Positions 1-64,000 of a stretch of DNA of 64,000 nucleotides are shown here, one piece after another. The notes under the pieces are model-generated. The model was not told the DNA's origin and searched no databases. It was given only the letters and a program-made list of their open reading frames with translations. The DNA lies in contig OZ244170.1 in the NCBI GenBank assembly GCA_965216565.1, forward strand, positions 4,672,001 through 4,736,000. Direction: 5' to 3'. Made by a program: the position numbers and the translations under genes. Within the stretch, counting starts at the first letter, position 1, and each line of letters opens with the position of its first letter. This DNA comes from Bythopirellula sp. (lineage in GTDB: Bacteria; Planctomycetota; Planctomycetia; Pirellulales; Lacipirellulaceae).

Positions 1-1
1 C

Positions 2-697
2 CACAAGCGAATTGATGAAATTCGACAACGGGCAGCCGCAGGCAATCCGGCCGACTATCTCCCGCAGGATGCCAATGCTGTTGCCAAGATTCGCAAGTCG
101 ATCGCCCCATTGAAGTGGGACGTAGGGTTAGGGGCAGTTGTGCTGTGGTGCGTCAGCGTTTCCTTTCTGGTGGCCGGTGCTGTGGTGCTTTACCCAATGC
201 TTGCTAGTGGCGAAATGGGCGCGGCATTTCAAAACTGGAGCCTACTTACCGATCAAGCACACGTCTGGCGGAACGTCCATGAGTCGCTGATTTGGGTCTA
301 CTACGTTAGCGTATTAATTGCCCTCTGGGGCACGTTGCAGGCGTATCCGGAAATCTACTCACGAGTGGTGCTCGACTACTGTCAGACGATGTTTCCCGGC
401 CGACACTGGTCCCGGCGGTGGGTGCAACTGATAATTTCCAGCTATGTCTTCATCGCTGCCATGATGGTGATTTGGAGTGATGTAAATTTCGATACGACTA
501 CCCAAATTGTGGCATTTCTGGCAACTAATCTCGGCGTGGCCTTGGCGTTGTGTGCGGCGCTTTATCTGAATCTTCGCCTGCCCGCAGCCTACCGCACGCG
601 TTGGTGGATGTTTGCCGGCGGGCTGGCCTCTGCCATACTCTTGCTGGTCGTCTCCGCCATAAGTGGTCTGGGTGTTTGGGATAAGATTGAGTGGTAG
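2..697 (+). CDS. Multi-pass membrane transporter, NRAMP/APC-like (C-terminal part, truncated by window edge)
   Basis: Frame is open from position 2 through the ORF-track start at 110; several hydrophobic helices; lies upstream of two sugar-type oxidoreductases. Confidence 0.6.
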   Translation, partial: HKRIDEIRQRAAAGNPADYLPQDANAVAKIRKSIAPLKWDVGLGAVVLWCVSVSFLVAGAVVLYPMLASGEMGAAFQNWSLLTDQAHVWRNVHESLIWVYYVSVLIALWGTLQAYPEIYSRVVLDYCQTMFPGRHWSRRWVQLIISSYVFIAAMMVIWSDVNFDTTTQIVAFLATNLGVALALCAALYLNLRLPAAYRTRWWMFAGGLASAILLLVVSAISGLGVWDKIEW

Positions 698-827
698 CCT
701 AGACGCTGAACCGCAAGTGACAAGCCCGGGCCAAACCCTGGGACATCCTCTACAACTGGGCTCCCAAGTTGCTAGAATGGCCACGTCACTTTATTCCAGG
801 TAGATTCGCACGGTCAGGTATTTCTCT

Positions 828-1991
828 ATGTCGCAGCAAGAACTAGGAGTTGGGCTCATTGGCTACAAATTCATGGGCCGCGCCCATAGCCACGCCTGGC
901 AAACAGCTCCTCGATTTTTCGATCTCGATGCCAAGCCAAGAATGCAGGTTGTGTGCGGTCGAGATGCCGATGCGGTAGCTGAGTTCGCCAAGCGCTGGGG
1001 TTGGATCGAGTCTTCAGCGGATTGGAAAAGTGTAGTCCAGAGCGACGCGGTTGATGTGGTGGATATTTGCACGCCTGGGGCCAGCCATGCCGAAATAGCC
1101 ATTGCCGCGGCGAAGGCGGGCAAGCACGTCTTCTGTGAAAAGCCCTTGGCCAACTCGCTCCAGGACGCTCAGGAAATGCTGGTTGCTGTACGTTCTGCAG
1201 GCGTCAAGCATATGGTCAACTTCAGCTACCGTCGTTGCCCCGCCATCGCCCTTGCCAAGCAGATGATCGATGCGGGCGAAATCGGCGAGATCCGTCACTG
1301 GCGTGCCACTTATTTGCAAGATTGGTTGGTGGATCCCGAATTCCCGATGAACTGGCGAATGCGCAAGGAATCGGCGGGCTCTGGGGCTCATGGCGATCTG
1401 GGAGCCCATTCGATTGATATGGCTCGCTACTTGGTGGGCGAATTGAGCGAAGTCGTCGGCACCAAAAAGACTTTCATTACAGAGCGTCCAGCCGAGGGCA
1501 CATCCAGCGGACTGACAGCCACCGCCGGCGAAGGCACCGAGGCCGTCACGGTCGACGATACGTCACTCTTTTTAACCAAGTTTGCCAGCGGAGCGCTCGG
1601 CAGCTTCGAAGCTACCCGGCTCGCACCGGGCCGCAAGAATTTCAACCGTTTTGAGATCAATGGCAGCAAAGGAACACTGGCTTGGTGTTTTGAACGCCTT
1701 AACGAGTTGGAGTTCTTCTCCATCACCGATCCAACACACGCCAGCGGTTTCCGCACAATCATTGCCACCGAGGGCGAGCACGCTTACGCAGGCAGCTGGT
1801 GGCCCCCAGGACACATGTTGGGGTACGACCACACCTTCACGAACGCGGCAGGAGATCTGGTGCAAGACATCGCGCTCGATCGACCTTGCCAGCCAGATTT
1901 TCGCGATGGTGCCCAGTGCGTCGCGGTGCTCGATGCCGTCGACCAAAGCATGGATTCGGGAAGTTGGACGGATGTGCCGGTGATCGAGTAG
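828..1991 (+). CDS. Gfo/Idh/MocA family oxidoreductase
   Basis: N-terminal Rossmann motif GLIGYKFMG, CEKP motif, GAHGDLGAHSID catalytic region. Confidence 0.92.
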   Translation: MSQQELGVGLIGYKFMGRAHSHAWQTAPRFFDLDAKPRMQVVCGRDADAVAEFAKRWGWIESSADWKSVVQSDAVDVVDICTPGASHAEIAIAAAKAGKHVFCEKPLANSLQDAQEMLVAVRSAGVKHMVNFSYRRCPAIALAKQMIDAGEIGEIRHWRATYLQDWLVDPEFPMNWRMRKESAGSGAHGDLGAHSIDMARYLVGELSEVVGTKKTFITERPAEGTSSGLTATAGEGTEAVTVDDTSLFLTKFASGALGSFEATRLAPGRKNFNRFEINGSKGTLAWCFERLNELEFFSITDPTHASGFRTIIATEGEHAYAGSWWPPGHMLGYDHTFTNAAGDLVQDIALDRPCQPDFRDGAQCVAVLDAVDQSMDSGSWTDVPVIE

Positions 1992-2054
1992 TGGGTTTTA
2001 GAGTCCACTCTCCTTGGGGTGAGGCCTGAAGGGACGAGGATTATCTGGGAATCA

Positions 2055-2089
2055 CCCTCCCCTAGCCCCTCCCTCTTAGGGGAGGGGGA
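2055..2089. repeat. REP-like GC hairpin (ccctcccctagcccctccctcttaggggaggggga)
   Basis: Same CCCTC..CCCTCTCCC/GGGAGAGGG family as the copies at ~8742, ~17303-17387 and ~26510. Confidence 0.6.
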
Positions 2090-2180
2090 TTCGTTAATGC
2101 TCAGTCGGATTTAGTTAATTATCAGTAGAACGTAGATACTGTGTGAAGAAATTAGACATTCTCAGAGACCTGTAAAACTC

Positions 2181-3332
2181 ATGAAAAAAATCAACGCGGG
2201 AATTATTGGCACGGGATTTATCGGCCCTGCTCACGTCGAAGCACTCAGGCGGTTGGGCAATATCGAAGTGTTGGCCGTTGCCGAGCAGAATCAAGAACTT
2301 GCTGACAGCAAGGCCCAGCAGCTTTCGATTCCCAAGGCCTATGGTGACTATCACGATTTGCTGGCTGACGAGGCGATCGACGTCGTGCATAACTGCACGC
2401 CAAATCATCTGCATTTTGAAGTAAATCGCGATATTCTTGCCGCGGGCAAGCACGTGATCTCTGAGAAGCCGTTGGCCATGACCAGCGACGAATCGCACGA
2501 GCTAGTGCGGCTGGCTAAAGAGTCGGGCGTGGTACACGCGATCGACTTCAACTATCGCTATATGCCGCTGGTCCAACAAGCGCGGATCATGTGTCAGGAG
2601 CGGGACGACTTGGGGCGGGTGCTGGCCGTCCATGGCTCGTACTTGCAAGATTGGTTGCATCAAGAAACCGACTGGAATTGGCGGCTGGTGCCGGAACTTA
2701 GTGGCCGTTCGCGGGCGGTGGCTGATATCGGCTCGCACTGGTGCGATCTGATTCAGTTCATCACAGGATTGAAAATCGTGCACGTGATGGCCGATCTGGT
2801 AACCATCCACCCAGTTCGCAAACGACCGAAGGTGGAAGTCGAAACCTACGCTGGCAAAGTGCTCAAGCCGGAAGATCTGGAAGATGTACACGTTGGCACG
2901 GAAGACTACGCGTCGATTCTGCTGGAAATGGACAACGGTTCGCACGGCGTGCTGACGGTCAACCAGTGTGCTGCCGGTCGTAAGAATCGGCTTTACTTTG
3001 AAATCGACGGCAGCAACTCGTCTCTCAGCTGGGATCAGGAGCGGCCTAACGAACTTTGGGTTGGCCGTCGCGATGCTCCCAATCAAACGATCATGAAAGA
3101 TCCAAGTCTGCTGTACGAGGGGGCGCGCGAATATGCCCACTATCCGGGCGGTCACAACGAAGCTTATCCCGACGGCCCCAAGAATTTGTTCCGCAATGTG
3201 TATGGCTTCATTGCGGGGGACCGCGAGGGCGGCGACTTCGCCACGTTCGTTGACGGCCACAACGAGATCGCCATTTGCGACGCGGTGCTGAAAAGCAGCG
3301 AGGAAAAGCAGTGGGTTCAAGTCGATTATTGA
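2181..3332 (+). CDS. Gfo/Idh/MocA family oxidoreductase
   Basis: GIIGTGFIG, SEKPLA and DIGSHWCD motifs. Confidence 0.92.
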   Translation: MKKINAGIIGTGFIGPAHVEALRRLGNIEVLAVAEQNQELADSKAQQLSIPKAYGDYHDLLADEAIDVVHNCTPNHLHFEVNRDILAAGKHVISEKPLAMTSDESHELVRLAKESGVVHAIDFNYRYMPLVQQARIMCQERDDLGRVLAVHGSYLQDWLHQETDWNWRLVPELSGRSRAVADIGSHWCDLIQFITGLKIVHVMADLVTIHPVRKRPKVEVETYAGKVLKPEDLEDVHVGTEDYASILLEMDNGSHGVLTVNQCAAGRKNRLYFEIDGSNSSLSWDQERPNELWVGRRDAPNQTIMKDPSLLYEGAREYAHYPGGHNEAYPDGPKNLFRNVYGFIAGDREGGDFATFVDGHNEIAICDAVLKSSEEKQWVQVDY

Positions 3333-3623
3333 GCGTCGATCTCCACCGCTCCTAGTTTGGTGCGACGACCAAGAATCGAGACTAAGATTCCACGTGGCCA
3401 AGTGTTAGAGTGAGGCAAATGGCAATTGGGCCACGTTGTGCGTCCCAGGGGCTTATTTTTTTTCGATGAAGCACCGCTTTTCACGGGAAACACGCACCCC
3501 CCGCCCAAAACCGATGCCATATGTAGTGTTGTGGTGGCAGGCGTCACACAAAACTAGAAACCTCCGTATCGCTTATTTTGTGTAAGCGGTTTTCTCAAAC
3601 CACGATCGCTTGGTGGTCTGCCA

Positions 3624-4583
3624 TTAAGTGTTGTTGGTTTCGCTTAGTAGTTCGCGGATAGTTCAAACATGATCGGCCAATCCGTGTGCCATCGCGGGCG
3701 TTTTCTTTTTCAGCGACTTGTGGGGCTTGCAGTAGTTGTAGGCCACAAAGAACAGGGCCAGCGCTGCCCGATGGTTTTCCCATTTCTTGCTGATTGCGTA
3801 GGTGACACGGGCCATACGCTTTGTATAGTTGCGGATCGTGGCGTTCAGCCTCTCGCAATGCGAAGTGCAGATTTCCGATTCGTGGATATGTCCGCTGATT
3901 CGCTTCTTTCGCATTCATATTATACCGGGAACTGAGAAATGGAACCGGTCTTCGTCTACTGTCCTGTTTCCGAACGACTCGATTACTTGTCCATAGTCCG
4001 TTCGGCGGAATAGATGCCTACCAACGGCAGGTTCGTAAGCGTGGAATCCGTCGGTTGATAGTTTGAATCGTCCAGCCACAGCGTAACCGAGCTTCCGACA
4101 GAATTGGTCTGTATGCTCTTGGGTCCACTTGCCGAAGTGAAAGCAGACTAGAAGCTTGCTGGCAGGGTCCATTGCCGTGTAGCAATAGGCATCGCCTACA
4201 GGCTTGTCTTGATAGCCCAGGCGGATTGCTGTCTTTTTCTTGCAATGGACATAGCCCCAAATTTCGTCGGCCTGGATTGAATTGACTTCTAGGTTGCGAT
4301 GATTCTCTTGTAAAAACTTCTCGCAACGCTCGCCAACCAGAACCATTAGGTCGATGATCGTATGGGCTTTGACTTTGGTAAGGCGGGACACGGTTGAGAT
4401 ACTTAGCCCCTCTAGCAGCATTTCGATAATCTGCTCGGCTTTTTCTAGTCCGATACGCATTCCGTCGAATAGGCTGGTCGATTCCGTAAAGCATTTGCCG
4501 CAATATTTGCATCGAAAGCGAGGTGTCCCGGCCTTGGTTGTGCCGTGCTTCTTGTAATTTTCGTGCTGACAAATAGCTAGTAT
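3624..4583 (-). pseudogene. IS1-family transposase with two in-frame TGA stops
   Basis: One frame encodes a Zn-ribbon (CQH..KHG..RFRCKYCGKCF), HTH, QADEIW, LSTDG, TSHCERLNATIR and TPAMAHGLADHV*TIRELL. TGA stops at 3915-3917 and 3663-3665; final TAA at 3624-3626 lies inside the terminal repeat. No ATG/GTG/TTG in frame before the Zn-ribbon, so the start is approximate. Confidence 0.85.
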
Positions 4584-4712
4584 ACATGCGAAAGCTTCGC
4601 CTGGTTGGGGCCTCCGCTAGAATGTCAATTGCAAGGTCGCAATCTGGCTAAAGCCCGGTTGTGATTCGCCCCGTCGATGTTTCACGCATTGGCGGGGTTT
4701 TCTCTTGTGTAC

Positions 4713-4776
4713 TTATTGTACGGCATAAAACTACCCTACACAAGGGTTGCGTAGAAACTTTACTTCCGTACACTAA
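4713..4776. promoter_or_regulatory. Back-to-back sigma70-like promoters with an inverted operator-like repeat
   Basis: Minus strand TTGTGT-17-TACAAT (4743-4715); plus strand TTGCGT-16-TACACT (4747-4774); ccgtaca(a/c)taa covers both -10 boxes in inverted orientation. Confidence 0.55.
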
Positions 4777-4780
4777 TGGG

Positions 4781-4954
4781 ATGGAAAACAAGCGAATGGG
4801 CAGGCCGCCCAAACCGGCCTCAGAACGGCAGACAGCACGCTTGGAGATTCGCATGACGGAAGCCGATCTCGAACTGATCGAAGGTGCGGCTAAGGGGAAT
4901 ACGTCGTCATGGGCTCGTGGTGTACTTGTAAGGGCTGCTAAGCGTACTAAGTGA
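4781..4954 (+). CDS. Small ribbon-helix-helix-like DNA-binding protein (57 aa)
   Basis: MENKRMGRPPKPASERQTARLEIRMTEADLELIEGAAKGNTSSWARGVLVRAA: GRP motif, alternating beta strand, two helices. Confidence 0.72.
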   Translation: MENKRMGRPPKPASERQTARLEIRMTEADLELIEGAAKGNTSSWARGVLVRAAKRTK

Positions 4955-5109
4955 GCGGAAAGCGGGAGAGGTGAACTCAGTCCGTTAGGGACGGCTCCCT
5001 CCGGCAGCGTATAAGACTGCTGCGCCATCCAAGACGCGGGCCGCTTTCCTGTTGATATGTAGTTCGACTTGAAACGTACAATCTTGGATAACTTCAGAGA
5101 AGATTTACC

Positions 5110-6003
5110 ATGGCGCGATCCAAGAACAAAGGGAAGAAGAAAAAGTCGCGTAAACGCAAACCAACCAAGAAGAAACAGAAGCCCAGCGAAAAGAATCCTG
5201 TAGCCGAACGGACGCCCCTCGCAGATTCCCCCAATGCCAATCAGGCAACTCAAGAGTCCAATCCAAGTGATAAGCGGGCCTACCCACAATACTACTTTGT
5301 ACCAGGGGTAACTAGATTTACTTGGCCTCGCTTTAGTTGGCGAGCATGGCGCAAGTTTTTCGCCGTTGTCGAATTGTTCTTCGCTGGCGCTGTGGCCTAC
5401 TATGCGATGATTCAAGCGGGAGTCATGGAGGATACTCTTGACCAGAACTCTAGGTTTCTGGATGAAGCTACTAAGACCAGAAAAGCCACTGAGAGCCAAG
5501 CCAACGTTGAAATCGCTCGTTCCTTGGGTCGAATTGCAGTCACTGAATGCAGCATTGAGAGGCTTGTGGACGGGCAACCAGTTAAAATTACATTCACGAT
5601 AAGCAATACGGGAGAACGTGAGGTCTTTGTGGGAAAGATCAATGCGGCCGCCGTGTATTTTAGCGGCAATAGGCCGCAGGTCACCAGTGAATTGAATAAG
5701 ATTCGTAGAAACAAAAAAACCACCTACGAGCGACACTATGGGCTTCTTGTCTCCGGTAAAAGCATCACTGTTCCAATTGCGCAAGCCAAGAAAATCCATC
5801 AGGGAACGATTGATCGAATCACTGACAAAGAGACTAGCCTCTATCTCCTTGGATGCGTCACATTCCGCGACACTAACGGAAGGCATCATACTGACGAAGA
5901 ATTCGTTATTTTCCGCTATGATCCGGATTCTGGCATGATGGTTGCCGAGGAACTCCCCGCACATATTGATAGTGATAATTCAAAGAGCCGGAGCAAGAAG
6001 TAG
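5110..6003 (+). CDS. IS passenger protein: basic N-terminus, one transmembrane helix, beta-rich C-terminal domain
   Basis: 297-aa ORF inside the IS; TM segment FFAVVELFFAGAVAYYAMI; ITFTISNTG suggests an Ig-like strand. Confidence 0.65.
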   Translation: MARSKNKGKKKKSRKRKPTKKKQKPSEKNPVAERTPLADSPNANQATQESNPSDKRAYPQYYFVPGVTRFTWPRFSWRAWRKFFAVVELFFAGAVAYYAMIQAGVMEDTLDQNSRFLDEATKTRKATESQANVEIARSLGRIAVTECSIERLVDGQPVKITFTISNTGEREVFVGKINAAAVYFSGNRPQVTSELNKIRRNKKTTYERHYGLLVSGKSITVPIAQAKKIHQGTIDRITDKETSLYLLGCVTFRDTNGRHHTDEEFVIFRYDPDSGMMVAEELPAHIDSDNSKSRSKK

Positions 6004-6450
6004 CTTAATCACAGCTCACCCCCTTTCTGGGATGAGCAACACATAACGGCAGACCACGATCGCTTGTGTGACCCTTGATTCGAAATTGGCCCAAAATCAA
6101 CTGTTGACTTCGCAGTGTTGAACATTTGGAAAGCGAAGTCGAAAAGACTGCCGCGACGGAATTGAGCCCGCGTAAGTTTTCTTCCTCAGCGGCGCAGGGA
6201 TTGTACTCTCTCTTCTCACACGCCATCGGCGGATCGTCATCCAACGGCGGCTTACCCCGTGGGGCTTGCACCCAGGATTTGGAGTTTCGACGTTCGACGA
6301 AGCTGGCTACTTGGCCCTACCTGCATTCCAAGGGAGGGGAGTTCTACCGCTGGTGGAAGCTGGCTGGATCCAAGCCGCAATAGAGATGAGCGAGATTGCA
6401 CAGATTCGACTCAGCCAGAAAATGAATCGGCGTTTCACGCTTGGGCTTTT

Positions 6451-6646
6451 CCCCGAAGGGGATATATTCCGTAGCCCAGGGTTGCGGCGCAGGCGCTACC
6501 CTGGGTAAGTGAAGGCTAGTAAATATACCCCAAAAGGGTTTTATAAAGTGTGTAACCCTTTCAGGGTAGGAATGATGCCGATTAAGACCCAGGGTAGATC
6601 GCTTTGCGATCAACCCTGGGCTACGGTATGTAACGCCTTCGGCGTA
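6451..6646. repeat. Long nested palindromic REP/REPIN-like element
   Basis: ccgtagcccagggttg ... caaccctgggctacgg arms, inner ctaccctgggt/acccagggtag arms, and small terminal hairpins. Confidence 0.75.
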
Positions 6647-6701
6647 TCGCGGTGACTTATCTGCCTCGAATTCATCGGCTGGTTCAATTAATGGACGGGC
6701 C
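6606..6701 (+). repeat. Repeat block A, copy 1 (96 bp)
   Basis: Direct repeat of 7922-8017 with 2 mismatches. Confidence 0.9.
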
Positions 6702-6856
6702 GGGTGCCATGCCCACGCTTGTTGGTTTTCTGAGTCGTGACGACACGCCAACACACATAGCCAGGCTGCCTGCTCCGAGGTGTTGCGTGGGCATGTTGGA
6801 GAATCAGCAAGTGCGCTAAGACCTTCAGTTGCTTCGGCGTGGCCATGGCACCCGGC
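6699..6856 (+). repeat. Repeat block B, copy 1: 158-bp MITE/REP-like element
   Basis: Terminal inverted repeat gccgggtgccatgcccacgc / gcgtggccatggcacccggc (19/20); direct repeat of 7766-7923 with 2 mismatches. Confidence 0.9.
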
Positions 6857-6916
6857 TTATTGTCCGGGGGTATTAATAGGCGTTGCCAGGGGCTGTCTGG
6901 TGATTTGGGACAGAAG

Positions 6917-7519
6917 TTAGATCCGCTTTCGCAATCGGCAGCTCATGCCCAATATTCCGAGGGTGACGAGGATAAAGGTATTGGGCTCGGGACTGGCATG
7001 CACCGAGATCGTGTCGACGGAGCTTCTGTACGAAAGCGAACAGCTAGGGCATATTGAGGCATGGATTTGCGCGAGCTCATCGAAATCATTTGCGTCATAA
7101 GATGTTGGAACATCCGGCGTGTCGTATATGTTGGCAGTCGACCTCAGGGATAAGAACCCAGTTTCACCGGGGGCGAAAAAGAAATCAAACTCTACACCGT
7201 CTGCATAGATGCCAGACCAAACATTAAATACGTGAACTTCATACGAACGGCCCTCGATCGTTACATCGAAAAAGCTCCCATCATAATTTGCAGCTGCTGG
7301 CGTAGAAGATACGACAGATGCGGTGGGATCGACAGTGAACGACCCACTATAGGTGTCGCCGACAGACTTGCCAGGAAAAAGTGCACCCAAAGCGTTGTCC
7401 TGAACTACGCCACTGAAGTTGAATGTCAGCGGCGCAGCATTGACGGAAGCTGCAATGGCGATCACCGACAGAATGCTAAGGCATGCGTGAAAGCTCAGTT
7501 GTATGACTGTTGAAATCAT
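6917..7519 (-). CDS. PEP-CTERM sorting domain protein
   Basis: Signal peptide; C-terminus SPEPNTFILVTLGILGMSCRLRKRI. Confidence 0.85.
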   Translation of the reverse strand: MISTVIQLSFHACLSILSVIAIAASVNAAPLTFNFSGVVQDNALGALFPGKSVGDTYSGSFTVDPTASVVSSTPAAANYDGSFFDVTIEGRSYEVHVFNVWSGIYADGVEFDFFFAPGETGFLSLRSTANIYDTPDVPTSYDANDFDELAQIHASICPSCSLSYRSSVDTISVHASPEPNTFILVTLGILGMSCRLRKRI

Positions 7520-7765
7520 GTAGCTTTCCTTCTGGTTATGGATTGTCCAATCACAGGAAGATACTCAATACTCAGACCTCAGAAGTTGCTTGAATTAGCT
7601 AAATAGATCGTCGGAAACAATGGCAATATCCACTAGAGATGGATTCATCCATGACTACTTGCGTAAATCGGCTCAATGATGATCCAGATAGTTAAGTCAG
7701 GGAACACCACTAGCTGCCAGTGCTGGCAATTTTATGGCCAAGTCTAGCGTCTTGACTCAACGTCA

Positions 7766-7923
7766 GCCGGGTGCCATGCCCACGCTTGTTGGTTTTCTGA
7801 GTCGTGACGACACGCCAACACACATAGCCACGCTGCCTGCTCCGAGGTGTTGCGTGGGCATGTTGGAGAATCAGCAAGTGCGCCAAGACCTTCAGTTGCT
7901 TCGGCGTGGCCATGGCACCCGGC
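7766..7923 (+). repeat. Repeat block B, copy 2
   Basis: Near-identical to 6699-6856. Confidence 0.9.
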
Positions 7924-8017
7924 GATCAACCCTGGGCTACGGTATGTAACGCCTTCGGCGTATCGCGGTGACTTATCTGCCTCGAATTCATCGGCTGGTT
8001 CGATTAAGGGACGGGCC
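7922..8017 (+). repeat. Repeat block A, copy 2
   Basis: Near-identical to 6606-6701. Confidence 0.9.
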
Positions 8018-8253
8018 AGGTCGGGGATTGGTGGGTGCGGCACCTGCTCTGCGGACTCGCGCGGCCATTTGGTGCGTGAAATACAGCGTTTCCCCCTTCT
8101 AATACTAGTCTTTGAGCCCTTGCCTAAGCAGCAGGGAGGCGGTAAATTGGTTGATTCTCCACTGCCCGAGGCAGAGGCCAGATAGAGCTTGGTTGGCACC
8201 ACTTGGCTGCGAGCCACGATGATGTGAAGGATTGGAAGAAGGTTCAGAAACTT

Positions 8254-8691
8254 ATGAAAACTTACATGGCCAAAACAGGTAAGGTCGACCAGCAATGGTT
8301 GCTGGTGGACGCCACCGACAAAATTGTTGGACGCCTGGCCAGCGAAATCGCCACGATCTTGATGGGCAAGCATCGTCCGACTTACACGCCGCATGTCGAT
8401 ACGGGTGACTTTGTGGTGGTGGTAAACGTCGAGAAGATCCGCTTCACCGGCAAGAAGTGGGAGAATAAGAAGTACGCCTGGTATACGGGTTATCCCCGTC
8501 AGCGAACGGTCACGGCTGAAGTGCGTCGGGAACGCAAGCCAGAACTGATCCTAACCGAAGCAGTTCGCCGCATGCTGCCTAAGAGTAAGTTGGGCCGTGC
8601 GATGCTATCTAAGCTGAAGGTTTACGCTGGTCCCGAGCACCCCCACACCGCACAAGAGCCCGAGCCAACCGAGTTGGCCATCAAGGCTTAG
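8254..8691 (+). CDS. rplM: 50S ribosomal protein L13
   Basis: MKTYMAK..WLLVDA..GRLASEIA..GKHRPTYTPHVDTGD; start taken at ATG 8254. Confidence 0.97.
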   Translation: MKTYMAKTGKVDQQWLLVDATDKIVGRLASEIATILMGKHRPTYTPHVDTGDFVVVVNVEKIRFTGKKWENKKYAWYTGYPRQRTVTAEVRRERKPELILTEAVRRMLPKSKLGRAMLSKLKVYAGPEHPHTAQEPEPTELAIKA

Positions 8692-8714
8692 AGCCGAAGA
8701 GTCCTTAACCACGA

Positions 8715-8809
8715 AATCAAGGAAAAATAACTTTCTCTAAGTCCCTCGCCCCTATGGGGAGAGGCAAGGTGAGGGGAGCAATAAATGCCGAAGTTATTTT
8801 TCCTCGATT
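8715..8809. repeat. MITE-like element between rplM and rpsI
   Basis: Terminal inverted repeat aatcaaggaaaaataactt / aagttatttttcctcgatt (18/19) around a GC hairpin; related to 26474-26577. Confidence 0.75.
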
Positions 8810-8866
8810 CCTGACCGTTACCTTATGAATCGCTAAATCCAAATCGCTAAATAGGAAACAGCATAC

Positions 8867-9268
8867 ATGTCCACCAGCACCGCCGAAGAAGTCCTGGGCA
8901 CTGGTCGTCGCAAAACCTCCGTGGCTCGAGTCCGCATCCGCCAAGGATCGGGCAAGATCACTATCAATAAACGCGATCTGGAAGACTTCTTCCGAGTCGA
9001 ACAAGATCGCAATGCGGTCGTCGCTCCATTGGATCACTGCGAAGTACGTGATTCGGTCGACGTGAATATCCGCGTGCACGGCGGCGGAACAACGGGGCAA
9101 GCTGGTGCCTGCATGCAGGGAATCGCTCGGGCATTGATGAAGCACGACAGCGATTTGTCTGAGAAGTTGCGTGAGAAGAGCTTCCTGACTCGCGACGCCC
9201 GCATGAAAGAGCGTAAGAAACCGGGTCTGCACGGTGCTCGTCGTGGAACCCAGTTCTCCAAGCGTTAG
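8867..9268 (+). CDS. rpsI: 30S ribosomal protein S9
   Basis: GTGRRKTSVARV, GGGTTGQAGA, ERKKPG..QFSKR. Confidence 0.97.
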   Translation: MSTSTAEEVLGTGRRKTSVARVRIRQGSGKITINKRDLEDFFRVEQDRNAVVAPLDHCEVRDSVDVNIRVHGGGTTGQAGACMQGIARALMKHDSDLSEKLREKSFLTRDARMKERKKPGLHGARRGTQFSKR

Positions 9269-9366
9269 TATTTTACGGTCTCAGCCCGCGATGGAGTGTT
9301 TCGCCCCGTCTGTGCTGGCCGTGAAGTACTGAAATCTAGAACATTGCGTAGAATCTGGCACAGGAT

Positions 9367-10161
9367 ATGGCGCAGACCATTCTCGAAGAGATCGTCGCCA
9401 CCAAGCGCCAAGAAGTAGCCGCTGCTAAGAGTCGCACTCCTCAGCAAGACTTGCAGTCCGCCCTGGCGGGTGCACCGCCGGTGCGAAATTTCTTTGCAGC
9501 ACTCGACGCTGAGGATTCTATTCAGCTGATTGCTGAAGTGAAGAAGGCCAGTCCTTCGGCAGGGATCATCCGAGCTGATTTTGATCCCGTCTCCATTGCC
9601 AAGATCTACGAGTCGCATGGGGCCGCCTGCATCAGTTGCTTAACTGATGAGTCGTACTTTCAAGGCAGCTTGGAGTACCTCAAGCAAATCCGTCAGCAAG
9701 TATCGATCCCAGTACTTCGCAAAGACTTTATCATTGATAGCTATCAGTTGCTCGAAGCGCGAGTCGCTGGTGCCGATGCCGTCCTGCTAATTGCCGAGTG
9801 TCTGGACGATTGCAATCTGCGAGCGCTGCACAACGAAGCCATCGAACTAGGCATGACGCCACTAGTCGAATTCTACGAGCCGGCAAACCTGGAGCGCGTG
9901 TTAGCAGCGGGCGCGAGGCTTATTGGCGTGAACAACCGCAACCTGCACACGTTCGAGGTCGATCTCGATCATACCTTGCGTATGAAAGAGATCATTCCCG
10001 ACGAGTGCCTGCTGGTGGGCGAGAGCGGAATCAAAACCCATGCGGACGTCACTCGACTGCAGCAAGCAGGGGTCGACGCCATCCTGGTGGGCGAAACGCT
10101 CATGCGTCAGTCCGATATCGGACAGGCAGTCGACACACTGCTGGGACGCAGTGCGACTTAG
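9367..10161 (+). CDS. trpC: Indole-3-glycerol phosphate synthase
   Basis: IAEVKKASPSAG, LRKDFI, GVNNRNL and ESGI motifs. Confidence 0.96.
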   Translation: MAQTILEEIVATKRQEVAAAKSRTPQQDLQSALAGAPPVRNFFAALDAEDSIQLIAEVKKASPSAGIIRADFDPVSIAKIYESHGAACISCLTDESYFQGSLEYLKQIRQQVSIPVLRKDFIIDSYQLLEARVAGADAVLLIAECLDDCNLRALHNEAIELGMTPLVEFYEPANLERVLAAGARLIGVNNRNLHTFEVDLDHTLRMKEIIPDECLLVGESGIKTHADVTRLQQAGVDAILVGETLMRQSDIGQAVDTLLGRSAT

Positions 10162-10925
10162 CTGTCCTGCGAATTCCGGAGTCTTCGTCTTGTTACTAGC
10201 AAGGAGCCGGCCGACAGCATTGCCAAGCCAACTGTGGATGGCTCAGGTATGAGCATCGTTCCCGAGATGGTCATAGCACCCGAGGCGAGTACTGCTTCCA
10301 ACGGATTGCCGGCGGTCATTGGCAACGTAGCCGTGTACGATACGACGATCGGCTGATTGGGATCGAACGCAAGCCCACCGGGTAGATTCTGGCTATCCAG
10401 CGACGAGGCAGTTCCAGTGATCAGGAAGACATTATCTGTAATGGCCACGTTGAGCTGCTCGAAGTTCAGCTTCAAGAAGCGGCCAGCATCATCGAACCAA
10501 TGAAATCCGAAGTCGTCGGTATTGGCACCTACCGAAGCGAAGTTCAGGCCCTTGGTCAACTGACCGACGCCATCCAAGGAAAAATCGCCCCACATGTCGT
10601 TCATAAATGGCGAGCCTGTGATGGGAGTCATATCGAGTTCGAAGACGGCACCCTGCAGAGGATCTGCTTCGTTTGCATCCATATTGCCACCCGGTTTGCC
10701 AGTCATATCGTAAATGGCACCGCCGGCCTGGTTGTTGTAGATCATGTCCATATCGGACAGGATGATGTTGATGGTTCCTGCGGAAGCATGCGAACTGAGC
10801 ATGGCCCCCAGAACGAAGGCTAGGAGAGTGAGCATCACTCGACCTGCGCCATAGGGGCGTGACATCCAATGAGGCACGTTCGACGTGCAATCTCGTGGGC
10901 TACAAACTTGTGTGTGGCTAAACAT
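10158..10925 (-). CDS. PEP-CTERM sorting domain protein
   Basis: Hydrophobic signal segment LTLLAFVLGAMLSSHASA; C-terminus IPEPSTVGLAMLSAGSLLVTRRR; start uncertain. Confidence 0.85.
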   Translation of the reverse strand: MFSHTQVCSPRDCTSNVPHWMSRPYGAGRVMLTLLAFVLGAMLSSHASAGTINIILSDMDMIYNNQAGGAIYDMTGKPGGNMDANEADPLQGAVFELDMTPITGSPFMNDMWGDFSLDGVGQLTKGLNFASVGANTDDFGFHWFDDAGRFLKLNFEQLNVAITDNVFLITGTASSLDSQNLPGGLAFDPNQPIVVSYTATLPMTAGNPLEAVLASGAMTISGTMLIPEPSTVGLAMLSAGSLLVTRRRLRNSQDS

Positions 10926-11111
10926 GGTTGGTTTCGCTCTCGGTATGAATAGTTACTAGTAAAAAGCCCTCGGATTAAGCGACTCATGCCCCTAGGGGCT
11001 TTCGTCTTCCTTGCTTGTCTTTCGGCAGTACTTCGAAATTTCGTCTGAGTGCCTGCCATTCTTGGAAAGCTAACTCAAGCGGTTTCACGGTCTCTTATTG
11101 TTTGCAGCGTG

Positions 11112-11327
11112 TTACCAACTCATTCGCTTATTGGCTCGTTGGTGCATGCCGCCTATTTTTTTGGATTTACTTTTGGTCGATTTGACTTTTCTTTTCGTAT
11201 TGGCTCGCGAGCGAGTTGCACTTGGTCGCGGAGCTCGATTTTGCCGACGCGGCGCTATCGAGTAAGCCATGGAATAATCAGTGTCTCCATCAAGCAATTC
11301 AGGTTCTTTTTCTTTTCTGTTGCGCAT
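11112..11327 (-). CDS. Small basic protein (71 aa) ending GGMHQRANKRMSW
   Basis: Acidic N-terminal part with DYS, K/R-rich C-terminal part; C-terminal motif shared with the ORF at 12330-12509. Confidence 0.7.
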   Translation of the reverse strand: MRNRKEKEPELLDGDTDYSMAYSIAPRRQNRAPRPSATRSRANTKRKVKSTKSKSKKIGGMHQRANKRMSW

Positions 11328-11979
11328 CGGTAGAAATCCTGCTATGGGTTAAGGGGGTTATCCGGTCGCCGCCTCTGGCCATTGATTCACCGCTTTGGGG
11401 AGGTGATTCTTGAGTAGGTGGTGGCATACTTGCCATCAACATTTGGATCGAGTTGGAAGTGGATTGATGTTCCAGTCCTGAGCTAGCGGTACGCGCTACT
11501 GCCTTGCGCGCCTCTTCAAACACCCAGTTGATCTTGCGAGGGTTGGTCACCTGGGGCAGGTAGGACCACGCGCCTAGACCTCGAGCCCAGATTTCTTCGC
11601 TCGAGTCTTCGCTGTTCCCACAAAGGATGAGAAGCGAATCGGAGATATCGCAGACCTTTGCCGATGCTTCGCGCATCTTCTGATAGTTGACTTGATTTGG
11701 CTCCGGCAAATCGACAATCGTTAGTGGCACCTTCATGCGGAAGAGGTGCTTAATGAACTTGCCTGCGTTGTTGCAAACGATTGCATCCCACGCCTCGTTC
11801 TCAGCGGCAGACTGCAAACCCTCGGCTCGGGAGTCGTTCCAGGAATAGATCAGGCAGCGCAGTAGGCCTGGTGGAGCTAACATCCGCATCGGTGCACCAG
11901 GTTTCCCGACAGGTTCTGTCGGCTGAGGCACCGCTTGCGCGTGTTCTGTAACAGTGGAATTCGGAGAGGCTGACGCCAC
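11299..11979 (-). CDS. Degenerate response-regulator receiver (pseudo-receiver) protein
   Basis: Receiver-like pattern CLIYSWND..LTIVDLPE..LLILCG..EEIWARGLGAWSYLPQ; ggag RBS before GTG. Confidence 0.62.
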   Translation of the reverse strand: MASASPNSTVTEHAQAVPQPTEPVGKPGAPMRMLAPPGLLRCLIYSWNDSRAEGLQSAAENEAWDAIVCNNAGKFIKHLFRMKVPLTIVDLPEPNQVNYQKMREASAKVCDISDSLLILCGNSEDSSEEIWARGLGAWSYLPQVTNPRKINWVFEEARKAVARTASSGLEHQSTSNSIQMLMASMPPPTQESPPQSGESMARGGDRITPLTHSRISTDAQQKRKRT

Positions 11980-12329
11980 AGTGTTAGCTCCAAGTAGGTG
12001 TGTTATCGATGGTGTGGTCGATCTTCAGACATGTGTTTTCCCCACGGCCTGTTGATACTTATGTAAAACGTGCCCAAGCAGGAACGGGGTTAGGCGCAAC
12101 ATGCGCTCAACCTCACCCAGGCGCAGTACTAGGAGTTCAGCACTCCGAGCGCATGCGACGGGCAATTGTCCTACAGCTTGCTCTAAATTGTTCCCTCGGC
12201 GCACTCATGCTTCGCGCCGGTCCGTTGTTCAGTTCAGCAATTGTGCAAAGCACAATCAGCAGCGCAGCTAAAGATTGGTCGGACCTCAGCAGCAACGTAT
12301 GGCTGCAGACGATCCTGGCAATCGCGGCG

Positions 12330-12509
12330 CTACCAAGTCATCTTGCGTCGGCGACGCTTGTGGATTCCATTCACAGATTGCGGACCCTTGCCACGCTTCC
12401 GGCCGTGCGTAGGACGCCGCGACTTCGAAGCTTTGATAGGAGTGGATCGGCGGAATGTGTCGTTGCTGTAGTCAGCTTCCATAGCTTCATAAGATTGGGA
12501 ATGACTCAT
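12330..12509 (-). CDS. Small basic protein (59 aa) ending NGIHKRRRRKMTW; absent from the ORF track
   Basis: AAGGAG RBS 9 nt before ATG; MSHSQSYEAMEADYSNDTFRRSTPIKASKSRRPTHGRKRGKGPQSVNGIHKRRRRKMTW; first ORF after a sigma54 promoter. Confidence 0.75.
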   Translation of the reverse strand: MSHSQSYEAMEADYSNDTFRRSTPIKASKSRRPTHGRKRGKGPQSVNGIHKRRRRKMTW

Positions 12510-12662
12510 TGACTAGGTCTCCTTAGACGAATCACAGTTGCTCTAGCACGTGGGCGCGGGGCCAACATCACGCAGCTAGTTGTTCATGCCGTCAGCAATA
12601 AGCTGACGGGGAGTGAAGCGTTGCCGGTCGTTTTCCAGTTCGCTTCGACAGCAACTGTTAAC

Positions 12663-12677
12663 GCGATTCGCGTGCCA
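12663..12677 (-). promoter_or_regulatory. Sigma54 -24/-12 promoter
   Basis: Minus strand TGGCACGCGAATCGC, i.e. GG-N10-GC with a perfect TGGCACG -24 element. Confidence 0.72.
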
Positions 12678-12762
12678 GTTCCGGAAAGTGTTGCTAAGAA
12701 ACGCTCAAGTCCTTACGGCTAAGACGTTTGCAGCCAGCGCTTGGAGAAACGCAAAGAATGAG

Positions 12763-12871
12763 TTGCATCACCAAACTAGTGATGCAATTTGCCGTGAAAT
12801 TCACTTCGCATTAGTCGGCTAGATCAGAATGGCAGATTCACTACCTTGGTGATCCATCACCATTTGGGTGA
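12763..12871. promoter_or_regulatory. Three candidate enhancer (UAS) boxes, TCACYA-N3-TRGTGA
   Basis: TCACCA-AAC-TAGTGA (12768-12782, inside the palindrome ttgcatcac-N7-gtgatgcaa), TCACTA-CCT-TGGTGA (12838-12852) and TCACCA-TTT-GGGTGA (12857-12871). Confidence 0.68.
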
Positions 12872-13079
12872 GGGCTGGGAAACCGCTCTCAAAAGCCCTT
12901 ATTTGGCCGATTTCGGGAAGGTCGCTAGCATCGTCGTCGGACAGGGAGCAATGGCGGAGACGTCTAGTGGCAAGGTGCTGAGAGGGCCAGGAACGGCTAC
13001 CGATTGAACCCGTTCAGGCAGCACGAAAGAGGGGCCCTACTATGCCAAGATAGCACCGCGTTGCATTACCCAGAGTGGG

Positions 13080-14051
13080 TTATTCTTGGTCGTTTTCGAT
13101 TTGAGCTAGCAGCCTAGTCATCGTGTTGGGGTGAACTCCCAGCAGTTCGGCCGCTTTGCCCTTGTGACCATCAGTTGTTTTCAGCGCTTGCTGCACCGCA
13201 GCCTGACGCAGACGGCCGAGGTCGGTGAAGGGCAGCCGCGATTCTCTGCCATCGTTAATATCTAGCCCTGGAAGCATAGGTTCGCATTCCAAGACGTAAC
13301 TCTGCTCGATGACGTATCCAAGTTGTCGTAGGTTGCCAGGCCAATGATATTCGCAGAACTTGCGCAGTATTTCGGCGTCGGGTTGCCAGACTTCTTGCTC
13401 ATACTGGGCTGCATACTTGCGTGAGAAAAAGTCTATAAAACTAGGGATATCCTCAGCTCGCTCGCGAAGCGGAGGCATGTGCAATTCAACCAAATTGAGT
13501 CGGTAAAACAGGTCCTCGCGGAAGCGCCCTTCTTCCACATCGCGAATTAAATTGCGATTGGTTGCGGCACAAACTTGCACATCGATCTTCACCGGATGGG
13601 CAGCGCCTACGGGTGTGACTTCGCCTTCCTGCAGAACTCGCAGCAGTTTTGGTTGCAATTCCAAAGGCATATCGCCGACTTCGTCGAGGAATACTAGGCC
13701 CTCGTGAGCCGATCGGAAGACACCTAAACTCTTGCCTGCCGCACCTGTAAACGCTCCGCGTTCGTGGCCGAATAGCTGGCTCTCAGCGAGTGTGGCGGTG
13801 AGTGCCGCGCAATTGACCGGGACAAATGGCTTAGAATGCCTAGGTCCCAAACGATGAAGAAGCCGCGCCCATACTTCCTTGCCCGTACCGGTTTCGCCGG
13901 TAATTAGCACGGTACATTCCACTTGAGCAGCACGCTCAGCGTGGTGCGCGATCTTGTTAATTGACGGATCGCGTCCTATGAGTAGGCTCGCTGGATCCTC
14001 AGGCGGCAGGGAAGCCACCGAGTCTAGCGAAACCGCTATAGTAGATGCCAT
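13080..14051 (-). CDS. Sigma54-dependent enhancer-binding protein without an N-terminal sensor domain
   Basis: Walker A GETGTGKE, intact GAFTGA, FLDEVG, FREDLFYRL, WPGNLRQL, C-terminal HTH; only ~20 aa precede the AAA+ domain. Confidence 0.93.
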   Translation of the reverse strand: MASTIAVSLDSVASLPPEDPASLLIGRDPSINKIAHHAERAAQVECTVLITGETGTGKEVWARLLHRLGPRHSKPFVPVNCAALTATLAESQLFGHERGAFTGAAGKSLGVFRSAHEGLVFLDEVGDMPLELQPKLLRVLQEGEVTPVGAAHPVKIDVQVCAATNRNLIRDVEEGRFREDLFYRLNLVELHMPPLRERAEDIPSFIDFFSRKYAAQYEQEVWQPDAEILRKFCEYHWPGNLRQLGYVIEQSYVLECEPMLPGLDINDGRESRLPFTDLGRLRQAAVQQALKTTDGHKGKAAELLGVHPNTMTRLLAQIENDQE

Positions 14052-14378
14052 ATCTCAACTCCGAGGAGCAAGGCCTGGTTCCATACCTCGCTCCACTAAT
14101 TCAATGCCCCTAGTTTCGAGATTCGCGTTCCGATGCTCCTCTGAAACTATCCAACTCAAATCACTGGCGGCCCAGCCTATAGTTGTGAAAAAAATTTCCA
14201 GGACGACGTAAATACCTGACCCACAGTTCTTTGCAGGCCACGCAGTCCAACCCTTATTGTAAACCCAAGCCGGAATTCACTCAAACAATCTGTATTGGAT
14301 AAAACGTCCATTCTAGCTAAAGCGCAACGATTATAACGATTTTTGAAGGAGCATTGTAAGTCCAGTGATTTCAGAGAC

Positions 14379-15209
14379 TTACGGGTCTCCAGAGGGGGGA
14401 GATAGCTGCTTTCCGACTGGGGATTGGGGGTGGGAGACTGGCGCAGTGTGAATATCCGGAGTTTTTGGCCTCCAAGGGACCAATTTCCTACCTGGAATCG
14501 ACGACCGCTCCGTGGCAAAAAATAGGACGTGCTGCCAGGGCAACTCATCGAATTGACGGACCAGTTTGAACTTGTTCGCGGCCAACTCTTTCAACACCTG
14601 GGGCTGGCTCATCTTGTGCAGCGGGCGAATCGGGACGTTGGGATCTTCCTCGCGAAACTCTACTAAGACCAGCAGCCCGTCGCGTTTCAGGCTGCGATGC
14701 ATCGCCTTCAATACGGGTTCGGGCTCGAAGAGTTCATGGTAGACATCGACCATCAGCACCAGATCGACCGAATTCGGTCTAAGCCCTGGATCGGCTTCAG
14801 TCGCTAGGACAGGCTCAATGTTGGTAATACCACGGGACTGGGCACGTTCTGTTAACAGGTCGAGCATTTCTTGCTGAATATCAACTGCCAATACACGGCC
14901 ACGCGGTCCAACTCGGTGTGCCAATTCAATCGAGTAGTAGCCGTTGCCGCATCCAAAATCGCATACCGTCTGCCCCTTCTTTAGCTTGAGGGCACCCAGC
15001 AGTAACTTGGGCTGCTCTTCTTTCTCGCGCGATTTGCGAATGAGCCAGTCAGCGCCGCTGGCCGACATGGTGGGAGCGATTTGTCGGCCCATGTACCAAC
15101 CGGGACGCGACTCGCGTTTGCTGGATTCAAGTTCTGCGGCCCTCGAGTTAGGCGTGAAGCAGATTGCTACAAGTAGCACTACAGAAATGCGTCTGACAAC
15201 AGTCGACAT
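14379..15209 (-). CDS. Class I SAM-dependent methyltransferase with signal peptide
   Basis: VCDFGCGNGY, AVDIQ and VDVYHE motifs; start approximate. Confidence 0.85.
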   Translation of the reverse strand: MSTVVRRISVVLLVAICFTPNSRAAELESSKRESRPGWYMGRQIAPTMSASGADWLIRKSREKEEQPKLLLGALKLKKGQTVCDFGCGNGYYSIELAHRVGPRGRVLAVDIQQEMLDLLTERAQSRGITNIEPVLATEADPGLRPNSVDLVLMVDVYHELFEPEPVLKAMHRSLKRDGLLVLVEFREEDPNVPIRPLHKMSQPQVLKELAANKFKLVRQFDELPWQHVLFFATERSSIPGRKLVPWRPKTPDIHTAPVSHPQSPVGKQLSPPSGDP

Positions 15210-15376
15210 AGGGAAACCGCATCGGTAGAGGCTGGAGGACCATCGCAATGATAGTCTAGCGCTCGCCCACTTGCCATGTGCAGTGGTTCGTGGGCTCTGG
15301 TAGGTGCGGCACCTACCCTACAATTTCGCTATTGGCCGAATTTACCTGGCTAGTTTTGCGAATTACTGTTTGAGAA

Positions 15377-17059
15377 TTACTTCTCGCCAGATACCGCCTC
15401 GGCGATATTTTGCGTGTGATCGAGCACCCGTGCGTAAGCGTTCAGCGAGGCCAAATAGGCGACGTTTACCAGCGGGGGGACGCCGCCGTTTGATAGGTCG
15501 TCGAGATGTTTGCGACGCAAATGCTTGATATGAGTGCGAATACGTTTGGCGCTCGGCGCGGTTTCGACCAAGATATTTTCGTTGCCCACCTTGAGGGCGT
15601 TGTTAATCGATTTCAAATGCTCGAGCAATTCGTGATTTAGCTCACCGAATCCGGCGCGTTGTTCGGAGGAGAAACGGTGGCCATCGCGTCGTAGCTTGCG
15701 GTCGAATTCGTCGAGGTTAGCAATGTAATCGCTCACCGACTCGAATTCATCGGCCATCCGCAACTGGCGCCGCGCTTCGTCGGCCAATGCGTGGGGAACA
15801 TTCCCAGAGAGCAAGTTGGTGATGAACACCGCCACTTCGTCCTGGATGGAGTCGAGCACCTGTTCGCGGCGTTTAAGGCGATTGGCAAGTTGCTTGTCTG
15901 GGTCGTCTTGGTTGCGTAGTTCAACCAGCCATTGCAGCATTTTCTCGCACCCATTGCCCATCCGTTCTAGCTCGGCCTGCGATTGCTCAATAGCCATCGC
16001 TGGGGTGTCGAGCATGCGCATATCGAGATCGGTAAGGTGCGGTTTCTCCTTGAATTCTTTGACTGGAACCAGCCTCTCGAGCAGGCCCACAAGTTTGGGC
16101 ACCAGGGGCAAGAACAGCACGGTATTTGCGATGTTAAAAATACTGTGCGTCGCCGCGATGGCGGGGGTGGTATTTGGGTAGGTCGACTTTTCGCCGTCCA
16201 TCACCAGTTCGTTCACGTCCAGGTTCAGCAGCCACTGCACTAACTCGATGTACTTGAAAAAAAGGAGCGTAATCCAAAGAACGCCCAGCATATTGAACAA
16301 GACGTGAAAATAGGCGGCACGACGGGCGTTTGTCGTGGCTCCAAGCGAGGCCAATAACGCGGTAATTGTCGTGCCGACGTTTTCGCCGAGTATCAGAGCC
16401 GCTGCGGTATCGTAAGAGATCACTCCGTTGAAGGCGAGCGAAATGGTGATTCCTAGTGTGGCAGAAGACGACTGCACCAGCGTCGTGAGCAGGCAGCCCA
16501 CGAGAGCGCACTTGAGAACGCCAAAATAGCTGTCGGCCTTGAACGTTTGGAACCAATCTTCGAAGTCAGGATTCTCTTTGATAATCGCGCAGGCATCTTT
16601 CATGAGCTCCAGGCCGAAGAAAACCATGCCGATGCCCATGATCGCCATCGCCCAATAACGCCAGCGATCGCCGCGGGAAAAGAGGTAAACGAACGCAGCT
16701 ACCCCGAGTAGTGGTAGTCCGTATTTGCCAATTTTCAGCACTAAGATCCAGCCGGTAATCGTCGTGCCAATATTGGCGCCCATAATGACACCAACCGCCT
16801 GCATCAGGCTCATCACGCCGCTGTTGACGAAGCCGACAACCATGACTGTGGTGATGGAACTTGATTGCACGACACAGGTAACAATCACGCCGACGATAAT
16901 GGCGAATAGCCGGTTGCCAGTGACTGTGCTGATGAGCCGTCGCAAGCTGCTGCCGGCCACGGTTTGCAAGCCATCGGACATGTATTTCATACCGAGCAAA
17001 AAGATGCCCAGACCACCAGCCAACTCGCAGGCCAACTGTATCAACGAAGCAAGATTCAA
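15377..17059 (-). CDS. Na+/phosphate cotransporter family protein with PhoU-like C-terminus
   Basis: Two QSSS repeats, GANIGTT and GENVGTT; start approximate (TTG). Confidence 0.9.
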   Translation of the reverse strand: MNLASLIQLACELAGGLGIFLLGMKYMSDGLQTVAGSSLRRLISTVTGNRLFAIIVGVIVTCVVQSSSITTVMVVGFVNSGVMSLMQAVGVIMGANIGTTITGWILVLKIGKYGLPLLGVAAFVYLFSRGDRWRYWAMAIMGIGMVFFGLELMKDACAIIKENPDFEDWFQTFKADSYFGVLKCALVGCLLTTLVQSSSATLGITISLAFNGVISYDTAAALILGENVGTTITALLASLGATTNARRAAYFHVLFNMLGVLWITLLFFKYIELVQWLLNLDVNELVMDGEKSTYPNTTPAIAATHSIFNIANTVLFLPLVPKLVGLLERLVPVKEFKEKPHLTDLDMRMLDTPAMAIEQSQAELERMGNGCEKMLQWLVELRNQDDPDKQLANRLKRREQVLDSIQDEVAVFITNLLSGNVPHALADEARRQLRMADEFESVSDYIANLDEFDRKLRRDGHRFSSEQRAGFGELNHELLEHLKSINNALKVGNENILVETAPSAKRIRTHIKHLRRKHLDDLSNGGVPPLVNVAYLASLNAYARVLDHTQNIAEAVSGEK

Positions 17060-17302
17060 CGTGCCGTTCCTACCTGTAATGCAGAGTAAAAAACCATATT
17101 CAGACGCCAATATGGCTAAGAGTATAGGGTGCGTCCCTATGATTGCAACCGGCAGTTTGCGAGGCCGAAAGTGGGGTATCTGAAACGGGGGAATTGGGTC
17201 GTTTTTCGCACGCAGAAGCACAACACTTCACTGGGGCCTAGGGCAGAATGAGTGGCCGTTTCACCCTAATTTTGCTCTGCAGAAAAAGCGAAGAGATCTT
17301 GG

Positions 17303-17387
17303 CCCCCTCTCCCCGGATAGTTGGGCAACTGTAGGTTTATTGCACGGGTAATTCACCGATCGACAGGGGAGAGGGTTGGGGTGAGGG
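17303..17387. repeat. REP-like hairpin (ccccctctcccc ... ggggagagggttggggtgaggg)
   Basis: Same family as the hairpins at ~2055, ~8742 and ~26510. Confidence 0.6.
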
Positions 17388-17620
17388 AATCTCGACTAGA
17401 ATCGCATTTCTTCTTCCACACCAAGAAATCGTGCGATCGCAAGCGCGACTGATTCTACATCACTAAGTTCGTAGGGTGTGCCATAGCGAAGCAGCGGCAC
17501 ACCGAAGGGATCGATGTCAAATTCTCACTCTAAGTGGGCCTGACGGCACCACTCTGCGGCAGTCAATTCAAAGTTGCCTCTGCTTGATCCGCTGAGGTAA
17601 CTTGCAGCTTTGCTTAGAAT

Positions 17621-18535
17621 CTAGGCTGCTTGATTGGCGATCGCGGTTTCTTCCAGTGCGCAGACCGACAGCTTCATGCTGGTTGCGGCTTCCGAGAATT
17701 GTTTGCCATCCAATAGGATGGTGCGAGCCGCTTCGATGGCGAGCGTATTGCCGCCCGCGGTGGCAATTGATTCTAGAGTTTGCGGGCCGACGGTCGGCAC
17801 GTCGAAACGCATGTCTTGGTTGGGTTTGGCGACTTTCACCACCGTGAAACCGCCTCCCTTGCAGAGTTCGCCGGCGCGACGGATGCACGCATCGGTGCCT
17901 TCAATTGCCTCGACGGCGATCACCGCCTGGTTCTTTACACAAACAGTTTGGCCGACGTCCAACCCGCCCATTTGCCGGGCCAAATTCCAGCCGAAGGTGA
18001 CGTCTCGATGCTCTTTGTCGCTGAGCCGTCTTCCCGCAATATGGCCGGCGGGCACTAGTAATTCGGGAGCAAAGTTTGTGGCTGGCTCGAAGGTGATGCC
18101 ATCGCGGGCAAAAATGTCGACCACCGTTTGCAGCAGTGTATCGTCTTTGCGATCTTTCGTACCAGCTAGAAAATGGGGCGAGAAGGCACGCAGCGTTTTC
18201 CAGTCGGGACGATGTTTGAGCCACCAGCGTGGTTGAAACAACAGGACCTTATGCACTTTGCCCGCCATTGTAGCTTGGGAAACTCCCCACTGACGAAACA
18301 GTCGGACCGCCTTGCCAATGCCCCCGATACCGATCCAATCGAACTCGTCGCATAAATCGGCCAGTCGCGGTTCTGCGTGGTCGCGGATGCCGATTCCAAC
18401 CACGCGCCGGCCTTGTTTGCGCAATGCACAAGCGACGGCGAAGGGGAAGCTGCCCCAACCGGCTAAAAGCCCAATGGGCGGTTCCGGAGAGGAAGGCTGA
18501 TCGCTGGACGACTGTTTGCGGAATCTTTGGAACAT
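17621..18535 (-). CDS. lpxI: UDP-2,3-diacylglucosamine diphosphatase LpxI
   Basis: GLLAGWGSFP, DVGQTV, AVEAIEGTD, KPNQDMRFDVPTVG; adjacent to lpxD. Confidence 0.9.
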   Translation of the reverse strand: MFQRFRKQSSSDQPSSPEPPIGLLAGWGSFPFAVACALRKQGRRVVGIGIRDHAEPRLADLCDEFDWIGIGGIGKAVRLFRQWGVSQATMAGKVHKVLLFQPRWWLKHRPDWKTLRAFSPHFLAGTKDRKDDTLLQTVVDIFARDGITFEPATNFAPELLVPAGHIAGRRLSDKEHRDVTFGWNLARQMGGLDVGQTVCVKNQAVIAVEAIEGTDACIRRAGELCKGGGFTVVKVAKPNQDMRFDVPTVGPQTLESIATAGGNTLAIEAARTILLDGKQFSEAATSMKLSVCALEETAIANQAA

Positions 18536-18553
18536 GTTGTTGCTTTGGTGGCT

Positions 18554-19609
18554 TTAAGCAGCTTGTTCGTTTTCGCCAGGTTTCTCTGCATCCTTCACCA
18601 GCTTGGCGACTTGCCTCTGGAGAGCGCGGAACTCGCGACGCATATCGGGGAGCTTGGAAATCGCAGCCATCTGAAGTTTTTGTTGCCGTAGTGGAGCGGC
18701 CGGCGAACCTAATACCATCTCGCCTTCTGGAACATCGTTGGGAACACCCGCTTTGGAGCAAAGCACAGCTCCGGTGCCAATGTGGACGTTGTCGCGAACA
18801 CCCACCTGCCCTGCCATCACCACATAATCCCCGGTGGTAGTGCTGCCGGCGATGCCGACCTGCGAGCAAATGAGGTTGTGCTTGCCAAGTCGGCAGTTGT
18901 GTGCGATTTGCACCAAGTTGTCGACCTTCGTGCCCGCACCAATAATCGTCGGTCCGTAAGTTCCTCGATCGATGGTTACGCAGGAGCCGATTTCGACATT
19001 CTCGTGGATTTCTACGTATCCCAATTGGGCCGAGAGTTGATGAGCACCCTCGACTTGGTTGTATCCAAAACCGTAGGCACCAATCACGGTACCCGAATGA
19101 ATGATCGAATTTGCGCCGACTTGTGTGTCTTCGTAGAGTACGACATTGGCAAACAGCGTGACGTTTTCGGCAATGACGCAGCCGGGCATGATTTTCGCGC
19201 CGGGATAAATCACCGTACCGCTGCCAATCGAAACATCATCCCCGATGTAAGCTTGCGGATGGATGTCGACGTCTGCCGCGATCTTGGCCGACTCGCTGAT
19301 TGTGGCCAGGGGGCTCAACCCCGGTCGAACGATCTCGCGACGAGGACGGAAATGTTGGACGATAGTTGAAAAGGCTTTGTGAACGTCCGCGACCACAATG
19401 GTGGGAATATCTTTCCATTCCACTTCTTCGGGAACAACAGCCGCTACAGCCGCTGACTCGGTAAGTTGCGACGCGCGTTCGATGCTGTCGGCTAGTGTGA
19501 TCTCTCCTGCGCGGGCCATTGCCAGCGTGGCGGCCCCTTTGATTTCTATTGATTCGCCGCGCAGCTGGCCACCCACCAATTCGGCAAGTTGGCTCAAGGA
19601 AGTCGCCAT
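18554..19609 (-). CDS. lpxD: UDP-3-O-acylglucosamine N-acyltransferase LpxD
   Basis: Hexapeptide repeats, GFGY, IDRG, KVDNLVQIAHNC. Confidence 0.94.
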   Translation of the reverse strand: MATSLSQLAELVGGQLRGESIEIKGAATLAMARAGEITLADSIERASQLTESAAVAAVVPEEVEWKDIPTIVVADVHKAFSTIVQHFRPRREIVRPGLSPLATISESAKIAADVDIHPQAYIGDDVSIGSGTVIYPGAKIMPGCVIAENVTLFANVVLYEDTQVGANSIIHSGTVIGAYGFGYNQVEGAHQLSAQLGYVEIHENVEIGSCVTIDRGTYGPTIIGAGTKVDNLVQIAHNCRLGKHNLICSQVGIAGSTTTGDYVVMAGQVGVRDNVHIGTGAVLCSKAGVPNDVPEGEMVLGSPAAPLRQQKLQMAAISKLPDMRREFRALQRQVAKLVKDAEKPGENEQAA

Positions 19610-19787
19610 CCCAGAATCCTTTCTATGTCCAGCACTATCGTGCTTTAACAATCCATTGCCAGCAGGGCTCGACGGAGAGGTCGCAAAATTGAGCCGAACT
19701 GGGCCCCGGATAGTACCTTGCCGGGGACATTTGCAACAAGAGCATTACTAGCAGAATCGTGCCGCTAGCAGTGTGCGGAAAACCATC

Positions 19788-20234
19788 TTAGCTTTGCTTC
19801 GAGCAGGAGGGATCTGCCCCAGCACTCGCTTGTCCCCGAACCAGATAGATCGCTTGTTCAAAGTGTTTTTGCAATTTGAGAAATGCTTGCAGATCACCGC
19901 CACGGTCGGGGTGCAAGTCTTTCACCCGTTCGCGATAAGCCGCCATCACCTCTTCCTCACTGCAAGGCATTCGCAGATCGAGAGCCGCCAGACAGCCGGG
20001 CTGTTCGCGCACCGCCCAATACGGCATGGTCTGAACTGAATGCGAGACGTAGACCATCGCCCGCCGCAACGATCGCAGATAGCGACGAAAATCGAGCACC
20101 ATCACCAGATAGCCCAACAGCGGCAACCCGATGATCACCCCCAGATAGAGCAGCGTCAGCGTACCATCCACCCCATCCGGCCACGGCGGAGCCTCGAGCG
20201 TTTCGGCAAACAGAAGTTGATAGCGTTGGTGCAT
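19788..20234 (-). CDS. Membrane-anchored J-domain (DnaJ-like) protein
   Basis: TM helix followed by AYRERVKDLHPDRGG (HPD motif). Confidence 0.8.
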   Translation of the reverse strand: MHQRYQLLFAETLEAPPWPDGVDGTLTLLYLGVIIGLPLLGYLVMVLDFRRYLRSLRRAMVYVSHSVQTMPYWAVREQPGCLAALDLRMPCSEEEVMAAYRERVKDLHPDRGGDLQAFLKLQKHFEQAIYLVRGQASAGADPSCSKQS

Positions 20235-20325
20235 GGGACGTTTCGCAATTGAAGAAAGCCTTAGCAATCACTGTGTACCATTATTCGAACGCTGTCCAGT
20301 CGCCAATGCTATTTGTGAACTATCG

Positions 20326-23300
20326 CTAAACCAGCGAAAATAGCTCGTCGAAGACAGAATCTTCGATTTGCGAGTGGGGACGATCTTGCTGCATCTGTTC
20401 CGTTGGATGCACCTGAGACACGGGATTGTGAACGTCTGCTCGAATTGATGCGTTGCTGATTGGACTCTGATTCGGAGGTATTTCCTCTACTCCTCCCCAT
20501 TCGGAAAACAAAGCTAGTCGAGGTTCTGCCGGGCTGCGGTCGTTTGCGGGGGCGGAAAGTAGATCAACAGCAAGAGCCAAATCAGGCAGGTAAGGCGTGA
20601 ATAGTGAAAGGCTGGCTGCGGTGATTGACGGACTTGGAGGATGTTCAGACGGTGATAGAGAATTCGAGATCTGCCAGGCGAGAAAATCGATTCCTGTGGT
20701 TAGGCCATCTTCATCGGCATCCGCTTCTTGGTTGGTGTTGTAGGATGCTTCCCAGCGATTCAGGTCGTCGGTGTCTGCAATTGCATTCCTATCGAAGTCT
20801 CCGGGCAGCCGTTGGAATTCAACTGCACCGATGTCGATGCGGTTTCTCGAAACTCGCTGGAATGGAAATCCACGTTGGTCGTGGGTGGGCGGAGGCTTAA
20901 AGTCTGGGTCGCCCGAATTGATTGCCGGACTGCCGGGTAGCAGGGCATGAGTTTTGGTCGGCCCGCCATTGTACTTTAGGGGACCGAGTAGAGGATCGAC
21001 TCCCACCAGATTGTTAGACCCCACATCGGGTGAGCCACCGTCGATAAATTGCCGTGCTTTGCCGAATAGGTTGTATTGGCCTAGGAACCTACCCCCCAGG
21101 TCTTCATAGACTCCGCTGCCGTCGGAATTACCAAACACAATGGAGTTGTTTATTGTGGCTCCCCCACCGACGCCACCCCCCCAACCAATCCTTGGCCCGC
21201 TTAGTGACGCTAAATTATGGGTGATCGTAGAATTTTCTATTCGTAGATTGGTGCTACCGCCATAGATAGCGCCACCGCTGCCACCAGTCCGATTTCCGCT
21301 GAAAGTACTTTGCTGAACTAAGACTTCTGCCGACCTTTCTGATGCAATTGCCCCACCGTCCCCGGCTCGATTCCCCTCGAACGTGCTGTTGTAGATGGCC
21401 GATTGAAATCCCTTGTCATCCTGAACAAAGATCGCTCCGCCTTGTCCACGTTTCATGGAATTGTTGACGAAATAGCTATCTTCAACGGTCAGATCTCCGT
21501 AGCTGACATAGATACCGCCTCCGTGCGAGAACGAGCGGTTGTCTTTAACAACGCTATTTCGAATAACAAGCTCACTACCGGCACCACTAATGATACGTCC
21601 CGTACCAAGGCCCGCACCATAGCCGGACCGATTGTTTTCAATGACCGAATTTGCCACGACTGTTTTCCCTCGGCGAACCAGTAGCCCACCACCGAGAAAC
21701 CGGGACCTGTTATCCACAAGATTGACATCAAGGAGCGTAAGGGTTTCTGTACTAATGATTCCACCTCCGTCACCAAGCGTATCTGCTCCCGTAATAGTAA
21801 GGCCTTCGATGTAAAACATTTCCTTGGTAAATGAATAGTCGTCGCCAAGTCTCATTACGCGGACACCTGCTCCGTCGTCGATCTCCGGAGTTGGGTCTAG
21901 CCCAGACGCATCAATGGTGAGAAGATCCGATCCCGGGCCAATCACGTTCGCGCTATCCGTAAGCCTAAGTGCAGACTTTCCGAAGTAGACAGGGGCGATT
22001 TCGCCAAGGATGGTTAGGACTATCGTTGCGGGTCCGTCCGAGAAGAGAATAGGATCGAAACGGATCGTGTCTTTCCCTAGATTGGCATTAGTCAATTTAA
22101 TCGCCTCGCGAAGCGAGAGATCGCCACGACGATAGTCGCCATCGGATTCGTCAACGAGCGTGTCGACCAGAAGATTCAAATCGCTAAGTTGCTGCACCTC
22201 GTAGGCACCAATGTCTATTCTGTTACTAAAAATACGATCAAACCCAGCGCCGCGCTGATCGAACTCCGGCACCCCGCCGACACCCACCTCGGCATTGAGA
22301 TCGCCTGCGTTGATGGCGGGACTGCCGGGCAAGAGGGCATGCGTTTTGGTCGGGCCACCGTTGTCTTCTAAGGGACCGAGCAACGGATCGATCGCGCCGT
22401 GGTCTGGTCCGCCGATAAGATTGCCGTTGGCATCGGGGGAACCGTCGGGGGCCTCGGCGATATTAAGGTCTCCCCGATCTCCTATGATTGAGCTATTTAG
22501 GGTCAGTAGAGACAAGGTCGATAGAAAGTCGGGGTGACCCTGGCTGTCTGAATTCTCAGCTACGATCGAGTGGCTTAATGTTAGGCGGTTGCTCGGTGAG
22601 TAAAATCCTCCGCCGAGCGTTGCCTCGTTGTCAGTGATGGTGCTATGCCGGATCTTTTGAGTACCAATCGCCCAAACGCCACCACCAACCTTTGCAGAGT
22701 TGTCTGAAATGGTGCTCTGCTTGAGCGTCAGGTTCGCACGCCCATAGACTCCCCCTCCCAGGCCACGCGAATGGTTTCCCGAAATTGTGCTATTTACGAT
22801 GGCCGTGTTTCCCGTTGTCCATATTCCGCCCCCATCGCCGACCGAAGAATTCCGAGTGAGTGAGGAATCTTCAATGATCGTAGTGCCACTTGCATAAATG
22901 CCTCCCCCTTCAGAGACGCGCGTAATGTTGTTGAAGATTTGGCTGTTGAAGATATTGAGTGTTCCCGTGGCAGAGACTCCCCCGCCGCGATAGCCGACAG
23001 AGTTGTCGTAGATCGCAACGCTATCGAGCGTAAGTGATTCGCTAACCGAGCGAATAGCACCGCCCTCGTTTTCTGAGAAGTGTCCCCCTACATCCCCGCC
23101 GGTAAGGCTCACACCGGAAATGAGCACATCCAGGACGTTACTCACATCGCGATCGTTGACATGAAATACTCTTGTTCCTGAACTGTTGTTGATGTCGGGC
23201 GACGGATCATTCCCGCTGGCGTCTATCCTGAGTAGCTCCGCACCCGGGCCAGAGATCGTGAGCGAATCGGTAATCTGCAGCTCGCCTTGAGTAAGCAGAA

Positions 23301-23532
23301 TTGTTTCCGGACCGTCATGCCCAAAGTCGAAAACAATTTCATCAGCTCCTGGCACCGTATTCGTGACAAAGATCGCCTCGCGTAGCGAAGTCACTCCGTC
23401 ATTGATGTTTACTAGATCTAGATTCGTGGTAACGGTGACCACAGCCAGCATGCGCCGTTCCTCCAACCGTTCGCAGTGCAAAGCTCGTTGCATTAAGGGG
23501 CTTTGTTTAGGAGAGGTTCGAGGTGCGCTCAT
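20326..23532 (-). CDS. Large planctomycete extracellular protein: two SLREA/beta-helix/choice-of-anchor-Q-like modules and a dockerin-like tail
   Basis: N-terminal LHCERLEERRMLA; SLREAI twice; GGAI/GGG repeats; LGPL..NGGPTKTHALLPGSPAI twice; GDFD..DFLAWQ. Confidence 0.85.
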   Translation of the reverse strand: MSAPRTSPKQSPLMQRALHCERLEERRMLAVVTVTTNLDLVNINDGVTSLREAIFVTNTVPGADEIVFDFGHDGPETILLTQGELQITDSLTISGPGAELLRIDASGNDPSPDINNSSGTRVFHVNDRDVSNVLDVLISGVSLTGGDVGGHFSENEGGAIRSVSESLTLDSVAIYDNSVGYRGGGVSATGTLNIFNSQIFNNITRVSEGGGIYASGTTIIEDSSLTRNSSVGDGGGIWTTGNTAIVNSTISGNHSRGLGGGVYGRANLTLKQSTISDNSAKVGGGVWAIGTQKIRHSTITDNEATLGGGFYSPSNRLTLSHSIVAENSDSQGHPDFLSTLSLLTLNSSIIGDRGDLNIAEAPDGSPDANGNLIGGPDHGAIDPLLGPLEDNGGPTKTHALLPGSPAINAGDLNAEVGVGGVPEFDQRGAGFDRIFSNRIDIGAYEVQQLSDLNLLVDTLVDESDGDYRRGDLSLREAIKLTNANLGKDTIRFDPILFSDGPATIVLTILGEIAPVYFGKSALRLTDSANVIGPGSDLLTIDASGLDPTPEIDDGAGVRVMRLGDDYSFTKEMFYIEGLTITGADTLGDGGGIISTETLTLLDVNLVDNRSRFLGGGLLVRRGKTVVANSVIENNRSGYGAGLGTGRIISGAGSELVIRNSVVKDNRSFSHGGGIYVSYGDLTVEDSYFVNNSMKRGQGGAIFVQDDKGFQSAIYNSTFEGNRAGDGGAIASERSAEVLVQQSTFSGNRTGGSGGAIYGGSTNLRIENSTITHNLASLSGPRIGWGGGVGGGATINNSIVFGNSDGSGVYEDLGGRFLGQYNLFGKARQFIDGGSPDVGSNNLVGVDPLLGPLKYNGGPTKTHALLPGSPAINSGDPDFKPPPTHDQRGFPFQRVSRNRIDIGAVEFQRLPGDFDRNAIADTDDLNRWEASYNTNQEADADEDGLTTGIDFLAWQISNSLSPSEHPPSPSITAASLSLFTPYLPDLALAVDLLSAPANDRSPAEPRLALFSEWGGVEEIPPNQSPISNASIRADVHNPVSQVHPTEQMQQDRPHSQIEDSVFDELFSLV

Positions 23533-23679
23533 CGGGGCCTTATAGTCGGTGAAGAGTCCCCAGCGAAAAGCTGGGTGAATAGCAGTTCCGGTTGCCTAGA
23601 TTCGACGTGACTGATCCTATATAAAAGTTGTTGGGTAAGTCAAATTTAATTCGATAGCGGAAGTCATGAGGAGCAAATA

Positions 23680-24285
23680 ATGAAAACGGTTACACGCGTC
23701 CTGATACTCTTGCTACTCATTTCGACCTCACCTGGATTCGCAGTTGAAAAAGAGGAAGCCAAGCCGACCAAGAAAAAACCAGTTAATCTAAAAGTTGGTG
23801 ACAAAGCCCCGTTGTTTTCTGGCATCGACGACAATAATAAGCCCTGGAAAACGGACAAACTGAAGGGCAAGAAAATTCTGGTTGTTTATTTCTATCCTGC
23901 TGACATGACGCCCGGTTGCACGAAGCAGGCCTGCACTTACCGCGATGAGCTTCCTAAGCTGAAACGCAAAGATGTGGTAATTGTTGGCGTGAGCGGTGAC
24001 AAGGTGGAAAATCATAAGCACTTTCGCGATGAGTACAAACTCAATTTTCCGCTCTTGGCCGATCCCAATGGTGTGATTGCCAAGGCGTTTGGGGTGAAGA
24101 CCTCAGACGGAGGTAAGTTCAAGCGCGAGCTGGACGGCAAAGAGATTCTCTTTGAACGCGGCATCACCGCTAAACGTTGGACCTTTGTCATCGACAAAGA
24201 CTGGAAGATTGCTTACGTCGATAAGAAAGTGAACCCGATCAAAGACACGGCAAACGTCTTTCAGGTCATCAAGAAATTACCTTAG
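23680..24285 (+). CDS. Peroxiredoxin (BCP/PrxQ type) with signal peptide
   Basis: YFYPADMTPGCTKQAC. Confidence 0.9.
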   Translation: MKTVTRVLILLLLISTSPGFAVEKEEAKPTKKKPVNLKVGDKAPLFSGIDDNNKPWKTDKLKGKKILVVYFYPADMTPGCTKQACTYRDELPKLKRKDVVIVGVSGDKVENHKHFRDEYKLNFPLLADPNGVIAKAFGVKTSDGGKFKRELDGKEILFERGITAKRWTFVIDKDWKIAYVDKKVNPIKDTANVFQVIKKLP

Positions 24286-25204
24286 GTTCGATTGGCCGCG
24301 TCGCGGTAGAGATTTCAGGCGTCGGCGTGGCAGTAGGTTTTCTCAGAGGCTTGAAGGCACCAATCGCGCGGGCTAGCGCACGATCGATTAGTCGAGGAAG
24401 CACTACCAATTTGGCCAGTTGCATTCCCCAGGCATCGTAACCCACCAGATAGTGAGGGCGTGGCCACTGCGCGCGGAGCGCCTTGAGCACCGTGACAGCC
24501 ACCATATCTGGAGTGGTCGAAGACTTGGCACCGCGATCATTGAATTCGCCGGCTCGTTGATACATCACTTCGTAGCCGCTGCGCAGTTCCATGGGGATCT
24601 GCCGAATTCGTGAGTTTAAGATCTTGCGGGCCTTCGTGAAAATCGAAGTGCGCACCTGGCCGGGGCGGACGATCACCACCGGGATTTGCCAGGGGCGGAG
24701 TTCGACTCGTAGAGTATCGGAAAGCGCCTCCAAAGCGAACTTGCTGGCAGAGTAGGCTCCCACCATGGGCAAAGCGAGAGTGCCGTTCATGCTGGACATA
24801 TTCACAATCCTGCCAGCACCCTTGCGCAAGAGCGGCAAGCAAGATTGGATCATCCGCAGGGGAGCGAGCGTATTCACTTCGAGCAGATTGCGGACTTCGT
24901 CGATGCTGGAGAGTTCGACCGCTGCGGGGAGCCCTGCGCCGGCGTTGTTCACCAAGGCGTATAGTCCATCCGGGCACGATTCGTTGAGTTCGTCGACAAC
25001 TCGAGCCACACTTTGCTCGTCGGTGACATCGAGAAGCACTGTTTGCAATTGCGATAGCCCCAATTCGCGGAGGCTAGTCGCATCGTCCTCCTGGCGAACT
25101 GTTGCCAGGACGCGGTAGCCATTCTCTGCCAATTTAACGGCGATCGCCCGGCCGATGCCCGAAGAGCAGCCAGTGACCAGTACGGTACGTAGGTTCTCTG
25201 TCAT
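24269..25204 (-). CDS. SDR family oxidoreductase
   Basis: TGCSSGIG, NNAG, YSASK. Confidence 0.92.
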   Translation of the reverse strand: MTENLRTVLVTGCSSGIGRAIAVKLAENGYRVLATVRQEDDATSLRELGLSQLQTVLLDVTDEQSVARVVDELNESCPDGLYALVNNAGAGLPAAVELSSIDEVRNLLEVNTLAPLRMIQSCLPLLRKGAGRIVNMSSMNGTLALPMVGAYSASKFALEALSDTLRVELRPWQIPVVIVRPGQVRTSIFTKARKILNSRIRQIPMELRSGYEVMYQRAGEFNDRGAKSSTTPDMVAVTVLKALRAQWPRPHYLVGYDAWGMQLAKLVVLPRLIDRALARAIGAFKPLRKPTATPTPEISTATRPIEPKVIS

Positions 25205-25429
25205 CTGTCCCGCCTTCCCTGCCAGGGCAGGTTGTTGTAACCAGGTGCGAGCTGGTGCTCGTCCCCCACTACTGGCAAATCATACCAGATAGACCGGTGT
25301 TCTGGCGACCTGCTGCGCTGCAGACTGCTTTTTGAGCAATCCGAAGTGGCCCGCTGCGGTATGGATTCGCCGGAAAAATAGGGTAGCCGTCACTTTTCAT
25401 CGTGCTTGTTGAAAGCTAATCTGACTTGC

Positions 25430-26476
25430 ATGAATACCATGTACAAAAAGTTGCTCTGCGTCGGTCTGCTTTCTGCCATCACTTTCTCCGGCACGTGGCT
25501 GGACAGGAAATCGCTTGCCAAAGAAGCGGCAACCCTAGCGACGGCGGATGCCGATTTCGACCAGTCCCAGATCGCGCCGCTTCTGGATAAACCACTGTAC
25601 GAATTCTCTGAGCAGGAAGTAGATCTTTACTTAAAATACCTCCAAGCTACAGAACCAGACCTGCGCAAACGCATCCTGCACTTGGCCCGCAAAAACATTG
25701 GCCAGCCCTACGAGCTTTATCTGCTGGGAGAAATGCCGTTTGAACACTACGATCCGCAGCCAATTTATTGCCTGGGAAAAAGTGATTGCCTGGTCTATAG
25801 CGAGCATACCTACGCGATGGCCTTGTCCGACGATTGGCCTGGCTTCATGAAACTGCTGCAGCGAATCCGCTATCGCGACGGGCAAATTGGAGTTGCGACC
25901 CGCAATCACTATACCGAGCCGGATTGGAATCCTTCGAATCGCTGGTTGGTGCAGGACGTCACCGAGGAACTTGCCGGCGAGAATGTGTTGTATTACGAGC
26001 AGAGAATCGATCGCCAAGGGTTTTTGAAAAAGCGTTACGAGTTGGAGACGGAGATTCCCGTCGAGACGCACCGCGATTCTTTCGTGCCGATTGAGCATCT
26101 CGATCAAGTAAAACCCCATCTCAAGTCGGGCGATTTTGTGAATATCGTGCGTGGCCGACCTGCCAAAGAATCGGGTTCGGGGCAAGAGTTTCGCGGCAGT
26201 GCGTGGGTGGGGCATGTGGGCTTGATTGCTCTTGGGCCCGACGGCAAGGTGAATCTAATTCATTCGGCCCGGCCCAAAGTGCGCGAGCAACCGTTGGACG
26301 AATATGTCACGCAGTCGCTCGCAGGAATCGACAAGCCGGAGAAAGCCGGCAAGCCGAGGCTTTTGGGATTTAAGTTCCTGCGGCTGCAAGACGACCCGCT
26401 GGCAAATTTGCGAAAGATCGACGGCCCCCAGGCACCGGTGGTGAAGCTGCCGGGTGGAAAATCACAGCTACCCTAG
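25430..26476 (+). CDS. DUF1460 / AmiA-like NlpC/P60 amidase
   Basis: SDCLVYSEH (catalytic Cys), IRYRDG..TRNHY, GHVG; signal peptide. Confidence 0.75.
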   Translation: MNTMYKKLLCVGLLSAITFSGTWLDRKSLAKEAATLATADADFDQSQIAPLLDKPLYEFSEQEVDLYLKYLQATEPDLRKRILHLARKNIGQPYELYLLGEMPFEHYDPQPIYCLGKSDCLVYSEHTYAMALSDDWPGFMKLLQRIRYRDGQIGVATRNHYTEPDWNPSNRWLVQDVTEELAGENVLYYEQRIDRQGFLKKRYELETEIPVETHRDSFVPIEHLDQVKPHLKSGDFVNIVRGRPAKESGSGQEFRGSAWVGHVGLIALGPDGKVNLIHSARPKVREQPLDEYVTQSLAGIDKPEKAGKPRLLGFKFLRLQDDPLANLRKIDGPQAPVVKLPGGKSQLP

Positions 26477-26577
26477 CAATTGAGGAAGAATAACTTCCGT
26501 ATTTCATACTCCCCTCACCGTGCCCTCTCCCCAAAGGGGCGAGGAGCTGAGGAGAAGTTATTCTTCCTCAATTGCTA
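26474..26577. repeat. MITE-like element with a perfect 24-bp terminal inverted repeat
   Basis: tagcaattgaggaagaataacttc ... gaagttattcttcctcaattgcta around a GC hairpin. Confidence 0.82.
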
Positions 26578-26590
26578 ACTGCGAGTCCAC

Positions 26591-27724
26591 TCACTTCTGA
26601 TCCGAGCGCAAATCCTTTGGCACCTTGGCCAGCGCTTCATCACCCAGGACGTAAGAGCGGCCGATCAACTCGATATCGTGATTGATCAAGTCGGGGAATA
26701 GACTGCCGATGAGTAGTTCTACCGCGAAGATTTCTTGCACGGCATCCTCGAATCGGCAGAACGCGACGGTCTCTCCTGTCTCAATATTCAGTACCCACAC
26801 GCCGCAGGTACGTTCTTCGAGCCTTTCCACCAGTGGAATTCCGCTGAATACGGCTGACTCGCGGACTTGCGATAAGCCTACGAAGGCGAGCGGACCGAGG
26901 AAACTCATTCCCCGCGTAAATCCGGGTAGCTGGGCGACTTCGTGGTACTTACCCGACTGCAAATCTATCGTGCCGACGCCGCCGTTGCCAGACTCTAGCA
27001 CCCACAGTTGGTCGCGGTACCAACGGGGCGAATGTGGCATGGAAAGTCCGCGCGTGATGATTTCGTTGGATTGCACATCGATCAGAATTCCGCCATCACG
27101 TTTGTTTTCGCGCCAACCGCCCGGGGTGTTTGTTTCGCCCAGGGCCGTCACGTATTTGATCTGGCCATCGCGGACGGCGAGACCATTCAGATGGCAAAGA
27201 TCGCCTGGCATTAACTCAGTGATGAAACTCGGCTGCCAGCGTGGTTCGAAGCTGTTGATCTCACTGCGGGTTGCCAGACAACTAAACGCTGTGTTCACAA
27301 ACCAAAGCTCCTCGCCAATCCAAGTCATCTCGTGAATCTGCATGTCACCGGTGGTATGACTTCGCCGTGGCATGAAGCAGGCGTCGTGGTGGACGTCCAT
27401 TTCTTTGTATTCATCCGATTCATCCAGCTTCGTGCACACCGCCGGAATGTTGTGGAACTCCCAAACATCGATGTGACAGCCCACGGCCAGTTTGCCATTC
27501 TGCTCGGCGAGGCCCATCGGCTTTAGAAAGTTGCGGAAATGGGTGTTCAGCACGCCCTTATCATTCCGCAGTACGACGAGTTTCCCCGCCTGATACGTCG
27601 TGACCAACAGCGAACAACGACCCTGCTCCAGAATCTGCGGCAAGTTCGAAGTGTGCACGCTCCGCAAGGGAGGATCCACGGGAGGAGCTTCAGCCGTTTC
27701 GTTGTCGGGAGGAGTGTCGGACAT
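26591..27724 (-). CDS. TIGR03032 / DUF4915 family protein
   Basis: SLLVTTYQAGKL, TGDMQIHE, CHLNGLA, GLSMPHSPRW, PGFTRG. Confidence 0.85.
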   Translation of the reverse strand: MSDTPPDNETAEAPPVDPPLRSVHTSNLPQILEQGRCSLLVTTYQAGKLVVLRNDKGVLNTHFRNFLKPMGLAEQNGKLAVGCHIDVWEFHNIPAVCTKLDESDEYKEMDVHHDACFMPRRSHTTGDMQIHEMTWIGEELWFVNTAFSCLATRSEINSFEPRWQPSFITELMPGDLCHLNGLAVRDGQIKYVTALGETNTPGGWRENKRDGGILIDVQSNEIITRGLSMPHSPRWYRDQLWVLESGNGGVGTIDLQSGKYHEVAQLPGFTRGMSFLGPLAFVGLSQVRESAVFSGIPLVERLEERTCGVWVLNIETGETVAFCRFEDAVQEIFAVELLIGSLFPDLINHDIELIGRSYVLGDEALAKVPKDLRSDQK

Positions 27725-27872
27725 GGAAGTTTGAAGTTTGAGTGTTGAAGTTTGAAGTCGCAGGTTCGGGCTGCAAACGGGGCACTACGGTCAAAACAAG
27801 TTTACATTCTTCGGACCGAGCAAACGCTGAAAATCAATAAACTTCTACATTCAACCTTCATAATTCAATCTT

Positions 27873-28658
27873 CTAAGCCGCCCCTTCGCGTCTGGGCCCA
27901 CGAGCCACGCGGCGGTTGCCGGGATCCTCGAGTTCGGTGTCCATGCCTTCGCCGAAGTAGTATTTTCGCGCTTCCGGATTGCGGAGCACGGTGTCGCGCG
28001 GGCCGTGGCACAGAACTTGTCCGCTGCGAATGACGTAACTGCGGTCGGTGATTTGCAACGTTTCGCGGACTTGATGGTCGGTGATCAGGATCGATATTCC
28101 CCGTTCGCGGAGATCGCGGATGATGCCTTGGATGCTGGCGATGGTCACGGGGTCGATGCCGGTGAACGGTTCGTCGAGCAAAATGATTTCCGGGTCGGAA
28201 ACCAAACAGCGGGCAATTTCTAGTCGACGGCGTTCACCGCCAGAGAGCGACATCGCTTTGCTACGGCGCAGCCGGGTGATACTGAATTGCTCCATCAGTT
28301 CTTCGCAGCGGCGACGGCGCGTCTTGCGATTCATGCCGAGCATTTCCATCACGCCGAGCAAATTGTTCTGTACAGAAAGCTTGCGAAAGACGCTCGATTC
28401 CTGGGCCAAATAGCCCATGCCCCCTTCACGGGCTCGTCGATACATGGGCCAATTGGTCACGTCGTTGTCGCCCAGATAAACCGTGCCGGCATCGGGTTCG
28501 ATCATGCCGCAGGTCATGCTGAAGGTGGTGGTTTTGCCAGCACCATTGGGGCCGAGAAGCCCGACGATTTCGCCACGCTCGACGGTGAAGTCGACACCAT
28601 CGACCACGCGCCGCCGCCCATAGCTTTTTACCAATCCGGCAACTTGTAATAGGGTCAT
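27873..28658 (-). CDS. lptB: LPS export ABC transporter ATP-binding protein
   Basis: GPNGAGKTT, YLAQESSVFRKL, LSGGERRRLEIAR, ITDHQVRETL. Confidence 0.93.
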   Translation of the reverse strand: MTLLQVAGLVKSYGRRRVVDGVDFTVERGEIVGLLGPNGAGKTTTFSMTCGMIEPDAGTVYLGDNDVTNWPMYRRAREGGMGYLAQESSVFRKLSVQNNLLGVMEMLGMNRKTRRRRCEELMEQFSITRLRRSKAMSLSGGERRRLEIARCLVSDPEIILLDEPFTGIDPVTIASIQGIIRDLRERGISILITDHQVRETLQITDRSYVIRSGQVLCHGPRDTVLRNPEARKYYFGEGMDTELEDPGNRRVARGPRREGAA

Positions 28659-28780
28659 TTTTACGTCCTCCGTGACGAGTTAGGCTGGAGACTTTGAGGC
28701 TTCGAGGGCTTGAGGATAAGGTTTCAGGTTGGACTTGTGTTCGCTCGAAGAACAAGCCCTCCAGCCTCGATGCCTCCAGC

Positions 28781-30775
28781 CTATCTCACTATCCTCATGT
28801 CTCCAAAATTGGGAAAGCCGGGGAGCCATTTTAGGCCGGGGATGCTTCCCCAGGAATGCGGCCAAAAAACGCACACGGCTTTGCCGGTAAGTAGTCGACG
28901 ATCTAAATACGAACCGCCGGGGTAGGTGCCGTTGCGGGGCTGTTTCCAAAGCCGGCAGTCCAAGCTTTGTGGGCTGTTGTCTCCCATCACAAAAAATTGA
29001 TCTTTATCTATGTCGAAGTTCCTTTTCTGACGCGTCAAGAATCGGGGCCACGCTTCTGGGTTCGTGAACAGTTCTCGATGACTTCTTAGCGAGGGTATGC
29101 GCTCGTCATTCTGAGTTCTGGTCGGATTGAACCAAGGTTCGTAGTCGGCAACTACATTGGACCCATCGTTTTGGTTAACTGCAATGTAATAAATATCTCG
29201 CAAAACACGGAGGTGAGAGATTTCTAGCGACGCTCCGTCAGAACCAATTCCTACAGGCCGAAGGTCACCAGGTTCGCTGTCTGTGCTGCGGGGAATAATC
29301 CGCTTTCGTTCTCCGAATATGCGAGCGACATCGTAAGTGGTATCGTCGAATTCCACCAAGTCGCCATCGATCCACAACAATAGCTGATCGTCGACGTTGG
29401 CAAAACGGACTTCATAGTTGCCCGTGCCAGTCATGGAAGTTTCAGCCTGGGGGCTGTAGTCGGCGAGTCCTTCGATGCTGAGGGTCGCTTGGCCGGTGGC
29501 AAGATCAATCGTGCAGCCGAAGTGCTTGCCGCCTTCAACTAGATCAAGCAGAAGCTCGCCGCCATTGTCTTTTACTTCCAAATCACATTCCACAGCCAGG
29601 TCACCGACCCAGTTGGCCCCTAGCTGCCGAGCAGCCAGTTGCTCTGGATATCGCCAGCCTAGGTTGAGAACCCCGTGACGGATGCTGCTGGACTCGTGAA
29701 TCCCGCCGCCTCGATTTAGGGCCGTGTTGTAGGAGTTGAAGTCCAGGACTAGCTGAGGCTTGGCGTCTTCACTCAACTGCGGTTGATCAGTATCGGGGCG
29801 ATCGCCTTCTGCCAGGATTCTGCGGGCCACTGTCCAATCGGCATCTGTAGGGACATAGTGACGGTAGTAGAGCCACTGAGTCCCCTCCCCTTTCGGAGCG
29901 TTAATGGAGAATGATTGATCCACCGTCTCCTTCCGGGGCTCGGCCGTCACCTGCCAACCGTCTTCCTCCTCTGCCGACCACCGCAACGGCCAGCCCGCGC
30001 GGTAGAGAGCACTCGATTCGAATTCGGAATTGTGCACAGGTTGCAGCATCGCGGCCACAGTTCCTGCCGGCTTACGCTGGATCTTGAATGCTTCGTTCGA
30101 TCCCAGCGGACGCGTGAAAATGTCACCTTGGAAAATCTGTAATTCTTCTTCGGGAAGTCCCACGAGGCGTTTGATATAGTTCATCTCGCCATTGCCGGGG
30201 AACTTAAAGACCACCACGTCCCAGCGCTCCGGCTCGTTGAACCCATAGCTGTATTTATTGACCAGAATTCGATCGCCCGGGTAGCTGTCGTGTTCGTCCT
30301 TGCTCAGCAATGGTTGATCGTCGGGGCCAACTGGGAGGTTGCTTTGCAGCGGCATGATTTGACGACACATCGGGCAGACGCCGCCCACCACATCTAAGGA
30401 GCGAAGATCATTCTCGGCATTTCTCTTCTGGCCGATACTTGTCCGGCGACTTCTCAACTCTCTGAGGAATCGGTTGGCTCGTTCATCCTCCTCTTCGCTG
30501 GCAGAAACGCGAAAGCGGTATCCGCACTCGCTGCAATCGACGTCCTTGTGACGTCCCTGGAGTGACGGGGACATCGAACCAGTGGGAATCACGAAGGCCT
30601 CTGCCTCGAACGTGCGGAAAAGGAACGCCAGAACAAAGGCGATGACAATCGACTCGATCGTTTCGCGTAGCGCATGCGCGGTGCCGTTCGGGGCTTCGTA
30701 TTCGGGGGCCTTGGCAGATGTGCCTGGACGCTGCCTCGATTTATTTGATTTCGATTTGTTACTCTGTTTTGCCAT
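28781..30775 (-). CDS. lepB: Signal peptidase I, long planctomycete type
   Basis: IPTGSMSP, YIKRLVG, MGDNSPQSLDCR; CxxC pairs. Confidence 0.9.
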   Translation of the reverse strand: MAKQSNKSKSNKSRQRPGTSAKAPEYEAPNGTAHALRETIESIVIAFVLAFLFRTFEAEAFVIPTGSMSPSLQGRHKDVDCSECGYRFRVSASEEEDERANRFLRELRSRRTSIGQKRNAENDLRSLDVVGGVCPMCRQIMPLQSNLPVGPDDQPLLSKDEHDSYPGDRILVNKYSYGFNEPERWDVVVFKFPGNGEMNYIKRLVGLPEEELQIFQGDIFTRPLGSNEAFKIQRKPAGTVAAMLQPVHNSEFESSALYRAGWPLRWSAEEEDGWQVTAEPRKETVDQSFSINAPKGEGTQWLYYRHYVPTDADWTVARRILAEGDRPDTDQPQLSEDAKPQLVLDFNSYNTALNRGGGIHESSSIRHGVLNLGWRYPEQLAARQLGANWVGDLAVECDLEVKDNGGELLLDLVEGGKHFGCTIDLATGQATLSIEGLADYSPQAETSMTGTGNYEVRFANVDDQLLLWIDGDLVEFDDTTYDVARIFGERKRIIPRSTDSEPGDLRPVGIGSDGASLEISHLRVLRDIYYIAVNQNDGSNVVADYEPWFNPTRTQNDERIPSLRSHRELFTNPEAWPRFLTRQKRNFDIDKDQFFVMGDNSPQSLDCRLWKQPRNGTYPGGSYLDRRLLTGKAVCVFWPHSWGSIPGLKWLPGFPNFGDMRIVR

Positions 30776-30977
30776 CAGTGTATTTCGCTTGGAAAGCAGT
30801 TTATTGCCAAATTTGCTCTAGATGTCCGTCCCGGTAGCGATCGTACAGATCAACGGAAAGGTACTTCGCCAGAGACCCGGCAATATAGTGAAAATTCGGG
30901 ATCGAGGGAAACTTGATTTTGACCGTCGGCCGTCAGCTATCAGCCTGTCTGATTCTGAGTTCTAAGAGTCGAAAGCC

Positions 30978-32222
30978 TTAATTAGCTAGCGGATAACCCA
31001 GGAAAAGCTCTTCGGCCACCGGCCCCCAGCTTCGGCTGTCGACCGAGATCGGGCTATTATCGCCGAGTAAATAGTATTGGCCGGGCTGCAATTGGGCAAC
31101 GATGTTCTCATGCACGCGGGCGAGTCCCACCGCCTGCGGGCCGTAATAAAGATCGCGATATAGGTTCAATTCGCTGACGGTAATCTGCAGGTCGACGGCT
31201 CCCAAAGCTACCGGCTGAGAGGTCCGCTGAGGAGTCACTTGAGGAATCCAGGGGACTTGCAGGAACGATATGCCATCCATGGCGAGGAGAATCTGCCCAT
31301 CGAAGTTGGATAGTTCAACGAGGACACCAACGCCGGCGAGTCGGCCTGCGATACGACTTGGAATCTGCTGCTCGACGACAACCACTCCATCTAGTTCCAA
31401 TGAGAGTCGCGAGAAACCCAGCGACCAAGCTATGCGACAACTTTGTTGCCCGGCTTCGATTTCCAACTGCAACGTTCCTTCGCCGCTGGCTTTGACTCTT
31501 GCGGAGAGCATGATATCGCGGACGAGATTTAGCTGACGGGTCAGGCCGGCATTGTAGGGGTACTCATCCGTGATGGGTTTGTCGGCTGGATGAGAGTAAC
31601 GGAGCCAGTGTGACTGGATGTGACCCCTGGTGTCGGCATCCCATCGCGAGCCTTCTTTGCGCCACTGCGTTTCAAGATCGGCTTGCCAGCGCTGGTGCTC
31701 TGCGGTTTCTTGGTGGATTCGTAGTCGCAACGCTCTTTGAAGAGGAAGAGTTTTTTTCACCGGCTGACCATCAACCCAGACATCGCCCCACTGGAGACGC
31801 AACGATTCGCCGGGCAGTCCCCAGACTCGCTTGACGCAAAGTTGAGTCGGGTCCGTAGGGTTGCGAAGCACAACCATCTCACCGCGACGTGGTTGGCGAA
31901 GATTTCCCGAGAACCGATTCACCACCAGGTTGTCACCAGCGTGAAGCGGCGATTCGGCAAGTGAAATTGATTGCTTGCCACAATGCGGGCACGGCAACTG
32001 AGCGGAATCAGTCGCAAACTCCGCCGCGAAAGTTGCTTGCTCTTCACAGTCAGGGCATTGGATCGAATAATGCTCGCCCATTAGCGCGGGCGCCATGGAA
32101 TTCCCCGTCACTTGCACAGGCAATACGAGACCTAGGACGACCCAAGTTCGCAGGATCAGCACCAGCACGATACTGCCTGCCAGCACTTGCAGAGCCGATT
32201 TGAGGGGGCGTAGTTTTTGCAT
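30978..32222 (-). CDS. Second signal peptidase I paralog
   Basis: GNSMAP, CPDC/CPHC, VKRVWG, LGDNSPISVDSRSWG; start approximate. Confidence 0.85.
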   Translation of the reverse strand: MQKLRPLKSALQVLAGSIVLVLILRTWVVLGLVLPVQVTGNSMAPALMGEHYSIQCPDCEEQATFAAEFATDSAQLPCPHCGKQSISLAESPLHAGDNLVVNRFSGNLRQPRRGEMVVLRNPTDPTQLCVKRVWGLPGESLRLQWGDVWVDGQPVKKTLPLQRALRLRIHQETAEHQRWQADLETQWRKEGSRWDADTRGHIQSHWLRYSHPADKPITDEYPYNAGLTRQLNLVRDIMLSARVKASGEGTLQLEIEAGQQSCRIAWSLGFSRLSLELDGVVVVEQQIPSRIAGRLAGVGVLVELSNFDGQILLAMDGISFLQVPWIPQVTPQRTSQPVALGAVDLQITVSELNLYRDLYYGPQAVGLARVHENIVAQLQPGQYYLLGDNSPISVDSRSWGPVAEELFLGYPLAN

Positions 32223-32490
32223 GGGTCGCGTCAGCATTCGTTGGATTCGGCCTATTCCTGACAACATTCTAGCTTACAACCGTTGCAACCGGTATCGGAC
32301 GCCCCCCTCGCCCACCAAAATGTTGCCAAAACGCAACGAGTGGTTTGCTTCTCACCACACCGCGGGCAATGGTTGTGAGGACGTAACCTACGATGGCGGC
32401 AATGCGCCGCGCGTCTTCCAAATATCCCGCCTCCCTCCCCGCCTGCGAGACTTTCCACAGGAGTGTCCTGTTAACTAGGACAACAGAGTA

Positions 32491-32793
32491 ATGAAGCGAT
32501 CCCTGGCTTTCTTAGCGTTGACCCTTATGGTGCTTGGCACCAGTGGCTGTGGCTGCTGTCGCAATATGGTGGCCAAAAAGCAAACCTGTGCCCCGCGACC
32601 TGTTTATCAGCAGTGTGCCCCGGTGTGCGCCCCACAATGTCAGACCTGTCAGCCAACCTGCGACGCCTGTGGCGACGTAGGTGGTGTGACTTACAACTAC
32701 GGTGGTGCTCCCGCGATGATGATGCCCCAATCGTTTGAGGGCGTACAAATGATGGCCCCCTCAAGCGGTGGCTGTAGCACATGTGCTCAATAG
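32491..32793 (+). CDS. Small Cys-rich putative lipoprotein
   Basis: Signal peptide with lipobox-like GTSGC; many Cys/Pro/Gln. Confidence 0.75.
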   Translation: MKRSLAFLALTLMVLGTSGCGCCRNMVAKKQTCAPRPVYQQCAPVCAPQCQTCQPTCDACGDVGGVTYNYGGAPAMMMPQSFEGVQMMAPSSGGCSTCAQ

Positions 32794-32828
32794 TCGCTAA
32801 GCACACCTAGAAGTCTTTTGACACGAAT

Positions 32829-32864
32829 AAAAAAAGCCGTGGGCACTCTGCCCACGGCTTTTTT
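32829..32864. terminator. Bidirectional rho-independent terminator
   Basis: aaaaaagccgtgggca-ctc-tgcccacggctttttt between convergent genes. Confidence 0.88.
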
Positions 32865-32883
32865 CGTTTTCATGGGTTTTCGT

Positions 32884-33957
32884 CTAGAACTCAGAATCGC
32901 TCACAGCCGGCAACTGAGACTCAGGGGTGTCGCCGCTTCCTACGAACAAGTCGGACTTGTTGCGGTTGCTTGTCATCAGTTGGGCGTAGACGATTGGACT
33001 GATTTGATCGCTGACAAAGCGAACACTTCCACCGACAAAAGCAAGATTGATACCCGCAGGGTGGAGAGCCGTCGGCATCGCATGCCTGTAATCTCCCGCG
33101 AGACAGATATCACTTACCTCGACGTAATCGTCCTCGGTCTTGTCGGCATTGATGCGAGGATTCCCATTTGTAATTGCCGTGTCAGCCGAGTCTGGGTCAT
33201 CCCAGCATACGCCGAAGTGCCACTTTTCATCGGAGTGATCCTGCACACTGCTGGAGAACGAATACTCACCGGCAGAATTTTTGTGGGCCCAAAACACTTG
33301 ATGGATGTTTTCGGCGAGCATGATTGTCGACGTACTTCCATCCCCTTTTTGTTGAATGTAGGCCATCGTCATTGAAATCGGCGAGAACGCAGCATACTCA
33401 TCGACAGGGCCTACTAGAGGCGTGCCAGTACTCGCGCGACTCGCGTCGAAGAACACACCGTTTGCGGGATTCTCGCCATCGGCGTGGTCAAAGTCTTGAC
33501 TCTTTTGCAGAAAGCCTGCGTTGGCAGCGTAGGAAAGATTCGGCTGCCCCGGGAACACAGGAGGATCGCTAGGGCACAACAGAATTTCGATTTCGGGCAA
33601 TGCGAAGGTCGCGAAGTCTACAGGCAAGCTGGAGGACCCATCAACTTGCGACCAAATGTCCCACAACGTATTTTGCTCGAGATACGGGAACGTGTAGACA
33701 ACCCAGCTAGCGCGAATTTGATCGGCGGTGCCCTTCACCCCCAGGTTGTTGATGTAGCCAGGGAAATCGCCGAGAGATGATTCTCTCTGGCTCAGTCCTT
33801 TGTGCAACTGGGTGAGATTGTTTCGACAGGTGTTAGAACGGGCCGCCTCGCGAGCGGCTTGTACCGCCGGGAGCAATAGACCGACCAATGTGCCAATGAT
33901 GGCGATCACCACCAGCAGTTCTACCAGAGTAAAACCTTGTTTAGATGTTTGCCTCAT
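32884..33957 (-). CDS. DUF1559 prepilin-type protein
   Basis: GFTLVELLVVIAIIG..LLPAVQAAREAAR, CPSD, HPAGINLAFVGGSVRF. Confidence 0.95.
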   Translation of the reverse strand: MRQTSKQGFTLVELLVVIAIIGTLVGLLLPAVQAAREAARSNTCRNNLTQLHKGLSQRESSLGDFPGYINNLGVKGTADQIRASWVVYTFPYLEQNTLWDIWSQVDGSSSLPVDFATFALPEIEILLCPSDPPVFPGQPNLSYAANAGFLQKSQDFDHADGENPANGVFFDASRASTGTPLVGPVDEYAAFSPISMTMAYIQQKGDGSTSTIMLAENIHQVFWAHKNSAGEYSFSSSVQDHSDEKWHFGVCWDDPDSADTAITNGNPRINADKTEDDYVEVSDICLAGDYRHAMPTALHPAGINLAFVGGSVRFVSDQISPIVYAQLMTSNRNKSDLFVGSGDTPESQLPAVSDSEF

Positions 33958-34371
33958 CTCTTGTTTTCTCCAATGGAAGAAATTGAGCTGCTACTAAGGT
34001 GAGCCAGCCGAGCAACTGAAGGAATTGTATGAAAGCTCTGATGTAGGGGCCAATTAAATGGCAAGCACCTTAAATTGTCGCAAATATACAGCCGTTTGTC
34101 CAGTAAATGCGGTTCTAAGACAAATGGGGTGCTACTTTCGCGGCCCAAGAGCCATTCGGCATTCTCAGCCCAAAATGCCTGACCATGCGCTCGTAGTCGA
34201 TAGGGCCGGTTGCCCATAGCAATTGGGCAGTGGTATCTTGCTAGTTACCAAATTATTCGTGGAACGCCCCCCGGGGAACGCGGCCTAGACGTTTGATGCC
34301 GCGAGACCAGAGCCACCAGCCAACGGGGCGAATTGATCCAGTAGCGGATCTCAATGAGGAGATAGCTTTCC

Positions 34372-34869
34372 ATGTCGATGTTTATTGGCGAAGCACTAAC
34401 AGGTGATGGCAATGAAATTGCACACATCGATTTACTGATCGGTTCCAAAGATGGCCCCGTCGGCCAAGCCTATGCCAACGCACTGGCACGTCAAAGCGAA
34501 GGACACAGCAATCTGCTGGCGGTACTCGCCCCTAATTTGGCTGTGAAGCCTTCGACCGTGATGGTCACCAAGGTCACAATCAAGGGCATGCGCCAGGCTG
34601 TGCAAATGTTTGGTCCTGCTCAGGCCGCAGTTGCTAAGGCGATGGCTGACTCGGTTGCTGATGGTGTAATCGACAAAAGTCAGGCTGAAGATTTGGTTTG
34701 CGTTTGCGGCGTGTTCATCCATCCGGAAGCTGCCGACGACAAAAAAATCTACGAATACAATTACGAAGCCACGAAGATGGCCGTCAAGAACGCGATGGAA
34801 GGCAAGCCATCTGTGGACGAGATGCTAGCCGGCAAAGAAGAAGCGGCTCATCCGTTCCGCGGTTTCTAG
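34372..34869 (+). CDS. fae: Formaldehyde-activating enzyme
   Basis: IGEALTGDGNEIAHIDLLIG, QMFGPAQAAVAKA, YNYEATK, HPFRGF. Confidence 0.95.
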   Translation: MSMFIGEALTGDGNEIAHIDLLIGSKDGPVGQAYANALARQSEGHSNLLAVLAPNLAVKPSTVMVTKVTIKGMRQAVQMFGPAQAAVAKAMADSVADGVIDKSQAEDLVCVCGVFIHPEAADDKKIYEYNYEATKMAVKNAMEGKPSVDEMLAGKEEAAHPFRGF

Positions 34870-34979
34870 TTGCCTGCCGGGCTGCGTCGCAACCTACTTC
34901 GATCCAGCAAGTGATCTCCCCGCCCCATTGGCGGGCTGGATCACTGTGCAGTTAGCTCCTGCGCTACGGGAAAAATGTA

Positions 34980-35852
34980 ATGAAAAAGATTCTGCTTTGC
35001 CTCGATACCGATGTGCAGCCGAGCGTCTTCGATTCGGTCGTAGCCGTTGATTCGGGCGTTGATCAACTCTTCCGACACGGAGGGGTCAAGCCAGAGGAAG
35101 TGCGCGAGTTGGTGCATGGAGCCATGTTTACCCGTGGCGGTGAGGGATTGCGCAGCACGGCAATTTTCATCGGGGGTTCGGACGTTCAAGCTGCCGAGCA
35201 GTTGATGCTCGCCGCTCAACAGTCGTTCATTGGTTCGGTACGGGTTTCTTTAATGCTCGACCCCAGTGGATCGTGTACCACGGCTGCCGCCGCCGTTGTG
35301 ACGGCCTCGCGGCATATCTCGCTCGGTCCAGAAACGATTGCCGTCGTTTTGGGCGGAACGGGGCCGGTGGGGCAACGGACTGTAAAAATGCTGGCCCAGG
35401 AGGGGGCGGAAGTGCGGGTGGTTTCGCGGAAGCTCTCGCGAGCCGAGGGTGTGTGCCATCGCGTTTCGCAGGCTATTAGCGGTGCCCGGGTGACTCCGCA
35501 TGCGGTTGAAGATTCGAACTGTGCGCATGCTATCCAAGGCGCTCAGTTGATTATCTCAGCCGGTGCCGCTGGTATCGAAATGCTTAGCGAAGAGTGCCGA
35601 AAGAACGAACCTGCGCTCCAGGTTGTCATTGATCTGAATGCGGTTCCCCCCGTCGGTATCGGAGGCATTGCCCAGCAAGCGAAAGCGACCGAGAGCTCAG
35701 GGCAAATCTGCTATGGCGCACTCGGTGTGGGTGGTTTGAAAATGAAACTACATAAGGCTGCCATTCAAAGGCTGTTCGAGTCGAATGACGCGGATCTCGA
35801 TGCAGACAATATCTACGCATTGGCAAAGTCGATGGAGCAACAGCCAAATTGA
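34980..35852 (+). CDS. mtdC: Methylene-H4MPT/H4F dehydrogenase (Mtd family)
   Basis: SVFDSVVAVDSG, GAMFTRG, DPSGSCTTAAAAV, GGTGPVG, DLNAVPP; follows fae; subfamily assignment inferred from host. Confidence 0.85.
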   Translation: MKKILLCLDTDVQPSVFDSVVAVDSGVDQLFRHGGVKPEEVRELVHGAMFTRGGEGLRSTAIFIGGSDVQAAEQLMLAAQQSFIGSVRVSLMLDPSGSCTTAAAAVVTASRHISLGPETIAVVLGGTGPVGQRTVKMLAQEGAEVRVVSRKLSRAEGVCHRVSQAISGARVTPHAVEDSNCAHAIQGAQLIISAGAAGIEMLSEECRKNEPALQVVIDLNAVPPVGIGGIAQQAKATESSGQICYGALGVGGLKMKLHKAAIQRLFESNDADLDADNIYALAKSMEQQPN

Positions 35853-35867
35853 CGAGGACTACCTCTA

Positions 35868-36431
35868 GTGGCTAAGCGAAGGAGGCGCCCCAGCGCAAAT
35901 CCGACGGTCGTGTCGGTGCGACGCGGTAAGAGCGGCAACGACTGGGTGCTGGCACACCCTAAGGCGGTGCGCGAGATGGCTGAAGATTTGGAAGAGGTCC
36001 GCCAAATGATTGCCGCGGGCGAATCGGACATTGCCATCGACGAACTGCGCTGGTTGTTGGGTACTTGTAGCGAATCGATCGAGGCCCATTTTCTCCTCGG
36101 TAAATTAGCGGTAGAGGAAGATGGCGACATCGGTCTGGGGCGCGGACACTTTGGTTTTGGTTATCAGCTGGGCATCAAAGCTCTCAAACGCGCCGGCAAG
36201 CCAAAACCACTGCCCGTATTGCATCCGGCTAACCGATATTTCTACGACGCGGGGCGTGGTTTGGCTTGGTGCTTAAACGAACTCGAAAAGCCGCACATGG
36301 CATTGGAAATCGTCGAGCAACTGCTGGAGCTCGACCCCACCGATCCCCTGGGGCTGACAGCCTGGGCAGATGAGCTTCGTTCGGGAGGAAAGCAAGTTGT
36401 CGAGCTGGGGCAGTTGTGGAAGGGCTCGTAG
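35868..36431 (+). CDS. Hypothetical protein with TPR-like helices
   Basis: 187-aa ORF 15 nt downstream of mtd; helical A/G/L pattern. Confidence 0.7.
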   Translation: MAKRRRRPSANPTVVSVRRGKSGNDWVLAHPKAVREMAEDLEEVRQMIAAGESDIAIDELRWLLGTCSESIEAHFLLGKLAVEEDGDIGLGRGHFGFGYQLGIKALKRAGKPKPLPVLHPANRYFYDAGRGLAWCLNELEKPHMALEIVEQLLELDPTDPLGLTAWADELRSGGKQVVELGQLWKGS

Positions 36432-36446
36432 GGCAGCGAGTATTTA

Positions 36447-36710
36447 GACAGGATGACAGGATTTGCTGGATGGACAGGATCAATTTCGGCGTCCATAACG
36501 AATAAACTAAGCAGGGTTGAAAACCGTAGGGTGGGTGGAGCACGCGAAGTTGTGGTGGGTTCCGTGAGCTAGTTAATTCATGATCCGAGATTGAACCTAA
36601 TACTGGTCATTAACTGAGTGCGTAACCCACCAAGACAGTTCGCTCACTCCACCCACCCTACAAATTGCATGTCTACGTAGCCTTATCCTGTCCATCCGGC
36701 TAATCCTGTC
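36447..36710. repeat. Nested inverted-repeat (GTAG-type REP doublet) element
   Basis: Outer arms gatggacaggat/atcctgtccatc; inner perfect 15-bp arms gtagggtgggtggag (36526) and ctccacccaccctac (36661). Confidence 0.8.
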
Positions 36711-36736
36711 TTCAACAAGGCTAAGCGGAGCCTCAC

Positions 36737-38083
36737 TCACGGCAGCGGTAGATCTTTCAGTTCGTAGGCGACCGGGACGCGCATGATCGACGCCGGGGTG
36801 CGATAGACCCAGGTGTATTCGCTAATATCGTCGTCGGGCAACTCGAAGAAGTAGGCCATGCCAACCTCGCGCTCACTTTCGCGGGTCGTCTCGAACCCGG
36901 CATGATCAATCTCCGTTCCGTCTTTGCCCACCATGTACGTGATGTTCTGAAAGACCCAGCCCCGCTGCGAATTCACCCCAGGATCGTTACTAAGTAATTC
37001 CAGCCGCATGTAAACTTCCCACAAGCCTTGATTCTTGCGAACACGATCGACTACGACCTTAACGCCACCCTGTTGTTGCTCGGCACCGAGTGCTTCGTCG
37101 AGATCGTCGAACTTAAAATCCACCTGCCGCCCCGGTACCAGGGCAGAGATGCTTCCTCGCAAGGAGGCAATCTTGGTTACGTTTCTCGACGGCAAAGCTA
37201 AGGGGATGATCAACTCTTCTGAATGGCTGCCAGGCTGTACTTCCCTGGTGAGAACGTTCCGGGAACTAGTTGACGGGATCGGTTGATTGTCGTCGCCTCT
37301 CACGCGCAGATCGGAAAGATCTTGCGACAAAGCAATTGGGTGTAAGCGTGGCTCCCAGGCAACCTCCAATTCCACCCGGGCACTATCGTCTGCTGGATTC
37401 TGTAGATTGCGTCGGGCAAAAATCTTTAGGGCTTCTACGCGAAACGGTCCGGAATAGCTTCCCCGTTTGTGGCGCGGCAGCATACCAGGATCGCGATTGA
37501 CGATCGCCAGATTCTCTTCGCCAGAAAGCGAATAAGGTTCGAGCTTTGCCTCGTCCAGTATTTGGTCGAGTCCAGGCCAGAAGTCTTGTTCTTCGAGTTC
37601 TAGGGTTACCCGTGTATCGGAAAACTCTTGGCCGAATTGTTCCCGTTGGTCGTTCAGGCGGTTGCCAGTTTGCGATTGGATCTGGTCGAACACCTCGGAG
37701 AGTTGCATCGCTTCGGCGGTGAGTGAGAATCTTGTGGCGGTAATAATTTTCTCTGCCAACCGAGTTTCGATCTCCATCCGAATACGTCGGAGTCGTTGCT
37801 GAACCTGCTCAGGCATCCCCGGCTTGGGCCTGGGCAGCATGTTCAAGAAGTGGTCCACCTCTGCATGGCCTGCTTCTGGGGCCATCTCCAATAGTGCCTC
37901 TTCCGCATCATCGCGCTGGGCCGTCTCTTTGGCGTTGAGCTGACGTATGAGCTGATCGATTTTCGCAGCTTCCGCATCCGAGTGCTCAGCCAGCGCAGGA
38001 TTTCCCCCGACCATGCTTGAAACTAGGGCGGCTAGTAGCCACGGCAACAGAGAGTTCCGACGGGGCAGCATGCTGAGTCTCAT
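36737..38083 (-). CDS. Secreted hypothetical protein
   Basis: Long ORF with signal peptide; start approximate. Confidence 0.75.
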   Translation of the reverse strand: MRLSMLPRRNSLLPWLLAALVSSMVGGNPALAEHSDAEAAKIDQLIRQLNAKETAQRDDAEEALLEMAPEAGHAEVDHFLNMLPRPKPGMPEQVQQRLRRIRMEIETRLAEKIITATRFSLTAEAMQLSEVFDQIQSQTGNRLNDQREQFGQEFSDTRVTLELEEQDFWPGLDQILDEAKLEPYSLSGEENLAIVNRDPGMLPRHKRGSYSGPFRVEALKIFARRNLQNPADDSARVELEVAWEPRLHPIALSQDLSDLRVRGDDNQPIPSTSSRNVLTREVQPGSHSEELIIPLALPSRNVTKIASLRGSISALVPGRQVDFKFDDLDEALGAEQQQGGVKVVVDRVRKNQGLWEVYMRLELLSNDPGVNSQRGWVFQNITYMVGKDGTEIDHAGFETTRESEREVGMAYFFELPDDDISEYTWVYRTPASIMRVPVAYELKDLPLP

Positions 38084-38218
38084 GGTAAGGGGCGGTTCTA
38101 GGTGAAACCAGAAGCGGTTCCATTGTAGCGAAGTTGATGCTTGTGACGACTGCCCGTCCAGGCCCATAAGCTAGGCTTCTAATGGGATTCTCGCCTTTAC
38201 CACTTTGGGAGACAAACG

Positions 38219-39304
38219 GTGTTTTTGACTATTCTGCGGCGAAAGTGTTTCGCGATGGCACTCATGGTTACGGTATCGCTGTGTGGCGAGCTCCCCGCAG
38301 GTGGGCCTGCCAAGTTCATGATGCGTACCACCGTCGACAGCAAGGTGCTGGAAGGCCAGCCGCTTCAATGGTCGGATCGTGAGATGCTGCTCCTGGGTCG
38401 TGATGGTCAGCTTCATGAGTTTCATCCTAAAGACGCCAAGAAATCGAAGAAGATTGGCACGGCCTATCGAGGTTACAACAGTGGTGAAATGAAAGCACTG
38501 TTGCGTCGCGAGTTCGACGAGCGGTTCGGAATGACCACCACCCAGCACTTTGTGGTAGTTCATCCTCAGGGTCGATGGAGCCACTGGGCCGATCGGCTCG
38601 AGTCGTTGTACCGTTCGTTTAGTCACTACATGCAAGTTCGAGGGTTTCGCCTAGAACGACCCAAGGTGCCGTTAGTGGCCGTCGTATTCCGCAACCAAGG
38701 CGACTACTACCGTCACGCTGCGGCAGGTGGAACTCCGCTGATGCCCGGCACGTTGGGGCATTACGATCCGCAATCGAATCGGATCTTTCTCTTCGATGCT
38801 GGCGGCAAAGATTGGTCAGCCAACGCCGAGACAATCATTCACGAAGCAACGCATCAAACCGCCTTCAATGTTGGCGTGCATCGACGCTTTGCGGAGCAAC
38901 CGCGCTGGCTGGTTGAGGGGTTGGCCATGATGTTCGAAGCTCGTGGCGTGTGGGATGGTCGTTCCATTTACTCGCAAAGCGATCGGCTCAATCGTGGCCG
39001 ACTGGATGACTTTCGCCACTATCTCAACTATCGACCGGCTGGTGCTATCGCAGCACTGATCGCCAACGATCAGTTGTTCCGCACCGATCCGGCTTTTGCC
39101 TATGCGGAGTCGTGGACGCTGAGCTTTTTTCTTAGCGAAACGCGTCCGCAGGAGTATAGCCGCTATCTGGCAAAGGTTGCCTCGCGGCCTCGCTTCCAAC
39201 CCTATCCCGCTCGGCAACGATTGCTCGACTTCGGCAGTGTCTTTGGCAAAGACCTGGCGCTGCTCGATGCTCAGCTGCGCCGATTTGTGAAGGGATTGGA
39301 ATAG
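38219..39304 (+). CDS. DUF1570 domain protein (zinc-peptidase-like HExxH)
   Basis: TIIHEATHQTAFN, PRWLVEGLAMMFE. Confidence 0.85.
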   Translation: MFLTILRRKCFAMALMVTVSLCGELPAGGPAKFMMRTTVDSKVLEGQPLQWSDREMLLLGRDGQLHEFHPKDAKKSKKIGTAYRGYNSGEMKALLRREFDERFGMTTTQHFVVVHPQGRWSHWADRLESLYRSFSHYMQVRGFRLERPKVPLVAVVFRNQGDYYRHAAAGGTPLMPGTLGHYDPQSNRIFLFDAGGKDWSANAETIIHEATHQTAFNVGVHRRFAEQPRWLVEGLAMMFEARGVWDGRSIYSQSDRLNRGRLDDFRHYLNYRPAGAIAALIANDQLFRTDPAFAYAESWTLSFFLSETRPQEYSRYLAKVASRPRFQPYPARQRLLDFGSVFGKDLALLDAQLRRFVKGLE

Positions 39305-39359
39305 ACCCGAACGAAGCAGGAGGCTTGTCTAGCCGCGATCTGTCAGATCGTGGTTCCAT

Positions 39360-40661
39360 CTACTTGAGCGTCCGCTTGTTGAGCCCCGTATAAACCTGAC
39401 GGGGTCGGCAGATACGTTTGGTGGGACTCGCATGCATTTCCCGCCAATGGGCAATCCATCCCGGCAGGCGGCCAATGGCAAACAGTACGGTAAACATCGG
39501 TACGGGAATGCCAATCGCGCGGTAGATAATGCCTGAGTAGAAGTCGACGTTCGGATAGAGATGACGTTCCTTGAAGTATTCGTCTTCCAAAGCAACTTCT
39601 TCCAACTCTTGGGCGATCTGGAAGATCGGGTCGTCGATGCCACGTTTCTTGAGTAACTTGTCGCACGACTTTTTGATGATGGTGGCCCGCGGATCGAAAT
39701 TCTTGTAGACGCGGTGCCCAAAACCCATCAAGCGGAAATTGTTGTCTTTGTCCTTGGCCATGTCGACATATTTGCCAACGTTTCCGCCATCCTGGCGAAT
39801 TCGCTCGAGCATGGCGACACAGGCTTCGTTGGCTCCGCCATGCAAGGGGCCCCAGAGAGCGCTGATGCCTGCGGAGATCGAAGCGAACAGGTTGGCATTC
39901 GACGAGCCTACCATGCGGACGGTCGACGTACTGCAATTTTGCTCGTGATCTGCATGCACGATCAGCAGTAAGTTGAGCGCTTCGGTAAAGTCGGGATCGA
40001 TCTCGTACTCCTCGGTGGGTACAGAGAACATCATCCGCAAAAAGTTTTCACAATAGTTCAGGTCGTTGCGTGGATAGACAAACGGTTGACCAACTGATTT
40101 CTTGTAGGCAAACGCCGCGATTGTCGGCAGCTTGGCTAACAGGCGGACGATCGATTCGTCGACTTGGCTGGGATCGTGCGGGTCGAGCGTGTCTTGGTAA
40201 AAGGTCGAAAGGGCTCCAACCACCGAGCTCAAAATCGCCATCGGATGAGCATCGCGGGGGAAGCCATCGTAAAACGACCGCATATCCTCGTGCAGCATCG
40301 TATGGTGACGAAGTTTGCCACGGAAATTGGCGAGTTCTTCGTCCGAGGGCAACTCACCGTAAATCAGCAGGTAGCCCACTTCAACAAAGTCGCACTTCTC
40401 GGCGAGCTGTTCGATGGGGTATCCGCGATAACGAAGGATGCCTTGTTCGCCATTGAGAAACGTGATCGCACTCTTCGTGGAACCTGTATTTACGTAGCCC
40501 TCGTCGAGAGTAATCAACCCGGTCTCGGATCGGAGCTTCGAAATATCAAGCGCCCGCTCTTCTTCGGTCCCCTCGATAATCGGAAATTCGATCTCTTGAT
40601 CGCCAACTGTCAAGCGGGCCATACCGGCATCGGTAGTAGTGTTTTCGACCGTGCTACTCAT
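39360..40661 (-). CDS. gltA: Citrate synthase
   Basis: HADHEQNCST, GPLHGGANE, GFGHRVYK, YPNVDFYSG. Confidence 0.97.
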   Translation of the reverse strand: MSSTVENTTTDAGMARLTVGDQEIEFPIIEGTEEERALDISKLRSETGLITLDEGYVNTGSTKSAITFLNGEQGILRYRGYPIEQLAEKCDFVEVGYLLIYGELPSDEELANFRGKLRHHTMLHEDMRSFYDGFPRDAHPMAILSSVVGALSTFYQDTLDPHDPSQVDESIVRLLAKLPTIAAFAYKKSVGQPFVYPRNDLNYCENFLRMMFSVPTEEYEIDPDFTEALNLLLIVHADHEQNCSTSTVRMVGSSNANLFASISAGISALWGPLHGGANEACVAMLERIRQDGGNVGKYVDMAKDKDNNFRLMGFGHRVYKNFDPRATIIKKSCDKLLKKRGIDDPIFQIAQELEEVALEDEYFKERHLYPNVDFYSGIIYRAIGIPVPMFTVLFAIGRLPGWIAHWREMHASPTKRICRPRQVYTGLNKRTLK

Positions 40662-40980
40662 AAATTCTCTCATTCCAAACGCAAGGAGACGACTTCGATT
40701 AGCTCTTTGTACCAATGAGGGCTGGGCGGTATTCAGAGGTAATAAAGTCTACCGTTACCGGCGGTGTGATTCAATCGCCTGCGATTTTAGGGTGGATCGC
40801 CGTCCTTGGAATCAAGGAGTTCAGGCGATTCATGCGGATCACGGGGAATAGTTGATTGCGGTTTGCTAGTGCAATTTCCCTAGAGGTTGCCCACGTCGTT
40901 CATCCGGAAAGGGCAACCATAAAGAATTTGGCAATCGCACGGTCCCGTCACTGACGTTCTGGGCTCACCTGAGCATTGAG

Positions 40981-42120
40981 CTAGGCGGCTTTCGATCGCT
41001 GGGGTGTGTGTTCTTGGATTGCCGAACTACCTGCAACTAGCTGGCGGTACGTCGCCAGATGACGCTCGGCCATACGGGAGACAGAGAAGTTCTCTTCGGC
41101 CCAAGCTTGGGCTAGGGCTGCGCGGCGATCGGCGGCGTCGCGTCGCAAGCCTTCCTTGAGTGCGGTCACAAGCCGCCGGGTCTTTCCAGCCGGGAAGGCC
41201 ACCGCATGGGGCGATTTGCCCGTTTCATCGATGCAGAGCGCTTCGCGATTGCCACCCACAGGGGTCGCTACCAGCGGACAACCAATTAGCATCCCTTCGA
41301 TTAAGACCAGCGACAACCCTTCGAAGTGCGATGCCGAAACCAACAGATCGGCTGCGGACAGCAGATCGCCCACGTCCTTGCGAAAGCCTAGGAAGTGAAC
41401 CCGGTCGGCGACACCTTCTAGCTTGGCTAGCTCTTCCAGTGCTTCTTGTTCGGTCCCGGTTCCAGCGAGCCATAGCCGCCACCGCTGCCCTTGGCGAACG
41501 CCTGCCGCGAGTGCGGAGATGAGCGTGTCGAAACCCTTTACAGGCAACAGACTGCCCAGAGCCAGTAAGTGGCTATCCGTCCGATGGCCGGAGGCGTTGT
41601 GGAACATGGCCCGTAGTCGAGCGACGTTGGCGGGATTGATGGCGGGCTTTTCCAGTCCCGCATAGATCACACTCGTTTTTTCAAGTGAGATACCCGCCTG
41701 GGTGCATTCCTCTTGGGCGGCCTGAGCGACGCAAATCACATGATCGAGCAGGCGGTTGTGTTTCCAGGCGGAGTGGATTGGGAATACGGTGTGTCGAATG
41801 CCAACTTTTTTAGCCGGCAAGCCTAAGCTAGCAACGCCTCCGCCGGTGATGGCGTGAGGGTCGTTGAAGACGATCACATCGAATTGGTTTTCTGCAAGCC
41901 ACTTCCGCAATTGCCACATGCACCAGGGAGAGCGGCCGCGGCCCGACTGTTCGAATATCTGGAGCCCCTGTTGCTTGTGGGCCCATTCAGCAGTGGGCGA
42001 ATCGCGACAGCAGGCAATCGCCAGGTCTTGCCCTAAATCGGCAAGCCCATCTATGAGGGATGCTAGCAATCTCTCGCCACCACCCCACGACGATGCTGAA
42101 CTGACAAAGCAAATTCGCAT
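40981..42120 (-). CDS. Glycosyltransferase family 4
   Basis: WGGGER, KGFD, EGLSLVLIEG. Confidence 0.9.
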   Translation of the reverse strand: MRICFVSSASSWGGGERLLASLIDGLADLGQDLAIACCRDSPTAEWAHKQQGLQIFEQSGRGRSPWCMWQLRKWLAENQFDVIVFNDPHAITGGGVASLGLPAKKVGIRHTVFPIHSAWKHNRLLDHVICVAQAAQEECTQAGISLEKTSVIYAGLEKPAINPANVARLRAMFHNASGHRTDSHLLALGSLLPVKGFDTLISALAAGVRQGQRWRLWLAGTGTEQEALEELAKLEGVADRVHFLGFRKDVGDLLSAADLLVSASHFEGLSLVLIEGMLIGCPLVATPVGGNREALCIDETGKSPHAVAFPAGKTRRLVTALKEGLRRDAADRRAALAQAWAEENFSVSRMAERHLATYRQLVAGSSAIQEHTPQRSKAA

Positions 42121-42271
42121 GAAACAGAACCTGGTCTTTCCTGATTGGCAAAGTTGCCGCTATCGTAGTCGCCCGCGCAACTTGCGTCTGTATCGATTTC
42201 GCCGGCAATTGGCGCGATTCGGTCTCACGTTGGCGCGATCCCCCGCATCGCAAATCATGGAGTCTGTACCG

Positions 42272-42949
42272 ATGAGCCAACTGGTATCTCCTCGGAATCT
42301 TATAGGAAGCTCGCTCGACCGCGTTAGAAGCAGCTTAAGAAATCGGCGTCGGCAGAAGGAATTTAGTCGGTGGGTCCAAGCAGGAAAGCCAGCGCCTCCT
42401 CCGCACCTGGCCAAGCAAGCAGTGCTGAGAGAATATGCGAAGCGCTACCAGACGCGCGTCTTCATAGAAACCGGCACGTTCATGGGCGATATGATCGAGG
42501 CGATGCGGAACACGTTCGACACGATCTATTCCATTGAGTTGAGCCCCGTCTATTTTGAGAAAGCCCAGCAACGGTTCCAGGAGTTCTCCAACATTCAACT
42601 GCTGCAAGGCGATAGCGGCAAAGTGCTGGGGGAGATCTTGCAGCACATCGACGAGCCAGCCCTGCTGTGGCTAGATGGTCATTACTCGGCAGGTAGTACT
42701 GCACGGGGTGAGAAAGACACCCCAGTATTCGAAGAGCTCAGTCACGTGATTGATGTTCTAGAGCAACAGCCAGGTCATGTCGTATTGATCGACGATGCCC
42801 GATGCTTTGGCACAGATCCGGCATACCCTTTGATTGAAGAACTCAGCGAGTATCTAAAGCGGCACGACACACAGTTCGACTTGGATGTGGAGGAAGACAT
42901 CATCCGCATTACTTCATTGACGCCCACCAAGGAACTTGAGGTCGCCTAA
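42272..42949 (+). CDS. Putative SAM-dependent methyltransferase-like protein in a glycan locus
   Basis: FIETGTFMG, SIEL, QGDSG, WLDGHYS, IDDAR; start chosen from ggag RBS. Confidence 0.72.
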   Translation: MSQLVSPRNLIGSSLDRVRSSLRNRRRQKEFSRWVQAGKPAPPPHLAKQAVLREYAKRYQTRVFIETGTFMGDMIEAMRNTFDTIYSIELSPVYFEKAQQRFQEFSNIQLLQGDSGKVLGEILQHIDEPALLWLDGHYSAGSTARGEKDTPVFEELSHVIDVLEQQPGHVVLIDDARCFGTDPAYPLIEELSEYLKRHDTQFDLDVEEDIIRITSLTPTKELEVA

Positions 42950-42966
42950 CGGCTGGCCAAAGCACC

Positions 42967-43860
42967 ATGATTGTTAGCAGAATCCAAGGTGGCTTGGGGA
43001 ACCAAATGTTCCAGTACGCCTACGGGCTGTACTTAGCCGGGCGCTACGATACGCAGTTGTGGTTGGAGTGTTCGCAGATGGCGACCGACCCGCTGCGAGA
43101 TTTGATGTTGCATCGCTGGAAGATCGATACGCCGCACGTCACCGATCATCTCCGGCAGTTGATTCCCAGTCGGTATGGCGGCAACGGCTGGAAAAACTGG
43201 CTGCACGGGAATCGCAGCTTGCGGCGGGTGGTGGAACGGCCTTTCGGATTTCAGGAGAAATACCTAGATACCGGCGACAATGTTTTTCTTGATGGCTACT
43301 GGCAGAGTGAACGGTTCTTCCCCCAGTTGCGATCGCAGTTGCAAGAATGCTTTCAGCCGTCCGGCAACACCAGCGCTACCACGGTCGCCATCGCCAAGAA
43401 GATGGCCCAGGCCAACTCGGTTTCGCTCCATGTCCGCCGGGGTGACTATGTCTCCAATGCGCACACTAACTCGGTCCACGGCGTATGTTCGCTGGAGTAC
43501 TACCAAAGTTGCATCGAACAACTGCAAGGCAGTACTGAATCGATGCATGTATTCATATTTTCCGACGACCCCAGTTGGTGCCAACAGAATTTGGCGCTCG
43601 GCTGCCCCGTGACCTACGTCCAACACAACGGTGCGGAACAGGCCCATGAAGATCTGTGGTTAATGACCCAATGTAAACATCACGTTGTGGCCAACAGCAG
43701 TTTCAGCTGGTGGGGCGCGTGGCTCCGCACAGACGATTCGGGCACAGTCTTCGCTCCGCAGCCCTGGTTCCGCAGCCCGAGTCTCGATACCCGCTCCGTG
43801 GTACCCGCCTCCTGGCGAAGGATTGCCAATGAGGGAACCACGCACGCAAAGGCGGCTTAG
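42967..43860 (+). CDS. Alpha-1,2-fucosyltransferase (GT11)
   Basis: GGLGNQMFQYA, GYWQS, HVRRGDY, NSSFSWWGAWL. Confidence 0.93.
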   Translation: MIVSRIQGGLGNQMFQYAYGLYLAGRYDTQLWLECSQMATDPLRDLMLHRWKIDTPHVTDHLRQLIPSRYGGNGWKNWLHGNRSLRRVVERPFGFQEKYLDTGDNVFLDGYWQSERFFPQLRSQLQECFQPSGNTSATTVAIAKKMAQANSVSLHVRRGDYVSNAHTNSVHGVCSLEYYQSCIEQLQGSTESMHVFIFSDDPSWCQQNLALGCPVTYVQHNGAEQAHEDLWLMTQCKHHVVANSSFSWWGAWLRTDDSGTVFAPQPWFRSPSLDTRSVVPASWRRIANEGTTHAKAA

Positions 43861-43862
43861 CA

Positions 43863-44876
43863 ATGTCTGCGCCAGCCGTTAGTGTTGTGATGCCCGTCTA
43901 CAATGGCGCTCGCTATTTGCGGCAGGCGATTGCCAGTATCCGCTGGCAAACATTCACCGATTGGGAACTCATCTGCGTGGATGACGGTTCGACCGACAAC
44001 TCAGTCGAGATACTGGCAGAGTTTGCTGAGGCGGATTCGCGTATTCGATATTTGAGCCAGGAGAATCAGGGAGTCGTCGCGGCGCGCAATCATTGTCTGC
44101 ATCTAGCCCGCGGCCAGTGGATCGCCTGCCTGGACTGCGACGACGTGGCCCTGCCCAATCGGTTGGAAGTTCAGCTCGAATTCATGAAGCTCAATCCCGA
44201 GGTGGTCGCCGTGGGCAGTAACATGCTGTGCACCGATCCTGAGGGCTTGCCAATTCAAACCACGAATTACGCCATCGAACATGCGGAGATTGAACAGAGC
44301 TTGCTCCACGGTCGCGGCAATACAATTGGCCAGCCAAGCGTGATGATGCGTCGCGATGCGGTCGACAAGGTTGGCAACTATCGGCCGGTATTTGAATGGA
44401 TCGAAGACACGGATCTCTGGCTCCGCTTGGCAGAAGTGGGATCTCTAGCGAATTTGCACGACGTGCTGACCTACTATCGCCTGCACGAACAGAGCACATG
44501 CTGGAAACGTCGCGGACTGCAGCGAACATTGATGCCGCAACTTCTGACTGAGGCGCACCGTAGAAGAAAACTGCCCGTGCCAGAAACTCCGGCAGCGAGT
44601 TTGGCTGCACCCCGCAAGCAAACGTCCGCGGCTGGCAAGTGGGCACGTCAAGCAGCACGGGCGGGCCACTACGTGAGCGCCTGGAAGCATTGGCGTCGCC
44701 AAGCGAGTGCGGAACCGTTCTCCTGGCTTACCTGTCGAGTGACTTTGGAAACGCTGCTTCGCATGGTGGGTTCGCTACTTGCGGGAAAACGCACTTCCCT
44801 CTCACTTCTTCCTGATTGGCGTCGATGGGATGCGACCGAGAGTGAATCTGACTGCGATTCGCACCGCGCTGCGTAA
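43863..44876 (+). CDS. Glycosyltransferase family 2
   Basis: SVVMPVYN, VDDGSTD, LDCDD, EDTDLWLR. Confidence 0.92.
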   Translation: MSAPAVSVVMPVYNGARYLRQAIASIRWQTFTDWELICVDDGSTDNSVEILAEFAEADSRIRYLSQENQGVVAARNHCLHLARGQWIACLDCDDVALPNRLEVQLEFMKLNPEVVAVGSNMLCTDPEGLPIQTTNYAIEHAEIEQSLLHGRGNTIGQPSVMMRRDAVDKVGNYRPVFEWIEDTDLWLRLAEVGSLANLHDVLTYYRLHEQSTCWKRRGLQRTLMPQLLTEAHRRRKLPVPETPAASLAAPRKQTSAAGKWARQAARAGHYVSAWKHWRRQASAEPFSWLTCRVTLETLLRMVGSLLAGKRTSLSLLPDWRRWDATESESDCDSHRAA

Positions 44877-45086
44877 GCATTGAATAGCTTGAATGGCAGT
44901 CGCTAGACGCTCTTGAGCACCGTGCTGCATTGTCGGGGAAAAGAAGGGGCTGGGGGGACGTTGGACTCCGGAGGCAGGTGTGCCTCCGGCTATTTGACCG
45001 GTGCTGGATTACAGTGTTCTGGAGTGGTTATTTCGCTTCGCCTTCTCTGTTGATCTCCTGCGGGATACAATCTTGCCAGCGAAACG

Positions 45087-48000
45087 ATGGAAATAGTCGT
45101 CCCCGCCGAATCGCCAGCCGCGCATCGGCTCAGCGATTTGGTTGCCCAACTCGAAGAGCAAAGCGACTTCGCCAAAGTGCTCGCCAGCTTAAATGCTGGG
45201 GACGGAGCCACCTTGGGAGGAGTCTGGGGATCGTCGTGCGCGCTGGTCGCTGCGGCACTCGCCCGTAGCTGTGCGGAAACCTTGGTGGTTGTGCTGCCGC
45301 ACGCGCGAGATATCGATTCCTTCTGCGACGACTTAACGCTCTTCACCCCAGATAGCGTGGCATCTTTCCCTGCGTGGGAAAGTGATGCAGGCGAGCGCGT
45401 GCTGCACGATGAGATTTTCGGGACGCGGTTGCGATTGCTGAAGTCCCTCAAGAATGGCAAGGGTCCGTCCGTAGTAGTTACCGCCATTCAAAGTCTCCTG
45501 CAACCGGTGCCCGACGAAAGTGATCTGCAGGCAGCGACGCGAGTCGTGTCCGTCGGCGAATCATTGGATACCGAACAGCTTTGCACTTGGCTTACGGAGC
45601 AAGGTTGCCAGAGCACTACTGCGGTGGAACTGCCAGGCGAGTTCTCGCTCCGCGGCGGCATACTCGATGTGTTTCCGCCCGATGCCCTTGATCCCGTGCG
45701 TATCGAACTCTTTGGCGATGATATTGAATCGATCCGGTCTTTTGATGTAGCTACCCAACGTAGTCTCGAGACGCATGACTCGGTTGAGTTGACCGTGCTG
45801 GAACCTAATCGCAAGAGCCGCATTCACTTTGCTAGTTATCTGAAGCAGCAAAGTTGGTTTCTGCTCGTCGAGCCTAATCAGTTGAAAGAAGAGGGCCGGT
45901 ACTACCATCAGCGATTGGAACATCCGGAGGATTTCTTCGCCACAAACACCACCCTGGCAGAGATTTTCAAATTCCCGTCCATCACCGCCTCGGGAATTCC
46001 AGCCGGCTCGTTCGAGACGACAGCCCACCTGCAGTTTGAGTCGGTAGAACGGTTTAGCGGCGATGTGCATCGCGTGCGCGAAGAGCTTGATGAAGCCACG
46101 GCGGGGCAGCAAGTCGTTCTCGTCGTAGAAACCGAAGCCGAGCAGCAGCGACTGGTGGAACTGTTCGGCGAAACCCAAGCAGCAGCCGAGGGGCGGTTGC
46201 AATATGTGCGGGGACGACTCGAGAGTGGATTCCGCTTGGTGCATCAGCAAGTGGTGCTGATTAGTGCGCTGGAACTCTTCCAACGCCAAGAAGTAGCGCG
46301 CCCCTCGCAACGCCGAACCGGCAGGGCCATCGATAGCTTTCTGCAATTGCGGGAAGGCGATTTGGTGGTCCATGTAGCCCACGGGATTGGGCGGTATCGC
46401 GGACTAAAGCTGCTGGAGAAAGAGGGCGGCGCTGAAGAGCATCTCGACGTAGAATTCGACGGCGGGACACACATTTATGTGCCCACCAGCAAAATCGATC
46501 TGGTGCAGAAATACGTGGGTGGTCGCAAGGCCGTGCCGCGACTTGCCAAGATCGGTGGGAAGACCTGGATCCGCCAGAAAGAGGCCGCTCAGAAGGCCGT
46601 CACCGATCTGGCGGTCGATATGCTGCAGCTACAGGCGGCTCGCGAGGCGCGGCCGGGGATCGCCTTTCCCAGCGATAGTCAGTGGCAGCAAGAATTCGAC
46701 GCGGCGTTTCCCTATCAGGAAACCCCGGACCAGCTTGAGGCGTTGATCTCGATCAAGCAAGACATGCAACAGCCTAAGCCGATGGATCGACTGCTCTGCG
46801 GCGATGTCGGTTTCGGCAAAACTGAAATGGCAATGCGAAGCGCCTTCAAGGCCATCGACGCCGGCTACCAAGTTGCTGTGCTTGTGCCAACGACCGTACT
46901 TGCCGAGCAACATCGCCGCACATTTTCGCAACGGATGGCGGAGTTTCCGTTTGAGATTGCGTCGATCTCGCGCTTCAGCACAGCCAAGCAACAGCGCGAG
47001 ACAATCGCAAAAGCAGCCGAGGGCACGGTCGACCTATTGATCGGTACGCACCGGCTTGTTTCCAAGGACGTACAGTTCCAAAACCTGGGTCTGGTGATAA
47101 TCGACGAAGAACAGCGATTTGGCGTCGCGATCAAAGAACGCTTGAAAGCCTTGCGGGCGAGTGTCGATGTGCTGACGATGACGGCAACGCCGATTCCGCG
47201 AACCTTGCACATGTCTCTGCTAGGGGTGCGGAGCATTTCCAATTTGGAGACGGCTCCTAAGGATCGGATTGCAGTGGAAACACGCGTTTCCCGATTCGAC
47301 GAAGGCCTGATTCGTCATGCGGTACTGCGAGAATTGAACCGCGAGGGTCAGGTGTTTTTTGTCCACAACCGGGTCCACGACATCCAAGCCGTTGCAGATC
47401 GCCTACAACGAATTGTTCCCGAAGCGTCCATTGGAATCGGCCATGGCCAGATGAACGAGTCGGAGCTGGAAGAGGTCATGCTGGGTTTCGTGCGACACGA
47501 TTTTGATATCTTGCTGGCGACGACCATCGTCGAAAGTGGCTTGGACATTCCCAATGCCAACACCATGTTTATTGACGACGCCGATCGATACGGGTTGGCC
47601 GACTTGCATCAATTGCGGGGCAGAGTAGGACGGTACAAACATCGGGCTTATTGCTATTTGTTGGTCGATGAGGATCGTCATCTATCGCCCGAGGCAGCGC
47701 GACGTTTGCGGGCAATTGAGGAGTTTAGCCAGATGGGTGCGGGCTTTGCACTCGCGATGCGCGACCTGGAACTACGCGGTGCCGGCAATCTGTTGGGCAC
47801 GCAACAAAGTGGGCACATCGCGACGGTGGGCTATGAACTTTACTGTGCCCTGTTAGAAAAGTCGGTGCGTCAGCTAAAGAATCTTCCGCTTCCGGATTCG
47901 ATCGAGGTCTCGCTCGACCTGCCGGTGGCCGCCTACTTCCCACGGCAATATGTGCCCGACATGCGGACGAAAATCGATCTCTACCGACGGCTATCACGCA

Positions 48001-48335
48001 TTGCCGATGAGGCAGAGCTCGAGGATTTCCAAGTCGAGTTGGCAGACCGCTTCGGTCCGCTCCCCGCGGCAGTGGAGCAGCTGATTGAGCTGGGCCGGCT
48101 GCGAATTTGGGCGCATGCCTGGAATATCTCCTCAATTCATCAGGAGGATAAGTACCTGGTGTTGGGCTACACGAATCCGAAAAGTATCGAATTATTGCGA
48201 GCCAAGTCGGCTGGCCAGCTGCGTGTGGCCGATGCCAGCAGTGCTTATCTGCCTATGCCACAAGCGGTTACGGAGCTGGAAGAGATTTTAACGCAATTGA
48301 AATCGCTATTGCGGCCCGAGACGACCGACAGCTAG
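45087..48335 (+). CDS. mfd: Transcription-repair coupling factor
   Basis: HGIGRY, GDVGFGKTE, DEEQRFG, TATPIPRT, QLRGRVGR. Confidence 0.97.
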   Translation: MEIVVPAESPAAHRLSDLVAQLEEQSDFAKVLASLNAGDGATLGGVWGSSCALVAAALARSCAETLVVVLPHARDIDSFCDDLTLFTPDSVASFPAWESDAGERVLHDEIFGTRLRLLKSLKNGKGPSVVVTAIQSLLQPVPDESDLQAATRVVSVGESLDTEQLCTWLTEQGCQSTTAVELPGEFSLRGGILDVFPPDALDPVRIELFGDDIESIRSFDVATQRSLETHDSVELTVLEPNRKSRIHFASYLKQQSWFLLVEPNQLKEEGRYYHQRLEHPEDFFATNTTLAEIFKFPSITASGIPAGSFETTAHLQFESVERFSGDVHRVREELDEATAGQQVVLVVETEAEQQRLVELFGETQAAAEGRLQYVRGRLESGFRLVHQQVVLISALELFQRQEVARPSQRRTGRAIDSFLQLREGDLVVHVAHGIGRYRGLKLLEKEGGAEEHLDVEFDGGTHIYVPTSKIDLVQKYVGGRKAVPRLAKIGGKTWIRQKEAAQKAVTDLAVDMLQLQAAREARPGIAFPSDSQWQQEFDAAFPYQETPDQLEALISIKQDMQQPKPMDRLLCGDVGFGKTEMAMRSAFKAIDAGYQVAVLVPTTVLAEQHRRTFSQRMAEFPFEIASISRFSTAKQQRETIAKAAEGTVDLLIGTHRLVSKDVQFQNLGLVIIDEEQRFGVAIKERLKALRASVDVLTMTATPIPRTLHMSLLGVRSISNLETAPKDRIAVETRVSRFDEGLIRHAVLRELNREGQVFFVHNRVHDIQAVADRLQRIVPEASIGIGHGQMNESELEEVMLGFVRHDFDILLATTIVESGLDIPNANTMFIDDADRYGLADLHQLRGRVGRYKHRAYCYLLVDEDRHLSPEAARRLRAIEEFSQMGAGFALAMRDLELRGAGNLLGTQQSGHIATVGYELYCALLEKSVRQLKNLPLPDSIEVSLDLPVAAYFPRQYVPDMRTKIDLYRRLSRIADEAELEDFQVELADRFGPLPAAVEQLIELGRLRIWAHAWNISSIHQEDKYLVLGYTNPKSIELLRAKSAGQLRVADASSAYLPMPQAVTELEEILTQLKSLLRPETTDS

Positions 48336-48426
48336 AATCCCGCCGCTTTTCTTCAGGAATATATGGCTCTTCAGCTGCCAGTGGGTGCAGCGATGCGCAG
48401 CAATTCCCCAATAGCGACGAATCAAC

Positions 48427-49731
48427 GTGCGAATTCACGAGCAGCCAAAACCAACTCGGCAGCAACATCTATTGTCGACCGCTGCATCGATTCTCTCGCT
48501 AACAATAGGTTTCAGTTCGCTACTTGCTACCTCCAGCGCCCAACCTATGTTTGCTCCCCCGGCGGCGCCCAATCCGTCCGCTGTACGGGGTGTTCAAGAT
48601 TTGGGGACCGTCACCACGTCGCCAGCCACCATTGCGCCAGCTCCGGTTACTCCGACTATCCCCAAAAGATATACGGGCGTATCGACCACAGGTGGAACAG
48701 AAAACGCCAAGCCGCTGAAGAGCGGCGAGATTATCGCTCGCATTGACGGACAGATCGTGCTGGCGAGTGACCTGCTTTGGCAAGTCAATAAAATCCTCGA
48801 CGCCAATGCCGACCGGATTCCTCCAGGGCAACGCGATACCATTGCCAACCAGATCATGAAGCAGCAGCTGTTGAGTATGATCGATACGAAACTACTGTAC
48901 GCTGATTTCCGTCGCACAGTGCCTCCCGAGAACATTCCCAGTGTGGAAGAAAACCTACAAAAGCCGTTCGAGGAGCATGAGGTTCCTCGCTTGATGGAAT
49001 TGTTCGAGGTGGAGAGCCCGAAACAATTAAGCAAAGAGCTAGCCAAGATCGATACGTCTCTGTCGGACATGCAACGACAGTTCAACGAGCGGACCATTGC
49101 CAGCGAGTGGCTCCGCCAAAAGACGCCGAAGCCCAAGGAGGTAACGTACGATCAGCTCGTGGAGTACTACCAGAAGCATGTGAAACAGGGAGACTACGAC
49201 AACGAGGCAAAAGCGAAATGGGAAGAATTGATGGTCCGCTTCGACAAGTTCGGCGGCGACCGCAATGCAGCCTATCGTGCCATGGCCGAAATCGGCAACG
49301 AGGTGTGGGGCCATGTGGTGGCCAATCCCGATTTGCGGGGGCCTGCTTTCGCCGAGATCGCTGTGAAAAAGTCGCACGGCTTCACAGCTGCCAAGGGTGG
49401 CCAGCACGACTGGACCACCAAAGGCGCACTCCGCAGCAAACAAATTGACGAAGCACTGTTTACGCTCGAAGTGGGCCAGATGAGCAACATTATCGAGTCG
49501 GAGCAGGGTTTCCACGTTATCAGAGTGCTGAAACGCAAAGAAGCAGGCCGCACGCCGTTCACCAAGGCCCAAGCCGACATCCGCAAGAAGCTCGAAGCGG
49601 AGGAGCAGCAGAAGCTCGTCCGGGCCGAGGTCGAGAACATGCGGAAAGATTGCACCATCTGGACGGTCTACGACGGTGAGCTCTCTGGGCCCGAGGTGGC
49701 CGAGATGATGAAGAAGCCCCGACGCAAATAG
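48427..49731 (+). CDS. SurA/PpiC-like peptidyl-prolyl isomerase
   Basis: FAEIAVKKS..GG..W..L..GQMSNIIESEQGFHVIRV; N-terminal membrane/signal segment. Confidence 0.8.
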   Translation: MRIHEQPKPTRQQHLLSTAASILSLTIGFSSLLATSSAQPMFAPPAAPNPSAVRGVQDLGTVTTSPATIAPAPVTPTIPKRYTGVSTTGGTENAKPLKSGEIIARIDGQIVLASDLLWQVNKILDANADRIPPGQRDTIANQIMKQQLLSMIDTKLLYADFRRTVPPENIPSVEENLQKPFEEHEVPRLMELFEVESPKQLSKELAKIDTSLSDMQRQFNERTIASEWLRQKTPKPKEVTYDQLVEYYQKHVKQGDYDNEAKAKWEELMVRFDKFGGDRNAAYRAMAEIGNEVWGHVVANPDLRGPAFAEIAVKKSHGFTAAKGGQHDWTTKGALRSKQIDEALFTLEVGQMSNIIESEQGFHVIRVLKRKEAGRTPFTKAQADIRKKLEAEEQQKLVRAEVENMRKDCTIWTVYDGELSGPEVAEMMKKPRRK

Positions 49732-49982
49732 TGGGAAAAGTTGGAAGTTTGAACGTGGAAGTGTGAAGGAAAAAAAATTGGTCACTTCAACGTTCGAACT
49801 TCCAACGTCAGCCTTCCCGCCCGCACAACCGGGGCGACCTGTTCGATCTGAGTCTATTCAGCGGTTTGCTTGCCGCCTGAGGTCGAACGTGCTGATGCTG
49901 GGTGCGAAAGTTTGACGATAGGGAGTTATATCCTGTCGCAAAATTTCCCTCGCCCCGCAATCCCGTGGAAGGAACTCCAGCC

Positions 49983-50207
49983 ATGTGGCGTTCGCTATTT
50001 TTGGCCCTGGGAGCCTACACCTGTCTATTGGGTGTCGAAGCTCTCGCCGTGGAGAAAGCCGTTCTCAAACAGCCCGAGAATGGGCAACCGCGAAAATTCA
50101 TCAAAGAGGACATCACACCTCCCGAGTGGGCCCCGTGGAGCCTGATGGCCTCCGGAGCCGTGGTGACGCTCTATTCGTTCACCATTCCCCGCCGGGTTGG
50201 GAACTGA
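49983..50207 (+). CDS. Small two-TM membrane protein
   Basis: MWRSLFLALGAY...PEWAPWSLMASGAVVTLYSFTIP; aagga RBS. Confidence 0.7.
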   Translation: MWRSLFLALGAYTCLLGVEALAVEKAVLKQPENGQPRKFIKEDITPPEWAPWSLMASGAVVTLYSFTIPRRVGN

Positions 50208-50610
50208 GGTCAGGGCTTAGAGCTAGGAGCGGAGAGTCCAGAGCTTAGAGTTCAGAGTCGCCTGTTGAAACTATGATGTCATCGGGGCTGCCTCCAGCTA
50301 TCGTAGTCTCGATATGGGGGCGGGCTACGTCGTGTTGTTGCCGTGACGAGACAGGCAATCGAACCTGTTCTCTCGCAGCCTTGTCCACTCAGACAAGGAC
50401 CATTTTGATTCGACGGGCAAAAATAGCACGAGAATCGCAGCCTCTGTTCCGCAAAACGGGCGGGGAATCTTGAGTTTTCTCCCTAAAAGGCTTACTATGG
50501 ATAGGTTTAGGAGAATGCACGAGCAACGAGGCGTTGCTGGGTGCCCTTCCGCGAAGCAGGGCCGAGATTGACGGCCGAATCATTGAAAAGATCTGACACG
50601 AGGAAAAGTT

Positions 50611-52392
50611 GTGGCGACCATCAATAAGAAGAAGTCTGACAAGAAAACCAAAGGTGAACTAACTACCGGAGCCGACATCCTGGTCCAGTCGTTAGTGAAC
50701 CTGGGTGTCGACACTATTTTCGCCTACCCTGGCGGGGCCAGCATGCCCCTGCATCAAGCGCTGACCCGATACAGCGACAAGCTGCGCACCATTTTGCCTC
50801 GGCATGAGCAGGGTGGCGGTTTCGCGGCTCAGGGAGTTACCCGCACCACCGATAAGGTGGGGGTCTGTATGGCTACCAGTGGCCCGGGGGCTACGAATCT
50901 GGTGACCGCCATTGCCGATGCCAAGCTCGACAGCATTGCCATGGTTGCCATTACCGCACAGGTTCCAATCAAGGTGATCGGTAGCGATGCATTTCAGGAA
51001 ACGCCAATTGTCGAAGTTTGCCGTGGGATCACGAAGCACCACTATCTGGTGACCGACGTCAACGATGTGGCTCGCATTGTGAAAGAAGCGTTTCTCATTG
51101 CTTCCTCCGGTCGTCCCGGTCCGGTGCTGATCGATGTTCCGAAGAACGTTCAGCTCGAGCAATGTGTGCCCGATTACGAAACAGATCTCGATTTGCCCGG
51201 CTACAGTTTCGACTTGCCCTTGGCAGCTCCCGAACAAATCAACCAAATCGCCGCGGCCATCAAGCTTGCCAAGCGGCCCGTCATTTACGCCGGTGGCGGA
51301 ATTATTCTCGCCGAGGCCAGCGAACAGTTGCGGGAACTGGTGAAGAAGACTGGCATCCCAATTACCACCACAGTCATGGGTCTGGGTGCTTATCCGGGCG
51401 ACGATCCTTTGTCGCTCGACATGCTCGGCATGCACGGATCGGTGTACTCGAATCTGGCTGTCGACGAGGCCGACTTGCTAATCGCCTTGGGCGTACGATT
51501 CGATGATCGTGTGACCGGCAAAGTCGAGGAATTCTGCAAGCATGGCAAGATTATTCATGTTGATGTCGATGCTTCGGAACTCAACAAGAACAAGCCGGCA
51601 CACATCCCTGTATGTAGCGACGTGAAGTTTGCCCTGGAAGAACTCAACAAGATTGTTGAGGCTCCCGAAGATATCAGCGACTGGGTTGCCCAGTGCCAAG
51701 AGTGGAAAAAGGAAGAGCCTTTTTCGTACGACACCTCCTACCCGGGCATCACCCAGCAGCGTGCCATCCAGGAACTATGGAAGCTGACGCGGGACAAAGA
51801 TCCGATTATTTCGGTAGGCGTCGGACAGCATCAGATGTGGGCTGCCCAATTCTATAAGTTCGCCGAACCAAAGCGTTGGATGAGTTCTAGCGGCTTGGGC
51901 ACGATGGGCTTTGGTCTCCCCGCTGCCATGGGAGCTCAGGCGGCGAATCCCGATCGGTTGGTGTTCGACATCGACGGAGATGGTAGCTTCCTAATGAACA
52001 TTCAGGAAATGGCCACCTGCGTGTGTGAAAAGTTGCCGGTGAAGGTGCTGCTTTTGAACAATCAGCATCTCGGTATGGTGGTTCAATGGGAAGACCGCTT
52101 TATGCAAGGCAATCGGGCCCACACGTACCTAGGCCCCGTCGACAACCCTGAAGCCCACGGCAAGGGCGATGGAATTGGCCCCGACGAGCGCTATCCCGAC
52201 TTTGTCTCCATCGCCAAAGGCTTTGGATGGGGCAGCTCCTATGTCAAAGAGCAATCGGACTTAACTGACGCCCTGCAGACTATGATCGACTACGACGGGC
52301 CGTACCTGCTGGACGTGGAAGTGCCCTATCAAGAGCATGTGTTACCGATGATTCCCAGCGGCGGCACGGTGAAGGATCTCATTAAAGAGTAA
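50611..52392 (+). CDS. ilvB: Acetolactate synthase large subunit
   Basis: [29 protein letters not shown]. Confidence 0.95.
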
Positions 52393-52419
52393 CGAATCGC
52401 ATCTTTCAAATAGTGAAAC

Positions 52420-52460
52420 AAAAAAAGCCCGCGGCGGATTGCTGCGGGCTTTCTCTTTTT
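52420..52460. terminator. Bidirectional rho-independent terminator
   Basis: aaagcccgcggc-ggatt-gctgcgggcttt with A and T tails between convergent genes. Confidence 0.82.
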
Positions 52461-52508
52461 GATTTTACTGTTCTCTTAACACTCGTCCCTAGACTCTCCA
52501 CTCTAAGA

Positions 52509-52733
52509 TCAGCTCTCAGTCGTGGCTGCTGCCTCGTCACCTTCTTCTTCCTTCTTCTTTTTCTTCTTCTTCATCACGAGCTTGCGAACCCGTACCTTTG
52601 GCAGGCCGAGTGGCGAGTCGCCTTCCTGCCAGCGATCGGCTTCCTTAAGCTGCTGTAGACGTTCCATCCGAGTTAGCACGCTACGGTTGGTGGAGCCACC
52701 CCGACGGATTTTCAGGCTTTTATCAATGGTCAT
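52509..52733 (-). CDS. PVC-type small basic protein (TIGR04137-like)
   Basis: SLK..RSVLTRMERL..W..GDSPLGLPKVRV, poly-Lys tail. Confidence 0.85.
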   Translation of the reverse strand: MTIDKSLKIRRGGSTNRSVLTRMERLQQLKEADRWQEGDSPLGLPKVRVRKLVMKKKKKKKEEEGDEAAATTES

Positions 52734-53017
52734 CTTAAAATCCCGCTGTTTCTCTAACGCGCTATTTCTCTAACGCTAATTCTCAAATCTGCCGGAGCCC
52801 TGCAGTGGGGCCGTGGCAATGGATATCGGCGAATCACCCAATATAGCCAATTCTGGCTGGTCCGCAATTGGGGGTGGCACGCGGTACTGGTTCGCTTTCA
52901 CTATGCGGGTTGGGGGCGGGTAAGGCCCTACTGTGGGTGCCTGGGGTCCGAAGTGAACCTCTACCTGGCATCTCGGGGTTCCTAGGCGATCCCAGGGGAT
53001 TCCTGCTCGGTTCGACC

Positions 53018-53347
53018 CTAATGCTTTCCAAATCCCTGACCGTCAGAACCCGAGGCCTCGTCCTTTTGCCTCTGGATAGCTCTCTTGACCTTGCGGGCCC
53101 GTACTGCCAGCACGAAGGCCCACAGGCTGAGAAAGGCAGCAACCATGGCTGCCACCACCCACAGTTTTCGAAAGTCGCCCGCCTGAGCCTCATCGCTGGG
53201 TGCCATATAGGCCCCCAGGGCTAGCAATATACCCCAGCCCGTCAGGCAGCCGGCAATCACCAGTACCATGATTCGGGATTGCTTTTCGGGTTGCTGGTCG
53301 GAGTGGTTCTCGGAGTTCATTGGATATTGGCTCGCATCGGAGGCCAT
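53018..53347 (-). CDS. Small two-TM hypothetical membrane protein
   Basis: Two hydrophobic segments. Confidence 0.65.
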   Translation of the reverse strand: MASDASQYPMNSENHSDQQPEKQSRIMVLVIAGCLTGWGILLALGAYMAPSDEAQAGDFRKLWVVAAMVAAFLSLWAFVLAVRARKVKRAIQRQKDEASGSDGQGFGKH

Positions 53348-53600
53348 TAGTCTTTATTGAGCGAGGGCATCTCAAGGAGCCCCTGTTACCCAGTTAGCGC
53401 AAAAGCGTGAGAGTCGGTCGTGCAATTCGAGATACTTTACTCGAAACTCCGTAGTTGGGGACCCGAAATGCGGAATTACCGCAGCGTTACCCAACAGCCG
53501 CTAGACAAACGAATTGCAATGTGCATTGTAACAGTTTCGGACCATTGTGTTTGAATCATAGTACGTTCGTATCAGCAGCCATCAAGATAGGTAGAGCGCG

Positions 53601-54713
53601 ATGATAGTTGGTGTTCCACGCGAGGTGAAGCAAGACGAGTACCGGGTTTCTATGTTGCCGGTGGGTGTCGAGGAACTGGTCCGACGGGGCCACCAAGTAC
53701 TTGTAGAGAAGGGTGCAGGCACCGGCTCAGGATTGGCCGACGAGGATTACCAGGAGCAAGGGGCCGAACTGATCGAGGGCCCGGCGGATATCTTTGCCCG
53801 CGCCGATATGATCGTGAAGGTCAAGGAACCGCAAGAGTCTGAGTGGAAGATGATGCGGGATGGGCAGATTATGTTCACCTACTTTCACTTTGCCGCGGAC
53901 GAAAAGCTGACCCGCGCGGTGTTAAAATCTGGTAGTACCGCCGTTGCCTACGAAACACTCGAAGATCACCGGGGCCAATTGCCGCTGCTGACGCCGATGA
54001 GCGAAGTAGCGGGCCGCATGAGTGTGCAGGAAGGTGCCAAGTATCTGGAGCGCCCCCAAATGGGTCGCGGCATTCTGCTCGGCGGAGTTCCCGGCGTCGC
54101 CCCGGCAAACATCACGATCTTGGGCGGTGGCGTGGTGGGAGCCAACGCGGCGAAGATCGCCGCCGGTTTCAACGCCAACATCGGCCTGCTGGATATCAAC
54201 ATGGATCGCCTCCGCTACCTCGACGACATCATGCCAGCCAACGTCGACGTGCTGTTTAGCGACCGTCACACCATTCGCGATCAACTGGAACGGGCTGATC
54301 TCGTGGTGGGCGCCGTCCTCATTCCTGGTGCGAAAGCGCCGCGACTCGTGGAAGAGGAAGATCTCAAGCGGATGAAGCCGGGAAGCGTGATTATCGATGT
54401 CGCTATCGACCAGGGCGGTTGTATCGCGACGAGTCGACCGACTTCGCATAGCGAACCGACCTACATGGTGCACGATGTGTTGCACTACTGTGTAACGAAC
54501 ATGCCGGGTGCCGTCGGCCGCACAAGCACATATGCCCTGTGCAATGTGACGCTGCCTTGGACGTTGAAGATCGCCGAATTGGGCATAGAGAAAGCTGCTC
54601 AAGAATTCCTGCCCGTAGCGAAGGCCGTGAATACTCACGGGGGCAAGGTGACCAACGAACCGGTGGCTGAGACGTTTGGCTTAGAATATTCGCCAATGTC
54701 CACGGCAAGTTAA
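53601..54713 (+). CDS. ald: Alanine dehydrogenase
   Basis: GVPREVK, KVKEP, PMSEVAGR, VAIDQGGC, NMPGAV. Confidence 0.96.
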   Translation: MIVGVPREVKQDEYRVSMLPVGVEELVRRGHQVLVEKGAGTGSGLADEDYQEQGAELIEGPADIFARADMIVKVKEPQESEWKMMRDGQIMFTYFHFAADEKLTRAVLKSGSTAVAYETLEDHRGQLPLLTPMSEVAGRMSVQEGAKYLERPQMGRGILLGGVPGVAPANITILGGGVVGANAAKIAAGFNANIGLLDINMDRLRYLDDIMPANVDVLFSDRHTIRDQLERADLVVGAVLIPGAKAPRLVEEEDLKRMKPGSVIIDVAIDQGGCIATSRPTSHSEPTYMVHDVLHYCVTNMPGAVGRTSTYALCNVTLPWTLKIAELGIEKAAQEFLPVAKAVNTHGGKVTNEPVAETFGLEYSPMSTAS

Positions 54714-54822
54714 GCCTTTCTCGATCGAACCTCGCTTGGGCGGCGGCTGTCTAAAACAGCAGCCAAAATTGCCCCGATATCCGCTGCCTTCTCCACGCAC
54801 CCGGCCCAGCGACATTGTTCTC

Positions 54823-54842
54823 GTTATAACATGTGTTATAAT
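54823..54842 (+). promoter_or_regulatory. Candidate TA operator and -10 box
   Basis: gttataac-atgt-gttataat tandem palindromes containing TATAAT, just upstream of the antitoxin. Confidence 0.55.
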
Positions 54843-54863
54843 ATGGGTGGGAGATCCAAAGCC

Positions 54864-55088
54864 ATGACGACAGTAAAAGTAACGAAAATCGGCAACTCGG
54901 TGGGCATTGTCTTGCCCAAGGAGATTTTGGAACGATTGCGCGTTAGCCAAGGCGATCAGCTTCACATCTGTGAGACACCCGACGGCGTTTCGCTCACGCC
55001 CTACGACAGCGAGTTCGAGCAGCAGATGGAAGTGGCGGAGCAAGTGATGCGCGAAGATCGTGACGTTCTGCGCAAGCTAGCTGAATAG
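54864..55088 (+). CDS. AbrB/MazE-type antitoxin
   Basis: KVTKIGNSVGIVLPKE..GD. Confidence 0.9.
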   Translation: MTTVKVTKIGNSVGIVLPKEILERLRVSQGDQLHICETPDGVSLTPYDSEFEQQMEVAEQVMREDRDVLRKLAE

Positions 55089-55094
55089 CAAAAA

Positions 55095-55487
55095 ATGAAC
55101 GAGCCTCGATGGATTCATGAGGAAGCCGTTCTCGCGATGCATCAGCGTCAATTGGCTGAGCATGGTGGCATGGACGGAGTGCGCGATCCTGGTCTGCTCT
55201 CATCGGCATTGGCTCGAGCTAGACATCTGTTTGCATATGCTGGTGATTCTATCGATTTGCCAGCATTAGGTGCTGCGTATGCTTTCGGAATTGCACGAAA
55301 CCATCCATTCATTGATGGGAACAAAAGAACCGCGTTTGTTGTGTGCCGCACATTCCTAATCATCAATGGAAGTGACTTCGAAGCCACTAAGGAGGAGAAA
55401 TATAACACCTTCTTGCAGCTTGCCGAGGGTTCGGTCACAGAAGAAGAACTGGCAAACTGGATTCGGGAGCACTTGCAGCAACGCTAA
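55095..55487 (+). CDS. doc: Doc (Fic family) toxin
   Basis: NHPFIDGNKRTA motif; follows the antitoxin. Confidence 0.92.
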   Translation: MNEPRWIHEEAVLAMHQRQLAEHGGMDGVRDPGLLSSALARARHLFAYAGDSIDLPALGAAYAFGIARNHPFIDGNKRTAFVVCRTFLIINGSDFEATKEEKYNTFLQLAEGSVTEEELANWIREHLQQR

Positions 55488-55515
55488 ATCTATCCAGCGA
55501 AAATAGGAGGCGCGC

Positions 55516-57162
55516 ATGTCTCATCCTTCCATCGGCCAATATCTGATCCAGCGATTGCAGGATTACGGGATCGAAGATCTGTTTGGCATTCCCGGCGACT
55601 ATGTGCTCTCGTTCTACACCATGCTGGAAGAGAGTCCGATCAATACGGTCGGCTGCACGCGGGAGGACTGTGCGGGGTTTGCCGCGGATGCCTATGCTCG
55701 AGTGCGGGGGATGGGCGCAATCTGTGTGACCTACTGTGTGGGTGGATTGAGTGTTTGCAATTCGGTTGCCGGGGCGTATGCGGAGAAGTCGCCGGTGGTG
55801 GTCATCAGCGGATCGCCGGGGTTGGGGGAGCGGATTCACAATCCTCTGTTGCACCACATGGTTCGAAATTGGCGAACCCAGTACGACGTGTTTGAGAAGC
55901 TCTGCGTCGCCGGCGCGGAACTCAACGACCCCCTCACCGCTTTCCGAGAAATCGACCGCGTCCTGGCAACCTGCCAGCGTTACAAGCGGCCCGTCTATTT
56001 GGAGCTGCCGCGTGACATGGTGCACGTGCGGCCGGAAGTAACGCCTCCCTACGAGCAATTGGAACTTGTCAGCGATCCCGCGGCATTGGCGGAGGCGATT
56101 GCCGAGGCGACTTCGCGAATTGAATCGGCCCGCCAGCCCGTTCTGTTGTTAGGCGTCGAAGTTCACCGATTCGGTTTGCAGGACTTGGTGCTCAAACTAG
56201 CCGAGAGCACAGGCATTCCCATGGCAGCTACGATGCTAGGCAAGGGCGTGGTGGCAGAAACGCATCCGCAATACATGGGGCTGTACGAAGGGGCTTTAGG
56301 CCGCGAGGAGGTCACCAAGTTTGTCGAGGAAAGCGACTGCGTCGTCATGCTCGGCACGTTCATGACCGATATCAACCTAGGTATCTACACAGCGAAGCTC
56401 GACATTGGCAAATGCATCTACGCCACTAGCGAAAAGCTCCGCGTGCGGCATCATCACTACCACGACGTGCGGCTAGAAGATTTTCTCGAGGGACTCGTCA
56501 ATCGAGGGCTTACTCCGAAATCGAAGTTGCCTCCGGCGCCAACGGAGTGGAACAAAGAGCCGTTCCAATTAGTTGCCGAGGCACCGATCACCATCACACG
56601 ACTGATCGATAGGCTGGACGAGCAACTCGACGAAACCATTGTTGTGGCCGACATCGGCGATGCACTATTTGCTTCCACGGAACTTACCACACGAGGCCGG
56701 ACAGAGTTCTTAAGCCCGGCCTACTATACCTCGATGGGATTTTCAGTGCCCGCTGCTTTAGGGGCTCAAGTGGCTCGGCCCGACGCGCGTGTTGTGGCTA
56801 TTGCTGGTGACGGCGCGTTTCAAATGACGGGGATGGAACTTTCGAGCATCGTGCGACAGAACATGCCCGTGATTCTCATTGTGCTCAATAATGGTGGCTA
56901 TGGCACCGAGCGGTTATTGCACCCTGGCGAGTACGACTTCAACGACATCCATTCTTGGGACTACCACAAGCTGCCAGAACTCCTCGGCGGAGGGACTGGC
57001 TATGAGGTTCGCACAGAAGGAGACTTCGACAGGGCGATCACCGCAGCCTGGCAAGACACAACTGGCCCCAGCATCTTGCACGTCTATCTGGACCGAAATG
57101 ACTGCAGTCAGGCGCTCGACCGCCTAGGCACGATGATGAGCCAGACGGTCATTCAGAAATAA
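55516..57162 (+). CDS. ThDP-dependent alpha-keto acid decarboxylase (pyruvate/indolepyruvate decarboxylase family)
   Basis: [32 protein letters not shown]. Confidence 0.9.
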
Positions 57163-57347
57163 TGGAATTAGGAGTATTCTCGCAGCATCGCCACAGTCGA
57201 TCTGCCATCGCTTCTAGTTTTGTCTTCATGCTTGTCGTGGTTGATTTCTCCGCGGCTACGCATCTCTCCGAGAGACATATCTGTTGCTAGAATAGAGCCA
57301 GACTAGCCAAGCCAGATACATCCCCCTTCTCCATTCCGCCTTGCACA

Positions 57348-58127
57348 ATGAGCATTTTTTCCCCGATTCTAGTTTTCCTACTCGCACTCACCTTGGCGTT
57401 GATAGTCATTCGTGTTGGCACGATGGCACTTATGTTGACGGGGCTCTCGCGCGAGGCAGCCCGATTCCAATCGCACTCGGCTTTTACGGGGGTTGGATTT
57501 ACGACGGACGAATCGGAATCAATCATGGGCCATCCCGTACGGCGTCATTTGACGATGGCACTAATGATGCTGGGCAATATTGGCATCGCCACGGTGATTG
57601 CGACGCTGACGGCGGCCCTAATTAGTCAAACTACCGCCGACGAATGGGTGATGAGCATCGTCCTGTTGGCACTGGGAATTGGTTTGCTCGTCGTGTTAGC
57701 CAAGAGCCGGTGGGTGGAACGACAACTAAACAGACCAATCGCTTTTGCGCTAAGTAAGTTCACCCATCTCGACGTGCGAGATTATGTTTCGCTGTTGAAT
57801 CTCTCTAGCGGTTTTGCCGTGTACGAGATTTTGGTCCACGCCGATGATTGGGTGGCGAACAAATCGTTAATCGAACTGGGACTCGCCCGCGAGGGCATCT
57901 TGGTGCTCGGCATTCAAAGACAGAACAAAAACTATATCGGAGCCCCTTCGGGCAACAGCCGCATTCGGTCGGGCGACAATCTGGTAATCTACGGTTCGCT
58001 AGAACACGTGCGAGAACTCGATACTCGCCCCGCCGGTGAAGAGGGCGATAATGCCCACGCTAAGGCGACCGAAGAGTACGACAGCTACCTCACCGAAGTG
58101 CAGGATGACGATGTGGTGACGAGGTAG
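57348..58127 (+). CDS. Membrane protein with a K+-channel-like pore motif and TrkA-C domain
   Basis: SAFTGVGFTT, LVLGIQR..P..IRSGD. Confidence 0.8.
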   Translation: MSIFSPILVFLLALTLALIVIRVGTMALMLTGLSREAARFQSHSAFTGVGFTTDESESIMGHPVRRHLTMALMMLGNIGIATVIATLTAALISQTTADEWVMSIVLLALGIGLLVVLAKSRWVERQLNRPIAFALSKFTHLDVRDYVSLLNLSSGFAVYEILVHADDWVANKSLIELGLAREGILVLGIQRQNKNYIGAPSGNSRIRSGDNLVIYGSLEHVRELDTRPAGEEGDNAHAKATEEYDSYLTEVQDDDVVTR

Positions 58128-58191
58128 AATGCAATAGAATCTTGGTCAACGCCACTTTTTTGGAACTGCTAAATCACCATCGAGATTTTTC

Positions 58192-59502
58192 ATGGAACGA
58201 GCCCTTCGTAGTACATTGTTTTCAGTCCTCGCCCTATTAGCGGTTGGCATTGCCGGTTCCTGGAGCGACAACGCTCAGGGAGAGGTGCTGGAAACAACTA
58301 ACGAACAGCAGTGGTACCGTGGCAATCTGCACACCCACTCGCATTGGAGCGATGGGGACGATTATCTGGAGATGATCGCACTCTGGTATCGTGAGCATGG
58401 TTATCAGTTCTTAGTGTTCACTGATCACAATGTCTTGGCCAACACTGAGCGGTGGATCGACGTGAAGAAGAGCAAGGGTGGTTTAGAGGCCTTTGAAAAA
58501 CTGAAGGCAAAGTTTCCGGCACATGTGCAAGAACGGACAACTGAGGAAGGAAACCTTGAGACTCGCCTCCGCACATTTCAGGAAGTTGCCACCCAATTTA
58601 ACGATCCCGGCAAATTCACGCTTATTCAAGGCGAGGAAATTAGTGATCGGTTCGAGGAAAAGCCCATTCATCTCTGCGCGGGAAATATCGTGGATGTGAT
58701 TCCACCGATGCAGGGTGACTCTGTTTTTGACACGATTCAAAACAATGTCCGCGCGGTGATTGTCCAGCGAGAGAAAACGGGCCAGCCGATGATCGTGCAT
58801 TTGAATCACCCAAATTATGGGTATGCCGTGACAGCCGAGGAGTTGATGCGGGTGCGGGGGGAACGGTTCTTCGAAGTTTACAATGGCCATCCTAGCGTGT
58901 TCAACTCGGGCGACGAGCAGCATGCTGGTACAGAGCGGATGTGGGACGTCATGCTCACCCTCCGTCTCACAGAATTGCAGTTGCCGATGTTGTACGGGCT
59001 GGCTGTCGATGATGGGCACAATTACCATTCGATGACCGAGCACCACAGCAACCCGGGAAGAGGGTGGGTGATGGTTCTGGCTGAAGAGCTGACTGCTGAG
59101 TCGCTGATTGAATCGCTCGAGACCGGCAAGTTTTACGCGTCTTGTGGTGTGGAACTGAGCCGCATATCACAAAACAAATCAGGAATTGCGATCGAGATCG
59201 AACCGGTCGAGGGCGAAACCTATGTCACCGAATTCATCGGCACACGGCGTGGATTCGATCGCGGGAGTAAACCCGTGACTGATAACGAGGGCAAGGAGCT
59301 TCACGCCACACGGATTTACAGCGATGATATCGGCGAGACCTTCAAAAAAGTCGAAGGCACCCGAGCCGAATACCAATTTACCGGCGACGAAATCTACGTT
59401 CGCGCACGGGTCACCTCCTCCGCTCCGCAACCCAATCCGGGAGAAGCTGGCGATCGCAAACGTGCTTGGGTGCAACCGATGCTAGGGCCCGCCGTGGACT
59501 AG
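58192..59502 (+). CDS. Secreted PHP-domain metallohydrolase
   Basis: GNLHTHSHWSDG, TDHN, NHP, EVYN, DDGH. Confidence 0.82.
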   Translation: MERALRSTLFSVLALLAVGIAGSWSDNAQGEVLETTNEQQWYRGNLHTHSHWSDGDDYLEMIALWYREHGYQFLVFTDHNVLANTERWIDVKKSKGGLEAFEKLKAKFPAHVQERTTEEGNLETRLRTFQEVATQFNDPGKFTLIQGEEISDRFEEKPIHLCAGNIVDVIPPMQGDSVFDTIQNNVRAVIVQREKTGQPMIVHLNHPNYGYAVTAEELMRVRGERFFEVYNGHPSVFNSGDEQHAGTERMWDVMLTLRLTELQLPMLYGLAVDDGHNYHSMTEHHSNPGRGWVMVLAEELTAESLIESLETGKFYASCGVELSRISQNKSGIAIEIEPVEGETYVTEFIGTRRGFDRGSKPVTDNEGKELHATRIYSDDIGETFKKVEGTRAEYQFTGDEIYVRARVTSSAPQPNPGEAGDRKRAWVQPMLGPAVD

Positions 59503-61013
59503 TGGGCTCGTCTACGCGAGATCCCTAAAAGCCCAAACGTACTAAGTGCGATCCAAACGCAGGACGGCTCGGGTACTTGCGACAGGGGCGAACTCGGGTT
59601 GTACTCTGTCTGCCAAATGAGAAAGTCGAGACCGTTGACGCTGCGATCGACATTGGCGTCGCCATCGGAGAACAAGGCACTGATGGTACCGTAGCTATTC
59701 TCCCAGGTAGCTAGATCGTTACCGTCAACTGTGCCGCTGCGGTCGAAGTCGCCCGACTCGGTGGCGTCTGTCAAAATGCGATAGATCCCACCGCCGAGGG
59801 TCATAAAGTAGACGTTGCCCGCCGAGTCTTCGGCAAACGATACGGGACCGCCAGTGGTATTGCTTCCGCCGGGGAACAATTCGTCTTCGAGCCGTTCCAC
59901 GGACCCGACAGGGTTGGCTGCATCGAGACTCCAGAAATACTCCTGCTCAGCAAACACATCACCAAATAGATAGCGGCCGTGGACTTCGGGATCGGGTCCC
60001 CGATAAACCACGCCACCAATGACCGAGACGCCGCGGAACTCCGGATCGGACGGGCCCGATCCATTGTGCGAGTAGTCGTAGACTGGGTCGACGACGTTGC
60101 TTCCGGGGGTGTTTTTTAAATTGGTACATGCCGTGGAGGTCACCAACCCTTCGCACGGGTTCCAGCCAAAGTTCTCGCCGCCCGCGCTATCTGAGCGAAT
60201 AACGTCGACCTCTTCCCGCTGACCCGCACCCACGTCGCCAATCCACAGATCGCCCGTGTGACGATCGAAACTTGCTTGAAATGGATTCCGCAGTCCATAG
60301 GCGTAGATTTCATCCTCGCCGGTGGTGGTGGAAAATGGGTTGGAGGAGGGAATGGCGTAGTTGCGTGATGGGTCTGCAGGAAAGTCGTCGCCATCGACAT
60401 CGATCCTCAGCACGTTACCTAACAGATCGCCGGTGATGGTTTGGCCAGGGCCGCTGCCGCCGCCATCGCCAATCGTGATGTGCAGATACGACTCTTCCCC
60501 CGCGTTAGCTTGCGGATTGAAACCTATCCATCCACCATTGTGGTTAGAGAATGTTTGCGGCACTTCCAGAACAGTCGTTGAGTTGGGGTCGGCAACCAAG
60601 GGGTTGGAGCCGCTGACCGTGTACTCGTAAATCGTCGACGTAAACGGATTGTTGTTCCCAGGATTAGCGTCGTTAGGATCGATCGTCGCATGGACATAGA
60701 ATTTACCGTTGGTCTGATAGTTTGGATGGAACGCCAGTCCGAGTAACCCGCCCTCGCCGGTCTCGTCGACTCCAGGTACTTGAACGAATGGAGTCGGCAG
60801 TAGCGTGTCAGTCTGTAGATCGAGAACCCGCACGACTCCGTCGCGTTGCGCTAAAAATAAATGATCGGAATCGCCGGGGGCTGGTGAGGCAGCCAAGATA
60901 GAGACACCGGGAAACGCCACCAACTGGACCCCTGTGATCTCTGCGTCTGCCGACGGGGTATTCCACAAGACAAGAATAAGTACGCATGCGCGCAGAAGAG
61001 CCTTCTTCATCAT
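59499..61013 (-). CDS. PQQ-dependent sugar dehydrogenase-like (GSDH) protein with dockerin-like domain and PEP-CTERM tail
   Basis: GEGGLLGLAFHP, NHNGG, YGLRNP, GDVG..EE; VPEPSCVW..RRR. Confidence 0.88.
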   Translation of the reverse strand: MMKKALLRACVLILVLWNTPSADAEITGVQLVAFPGVSILAASPAPGDSDHLFLAQRDGVVRVLDLQTDTLLPTPFVQVPGVDETGEGGLLGLAFHPNYQTNGKFYVHATIDPNDANPGNNNPFTSTIYEYTVSGSNPLVADPNSTTVLEVPQTFSNHNGGWIGFNPQANAGEESYLHITIGDGGGSGPGQTITGDLLGNVLRIDVDGDDFPADPSRNYAIPSSNPFSTTTGEDEIYAYGLRNPFQASFDRHTGDLWIGDVGAGQREEVDVIRSDSAGGENFGWNPCEGLVTSTACTNLKNTPGSNVVDPVYDYSHNGSGPSDPEFRGVSVIGGVVYRGPDPEVHGRYLFGDVFAEQEYFWSLDAANPVGSVERLEDELFPGGSNTTGGPVSFAEDSAGNVYFMTLGGGIYRILTDATESGDFDRSGTVDGNDLATWENSYGTISALFSDGDANVDRSVNGLDFLIWQTEYNPSSPLSQVPEPSCVWIALSTFGLLGISRRRAH

Positions 61014-61135
61014 CTGTTCCTCTCGTTCTGTTCCGTGCAGTTTTGCCCCTGCAGCTATGCAGTTTAGTCGCACGTCGCGCAGGGTGTCAACAAAACGAGT
61101 AGAACCTTTGCAGTTTCGAGCCTACAACTTACAGC

Positions 61136-62578
61136 CTATATGTCGTAGTACATGCAGAACTCATAAGGATGAGGACGCAACGCGAGAGCGTCGACCTCGT
61201 TTTCTTTCTTGTAAGAAATCCAGGTGTTGATCACGTCTTGCGTGAAGACGTCGCCGCGGAGTAGGAATTCGTGATCGGCAGCCAGGGCGTCGAGCGCTGC
61301 GTCCAACGAACCGGGCGTGGTTGGCACGTTGGCCATTTCTTCTGGTTCTAGGTCGTAGATATCTTTATCCAGTGGATCGCCAGGGTGGATTTTGTTTTGA
61401 ATGCCGTCGAGGGCTGCCATCATTAGCGCGGAGAATGCCAGGTAAGGATTCGCACTGGGGTCGGGGCAGCGGAACTCAATCCGCTTGGCTTTGGGGTTGG
61501 GGCTGTACATCGGAATGCGACACGCTGCTGAGCGGTTGCGTTGCGAGTACGCCAGGTTGACAGGGGCTTCGTACCCGGGGACTAGGCGTTTGTAACTGTT
61601 GGTCGTGGGATTGGTGAAGGCAAGAATCGCCGGAGCGTGCGTTAAGATGCCGCCGATAGCGAAGAGGGCATCGTCACTCAGGCCCGCGTAGCCGCTGCCG
61701 GCAAAGATTGGTTGGTCGCCTTTCCAAAACGAAATGTGCGTGTGCATGCCGGAACCGTTGTCGCTGAACAGAGGTTTAGGCATAAATGTGACGGTATGTC
61801 CGTGCTGCTTGGCGACATTCTTGATGATGTATTTGTACAGGCACATGTCGTCGGCCATCTGTACCAGGTCGTTGTAACGCAGATCGATTTCCGATTGACC
61901 GGCAGTCGCCACCTCGTGATGCTGGGCCTCCACATCTAAGCCGCAATCGATCATCATCTGCATCATCTCGTTCCGGATGTCCATAAACGAGTCGGCCGGT
62001 GGGCAGGGGAAATAGCCTTCTTTGTGACGCAGTTTGTAACCCAGGTTCGGACCTTCGCCGAGCATCCGCGTATCGGTGCCCCGATTCCATTCCCCTTCGT
62101 TACTATCGATGAAAAAAAAGCTGTGTTCTGGGCGTTGATCGAAACGGACGTCGTCGAAGATGAAGAACTCTGCTTCGGGGCCGATGCGGCAAGAGTCGGC
62201 CACGCCGGTGCTCTTGAGATAGTTCACCGCCTTGCGGGCAACATTGCGAGGATCGCGTGTATAGTCTTCGCGTGTGATGGGGTCCTGAATGTTACAAATC
62301 ATCACTAGCGTGGCCAATTCGGTGAATGGATCGATAAACGCCGTCTCGGCCTGCGGCACAAGCAGCATGTCGCTCTCGTTGATCGCCTGCCACCCGCGAA
62401 TGCTGGAGCCATCGAACCCCAGTCCGTCTTCGAATACATCTTCATCGAGTTTGCCGACAGGGATAGTGAAGTGCTGCCAGAGCCCGGGAAAATCCATGAA
62501 GCGTAGATCAACTGCTTTGACGCTTTTTTCACGGCACAGAGCCAAAACGTCTTGGGGTTTCATTTGAATGTCTGTCAT
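61136..62578 (-). CDS. glnA: Glutamine synthetase type I
   Basis: [36 protein letters not shown] adenylylation-site motif. Confidence 0.97.
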
Positions 62579-62841
62579 GTTGGACTCGAGAGATTGTTTG
62601 AATTACTGATGGACACGAATGAAAACGAATAGGGCATAGAAACTTAGTCTTTCCCATCCGCGTTTGGGATTTTGATGGGTTGAAACTTTCTTGAGCCGAT
62701 AGCACTAGCCACGGGTGCACTGGGTGGTCTCGTGCTCTATGAGCATCCGAAACTAACGCGTTCGGCTCAATAGATTGGAAACCGGTTTCGAGTCTATTCG
62801 TGGTGCAAAACTCAAAGGCTGAGGTGCCATGAAGATACAAC

Positions 62842-62876
62842 AGAAAACCCCTCTCCGCCAGCGGGCGAAGAGGGGC
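62842..62876 (-). terminator. Rho-independent terminator after glnII
   Basis: Minus strand cccctcttcgcc-cgct-ggcggagagggg-ttttct. Confidence 0.75.
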
Positions 62877-62940
62877 GATAGCTTTCGAATTATCGTTCCA
62901 GTTTACCGGGGGTGGGCCCAGGTAACTTAGGTTTGATAGC

Positions 62941-63930
62941 CTAGGAACGCAGGGTTGTGAGAATCTCTCTGACAACCCGATAGGGGTCGGCGTTGGAAGC
63001 CGGTCGGCGATCTTCCAGATAACCCTTCCAGCCGTTTTGCACTGTGCCAATCGGAATGCGAATCGAAGCGCCACGATCACTGACGTCGTAGCTGAACTTC
63101 TCGATCGACTGGGTTTCGTGCAAACCGGTGAGGCGTTGTTCGTTATCGGAGCCATAGGCAGCGATGTGATCCTCGTGGCGTCCCCGGAACTTCTCGCAAA
63201 TGCCTTTGATTAGGTCCTCGCCACCTTCGTCGCGAATCGGCGTGGTGGAGAAGTTGGTGTGCATGCCACTACCATTCCAATCGCCCTGGATGGGCTTGGG
63301 ATGGAGTTCGATGGAAACGCCATATTTTTCGCCCGTGCGGTGCAACAGGTAACGCGATAGCCAAAGGTCATCGCAGGCGTCTTTGGCACCCTTGCCAAAC
63401 AACTGATATTCCCACTGGCCCTTCATCACCTCGGCATTGATGCCGGTGACGGATAGGCCTGCTTCCAAGCAAATGTCGAGATGCTCTTCGACAATGTCGC
63501 GGCCAACGCAATTGTTGAATCCAACCGAGCAGTAGTAAGGGCCCTGAGGTCCAGGGTAACCATCGGCAGGAAAGCCCAAAGGCTTGAAGCCGTTCATGAT
63601 GGTGTACTCTTGTTCGAATCCGAGCCACAGATCAGAATCGTCCTCGAAGCTGCCACGACCGTTGGAATTATGGGTCGAGCCATCAGCGTTAAGCACTTCG
63701 CATAGTACGAGCGAGGCTTCTTCGCGTGCGGGGTCGACGACCATTTTCACAGGTTTCAGCAAACAGTCGGAGGAACTTCCCTCGGCTTGCTCGGTGCTAC
63801 TTCCGTCAAACGACCAATCTGGGCAATCCTCTACTTTGGATGGCTGGCTGGACACGACTTTTGTTTTGCTGCGTAGGCTGGGCTCGGGTTGGTAGCCATC
63901 TAGCCATATGTACTCTAGCTTGTAACTCAT
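62941..63930 (-). CDS. glnII: Glutamine synthetase type II
   Basis: KLEYIWLDG, LRSKTK, WSFDGSST, QGPYYC, GINAEV..QWEYQ, DWNGSGMH, GYLEDRRPASN. Confidence 0.93.
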   Translation of the reverse strand: MSYKLEYIWLDGYQPEPSLRSKTKVVSSQPSKVEDCPDWSFDGSSTEQAEGSSSDCLLKPVKMVVDPAREEASLVLCEVLNADGSTHNSNGRGSFEDDSDLWLGFEQEYTIMNGFKPLGFPADGYPGPQGPYYCSVGFNNCVGRDIVEEHLDICLEAGLSVTGINAEVMKGQWEYQLFGKGAKDACDDLWLSRYLLHRTGEKYGVSIELHPKPIQGDWNGSGMHTNFSTTPIRDEGGEDLIKGICEKFRGRHEDHIAAYGSDNEQRLTGLHETQSIEKFSYDVSDRGASIRIPIGTVQNGWKGYLEDRRPASNADPYRVVREILTTLRS

Positions 63931-64000
63931 CTTTCATTCGCTCCTTAGCAAATCGACCAAAAAATTGATTCCCTAAATGCCTGCTATCCATGACGGATTA

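Follow-up and report, generated by a model that had tools for sequence, protein, structure and literature searches.

PspF, the activator of the phage shock system of Escherichia coli, switches on an operon that includes pspA. It consists of an AAA+ domain and an HTH only and is negatively controlled in trans via a side face of the AAA+ domain (PMC3791423). In Pseudomonas syringae, the likewise sensor-less HrpR and HrpS are inhibited in trans by HrpV, and HrpG relieves this inhibition (PMC3105312), while FleN of Pseudomonas aeruginosa binds FleQ at α2, α3, β2 and loop 1 of the AAA+ domain (PMC8528422). Repression is also known in cis: NtrC1, of the NtrC1/DctD type, is held inactive by its receiver domain (PMC12998190), and the GAF domain of NorR represses by blocking the GAFTGA surface (PMC2941729). 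Activating receivers contact helix α1 of the AAA+ domain (PMC10696123). In the PrsK/PrsR/PrsT system of Proteobacteria, a sigma54 promoter and an upstream enhancer motif are tied to a PEP-CTERM gene (PMC1569441).

We analysed a window of 64,000 nucleotides from Bythopirellula sp. (contig OZ244170.1). All parts named in the original prediction, from a sensor-less sigma54 activator to a PEP-CTERM gene, were located on the minus strand at the coordinates given there. Direct sequence evidence covers the individual parts, their constant spacing and co-occurrence, and a further boxed promoter that fronts a third small paralogue. Tentatively, at close to an even chance, we read the locus as a PspF/PspA-like negative-feedback circuit made up of activator, boxes and sigma54 promoter, with a detached receiver domain as the likely inhibitor and small proteins as the likely output. 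The activator would bind three palindromic boxes and thereby switch on the promoter; the pseudo-receiver encoded downstream would dock on the sigma54-contacting face of the activator and likely inhibit it, giving negative feedback; and the output of the loop would likely be small arginine-rich proteins. More speculatively, an input acting on Asp90 of the pseudo-receiver might release the activator.

The activator was compared with the 25 NCBIfam families shown and fell below the cut-off in every one, which agrees with the prediction that the system is not Psp, Rtc, Ntr or PrsK/PrsR. The scores were 239.7 bits for PspF (TIGR02974, cut-off 443.55), 288.3 for RtcR (NF038308, cut-off 650), 291.8 for NtrC-type response regulators (TIGR01818, cut-off 558.6) and 268 for PrsR (TIGR02915, cut-off 502.6). 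Only the AAA+ part matched RtcR, whose N-terminal sensory domain is missing here, and the activator chain contains no receiver of the NtrC type. The domain content resembles that of PspF, whereas the partner has a receiver fold (PspA is helical) and the outputs are small basic proteins; no ORF flanking the activator in the window matched the Pfam PspA family. HrpR and HrpS form a hetero-pair, in contrast to the single activator gene per genome found here in nearly all relatives, and the partners and targets differ. The modelled contact described below overlaps the FleN site at β2, α3 and loop 1, but FleN is a dimeric P-loop ATPase and FleQ retains an N-terminal domain, whereas the partner here is a lone pseudo-receiver with predicted binding. 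In NtrC1/DctD and NorR, the repressing domain is the N-terminal part of the activator; here, the receiver is encoded separately, downstream of the target promoter, and is without the catalytic residues. PrsR comes with a receiver and a kinase, and most PEP-CTERM genes of that system are preceded by a sigma54 site and a 17-nt motif ending in TTTACA (PMC1569441), in contrast to the box found here.

The activator gene and its leader

The activator gene (13080..14051, minus strand) encodes 323 aa with an AAA+ domain containing GAFTGA (PF00158, E 1e-65, 221 bits) and a Fis-type HTH (PF02954 also matched). No N-terminal regulatory domain is present: the AAA+ domain starts at residue 24, the same across 39 orthologue loci, and the likely start codons of these loci lie approximately 50–60 residues before Walker A, which leaves no space for a conserved sensor domain. 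The Pfam domains and these reading frames thus bear out the predicted sensor-less activator with intact GAFTGA. The motif residues of Walker A and B, GAFTGA and the arginine-finger region were invariant or nearly so in 40 aligned rows. Orthologues were found in 47 of 61 relatives (61–84% identity).

Two candidate elements were found in the leader. A sigma70-like promoter candidate (TTGAGT-17-TACAAT; 14256..14284, minus strand) is weak when taken alone, because two sites of this type were found and 2.6 were expected by chance; its -10-like hexamer aligns across 21 activator leaders. A conserved 17-bp element (GGCTGGGCCGCCAGTGA; 14161..14177, minus strand) has a GCYAGTGA core present in all 21 activator leaders given, and its top score genome-wide was that of the activator leader (31, with the next at 18.6). 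Autoregulation of the activator gene via the boxes was rejected, as the 330 bp upstream lacked a sigma54 consensus in 40 of 40 loci and held no box cluster. A box-like match within the activator coding sequence of some relatives was set aside, since it tracks the codons for F-T-N-L-G.

Enhancer boxes, sigma54 promoter and conservation of the unit

Three TCACYA-N3-TRGTGA boxes had been predicted, and all were recovered. Box 1 (12857..12871; palindrome TCACY-N5-RGTGA) has one mismatch, and the other two are exact; box 2 (12838..12852) lies 19 bp from box 1, and box 3 (12768..12782) follows 70 bp after box 2, leaving 106 bp to the GG of the -24 element. The consensus obtained from the relatives was TCACY-N5-RGTGA. 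At two or fewer mismatches, the window contained 11 matches to the box (5.0 expected), a number reached in none of 100 shuffles. The GG-N10-GC promoter proposed at 12677-12663 corresponds to TGGCAC-N5-TCGC (12663..12677, minus strand), which places the predicted +1 near 12651. This -24/-12 promoter was kept in 22 of 22 linked loci, where box 3 lay 69–73 bp from box 2 and either 104–107 bp (16 loci) or 115–119 bp (6 loci) from the -24 element, two classes differing by about one helical turn. A promoter with at least two boxes occurred upstream of the pseudo-receiver in 70 of 80 loci and in none of 64 control stretches. We infer that, very probably, it is this activator that reads the boxes.

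Synteny in relatives had been fixed in advance as a test of the original prediction, and the operon was found downstream of the activator in 21 of the 40 activator loci fetched. Among operons unlinked to the activator gene, all 18 fetched retained the promoter with one or more boxes. Both results support a conserved, self-contained sigma54 unit. No internal sigma54 promoter was conserved within the operon, and no Rfam family matched across 9800–14600.

The pseudo-receiver and an S1-family small protein occurred in the same 44 of the 61 relatives (which are not independent samples), all within the 47 with the activator, and the 14 relatives without the activator had neither. In the class-wide sample, activator and pseudo-receiver were present in the same 8 of 151 genomes. 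One genome (G038, 99% complete) had the activator, and neither the pseudo-receiver nor the small protein was found in it.

The pseudo-receiver and its predicted contact with the activator

The pseudo-receiver gene (11299..11979, minus strand) encodes 226 aa, of which approximately residues 40–166 are folded, and its product is the predicted partner of the activator. The model showed a (β/α)5 receiver fold (pLDDT 88), and the top Foldseek matches were receivers (probability 1.00). A tail of about 58 residues, which runs into the beginning of S2 (71 aa), is absent from most orthologues (about 168 aa). The canonical receiver positions, which we take to be an acidic pair after β1, Thr/Ser after β4 and Lys after β5, are not kept: S-W-N follows β1, Cys is at position 120 in 134 of 150 pseudo-receivers, and Lys is absent among the five commonest residues at 141–143 in the same set. 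The phospho-acceptor Asp after β3 is kept (D90, in 40/40 and 149/150); the protein is therefore a degenerate receiver, as predicted, and not an aspartate-less one. The three best non-self matches of the pseudo-receiver profile in this genome were receiver–AAA+ activators (E 4e-5 to 4e-4), and no fused form was found among 8000 longer candidates, which is a weak test. VpsR carries an atypical receiver, and the Pfam VpsR domain gave weak matches to 12 of 40 pseudo-receivers (best E 2e-4). The locus is also present in cultured Bythopirellula and Lacipirellula strains, in which the circuit could be studied.

In the complex model, the pseudo-receiver sits on the β2/loop-1 (GAFTGA) face of the activator with a score of 0.79, compared with 0.00 for the best of three controls, in which unrelated proteins, none of them another receiver domain, took the partner's place. 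Among solved pairs, 116 of 157 reached the mark for this score, as did 2 of 215 mismatched pairs; the mark is only roughly valid for the alignments built here. The runs shared at least 89% of contacts, and the partner pLDDT was at least 85. The activator side comprises residues 75–92, 101–115, 124 and 127, taking in F101–A104 of the GAFTGA loop and leaving helix α1 outside. On the other side, contact residues were nearly fixed among 150 representatives (E129 in 150, G136 in 150, W138 in 149 and R133 in 146), and conservation was slightly higher at the interface (0.60 vs 0.50, p 0.045). Family-specific activator residues fell within the modelled interface in 7 of 25 cases, with the interface covering 28 of 167 positions (p 0.09, not significant), and a second cluster of them (A35, H37, A41, V44, C46, W61 and L65) lies outside it. 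Loss of the interface from activators for which no pseudo-receiver was found was not supported, as the modelled interface of G038 was no more diverged than others.

The model makes it probable that the pseudo-receiver binds the activator. If it does, inhibition is the likely consequence, because the modelled pseudo-receiver covers the GAFTGA loop. A partner that acts in trans and is encoded within the operon that the activator would switch on is supported as likely. An unlikely alternative is that the activator is controlled otherwise (through expression of its gene, by a small ligand or by another partner), the pseudo-receiver serving as an output adaptor for a different target and the modelled contact being a generic receiver–AAA+ fit. 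The passing score may partly reflect likeness, because the controls lacked a receiver and solved bEBP structures contain receiver–AAA+ contacts, and the non-significant enrichment at the interface also leaves room for a generic fit. The wide gap between the complex score and its controls, the consistent contacts and the location of the most invariant pseudo-receiver residues at the contact argue against it, as does the agreement of the modelled site with the known anti-activator site of FleN on FleQ (PMC8528422). Control by other means would be in keeping with the activator leader, with its own conserved element and sigma70-like site, and with G038, but not with the near-perfect co-occurrence of activator and pseudo-receiver.

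Less probable again is that the bound pseudo-receiver stimulates the activator through ring assembly or loop release, which would make a positive-feedback, bistable, fate-locking switch. The receivers of NtrC and FleR do activate by stabilising the ring (PMC10696123), and the complex model is silent on sign; yet the modelled site includes the GAFTGA loop and omits α1, the activating contact, and PspA and HrpV, the trans partners known for activators of this sensor-less type, inhibit them (PMC3791423, PMC3105312).

Small basic proteins and the PEP-CTERM slot

S1 (12330..12509, minus strand) is a 59-aa protein with an acidic N-terminus, a basic body and the C-terminal motif NGIHxRRRxKxxW, and S2 (11112..11327, minus strand; 71 aa) ends in GGMHQRxxKRxxW, whose G, H and R were invariant in 19 aligned sequences. 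The two had been described as related; this holds for the shared C-terminal G-[IML]-H-x-R...W motif and not beyond it (14% identity when aligned). S1 gave no confident fold (pTM 0.16) and matched no Pfam or NCBIfam family. For the small-protein family, of which 131 sequences were collected and from which spurious matches (L178, L180, L181, L191 and L203) were removed on inspection, no sequence match to a described group of small basic proteins (ribosomal proteins, nucleoid-associated proteins or hibernation factors) emerged: any one family in Pfam or NCBIfam was matched by at most 1 of 73 members, the best profile match in PDB had an E of 0.1, and the Atlas matches were unnamed Planctomycetota clusters.

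The genome has 29 intergenic consensus sigma54 promoters, and the one with the best box precedes S3, a third small paralogue of 72 aa. The kinship of S3 rests on profile–profile comparison (96%, E 4e-9, 27 C-terminal columns), the S3 of this genome reaching only E 7.9 against the profile without S3 genes. Nine of 12 matches in the S3 search were true S3 genes, all nine with three boxes and the promoter, and five of six further unlinked copies, outside the alignments used, also had boxes and promoter. Rfam returned only tRNAs and one sub-threshold match for ten S3-type loci. Because this second boxed promoter precedes a small paralogue, the small proteins are likely the common output, as originally proposed; the output is not a pair, since the copies per locus range from one to several (six in L160) and S3 stands at the second promoter.

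The PEP-CTERM gene (10158..10925, minus strand; 255 aa from the first ATG) was found where expected, with a TIGR02595 score of 15.6 bits and a cut-off of 16. Of 80 loci, 58 had a PEP-type gene close to the pseudo-receiver, and the proteins fell into 19 sequence clusters; none was in range in the other 22 (15 of 71 among loci with enough sequence). What stays constant in the operon is the pseudo-receiver; the PEP-CTERM position is a variable, swappable slot. The box as a general control of PEP-CTERM genes was rejected: the genome has 186 PEP-like ORFs, none of which had both box and promoter directly upstream, and the three with a consensus -24/-12 nearby had no box. Several distant lineages have no recognised gene between the promoter and the pseudo-receiver. 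In this genome, S1 and the pseudo-receiver are separated by 350 bp without conserved sequence, so their co-transcription is only presumed; across 14 aligned loci, no conserved sequence was seen in the S1 leader or in this gap.

Chances are about even that the small proteins are produced abundantly and act by binding RNA or DNA, the PEP-CTERM surface protein being co-expressed as variable cargo. Their charge and disorder are compatible with nucleic-acid or ribosome binding and nothing beyond that, and a role as a general planctomycete nucleoid protein was ruled out by true family matches in just 8 of 151 class genomes. It is improbable that they are instead regulators inside the loop (e.g., HrpG-like anti-inhibitors whose C-terminal motif binds the pseudo-receiver), with the surface protein as the physiological output: their terminal motif, short and strongly conserved in an otherwise disordered chain, resembles a docking peptide, the PEP-type gene persists beside the pseudo-receiver despite its many protein clusters, and HrpG–HrpV offers a precedent (PMC3105312), but the second boxed promoter conserves a small protein alone while its downstream genes differ between loci, one locus holds six copies, and 22 of 80 loci have no PEP gene in range.

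Returning to the negative-feedback reading, we found no description, in the literature searched, of feedback control by a detached receiver-like protein on a sensor-less sigma54 activator. In the same literature, the trans inhibitors of sigma54 activators (PspA, HrpV, FleN and NifL) are few, and none is a lone receiver fold. If true, the circuit would add a new structural class of trans inhibitor and would connect cis repression (NtrC1, NorR) with trans repression in evolutionary terms. A bolder and rather unlikely extension is that of a naturally split response regulator, whose receiver separated from its sigma54 activator, came under the activator's own promoter and became a diffusible anti-activator sensing via its lone aspartate; the circuit would then release, in pulses, a new multi-copy family of disordered, arginine-rich microproteins coating ribosomes, RNA or the nucleoid, along with a swappable surface protein, and could serve one Pirellulales clade as a switch for life stage or dormancy. 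Overall, the locus uncovers an unnamed microprotein family and would offer a compact, fully specified planctomycete regulon (activator, binding site, two promoters, partner and a predicted residue-level contact) that could be rebuilt in E. coli.

The activator and the boxed operon

All parts that the original prediction had assigned to a self-contained sigma54 circuit with small basic proteins were located on the minus strand where it had placed them. The activator (window 13080-14051) comprises 323 aa, with an AAA+ domain starting at residue 24, a GAFTGA motif and a C-terminal HTH that mark it as a sigma54 activator, and the same genome (G000) encodes an RpoN-box protein and an exosortase (one match). 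The protein fell under the curated cut-off for all 25 NCBIfam families shown, PspF, RtcR, NtrC and PrsR included, and the circuit did not qualify as a Psp, Rtc, Ntr or Prs member in the tests applied. A conserved 17-bp element (14161-14177, -), whose score is unique in the genome, lies ~110 bp upstream of the activator start codon and is possibly bound by an upstream regulator. Three further sensor-less sigma54-type activators are encoded at G000:C1:3282473-3283516 (-), 1318209-1319222 (+) and 3860276-3861358 (+); in the first, which lies upstream of five tandem PEP-CTERM genes, GAFTDS replaces GAFTGA.

What the sequences show is the anatomy of the circuit, its spacing and the co-occurrence of its parts. 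In the window, boxes 1-3 (12857-12871, 12838-12852 and 12768-12782) precede the sigma54 promoter (12663-12677, -) and the genes for the small protein S1 (12330-12509, -), the pseudo-receiver (11299-11979, -), the small protein S2 (11112-11327, -) and a PEP-CTERM protein (10158-10925, -). Two boxes matched the palindrome originally proposed exactly and one with a single mismatch, and the 64 kb held only one additional site at one mismatch or fewer. Of the 46 other activator-bearing genomes, 39 supplied the 40 activator loci fetched, and 21 of these loci carried the operon downstream; with the window, the 21 formed 22 linked loci, and a GG-N10-GC promoter was present upstream of S1 in 22/22. Their box consensus was TCACY-N5-RGTGA, with 19 bp between boxes 1 and 2 wherever both were clear, 69-73 bp between boxes 2 and 3, and 104-107 bp (16 loci) or 115-119 bp (6 loci) from box 3 to the promoter GG; the middle box was degenerate in three. 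In all 18 fetched small-protein loci that do not adjoin the activator, the promoter was retained, with one box in a single locus and two or more in the other 17.

Gene order varied from promoter-S-receiver-S-PEP near this genus to promoter-receiver-S or promoter-PEP-receiver-S in more distant lineages, and the constant operon member is the pseudo-receiver. Of the 159 pseudo-receiver loci in the species collection, the best 80 were examined, and 70 of these combined a promoter with two or more boxes, compared with 0/64 control stretches, the genomes that trained the box matrix overlapping with some of these loci. A small protein was in range in 71 of the 80 and a PEP-type gene in 58. When the own genome was scanned with the relatives' box matrix, the triple box of the window came out far ahead as the top one of 10 clusters. 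Single boxes at G000:C1:3100652 (score 15.7) and 2054698 (score 13.5) precede consensus sigma54 promoters by 294 and 188 bp, respectively; they are possibly weaker regulon members, or chance.

The PEP-CTERM slot of the operon held 67 proteins, which fell into 19 sequence clusters; the one from the window was a singleton, and 0 of 13 slot proteins tested against named subfamilies scored above the cut-off. The idea that the box generally marks PEP-CTERM genes was rejected: ~186 ORFs of the genome match a PEP-CTERM-like tail pattern, only 3 of the 186 have a nearby consensus promoter, and none of those has a box. The circuit is thus distinct from PrsK/PrsR (PMC1569441). Another PEP-CTERM gene (6917-7519) is flanked by near-identical short stretches with the same translated text (6344-6846 and 7710-8185), possibly a repeat element.

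Occurrence among relatives

Activator orthologues (E <= 1e-80, 61-84% identity) were found in 47 of 61 sampled relatives, nearly always in single copy. S1-family genes and the pseudo-receiver were each detected in 44, the identical 44 genomes, every one with the activator, and neither was found in the 14 genomes lacking it. No p-value is attached to this co-occurrence because kin are not independent samples. Three relatives have the activator but lie outside the 44: G047 and G042 carry boxed small-protein genes, and G038 (99% complete), where no other component was found, is a real exception. Among 151 genomes sampled class-wide, the activator and pseudo-receiver occurred in the same 8, and the small-protein profile matched those 8 plus one false positive. 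The best-scoring named records for the pseudo-receiver were mostly from Pirellulales, the top matches including Bythopirellula and Lacipirellula, and no Rhodopirellula name occurred among the 80 records listed. In these samples, the system was thus detected in no more than part of the order.

Small basic proteins and a second boxed promoter

The 131 distinct small proteins averaged 62 aa, with a median pI of 11.5, 26% Lys+Arg, a net charge of -3 over the first 20 residues and +13 over the remainder, a terminal Trp in 106, and the consensus C-terminus NGIHRRRxKRxxW; a motif filter was used to gather them, and the traits are accordingly selected for in part. No fitting family was found in Pfam, NCBIfam or PDB, database matches are named 'hypothetical protein', and the fold model is low-confidence and chiefly coil. 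Charge, disorder and copy number are consistent with stoichiometric nucleic-acid binders, which we infer these proteins may be. Locus L160 (2116-5588) contains six tandem copies interleaved with a PEP-CTERM gene; L151 (5432-7004) and L083 have three copies each, and in L151 a second sensor-less activator follows immediately downstream.

Among the 29 intergenic consensus sigma54 promoters of the genome, the top single box lay upstream of G000:C1:568971 on the minus strand. The first ORF behind this promoter, S3 (G000:C1:568630-568848, -; L169:15631-15849), is unlisted and encodes a basic protein of 72 aa ending in GITHRRNHRWSW. A search of 61 relatives gave 12 matches, 9 of them true S3 genes, and 9/9 had three boxes (spacings 21-23 and 154-166 bp) with the promoter another 158-212 bp on; the genes downstream differed among the 9 loci. 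Boxes and promoter were also present at 5 of 6 additional unlinked copies outside all alignments. S3 from the own genome alone matched the S1/S2 profile only at E 7.9, and profile-profile comparison (96%, E 4e-9) related the families across their 27 C-terminal columns; a small basic protein is therefore the type of product common to both boxed promoters.

Here, S3 is followed by a GNAT acetyltransferase gene (PF13480), with a divergent chaperonin gene and, downstream, tRNA-Lys and an integrase gene. In 10 aligned loci (L171-L177, L182, L196 and L199), the S3 boxes are preceded at a distance of 300-730 bp by another sigma54 consensus, which is missing from L179; the corresponding region of the own genome runs from G000:C1:569917 (-) to about 569340. 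In 7 of the 10 it is followed by a conserved GAGYAGACCA-ATG-TAA/TGA-like motif, a possible start-stop element, whose region had no Rfam or tmRNA match.

Predicted control of the activator by the pseudo-receiver

The pseudo-receiver was modelled as a receiver fold (pLDDT 88), in agreement with Foldseek. A profile search yielded 577 clusters, the best 150 of which are short (129-334 aa). The acceptor Asp (Asp90 here) is retained in 149 of these 150, and the acidic pair, Thr/Ser and Lys of canonical receivers are not retained; conservation peaks at the alpha4-beta5 motif EExWARQLGxWxYLP. A tail of ~58 residues (11299-11480, -), absent from most orthologues, overlaps the S2 start and probably arose by stop-codon loss.

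Binding to the activator is predicted by a complex model with a score of 0.79 (best control 0.00). The score mark was attained by 116 of 157 solved pairs and by 2 of 215 mismatched ones; with our own alignments, these counts apply only approximately. Runs were consistent (at least 89% contact agreement, partner pLDDT at least 85), joining alpha4-beta5-alpha5 of the pseudo-receiver to beta2, alpha3, the GAFTGA loop and following residues, and Walker B Glu124 of the activator. That the pseudo-receiver has a role unrelated to the activator is unlikely given this score, although none of the controls is a receiver domain, the model may echo receiver-AAA+ contacts of solved bEBPs, and 7 of 25 family-specific activator residues lie at the interface, a non-significant enrichment (p 0.09). 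A second cluster of such residues, around alpha1, lies outside the modelled interface.

FleN docks on alpha2, alpha3, beta2 and loop 1 of FleQ (PMC8528422), NorR repression acts at the GAFTGA surface (PMC2941729), and activating receivers contact helix alpha1 (PMC10696123). Because the modelled site resembles these repressing surfaces, while activating receivers touch alpha1, inhibition by the pseudo-receiver is favoured, and co-activation is quite unlikely. The alternative that the small proteins are regulators inside the loop and the surface protein is the output seems to us the least likely of the three.

No description of this circuit was found in the literature searched, including PMC12316311 and PMC2754498, a search with thin coverage of subscription papers. 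In the most likely scheme, an inhibitory one, the activator would be made from its own sigma70-like promoter, be active by default, and bind the boxes, switching on S3 together with the operon; we infer that the pseudo-receiver would then damp the activator and that a signal acting on Asp90 would free it. By analogy, the circuit likely works in a mode already known from PspF-PspA, HrpRS-HrpV and FleQ-FleN.

Follow-up and report, generated by a model that had tools for sequence, protein, structure and literature searches.

An arginine-rich microprotein family with a conserved C-terminal tail in a sigma54 regulatory module of Pirellulales

The 59-amino acid open reading frame described here (copy A) and its 71-amino acid paralogue (copy B) are, as judged by sequence comparison, real and homologous members of a conserved family of Arg-rich proteins of about 60 residues. 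This is a new microprotein family and its genes are part of a new variant of a sigma54 regulatory module. As to its function, we tentatively propose that the 59-amino acid product may be an unfolded Arg/aromatic peptide, which would bind c-di-GMP together with a pseudo-receiver encoded next to it and would thus represent a split analogue of the Cle proteins. The following features are referred to by their positions in the window, which is the whole 64,000-nucleotide stretch of DNA that was analysed; the last one lies outside of it.

12330..12509, minus strand: copy A, a 59-amino acid small protein with an acidic N-terminus, a basic remainder and a conserved tail of 12-14 residues
11112..11327, minus strand: copy B, a 71-amino acid paralogue of copy A without a promoter of its own
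11299..11979, minus strand: stand-alone pseudo-receiver (domain at about 11476-11874)
13080..14051, minus strand: sigma54 enhancer-binding protein (activator) with AAA+ and Fis-type HTH domains only and no sensory domain
10158..10925, minus strand: PEP-CTERM-type secreted protein (PF07589 E 0.011, below the curated cut-off)
12519..12524, minus strand: AAGGAG ribosome-binding site of copy A, within a predicted hairpin of the leader
12663..12677, minus strand: sigma54-type -24/-12 box TGGCAC-N5-TCGC, 5' of copy A
12763..12787, strand not applicable: palindrome with the conserved enhancer TCAC-N7-GTGA, 105 nt 5' of the box
about G000:C1:568630-568848 (L001:6631-6849), minus strand: third copy, stand-alone and preceded by a sigma54 box of its own (profile match at G000:C1:568633-568824)

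Both open reading frames were confirmed on the minus strand as the sequence-only reading had described them, and with 59 residues copy A falls under a 60-amino acid ORF cut-off. Its AAGGAG ribosome-binding site was also confirmed and lies 9 nt 5' of the ATG. The homology claimed for the two C-termini held: local alignment gave a score of 52, a value attained by 6 of 5000 shuffles, and when all six frames of the 5.2-Mb genome were searched for G-x-H-x-R-x4-[MWFLIV]-[ST]-W-stop, only copies A and B were retrieved. With a profile built from 46 members we recovered A, B and the third copy of this genome (E 1e-18, 3e-12 and 2e-8). Outside the window a further, fourth candidate gave E 0.6; it lacks the tail and was dropped. 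Across their N-terminal and linker parts A and B share about 20% identity. The net charge of copy A is -3 over the first 20 residues and +15 over the remainder, and AlphaFold2 modelled this protein as disordered (pLDDT 62, pTM 0.14). Copy B overlaps the end of the receiver ORF by 29 nt in this genome. The DYS motif, which had been listed as a common feature of both N-termini, turned out to be a chance match since it is present in 4 of 24 A-type proteins and in 1 of 91 B-type proteins; the dipeptide DY was found in 21 of the 24 A-type vs 4 of the 91 B-type proteins.

The suggestion that the tail is under selection for a functional role was borne out. Over the last 12 codons pN/pS was 0.15 and dN/dS about 0.05, and across the whole gene dN/dS was about 0.1, which indicates purifying selection rather than a value near 1, although these dN/dS values are rough since the synonymous sites are close to saturation. 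An alignment of the 19 full-length orthologues from the genus, each with 59 codons, contained no indels (pS 0.70, pN 0.19). The codons of the invariant G, H and R of the tail vary synonymously, and the alternative sense frames contain stops in 19 of 19 and 18 of 19 orthologues.

At 50% identity the family comprises 290 clusters. Its members are about 63 residues long with an acidic N-terminus, and the median net charge of 119 proteins was about +12. All 24 candidates compared with copy A were homologues (identity 56-88%), and the profile search found 124 proteins among 1070 candidates. The consensus of the tail is [FYVH]-N-G-[IM]-H-[RQ]-R-x-x-[KR]-[RK]-x-x-W. Of the best 150 cluster representatives 141 carry G at position -12, and all 141 of these have R(-8); H(-10) and W(-1) were counted in 139 sequences each, I or M(-11) in 136, R(-7) in 130 and R(-9) in 125, with F or Y at -14 in 83 and F, Y or H in 93; these counts are inflated since the hits were picked by a profile of members ending in W. 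When the last residue was left free, 104 of 118 rows stopped 12 residues past the G and 92 of these ended in W, 7 ended after 10-11 residues, 6 were fused and 1 was a likely false positive. Thus, the terminal M-[ST]-W-stop seen in the two copies stands as far as W-stop is concerned, which is common, but it is not invariant: the second copies of some genomes terminate in R and the paralogues of family f29 in YF, YS or YTM. B-type tails carry P, V or K at -14 and Q at -9, and in stand-alone copies the His is frequently replaced. An acidic residue (D or E) anywhere in the last 11 positions was found in only 10 of 246 tails.

Homologues with the conserved tail, on which the proposal of a family depended, proved to be widespread in Pirellulales. 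The family was found in 23 of 24 genomes of the genus, in 59 of 60 genomes of the taxonomic family (mostly with two copies) and, with a narrow profile, in 59 of 151 genomes of the order, and there are 1 to 4 copies per genome. It was not found in the genomes of three families of Pirellulales (f19, 0/14; f20, 0/9; f24, 0/14). A draw of 300 genomes across the phylum gave two weak hits at low sensitivity, and this nearly blank result is weak since only 21 candidates were scored per genome. When the exact DNA pattern was searched in 185,579 species, one genome per species, 98 stretches were obtained, and among the matches listed Planctomycetota were named in 77 of 80 titles; these matches include Lacipirellulaceae and Aeoliella records of identical gene order. 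A named Aeoliella genome carries the cassette (L179). A looser DNA pattern gave a high background over the 151 genomes and was used only for positions beside the receiver. In Pfam there was no match for A or B at E up to 1, and NCBIfam gave none for A and a single chance low-complexity match for B. No PHROG family was matched by more than one of the 46 members, and tblastn against phages gave nothing better than E 6-8. A PDB sequence match to IceA2 (repeated NGIHKR, E 0.028) was dropped because no stretch passed. In the ESM Atlas copy A matched solely unnamed Planctomycetota clusters, and for copy B there was no named cluster above 0.76. In the literature, searched at the level of listings, no description of a peptide/receiver/activator module was found.

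In the family of the window the gene order is activator, A, receiver, B and PEP-CTERM gene; in other families the receiver comes first and then the peptide. The pseudo-receiver is the commonest neighbour of the peptide (110 of the 138 loci examined, 18 loci being too short to show one), and a PEP-CTERM gene occupies the slot 3' of B in many loci. Of the 151 genomes 72 have the receiver and 71 the activator, and 68 have both. All but two of the 72 receiver genomes yielded the peptide as well (70/72); in G071 and G098 none was seen within about 5 kb. We read this overlap as co-inheritance and attach no statistical test to it since related genomes are not independent. Taken together, these data define a microprotein family that had not been annotated, and with it a compact sigma54 module of three parts (sensor-less activator, pseudo-receiver and Arg-rich peptide) and a conserved enhancer. 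The module is present in about half of the sampled Pirellulales genomes and is linked to PEP-CTERM surface proteins; gene regulation in planctomycetes is barely mapped.

Several further observations were made around this cassette. At three loci of family f29 (L228, L229, L230) the activator gene is duplicated; one or two additional peptide genes go with it and a receiver is lacking. The last residue of these additional peptides is aromatic or small but not Trp. In L075:6120-7436, L115, L117, L128, L166 and others the PEP-CTERM gene 3' of the peptide starts with a distinct basic frame; this conserved, very basic frame of about 110 residues (MPRSRPTR...RRRRVWMHHFAPEM...) precedes a second Met and the signal peptide, and it may be either a coding extension or a structured leader. 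In many loci lpxD and lpxI are located 5' of the activator (positions 17621-19651 of the window; L092, L098, L114), and the end of the cassette is met by a convergent peptidase C25 gene or by trpC.

Copy A had been proposed to be the first gene after a promoter, and this was supported by the sigma54-type box at 12677-12663. Such a box is present 5' of A in 19 of 23 loci, where 0.5 would be expected. It heads the first gene in either gene order (19/23 as given above; 37/56, 2.3 expected), and 5' of B it was found in 2 of 85 loci (2.4 expected). The enhancer was found with at least 7 of 8 matches in 62 of 78 promoters vs 2.25 expected, about 105, 116 or 127 nt upstream of the box, and the adjacent activator is predicted to bind at the TCAC-N7-GTGA palindrome. 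In this genome the operon has the sole outstanding combination of enhancer and box among 323 sigma54-like sites; its scores were 20.3 and 19.9 vs 14.5 and 7.9 for the next best, its own promoter being part of the training set. The extended TGCA arms of the palindrome are particular to this genome (1/36).

The leader of A (12510-12655, minus strand) is 142 nt long and structured (z -3.2), and the genome carries 4 CsrA-like motifs. Across the family these leaders measure 75-214 nt, z is below -2 in 21 of 36, and the ribosome-binding site is often paired. A terminator within 60 nt past the stop was found at none of the 48 A loci and at 3 of the 84 B loci. A U-tract hairpin 3' of B (about 11000-10960) was not called a terminator, and its folding was no better than that of shuffles (z 0.38). 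In 7 loci compared with Rfam only tRNAs were reported. In L069:7440-7535 (family f17) and 15 other loci we observed a conserved 85-nt element about 35-60 nt past the stop. It consists of an outer stem CCAACCGCA/TGCGGTTGG, a U-tract and an inner hairpin, often with GGA in the loop; an automatic alignment showed little covariation, and there were zero Rfam matches in two loci.

The family also occurs outside the operon. We inspected 11 stand-alone copies: 7 possess a box of their own (10 or 11 of 11 positions matching), 3 possess the enhancer (7 or 8 of 8 positions), and for at least 5 the next gene is convergent. Since such copies have a promoter of their own, they point to action of the peptide in trans. 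The third copy of this genome is divergent from groEL-groES-groEL-dnaJ-grpE and has a GNAT gene, a tRNA and an integrase-like ORF downstream of it; groEL-adjacent copies recur in the genus (L241, L242, probably L245). Among the orphan loci, L252 proved to be a false positive and there was no hit in L253.

In family f14 the peptide reads through without a stop, via GSGRG, into a hydrophobic signal-like stretch, and wherever the contig was long enough the fusion partner was an FGE-sulfatase/PEP-CTERM protein. Such fusions were seen at 8 loci of two genera (L061:4581-5810, L062-L066, L048, L217), and 4 of them have no Met in the linker. The fused peptide would remain on the cytoplasmic side after signal cleavage. 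In each of the 5 genomes of genus g14 no significant copy other than the fused one was found, and thus a free C-terminus is not always required. At L251:3052-4149 a 366-amino acid open frame ends in the tail-like GIHQRLRRRPGW, which may be chance or another fusion.

The product of the receiver gene was modelled as a receiver fold (AlphaFold2 pLDDT 91; 497 PDB matches at E up to 0.001 in Foldseek). Of the residues at the canonical receiver positions it retains the phospho-acceptor Asp, whereas the acidic pocket, the Thr/Ser and the Lys are lost. Its best-conserved stretch extends from helix 4 to strand 5 (EExWARxLGxWxYLP), and the helix-4 face is conserved and acidic/aromatic. Three positions ahead of the Gly in the helix-4/strand-5 turn, an Arg was found in 102 of 103 placed pseudo-receivers, in 3 of 24 placed (of 47) ordinary receivers of this genome and in 68 of 68 placed Cle-like receivers, the latter from no more than 80 genes that had been fetched by pattern. 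ANTAR-type receivers may likewise carry an Arg at this position, which would be a point against the c-di-GMP reading discussed below. The C-terminal extension of the receiver (11299-11475, minus strand) is about 60 residues long in the window, and most homologues end earlier.

The c-di-GMP reading, which comes in addition to the ribosome/RNA binding, nucleoid binding and activator inhibition suggested by the sequence-only reading, rests on an analogy to the Cle proteins of Caulobacter, which involve a phosphorylation-independent receiver and an Arg-rich region (PMC5677366). As described for CleD, the receiver helix-4 Arg (R113) is required for function (PMC5677366), and the Arg-rich peptide, unfolded when free, binds a c-di-GMP dimer via a motif that includes Y150, G152, P153, D154, R155, R156, R157 and Y163, with R169 of the (R/K)RxxD half being essential (PMC7382256). 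Both systems have a receiver with a degenerate phospho-switch, which in our case would likewise work without phosphorylation, the helix-4 Arg and an unfolded peptide of the type aromatic-x-G-x-x-R-R-R-x5-aromatic. When columns were compared in 71 Cle-like tails, the spacing of our tail equalled that of Y150, G152, R155-R157 and Y163 of CleD; this match was spotted post hoc, and arginine runs match easily. The Cle-like and pseudo-receiver profiles line up at the helix-4 Arg, and the distance from this Arg to the first motif Tyr is 37 residues in the Cle-like alignment, as between R113 and Y150 of CleD. A GGDEF domain was detected in 70 of 72 receiver-positive genomes; it was unmatched in the module genomes G144 (95% complete) and G168 (96%), which both keep the helix-4 Arg.

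The differences from Cle are considerable. In Cle the receiver and the Arg-rich region form one polypeptide, but at the loci mapped here they are separate ORFs. The Cle region has a tandem [YF]xGP[DE][RK]R with DRR-x11-(R/K)RxxD, whereas our family has a single [FYVH]NG[IM]H[RQ]R, in which I/M stands for P153 and H for D154 and which lacks the RxxD half. B-type tails resemble the Cle motif less closely. The tail has no profile similarity to the Cle region (probability 0.1), and the receiver profiles show only generic likeness (probability 17, 9% identity). Cle acts on FliM, but the present module sits in a sigma54 operon without a link to FliM: in family f14 the module was found in 9 of 15 genomes and FliM in 0 of 15, so that the motor target of Cle does not appear to be shared, as far as co-occurrence can tell. 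It also speaks against the c-di-GMP reading that acidic residues are so rare in the tail, that G144 and G168 keep the module without a GGDEF match, and that there is no adjacent receiver at the stand-alone copies or at those beside a duplicated activator.

The sensor-less activator would drive the operon via the TCAC-N7-GTGA enhancer, and if the analogy applies the peptide would fold upon a guanine-nucleotide ligand through the aromatic residue at -14, G(-12), R(-9/-8/-7) and W(-1). The second half-site missing from the peptide could be supplied by the helix-4 Arg of the receiver or by another copy of the peptide, and the loaded complex would set the activity of the activator, or the output of the PEP-CTERM surface protein during attachment. 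In its more far-reaching form, which we consider doubtful, the microproteins of Pirellulales would be diffusible multi-copy c-di-GMP half-sites that form, with the pseudo-receiver, a split sensor for the activator and that became membrane-tethered in one lineage. Such proteins would be a natural counterpart of engineered c-di-GMP-sequestering peptides and would provide a handle on the swarmer-to-sessile control of planctomycetes. A synthetic peptide is within reach and the promoter is defined to the base, so that cheap assays could separate the competing mechanisms.

A close rival to the c-di-GMP reading, and likewise a possibility we would put forward with reserve, is that the peptide is the effector of the operon and that its Arg-rich tail binds RNA, the ribosome or RNA polymerase, which would slow or redirect expression upon firing of the activator. 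The charge of about +12, the disorder, the fixed 12-residue tail, the promoter-bearing stand-alone copies, the long structured leaders of A and the conserved stem element 3' of the gene in one family are all consistent with this idea. A precedent would be HK022 Nun, which has H, Q and R at -10, -9 and -8, the register of B-type tails, as well as basic residues and a near-terminal Trp, and in which R102 has been described to pair with the terminal carboxylate seven residues off (PMC5386594). However, Nun lacks the invariant Gly and Ile/Met, belongs to another host context and gave negative log-odds on the tail matrix, with -8 bits where the lowest-scoring family member reaches 28.5; of 4831 decoy C-termini, 5 did as well as Nun. 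The lack of matches in PHROGs, PDB and phages also argues against such binding, as does the failure to find an RNA element common to all lineages (GGA hairpins in 46 of 195 vs 38 expected) and the g14 copy, whose C-terminus is not free since it continues into a signal peptide.

Alternatively, the peptide may bind the activator or the pseudo-receiver directly and without any nucleotide in a feedback loop like those of PspF-PspA or HrpS-HrpV, a scenario we regard as somewhat doubtful. PspF/PspA and HrpR/S-HrpV are systems in which sensor-less sigma54 activators carry AAA+ and HTH domains only. The activator of the window has the same architecture and its adjacent target operon likely encodes regulators acting in trans; but no homologue of PspA or HrpV was seen, and the activator scored 240 vs the PspF cut-off of 443.55. 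The single outstanding target site, the co-occurrence of peptide, receiver and activator, the extra activators of f29 that bring extra peptides without a receiver, and the acidic/aromatic helix-4 face of the receiver would fit such a loop. On the other hand, the low identity of the N-terminal and linker parts leaves 12-14 residues as the interface, and in three activator-positive genomes (G026, G035, G068) the surroundings of the activator, up to about 5 kb away, showed no tail. A complex prediction for A, the activator and the receiver gave a score of 0.00, and as its controls were not folded, it counts neither for nor against this scenario.

The closest regulatory precedent, the PrsK/PrsR/PrsT system, combines a sigma54 box and an upstream enhancer motif with an NtrC-like activator and PEP-CTERM genes (PMC1569441), and it may resemble the present module in that box, enhancer and activator occur together with such genes. 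The module differs in that its cassette has no kinase, encodes receiver and activator as separate genes, has one main target and involves small proteins; box and enhancer precede the operon and not the PEP-CTERM gene itself. The activator reached 268 bits vs the TIGR02915 cut-off of 502.6, with the match beginning at model position 141, and a table of PMC1569441 lists no PrsK, PrsR or PrsT for Rhodopirellula.

It is improbable that the peptide is a protamine- or histone-like protein that condenses the nucleoid at one stage of the cell cycle. It is small and K/R/S-rich, with 1 to 4 copies per genome, and condensed nucleoids have been reported in planctomycetes; but the invariant G-x-H-x-R...W spacing would not be expected for bulk charge neutralisation, it was not found in whole families of Pirellulales and hardly at all in the phylum draw, and there are membrane-tethered fusions. 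A cis-acting leader or ribosome-arrest peptide governing the downstream gene would explain a conserved motif immediately before the stop, with Trp as last codon, and the 8 in-frame fusions to a downstream PEP-CTERM gene, but it is the least probable option because of the stand-alone copies, at least 5 of them with a convergent gene next, and the absence of terminators near the stop (48/48 A and 81/84 B loci), and A lies about 200-830 nt from the receiver core and the downstream genes vary between copies.

Two minor observations concern other parts of the DNA. About 11 kb past the end of the window, at L060:2087-2255, there is an ORF that is presumably a tmRNA-like shadow ORF. Near-identical stretches at 6652-6920 and 7710-8185 flank a PEP-CTERM gene (6917-7519), and since the same ORF starts occur twice, this pair suggests a local repeat.
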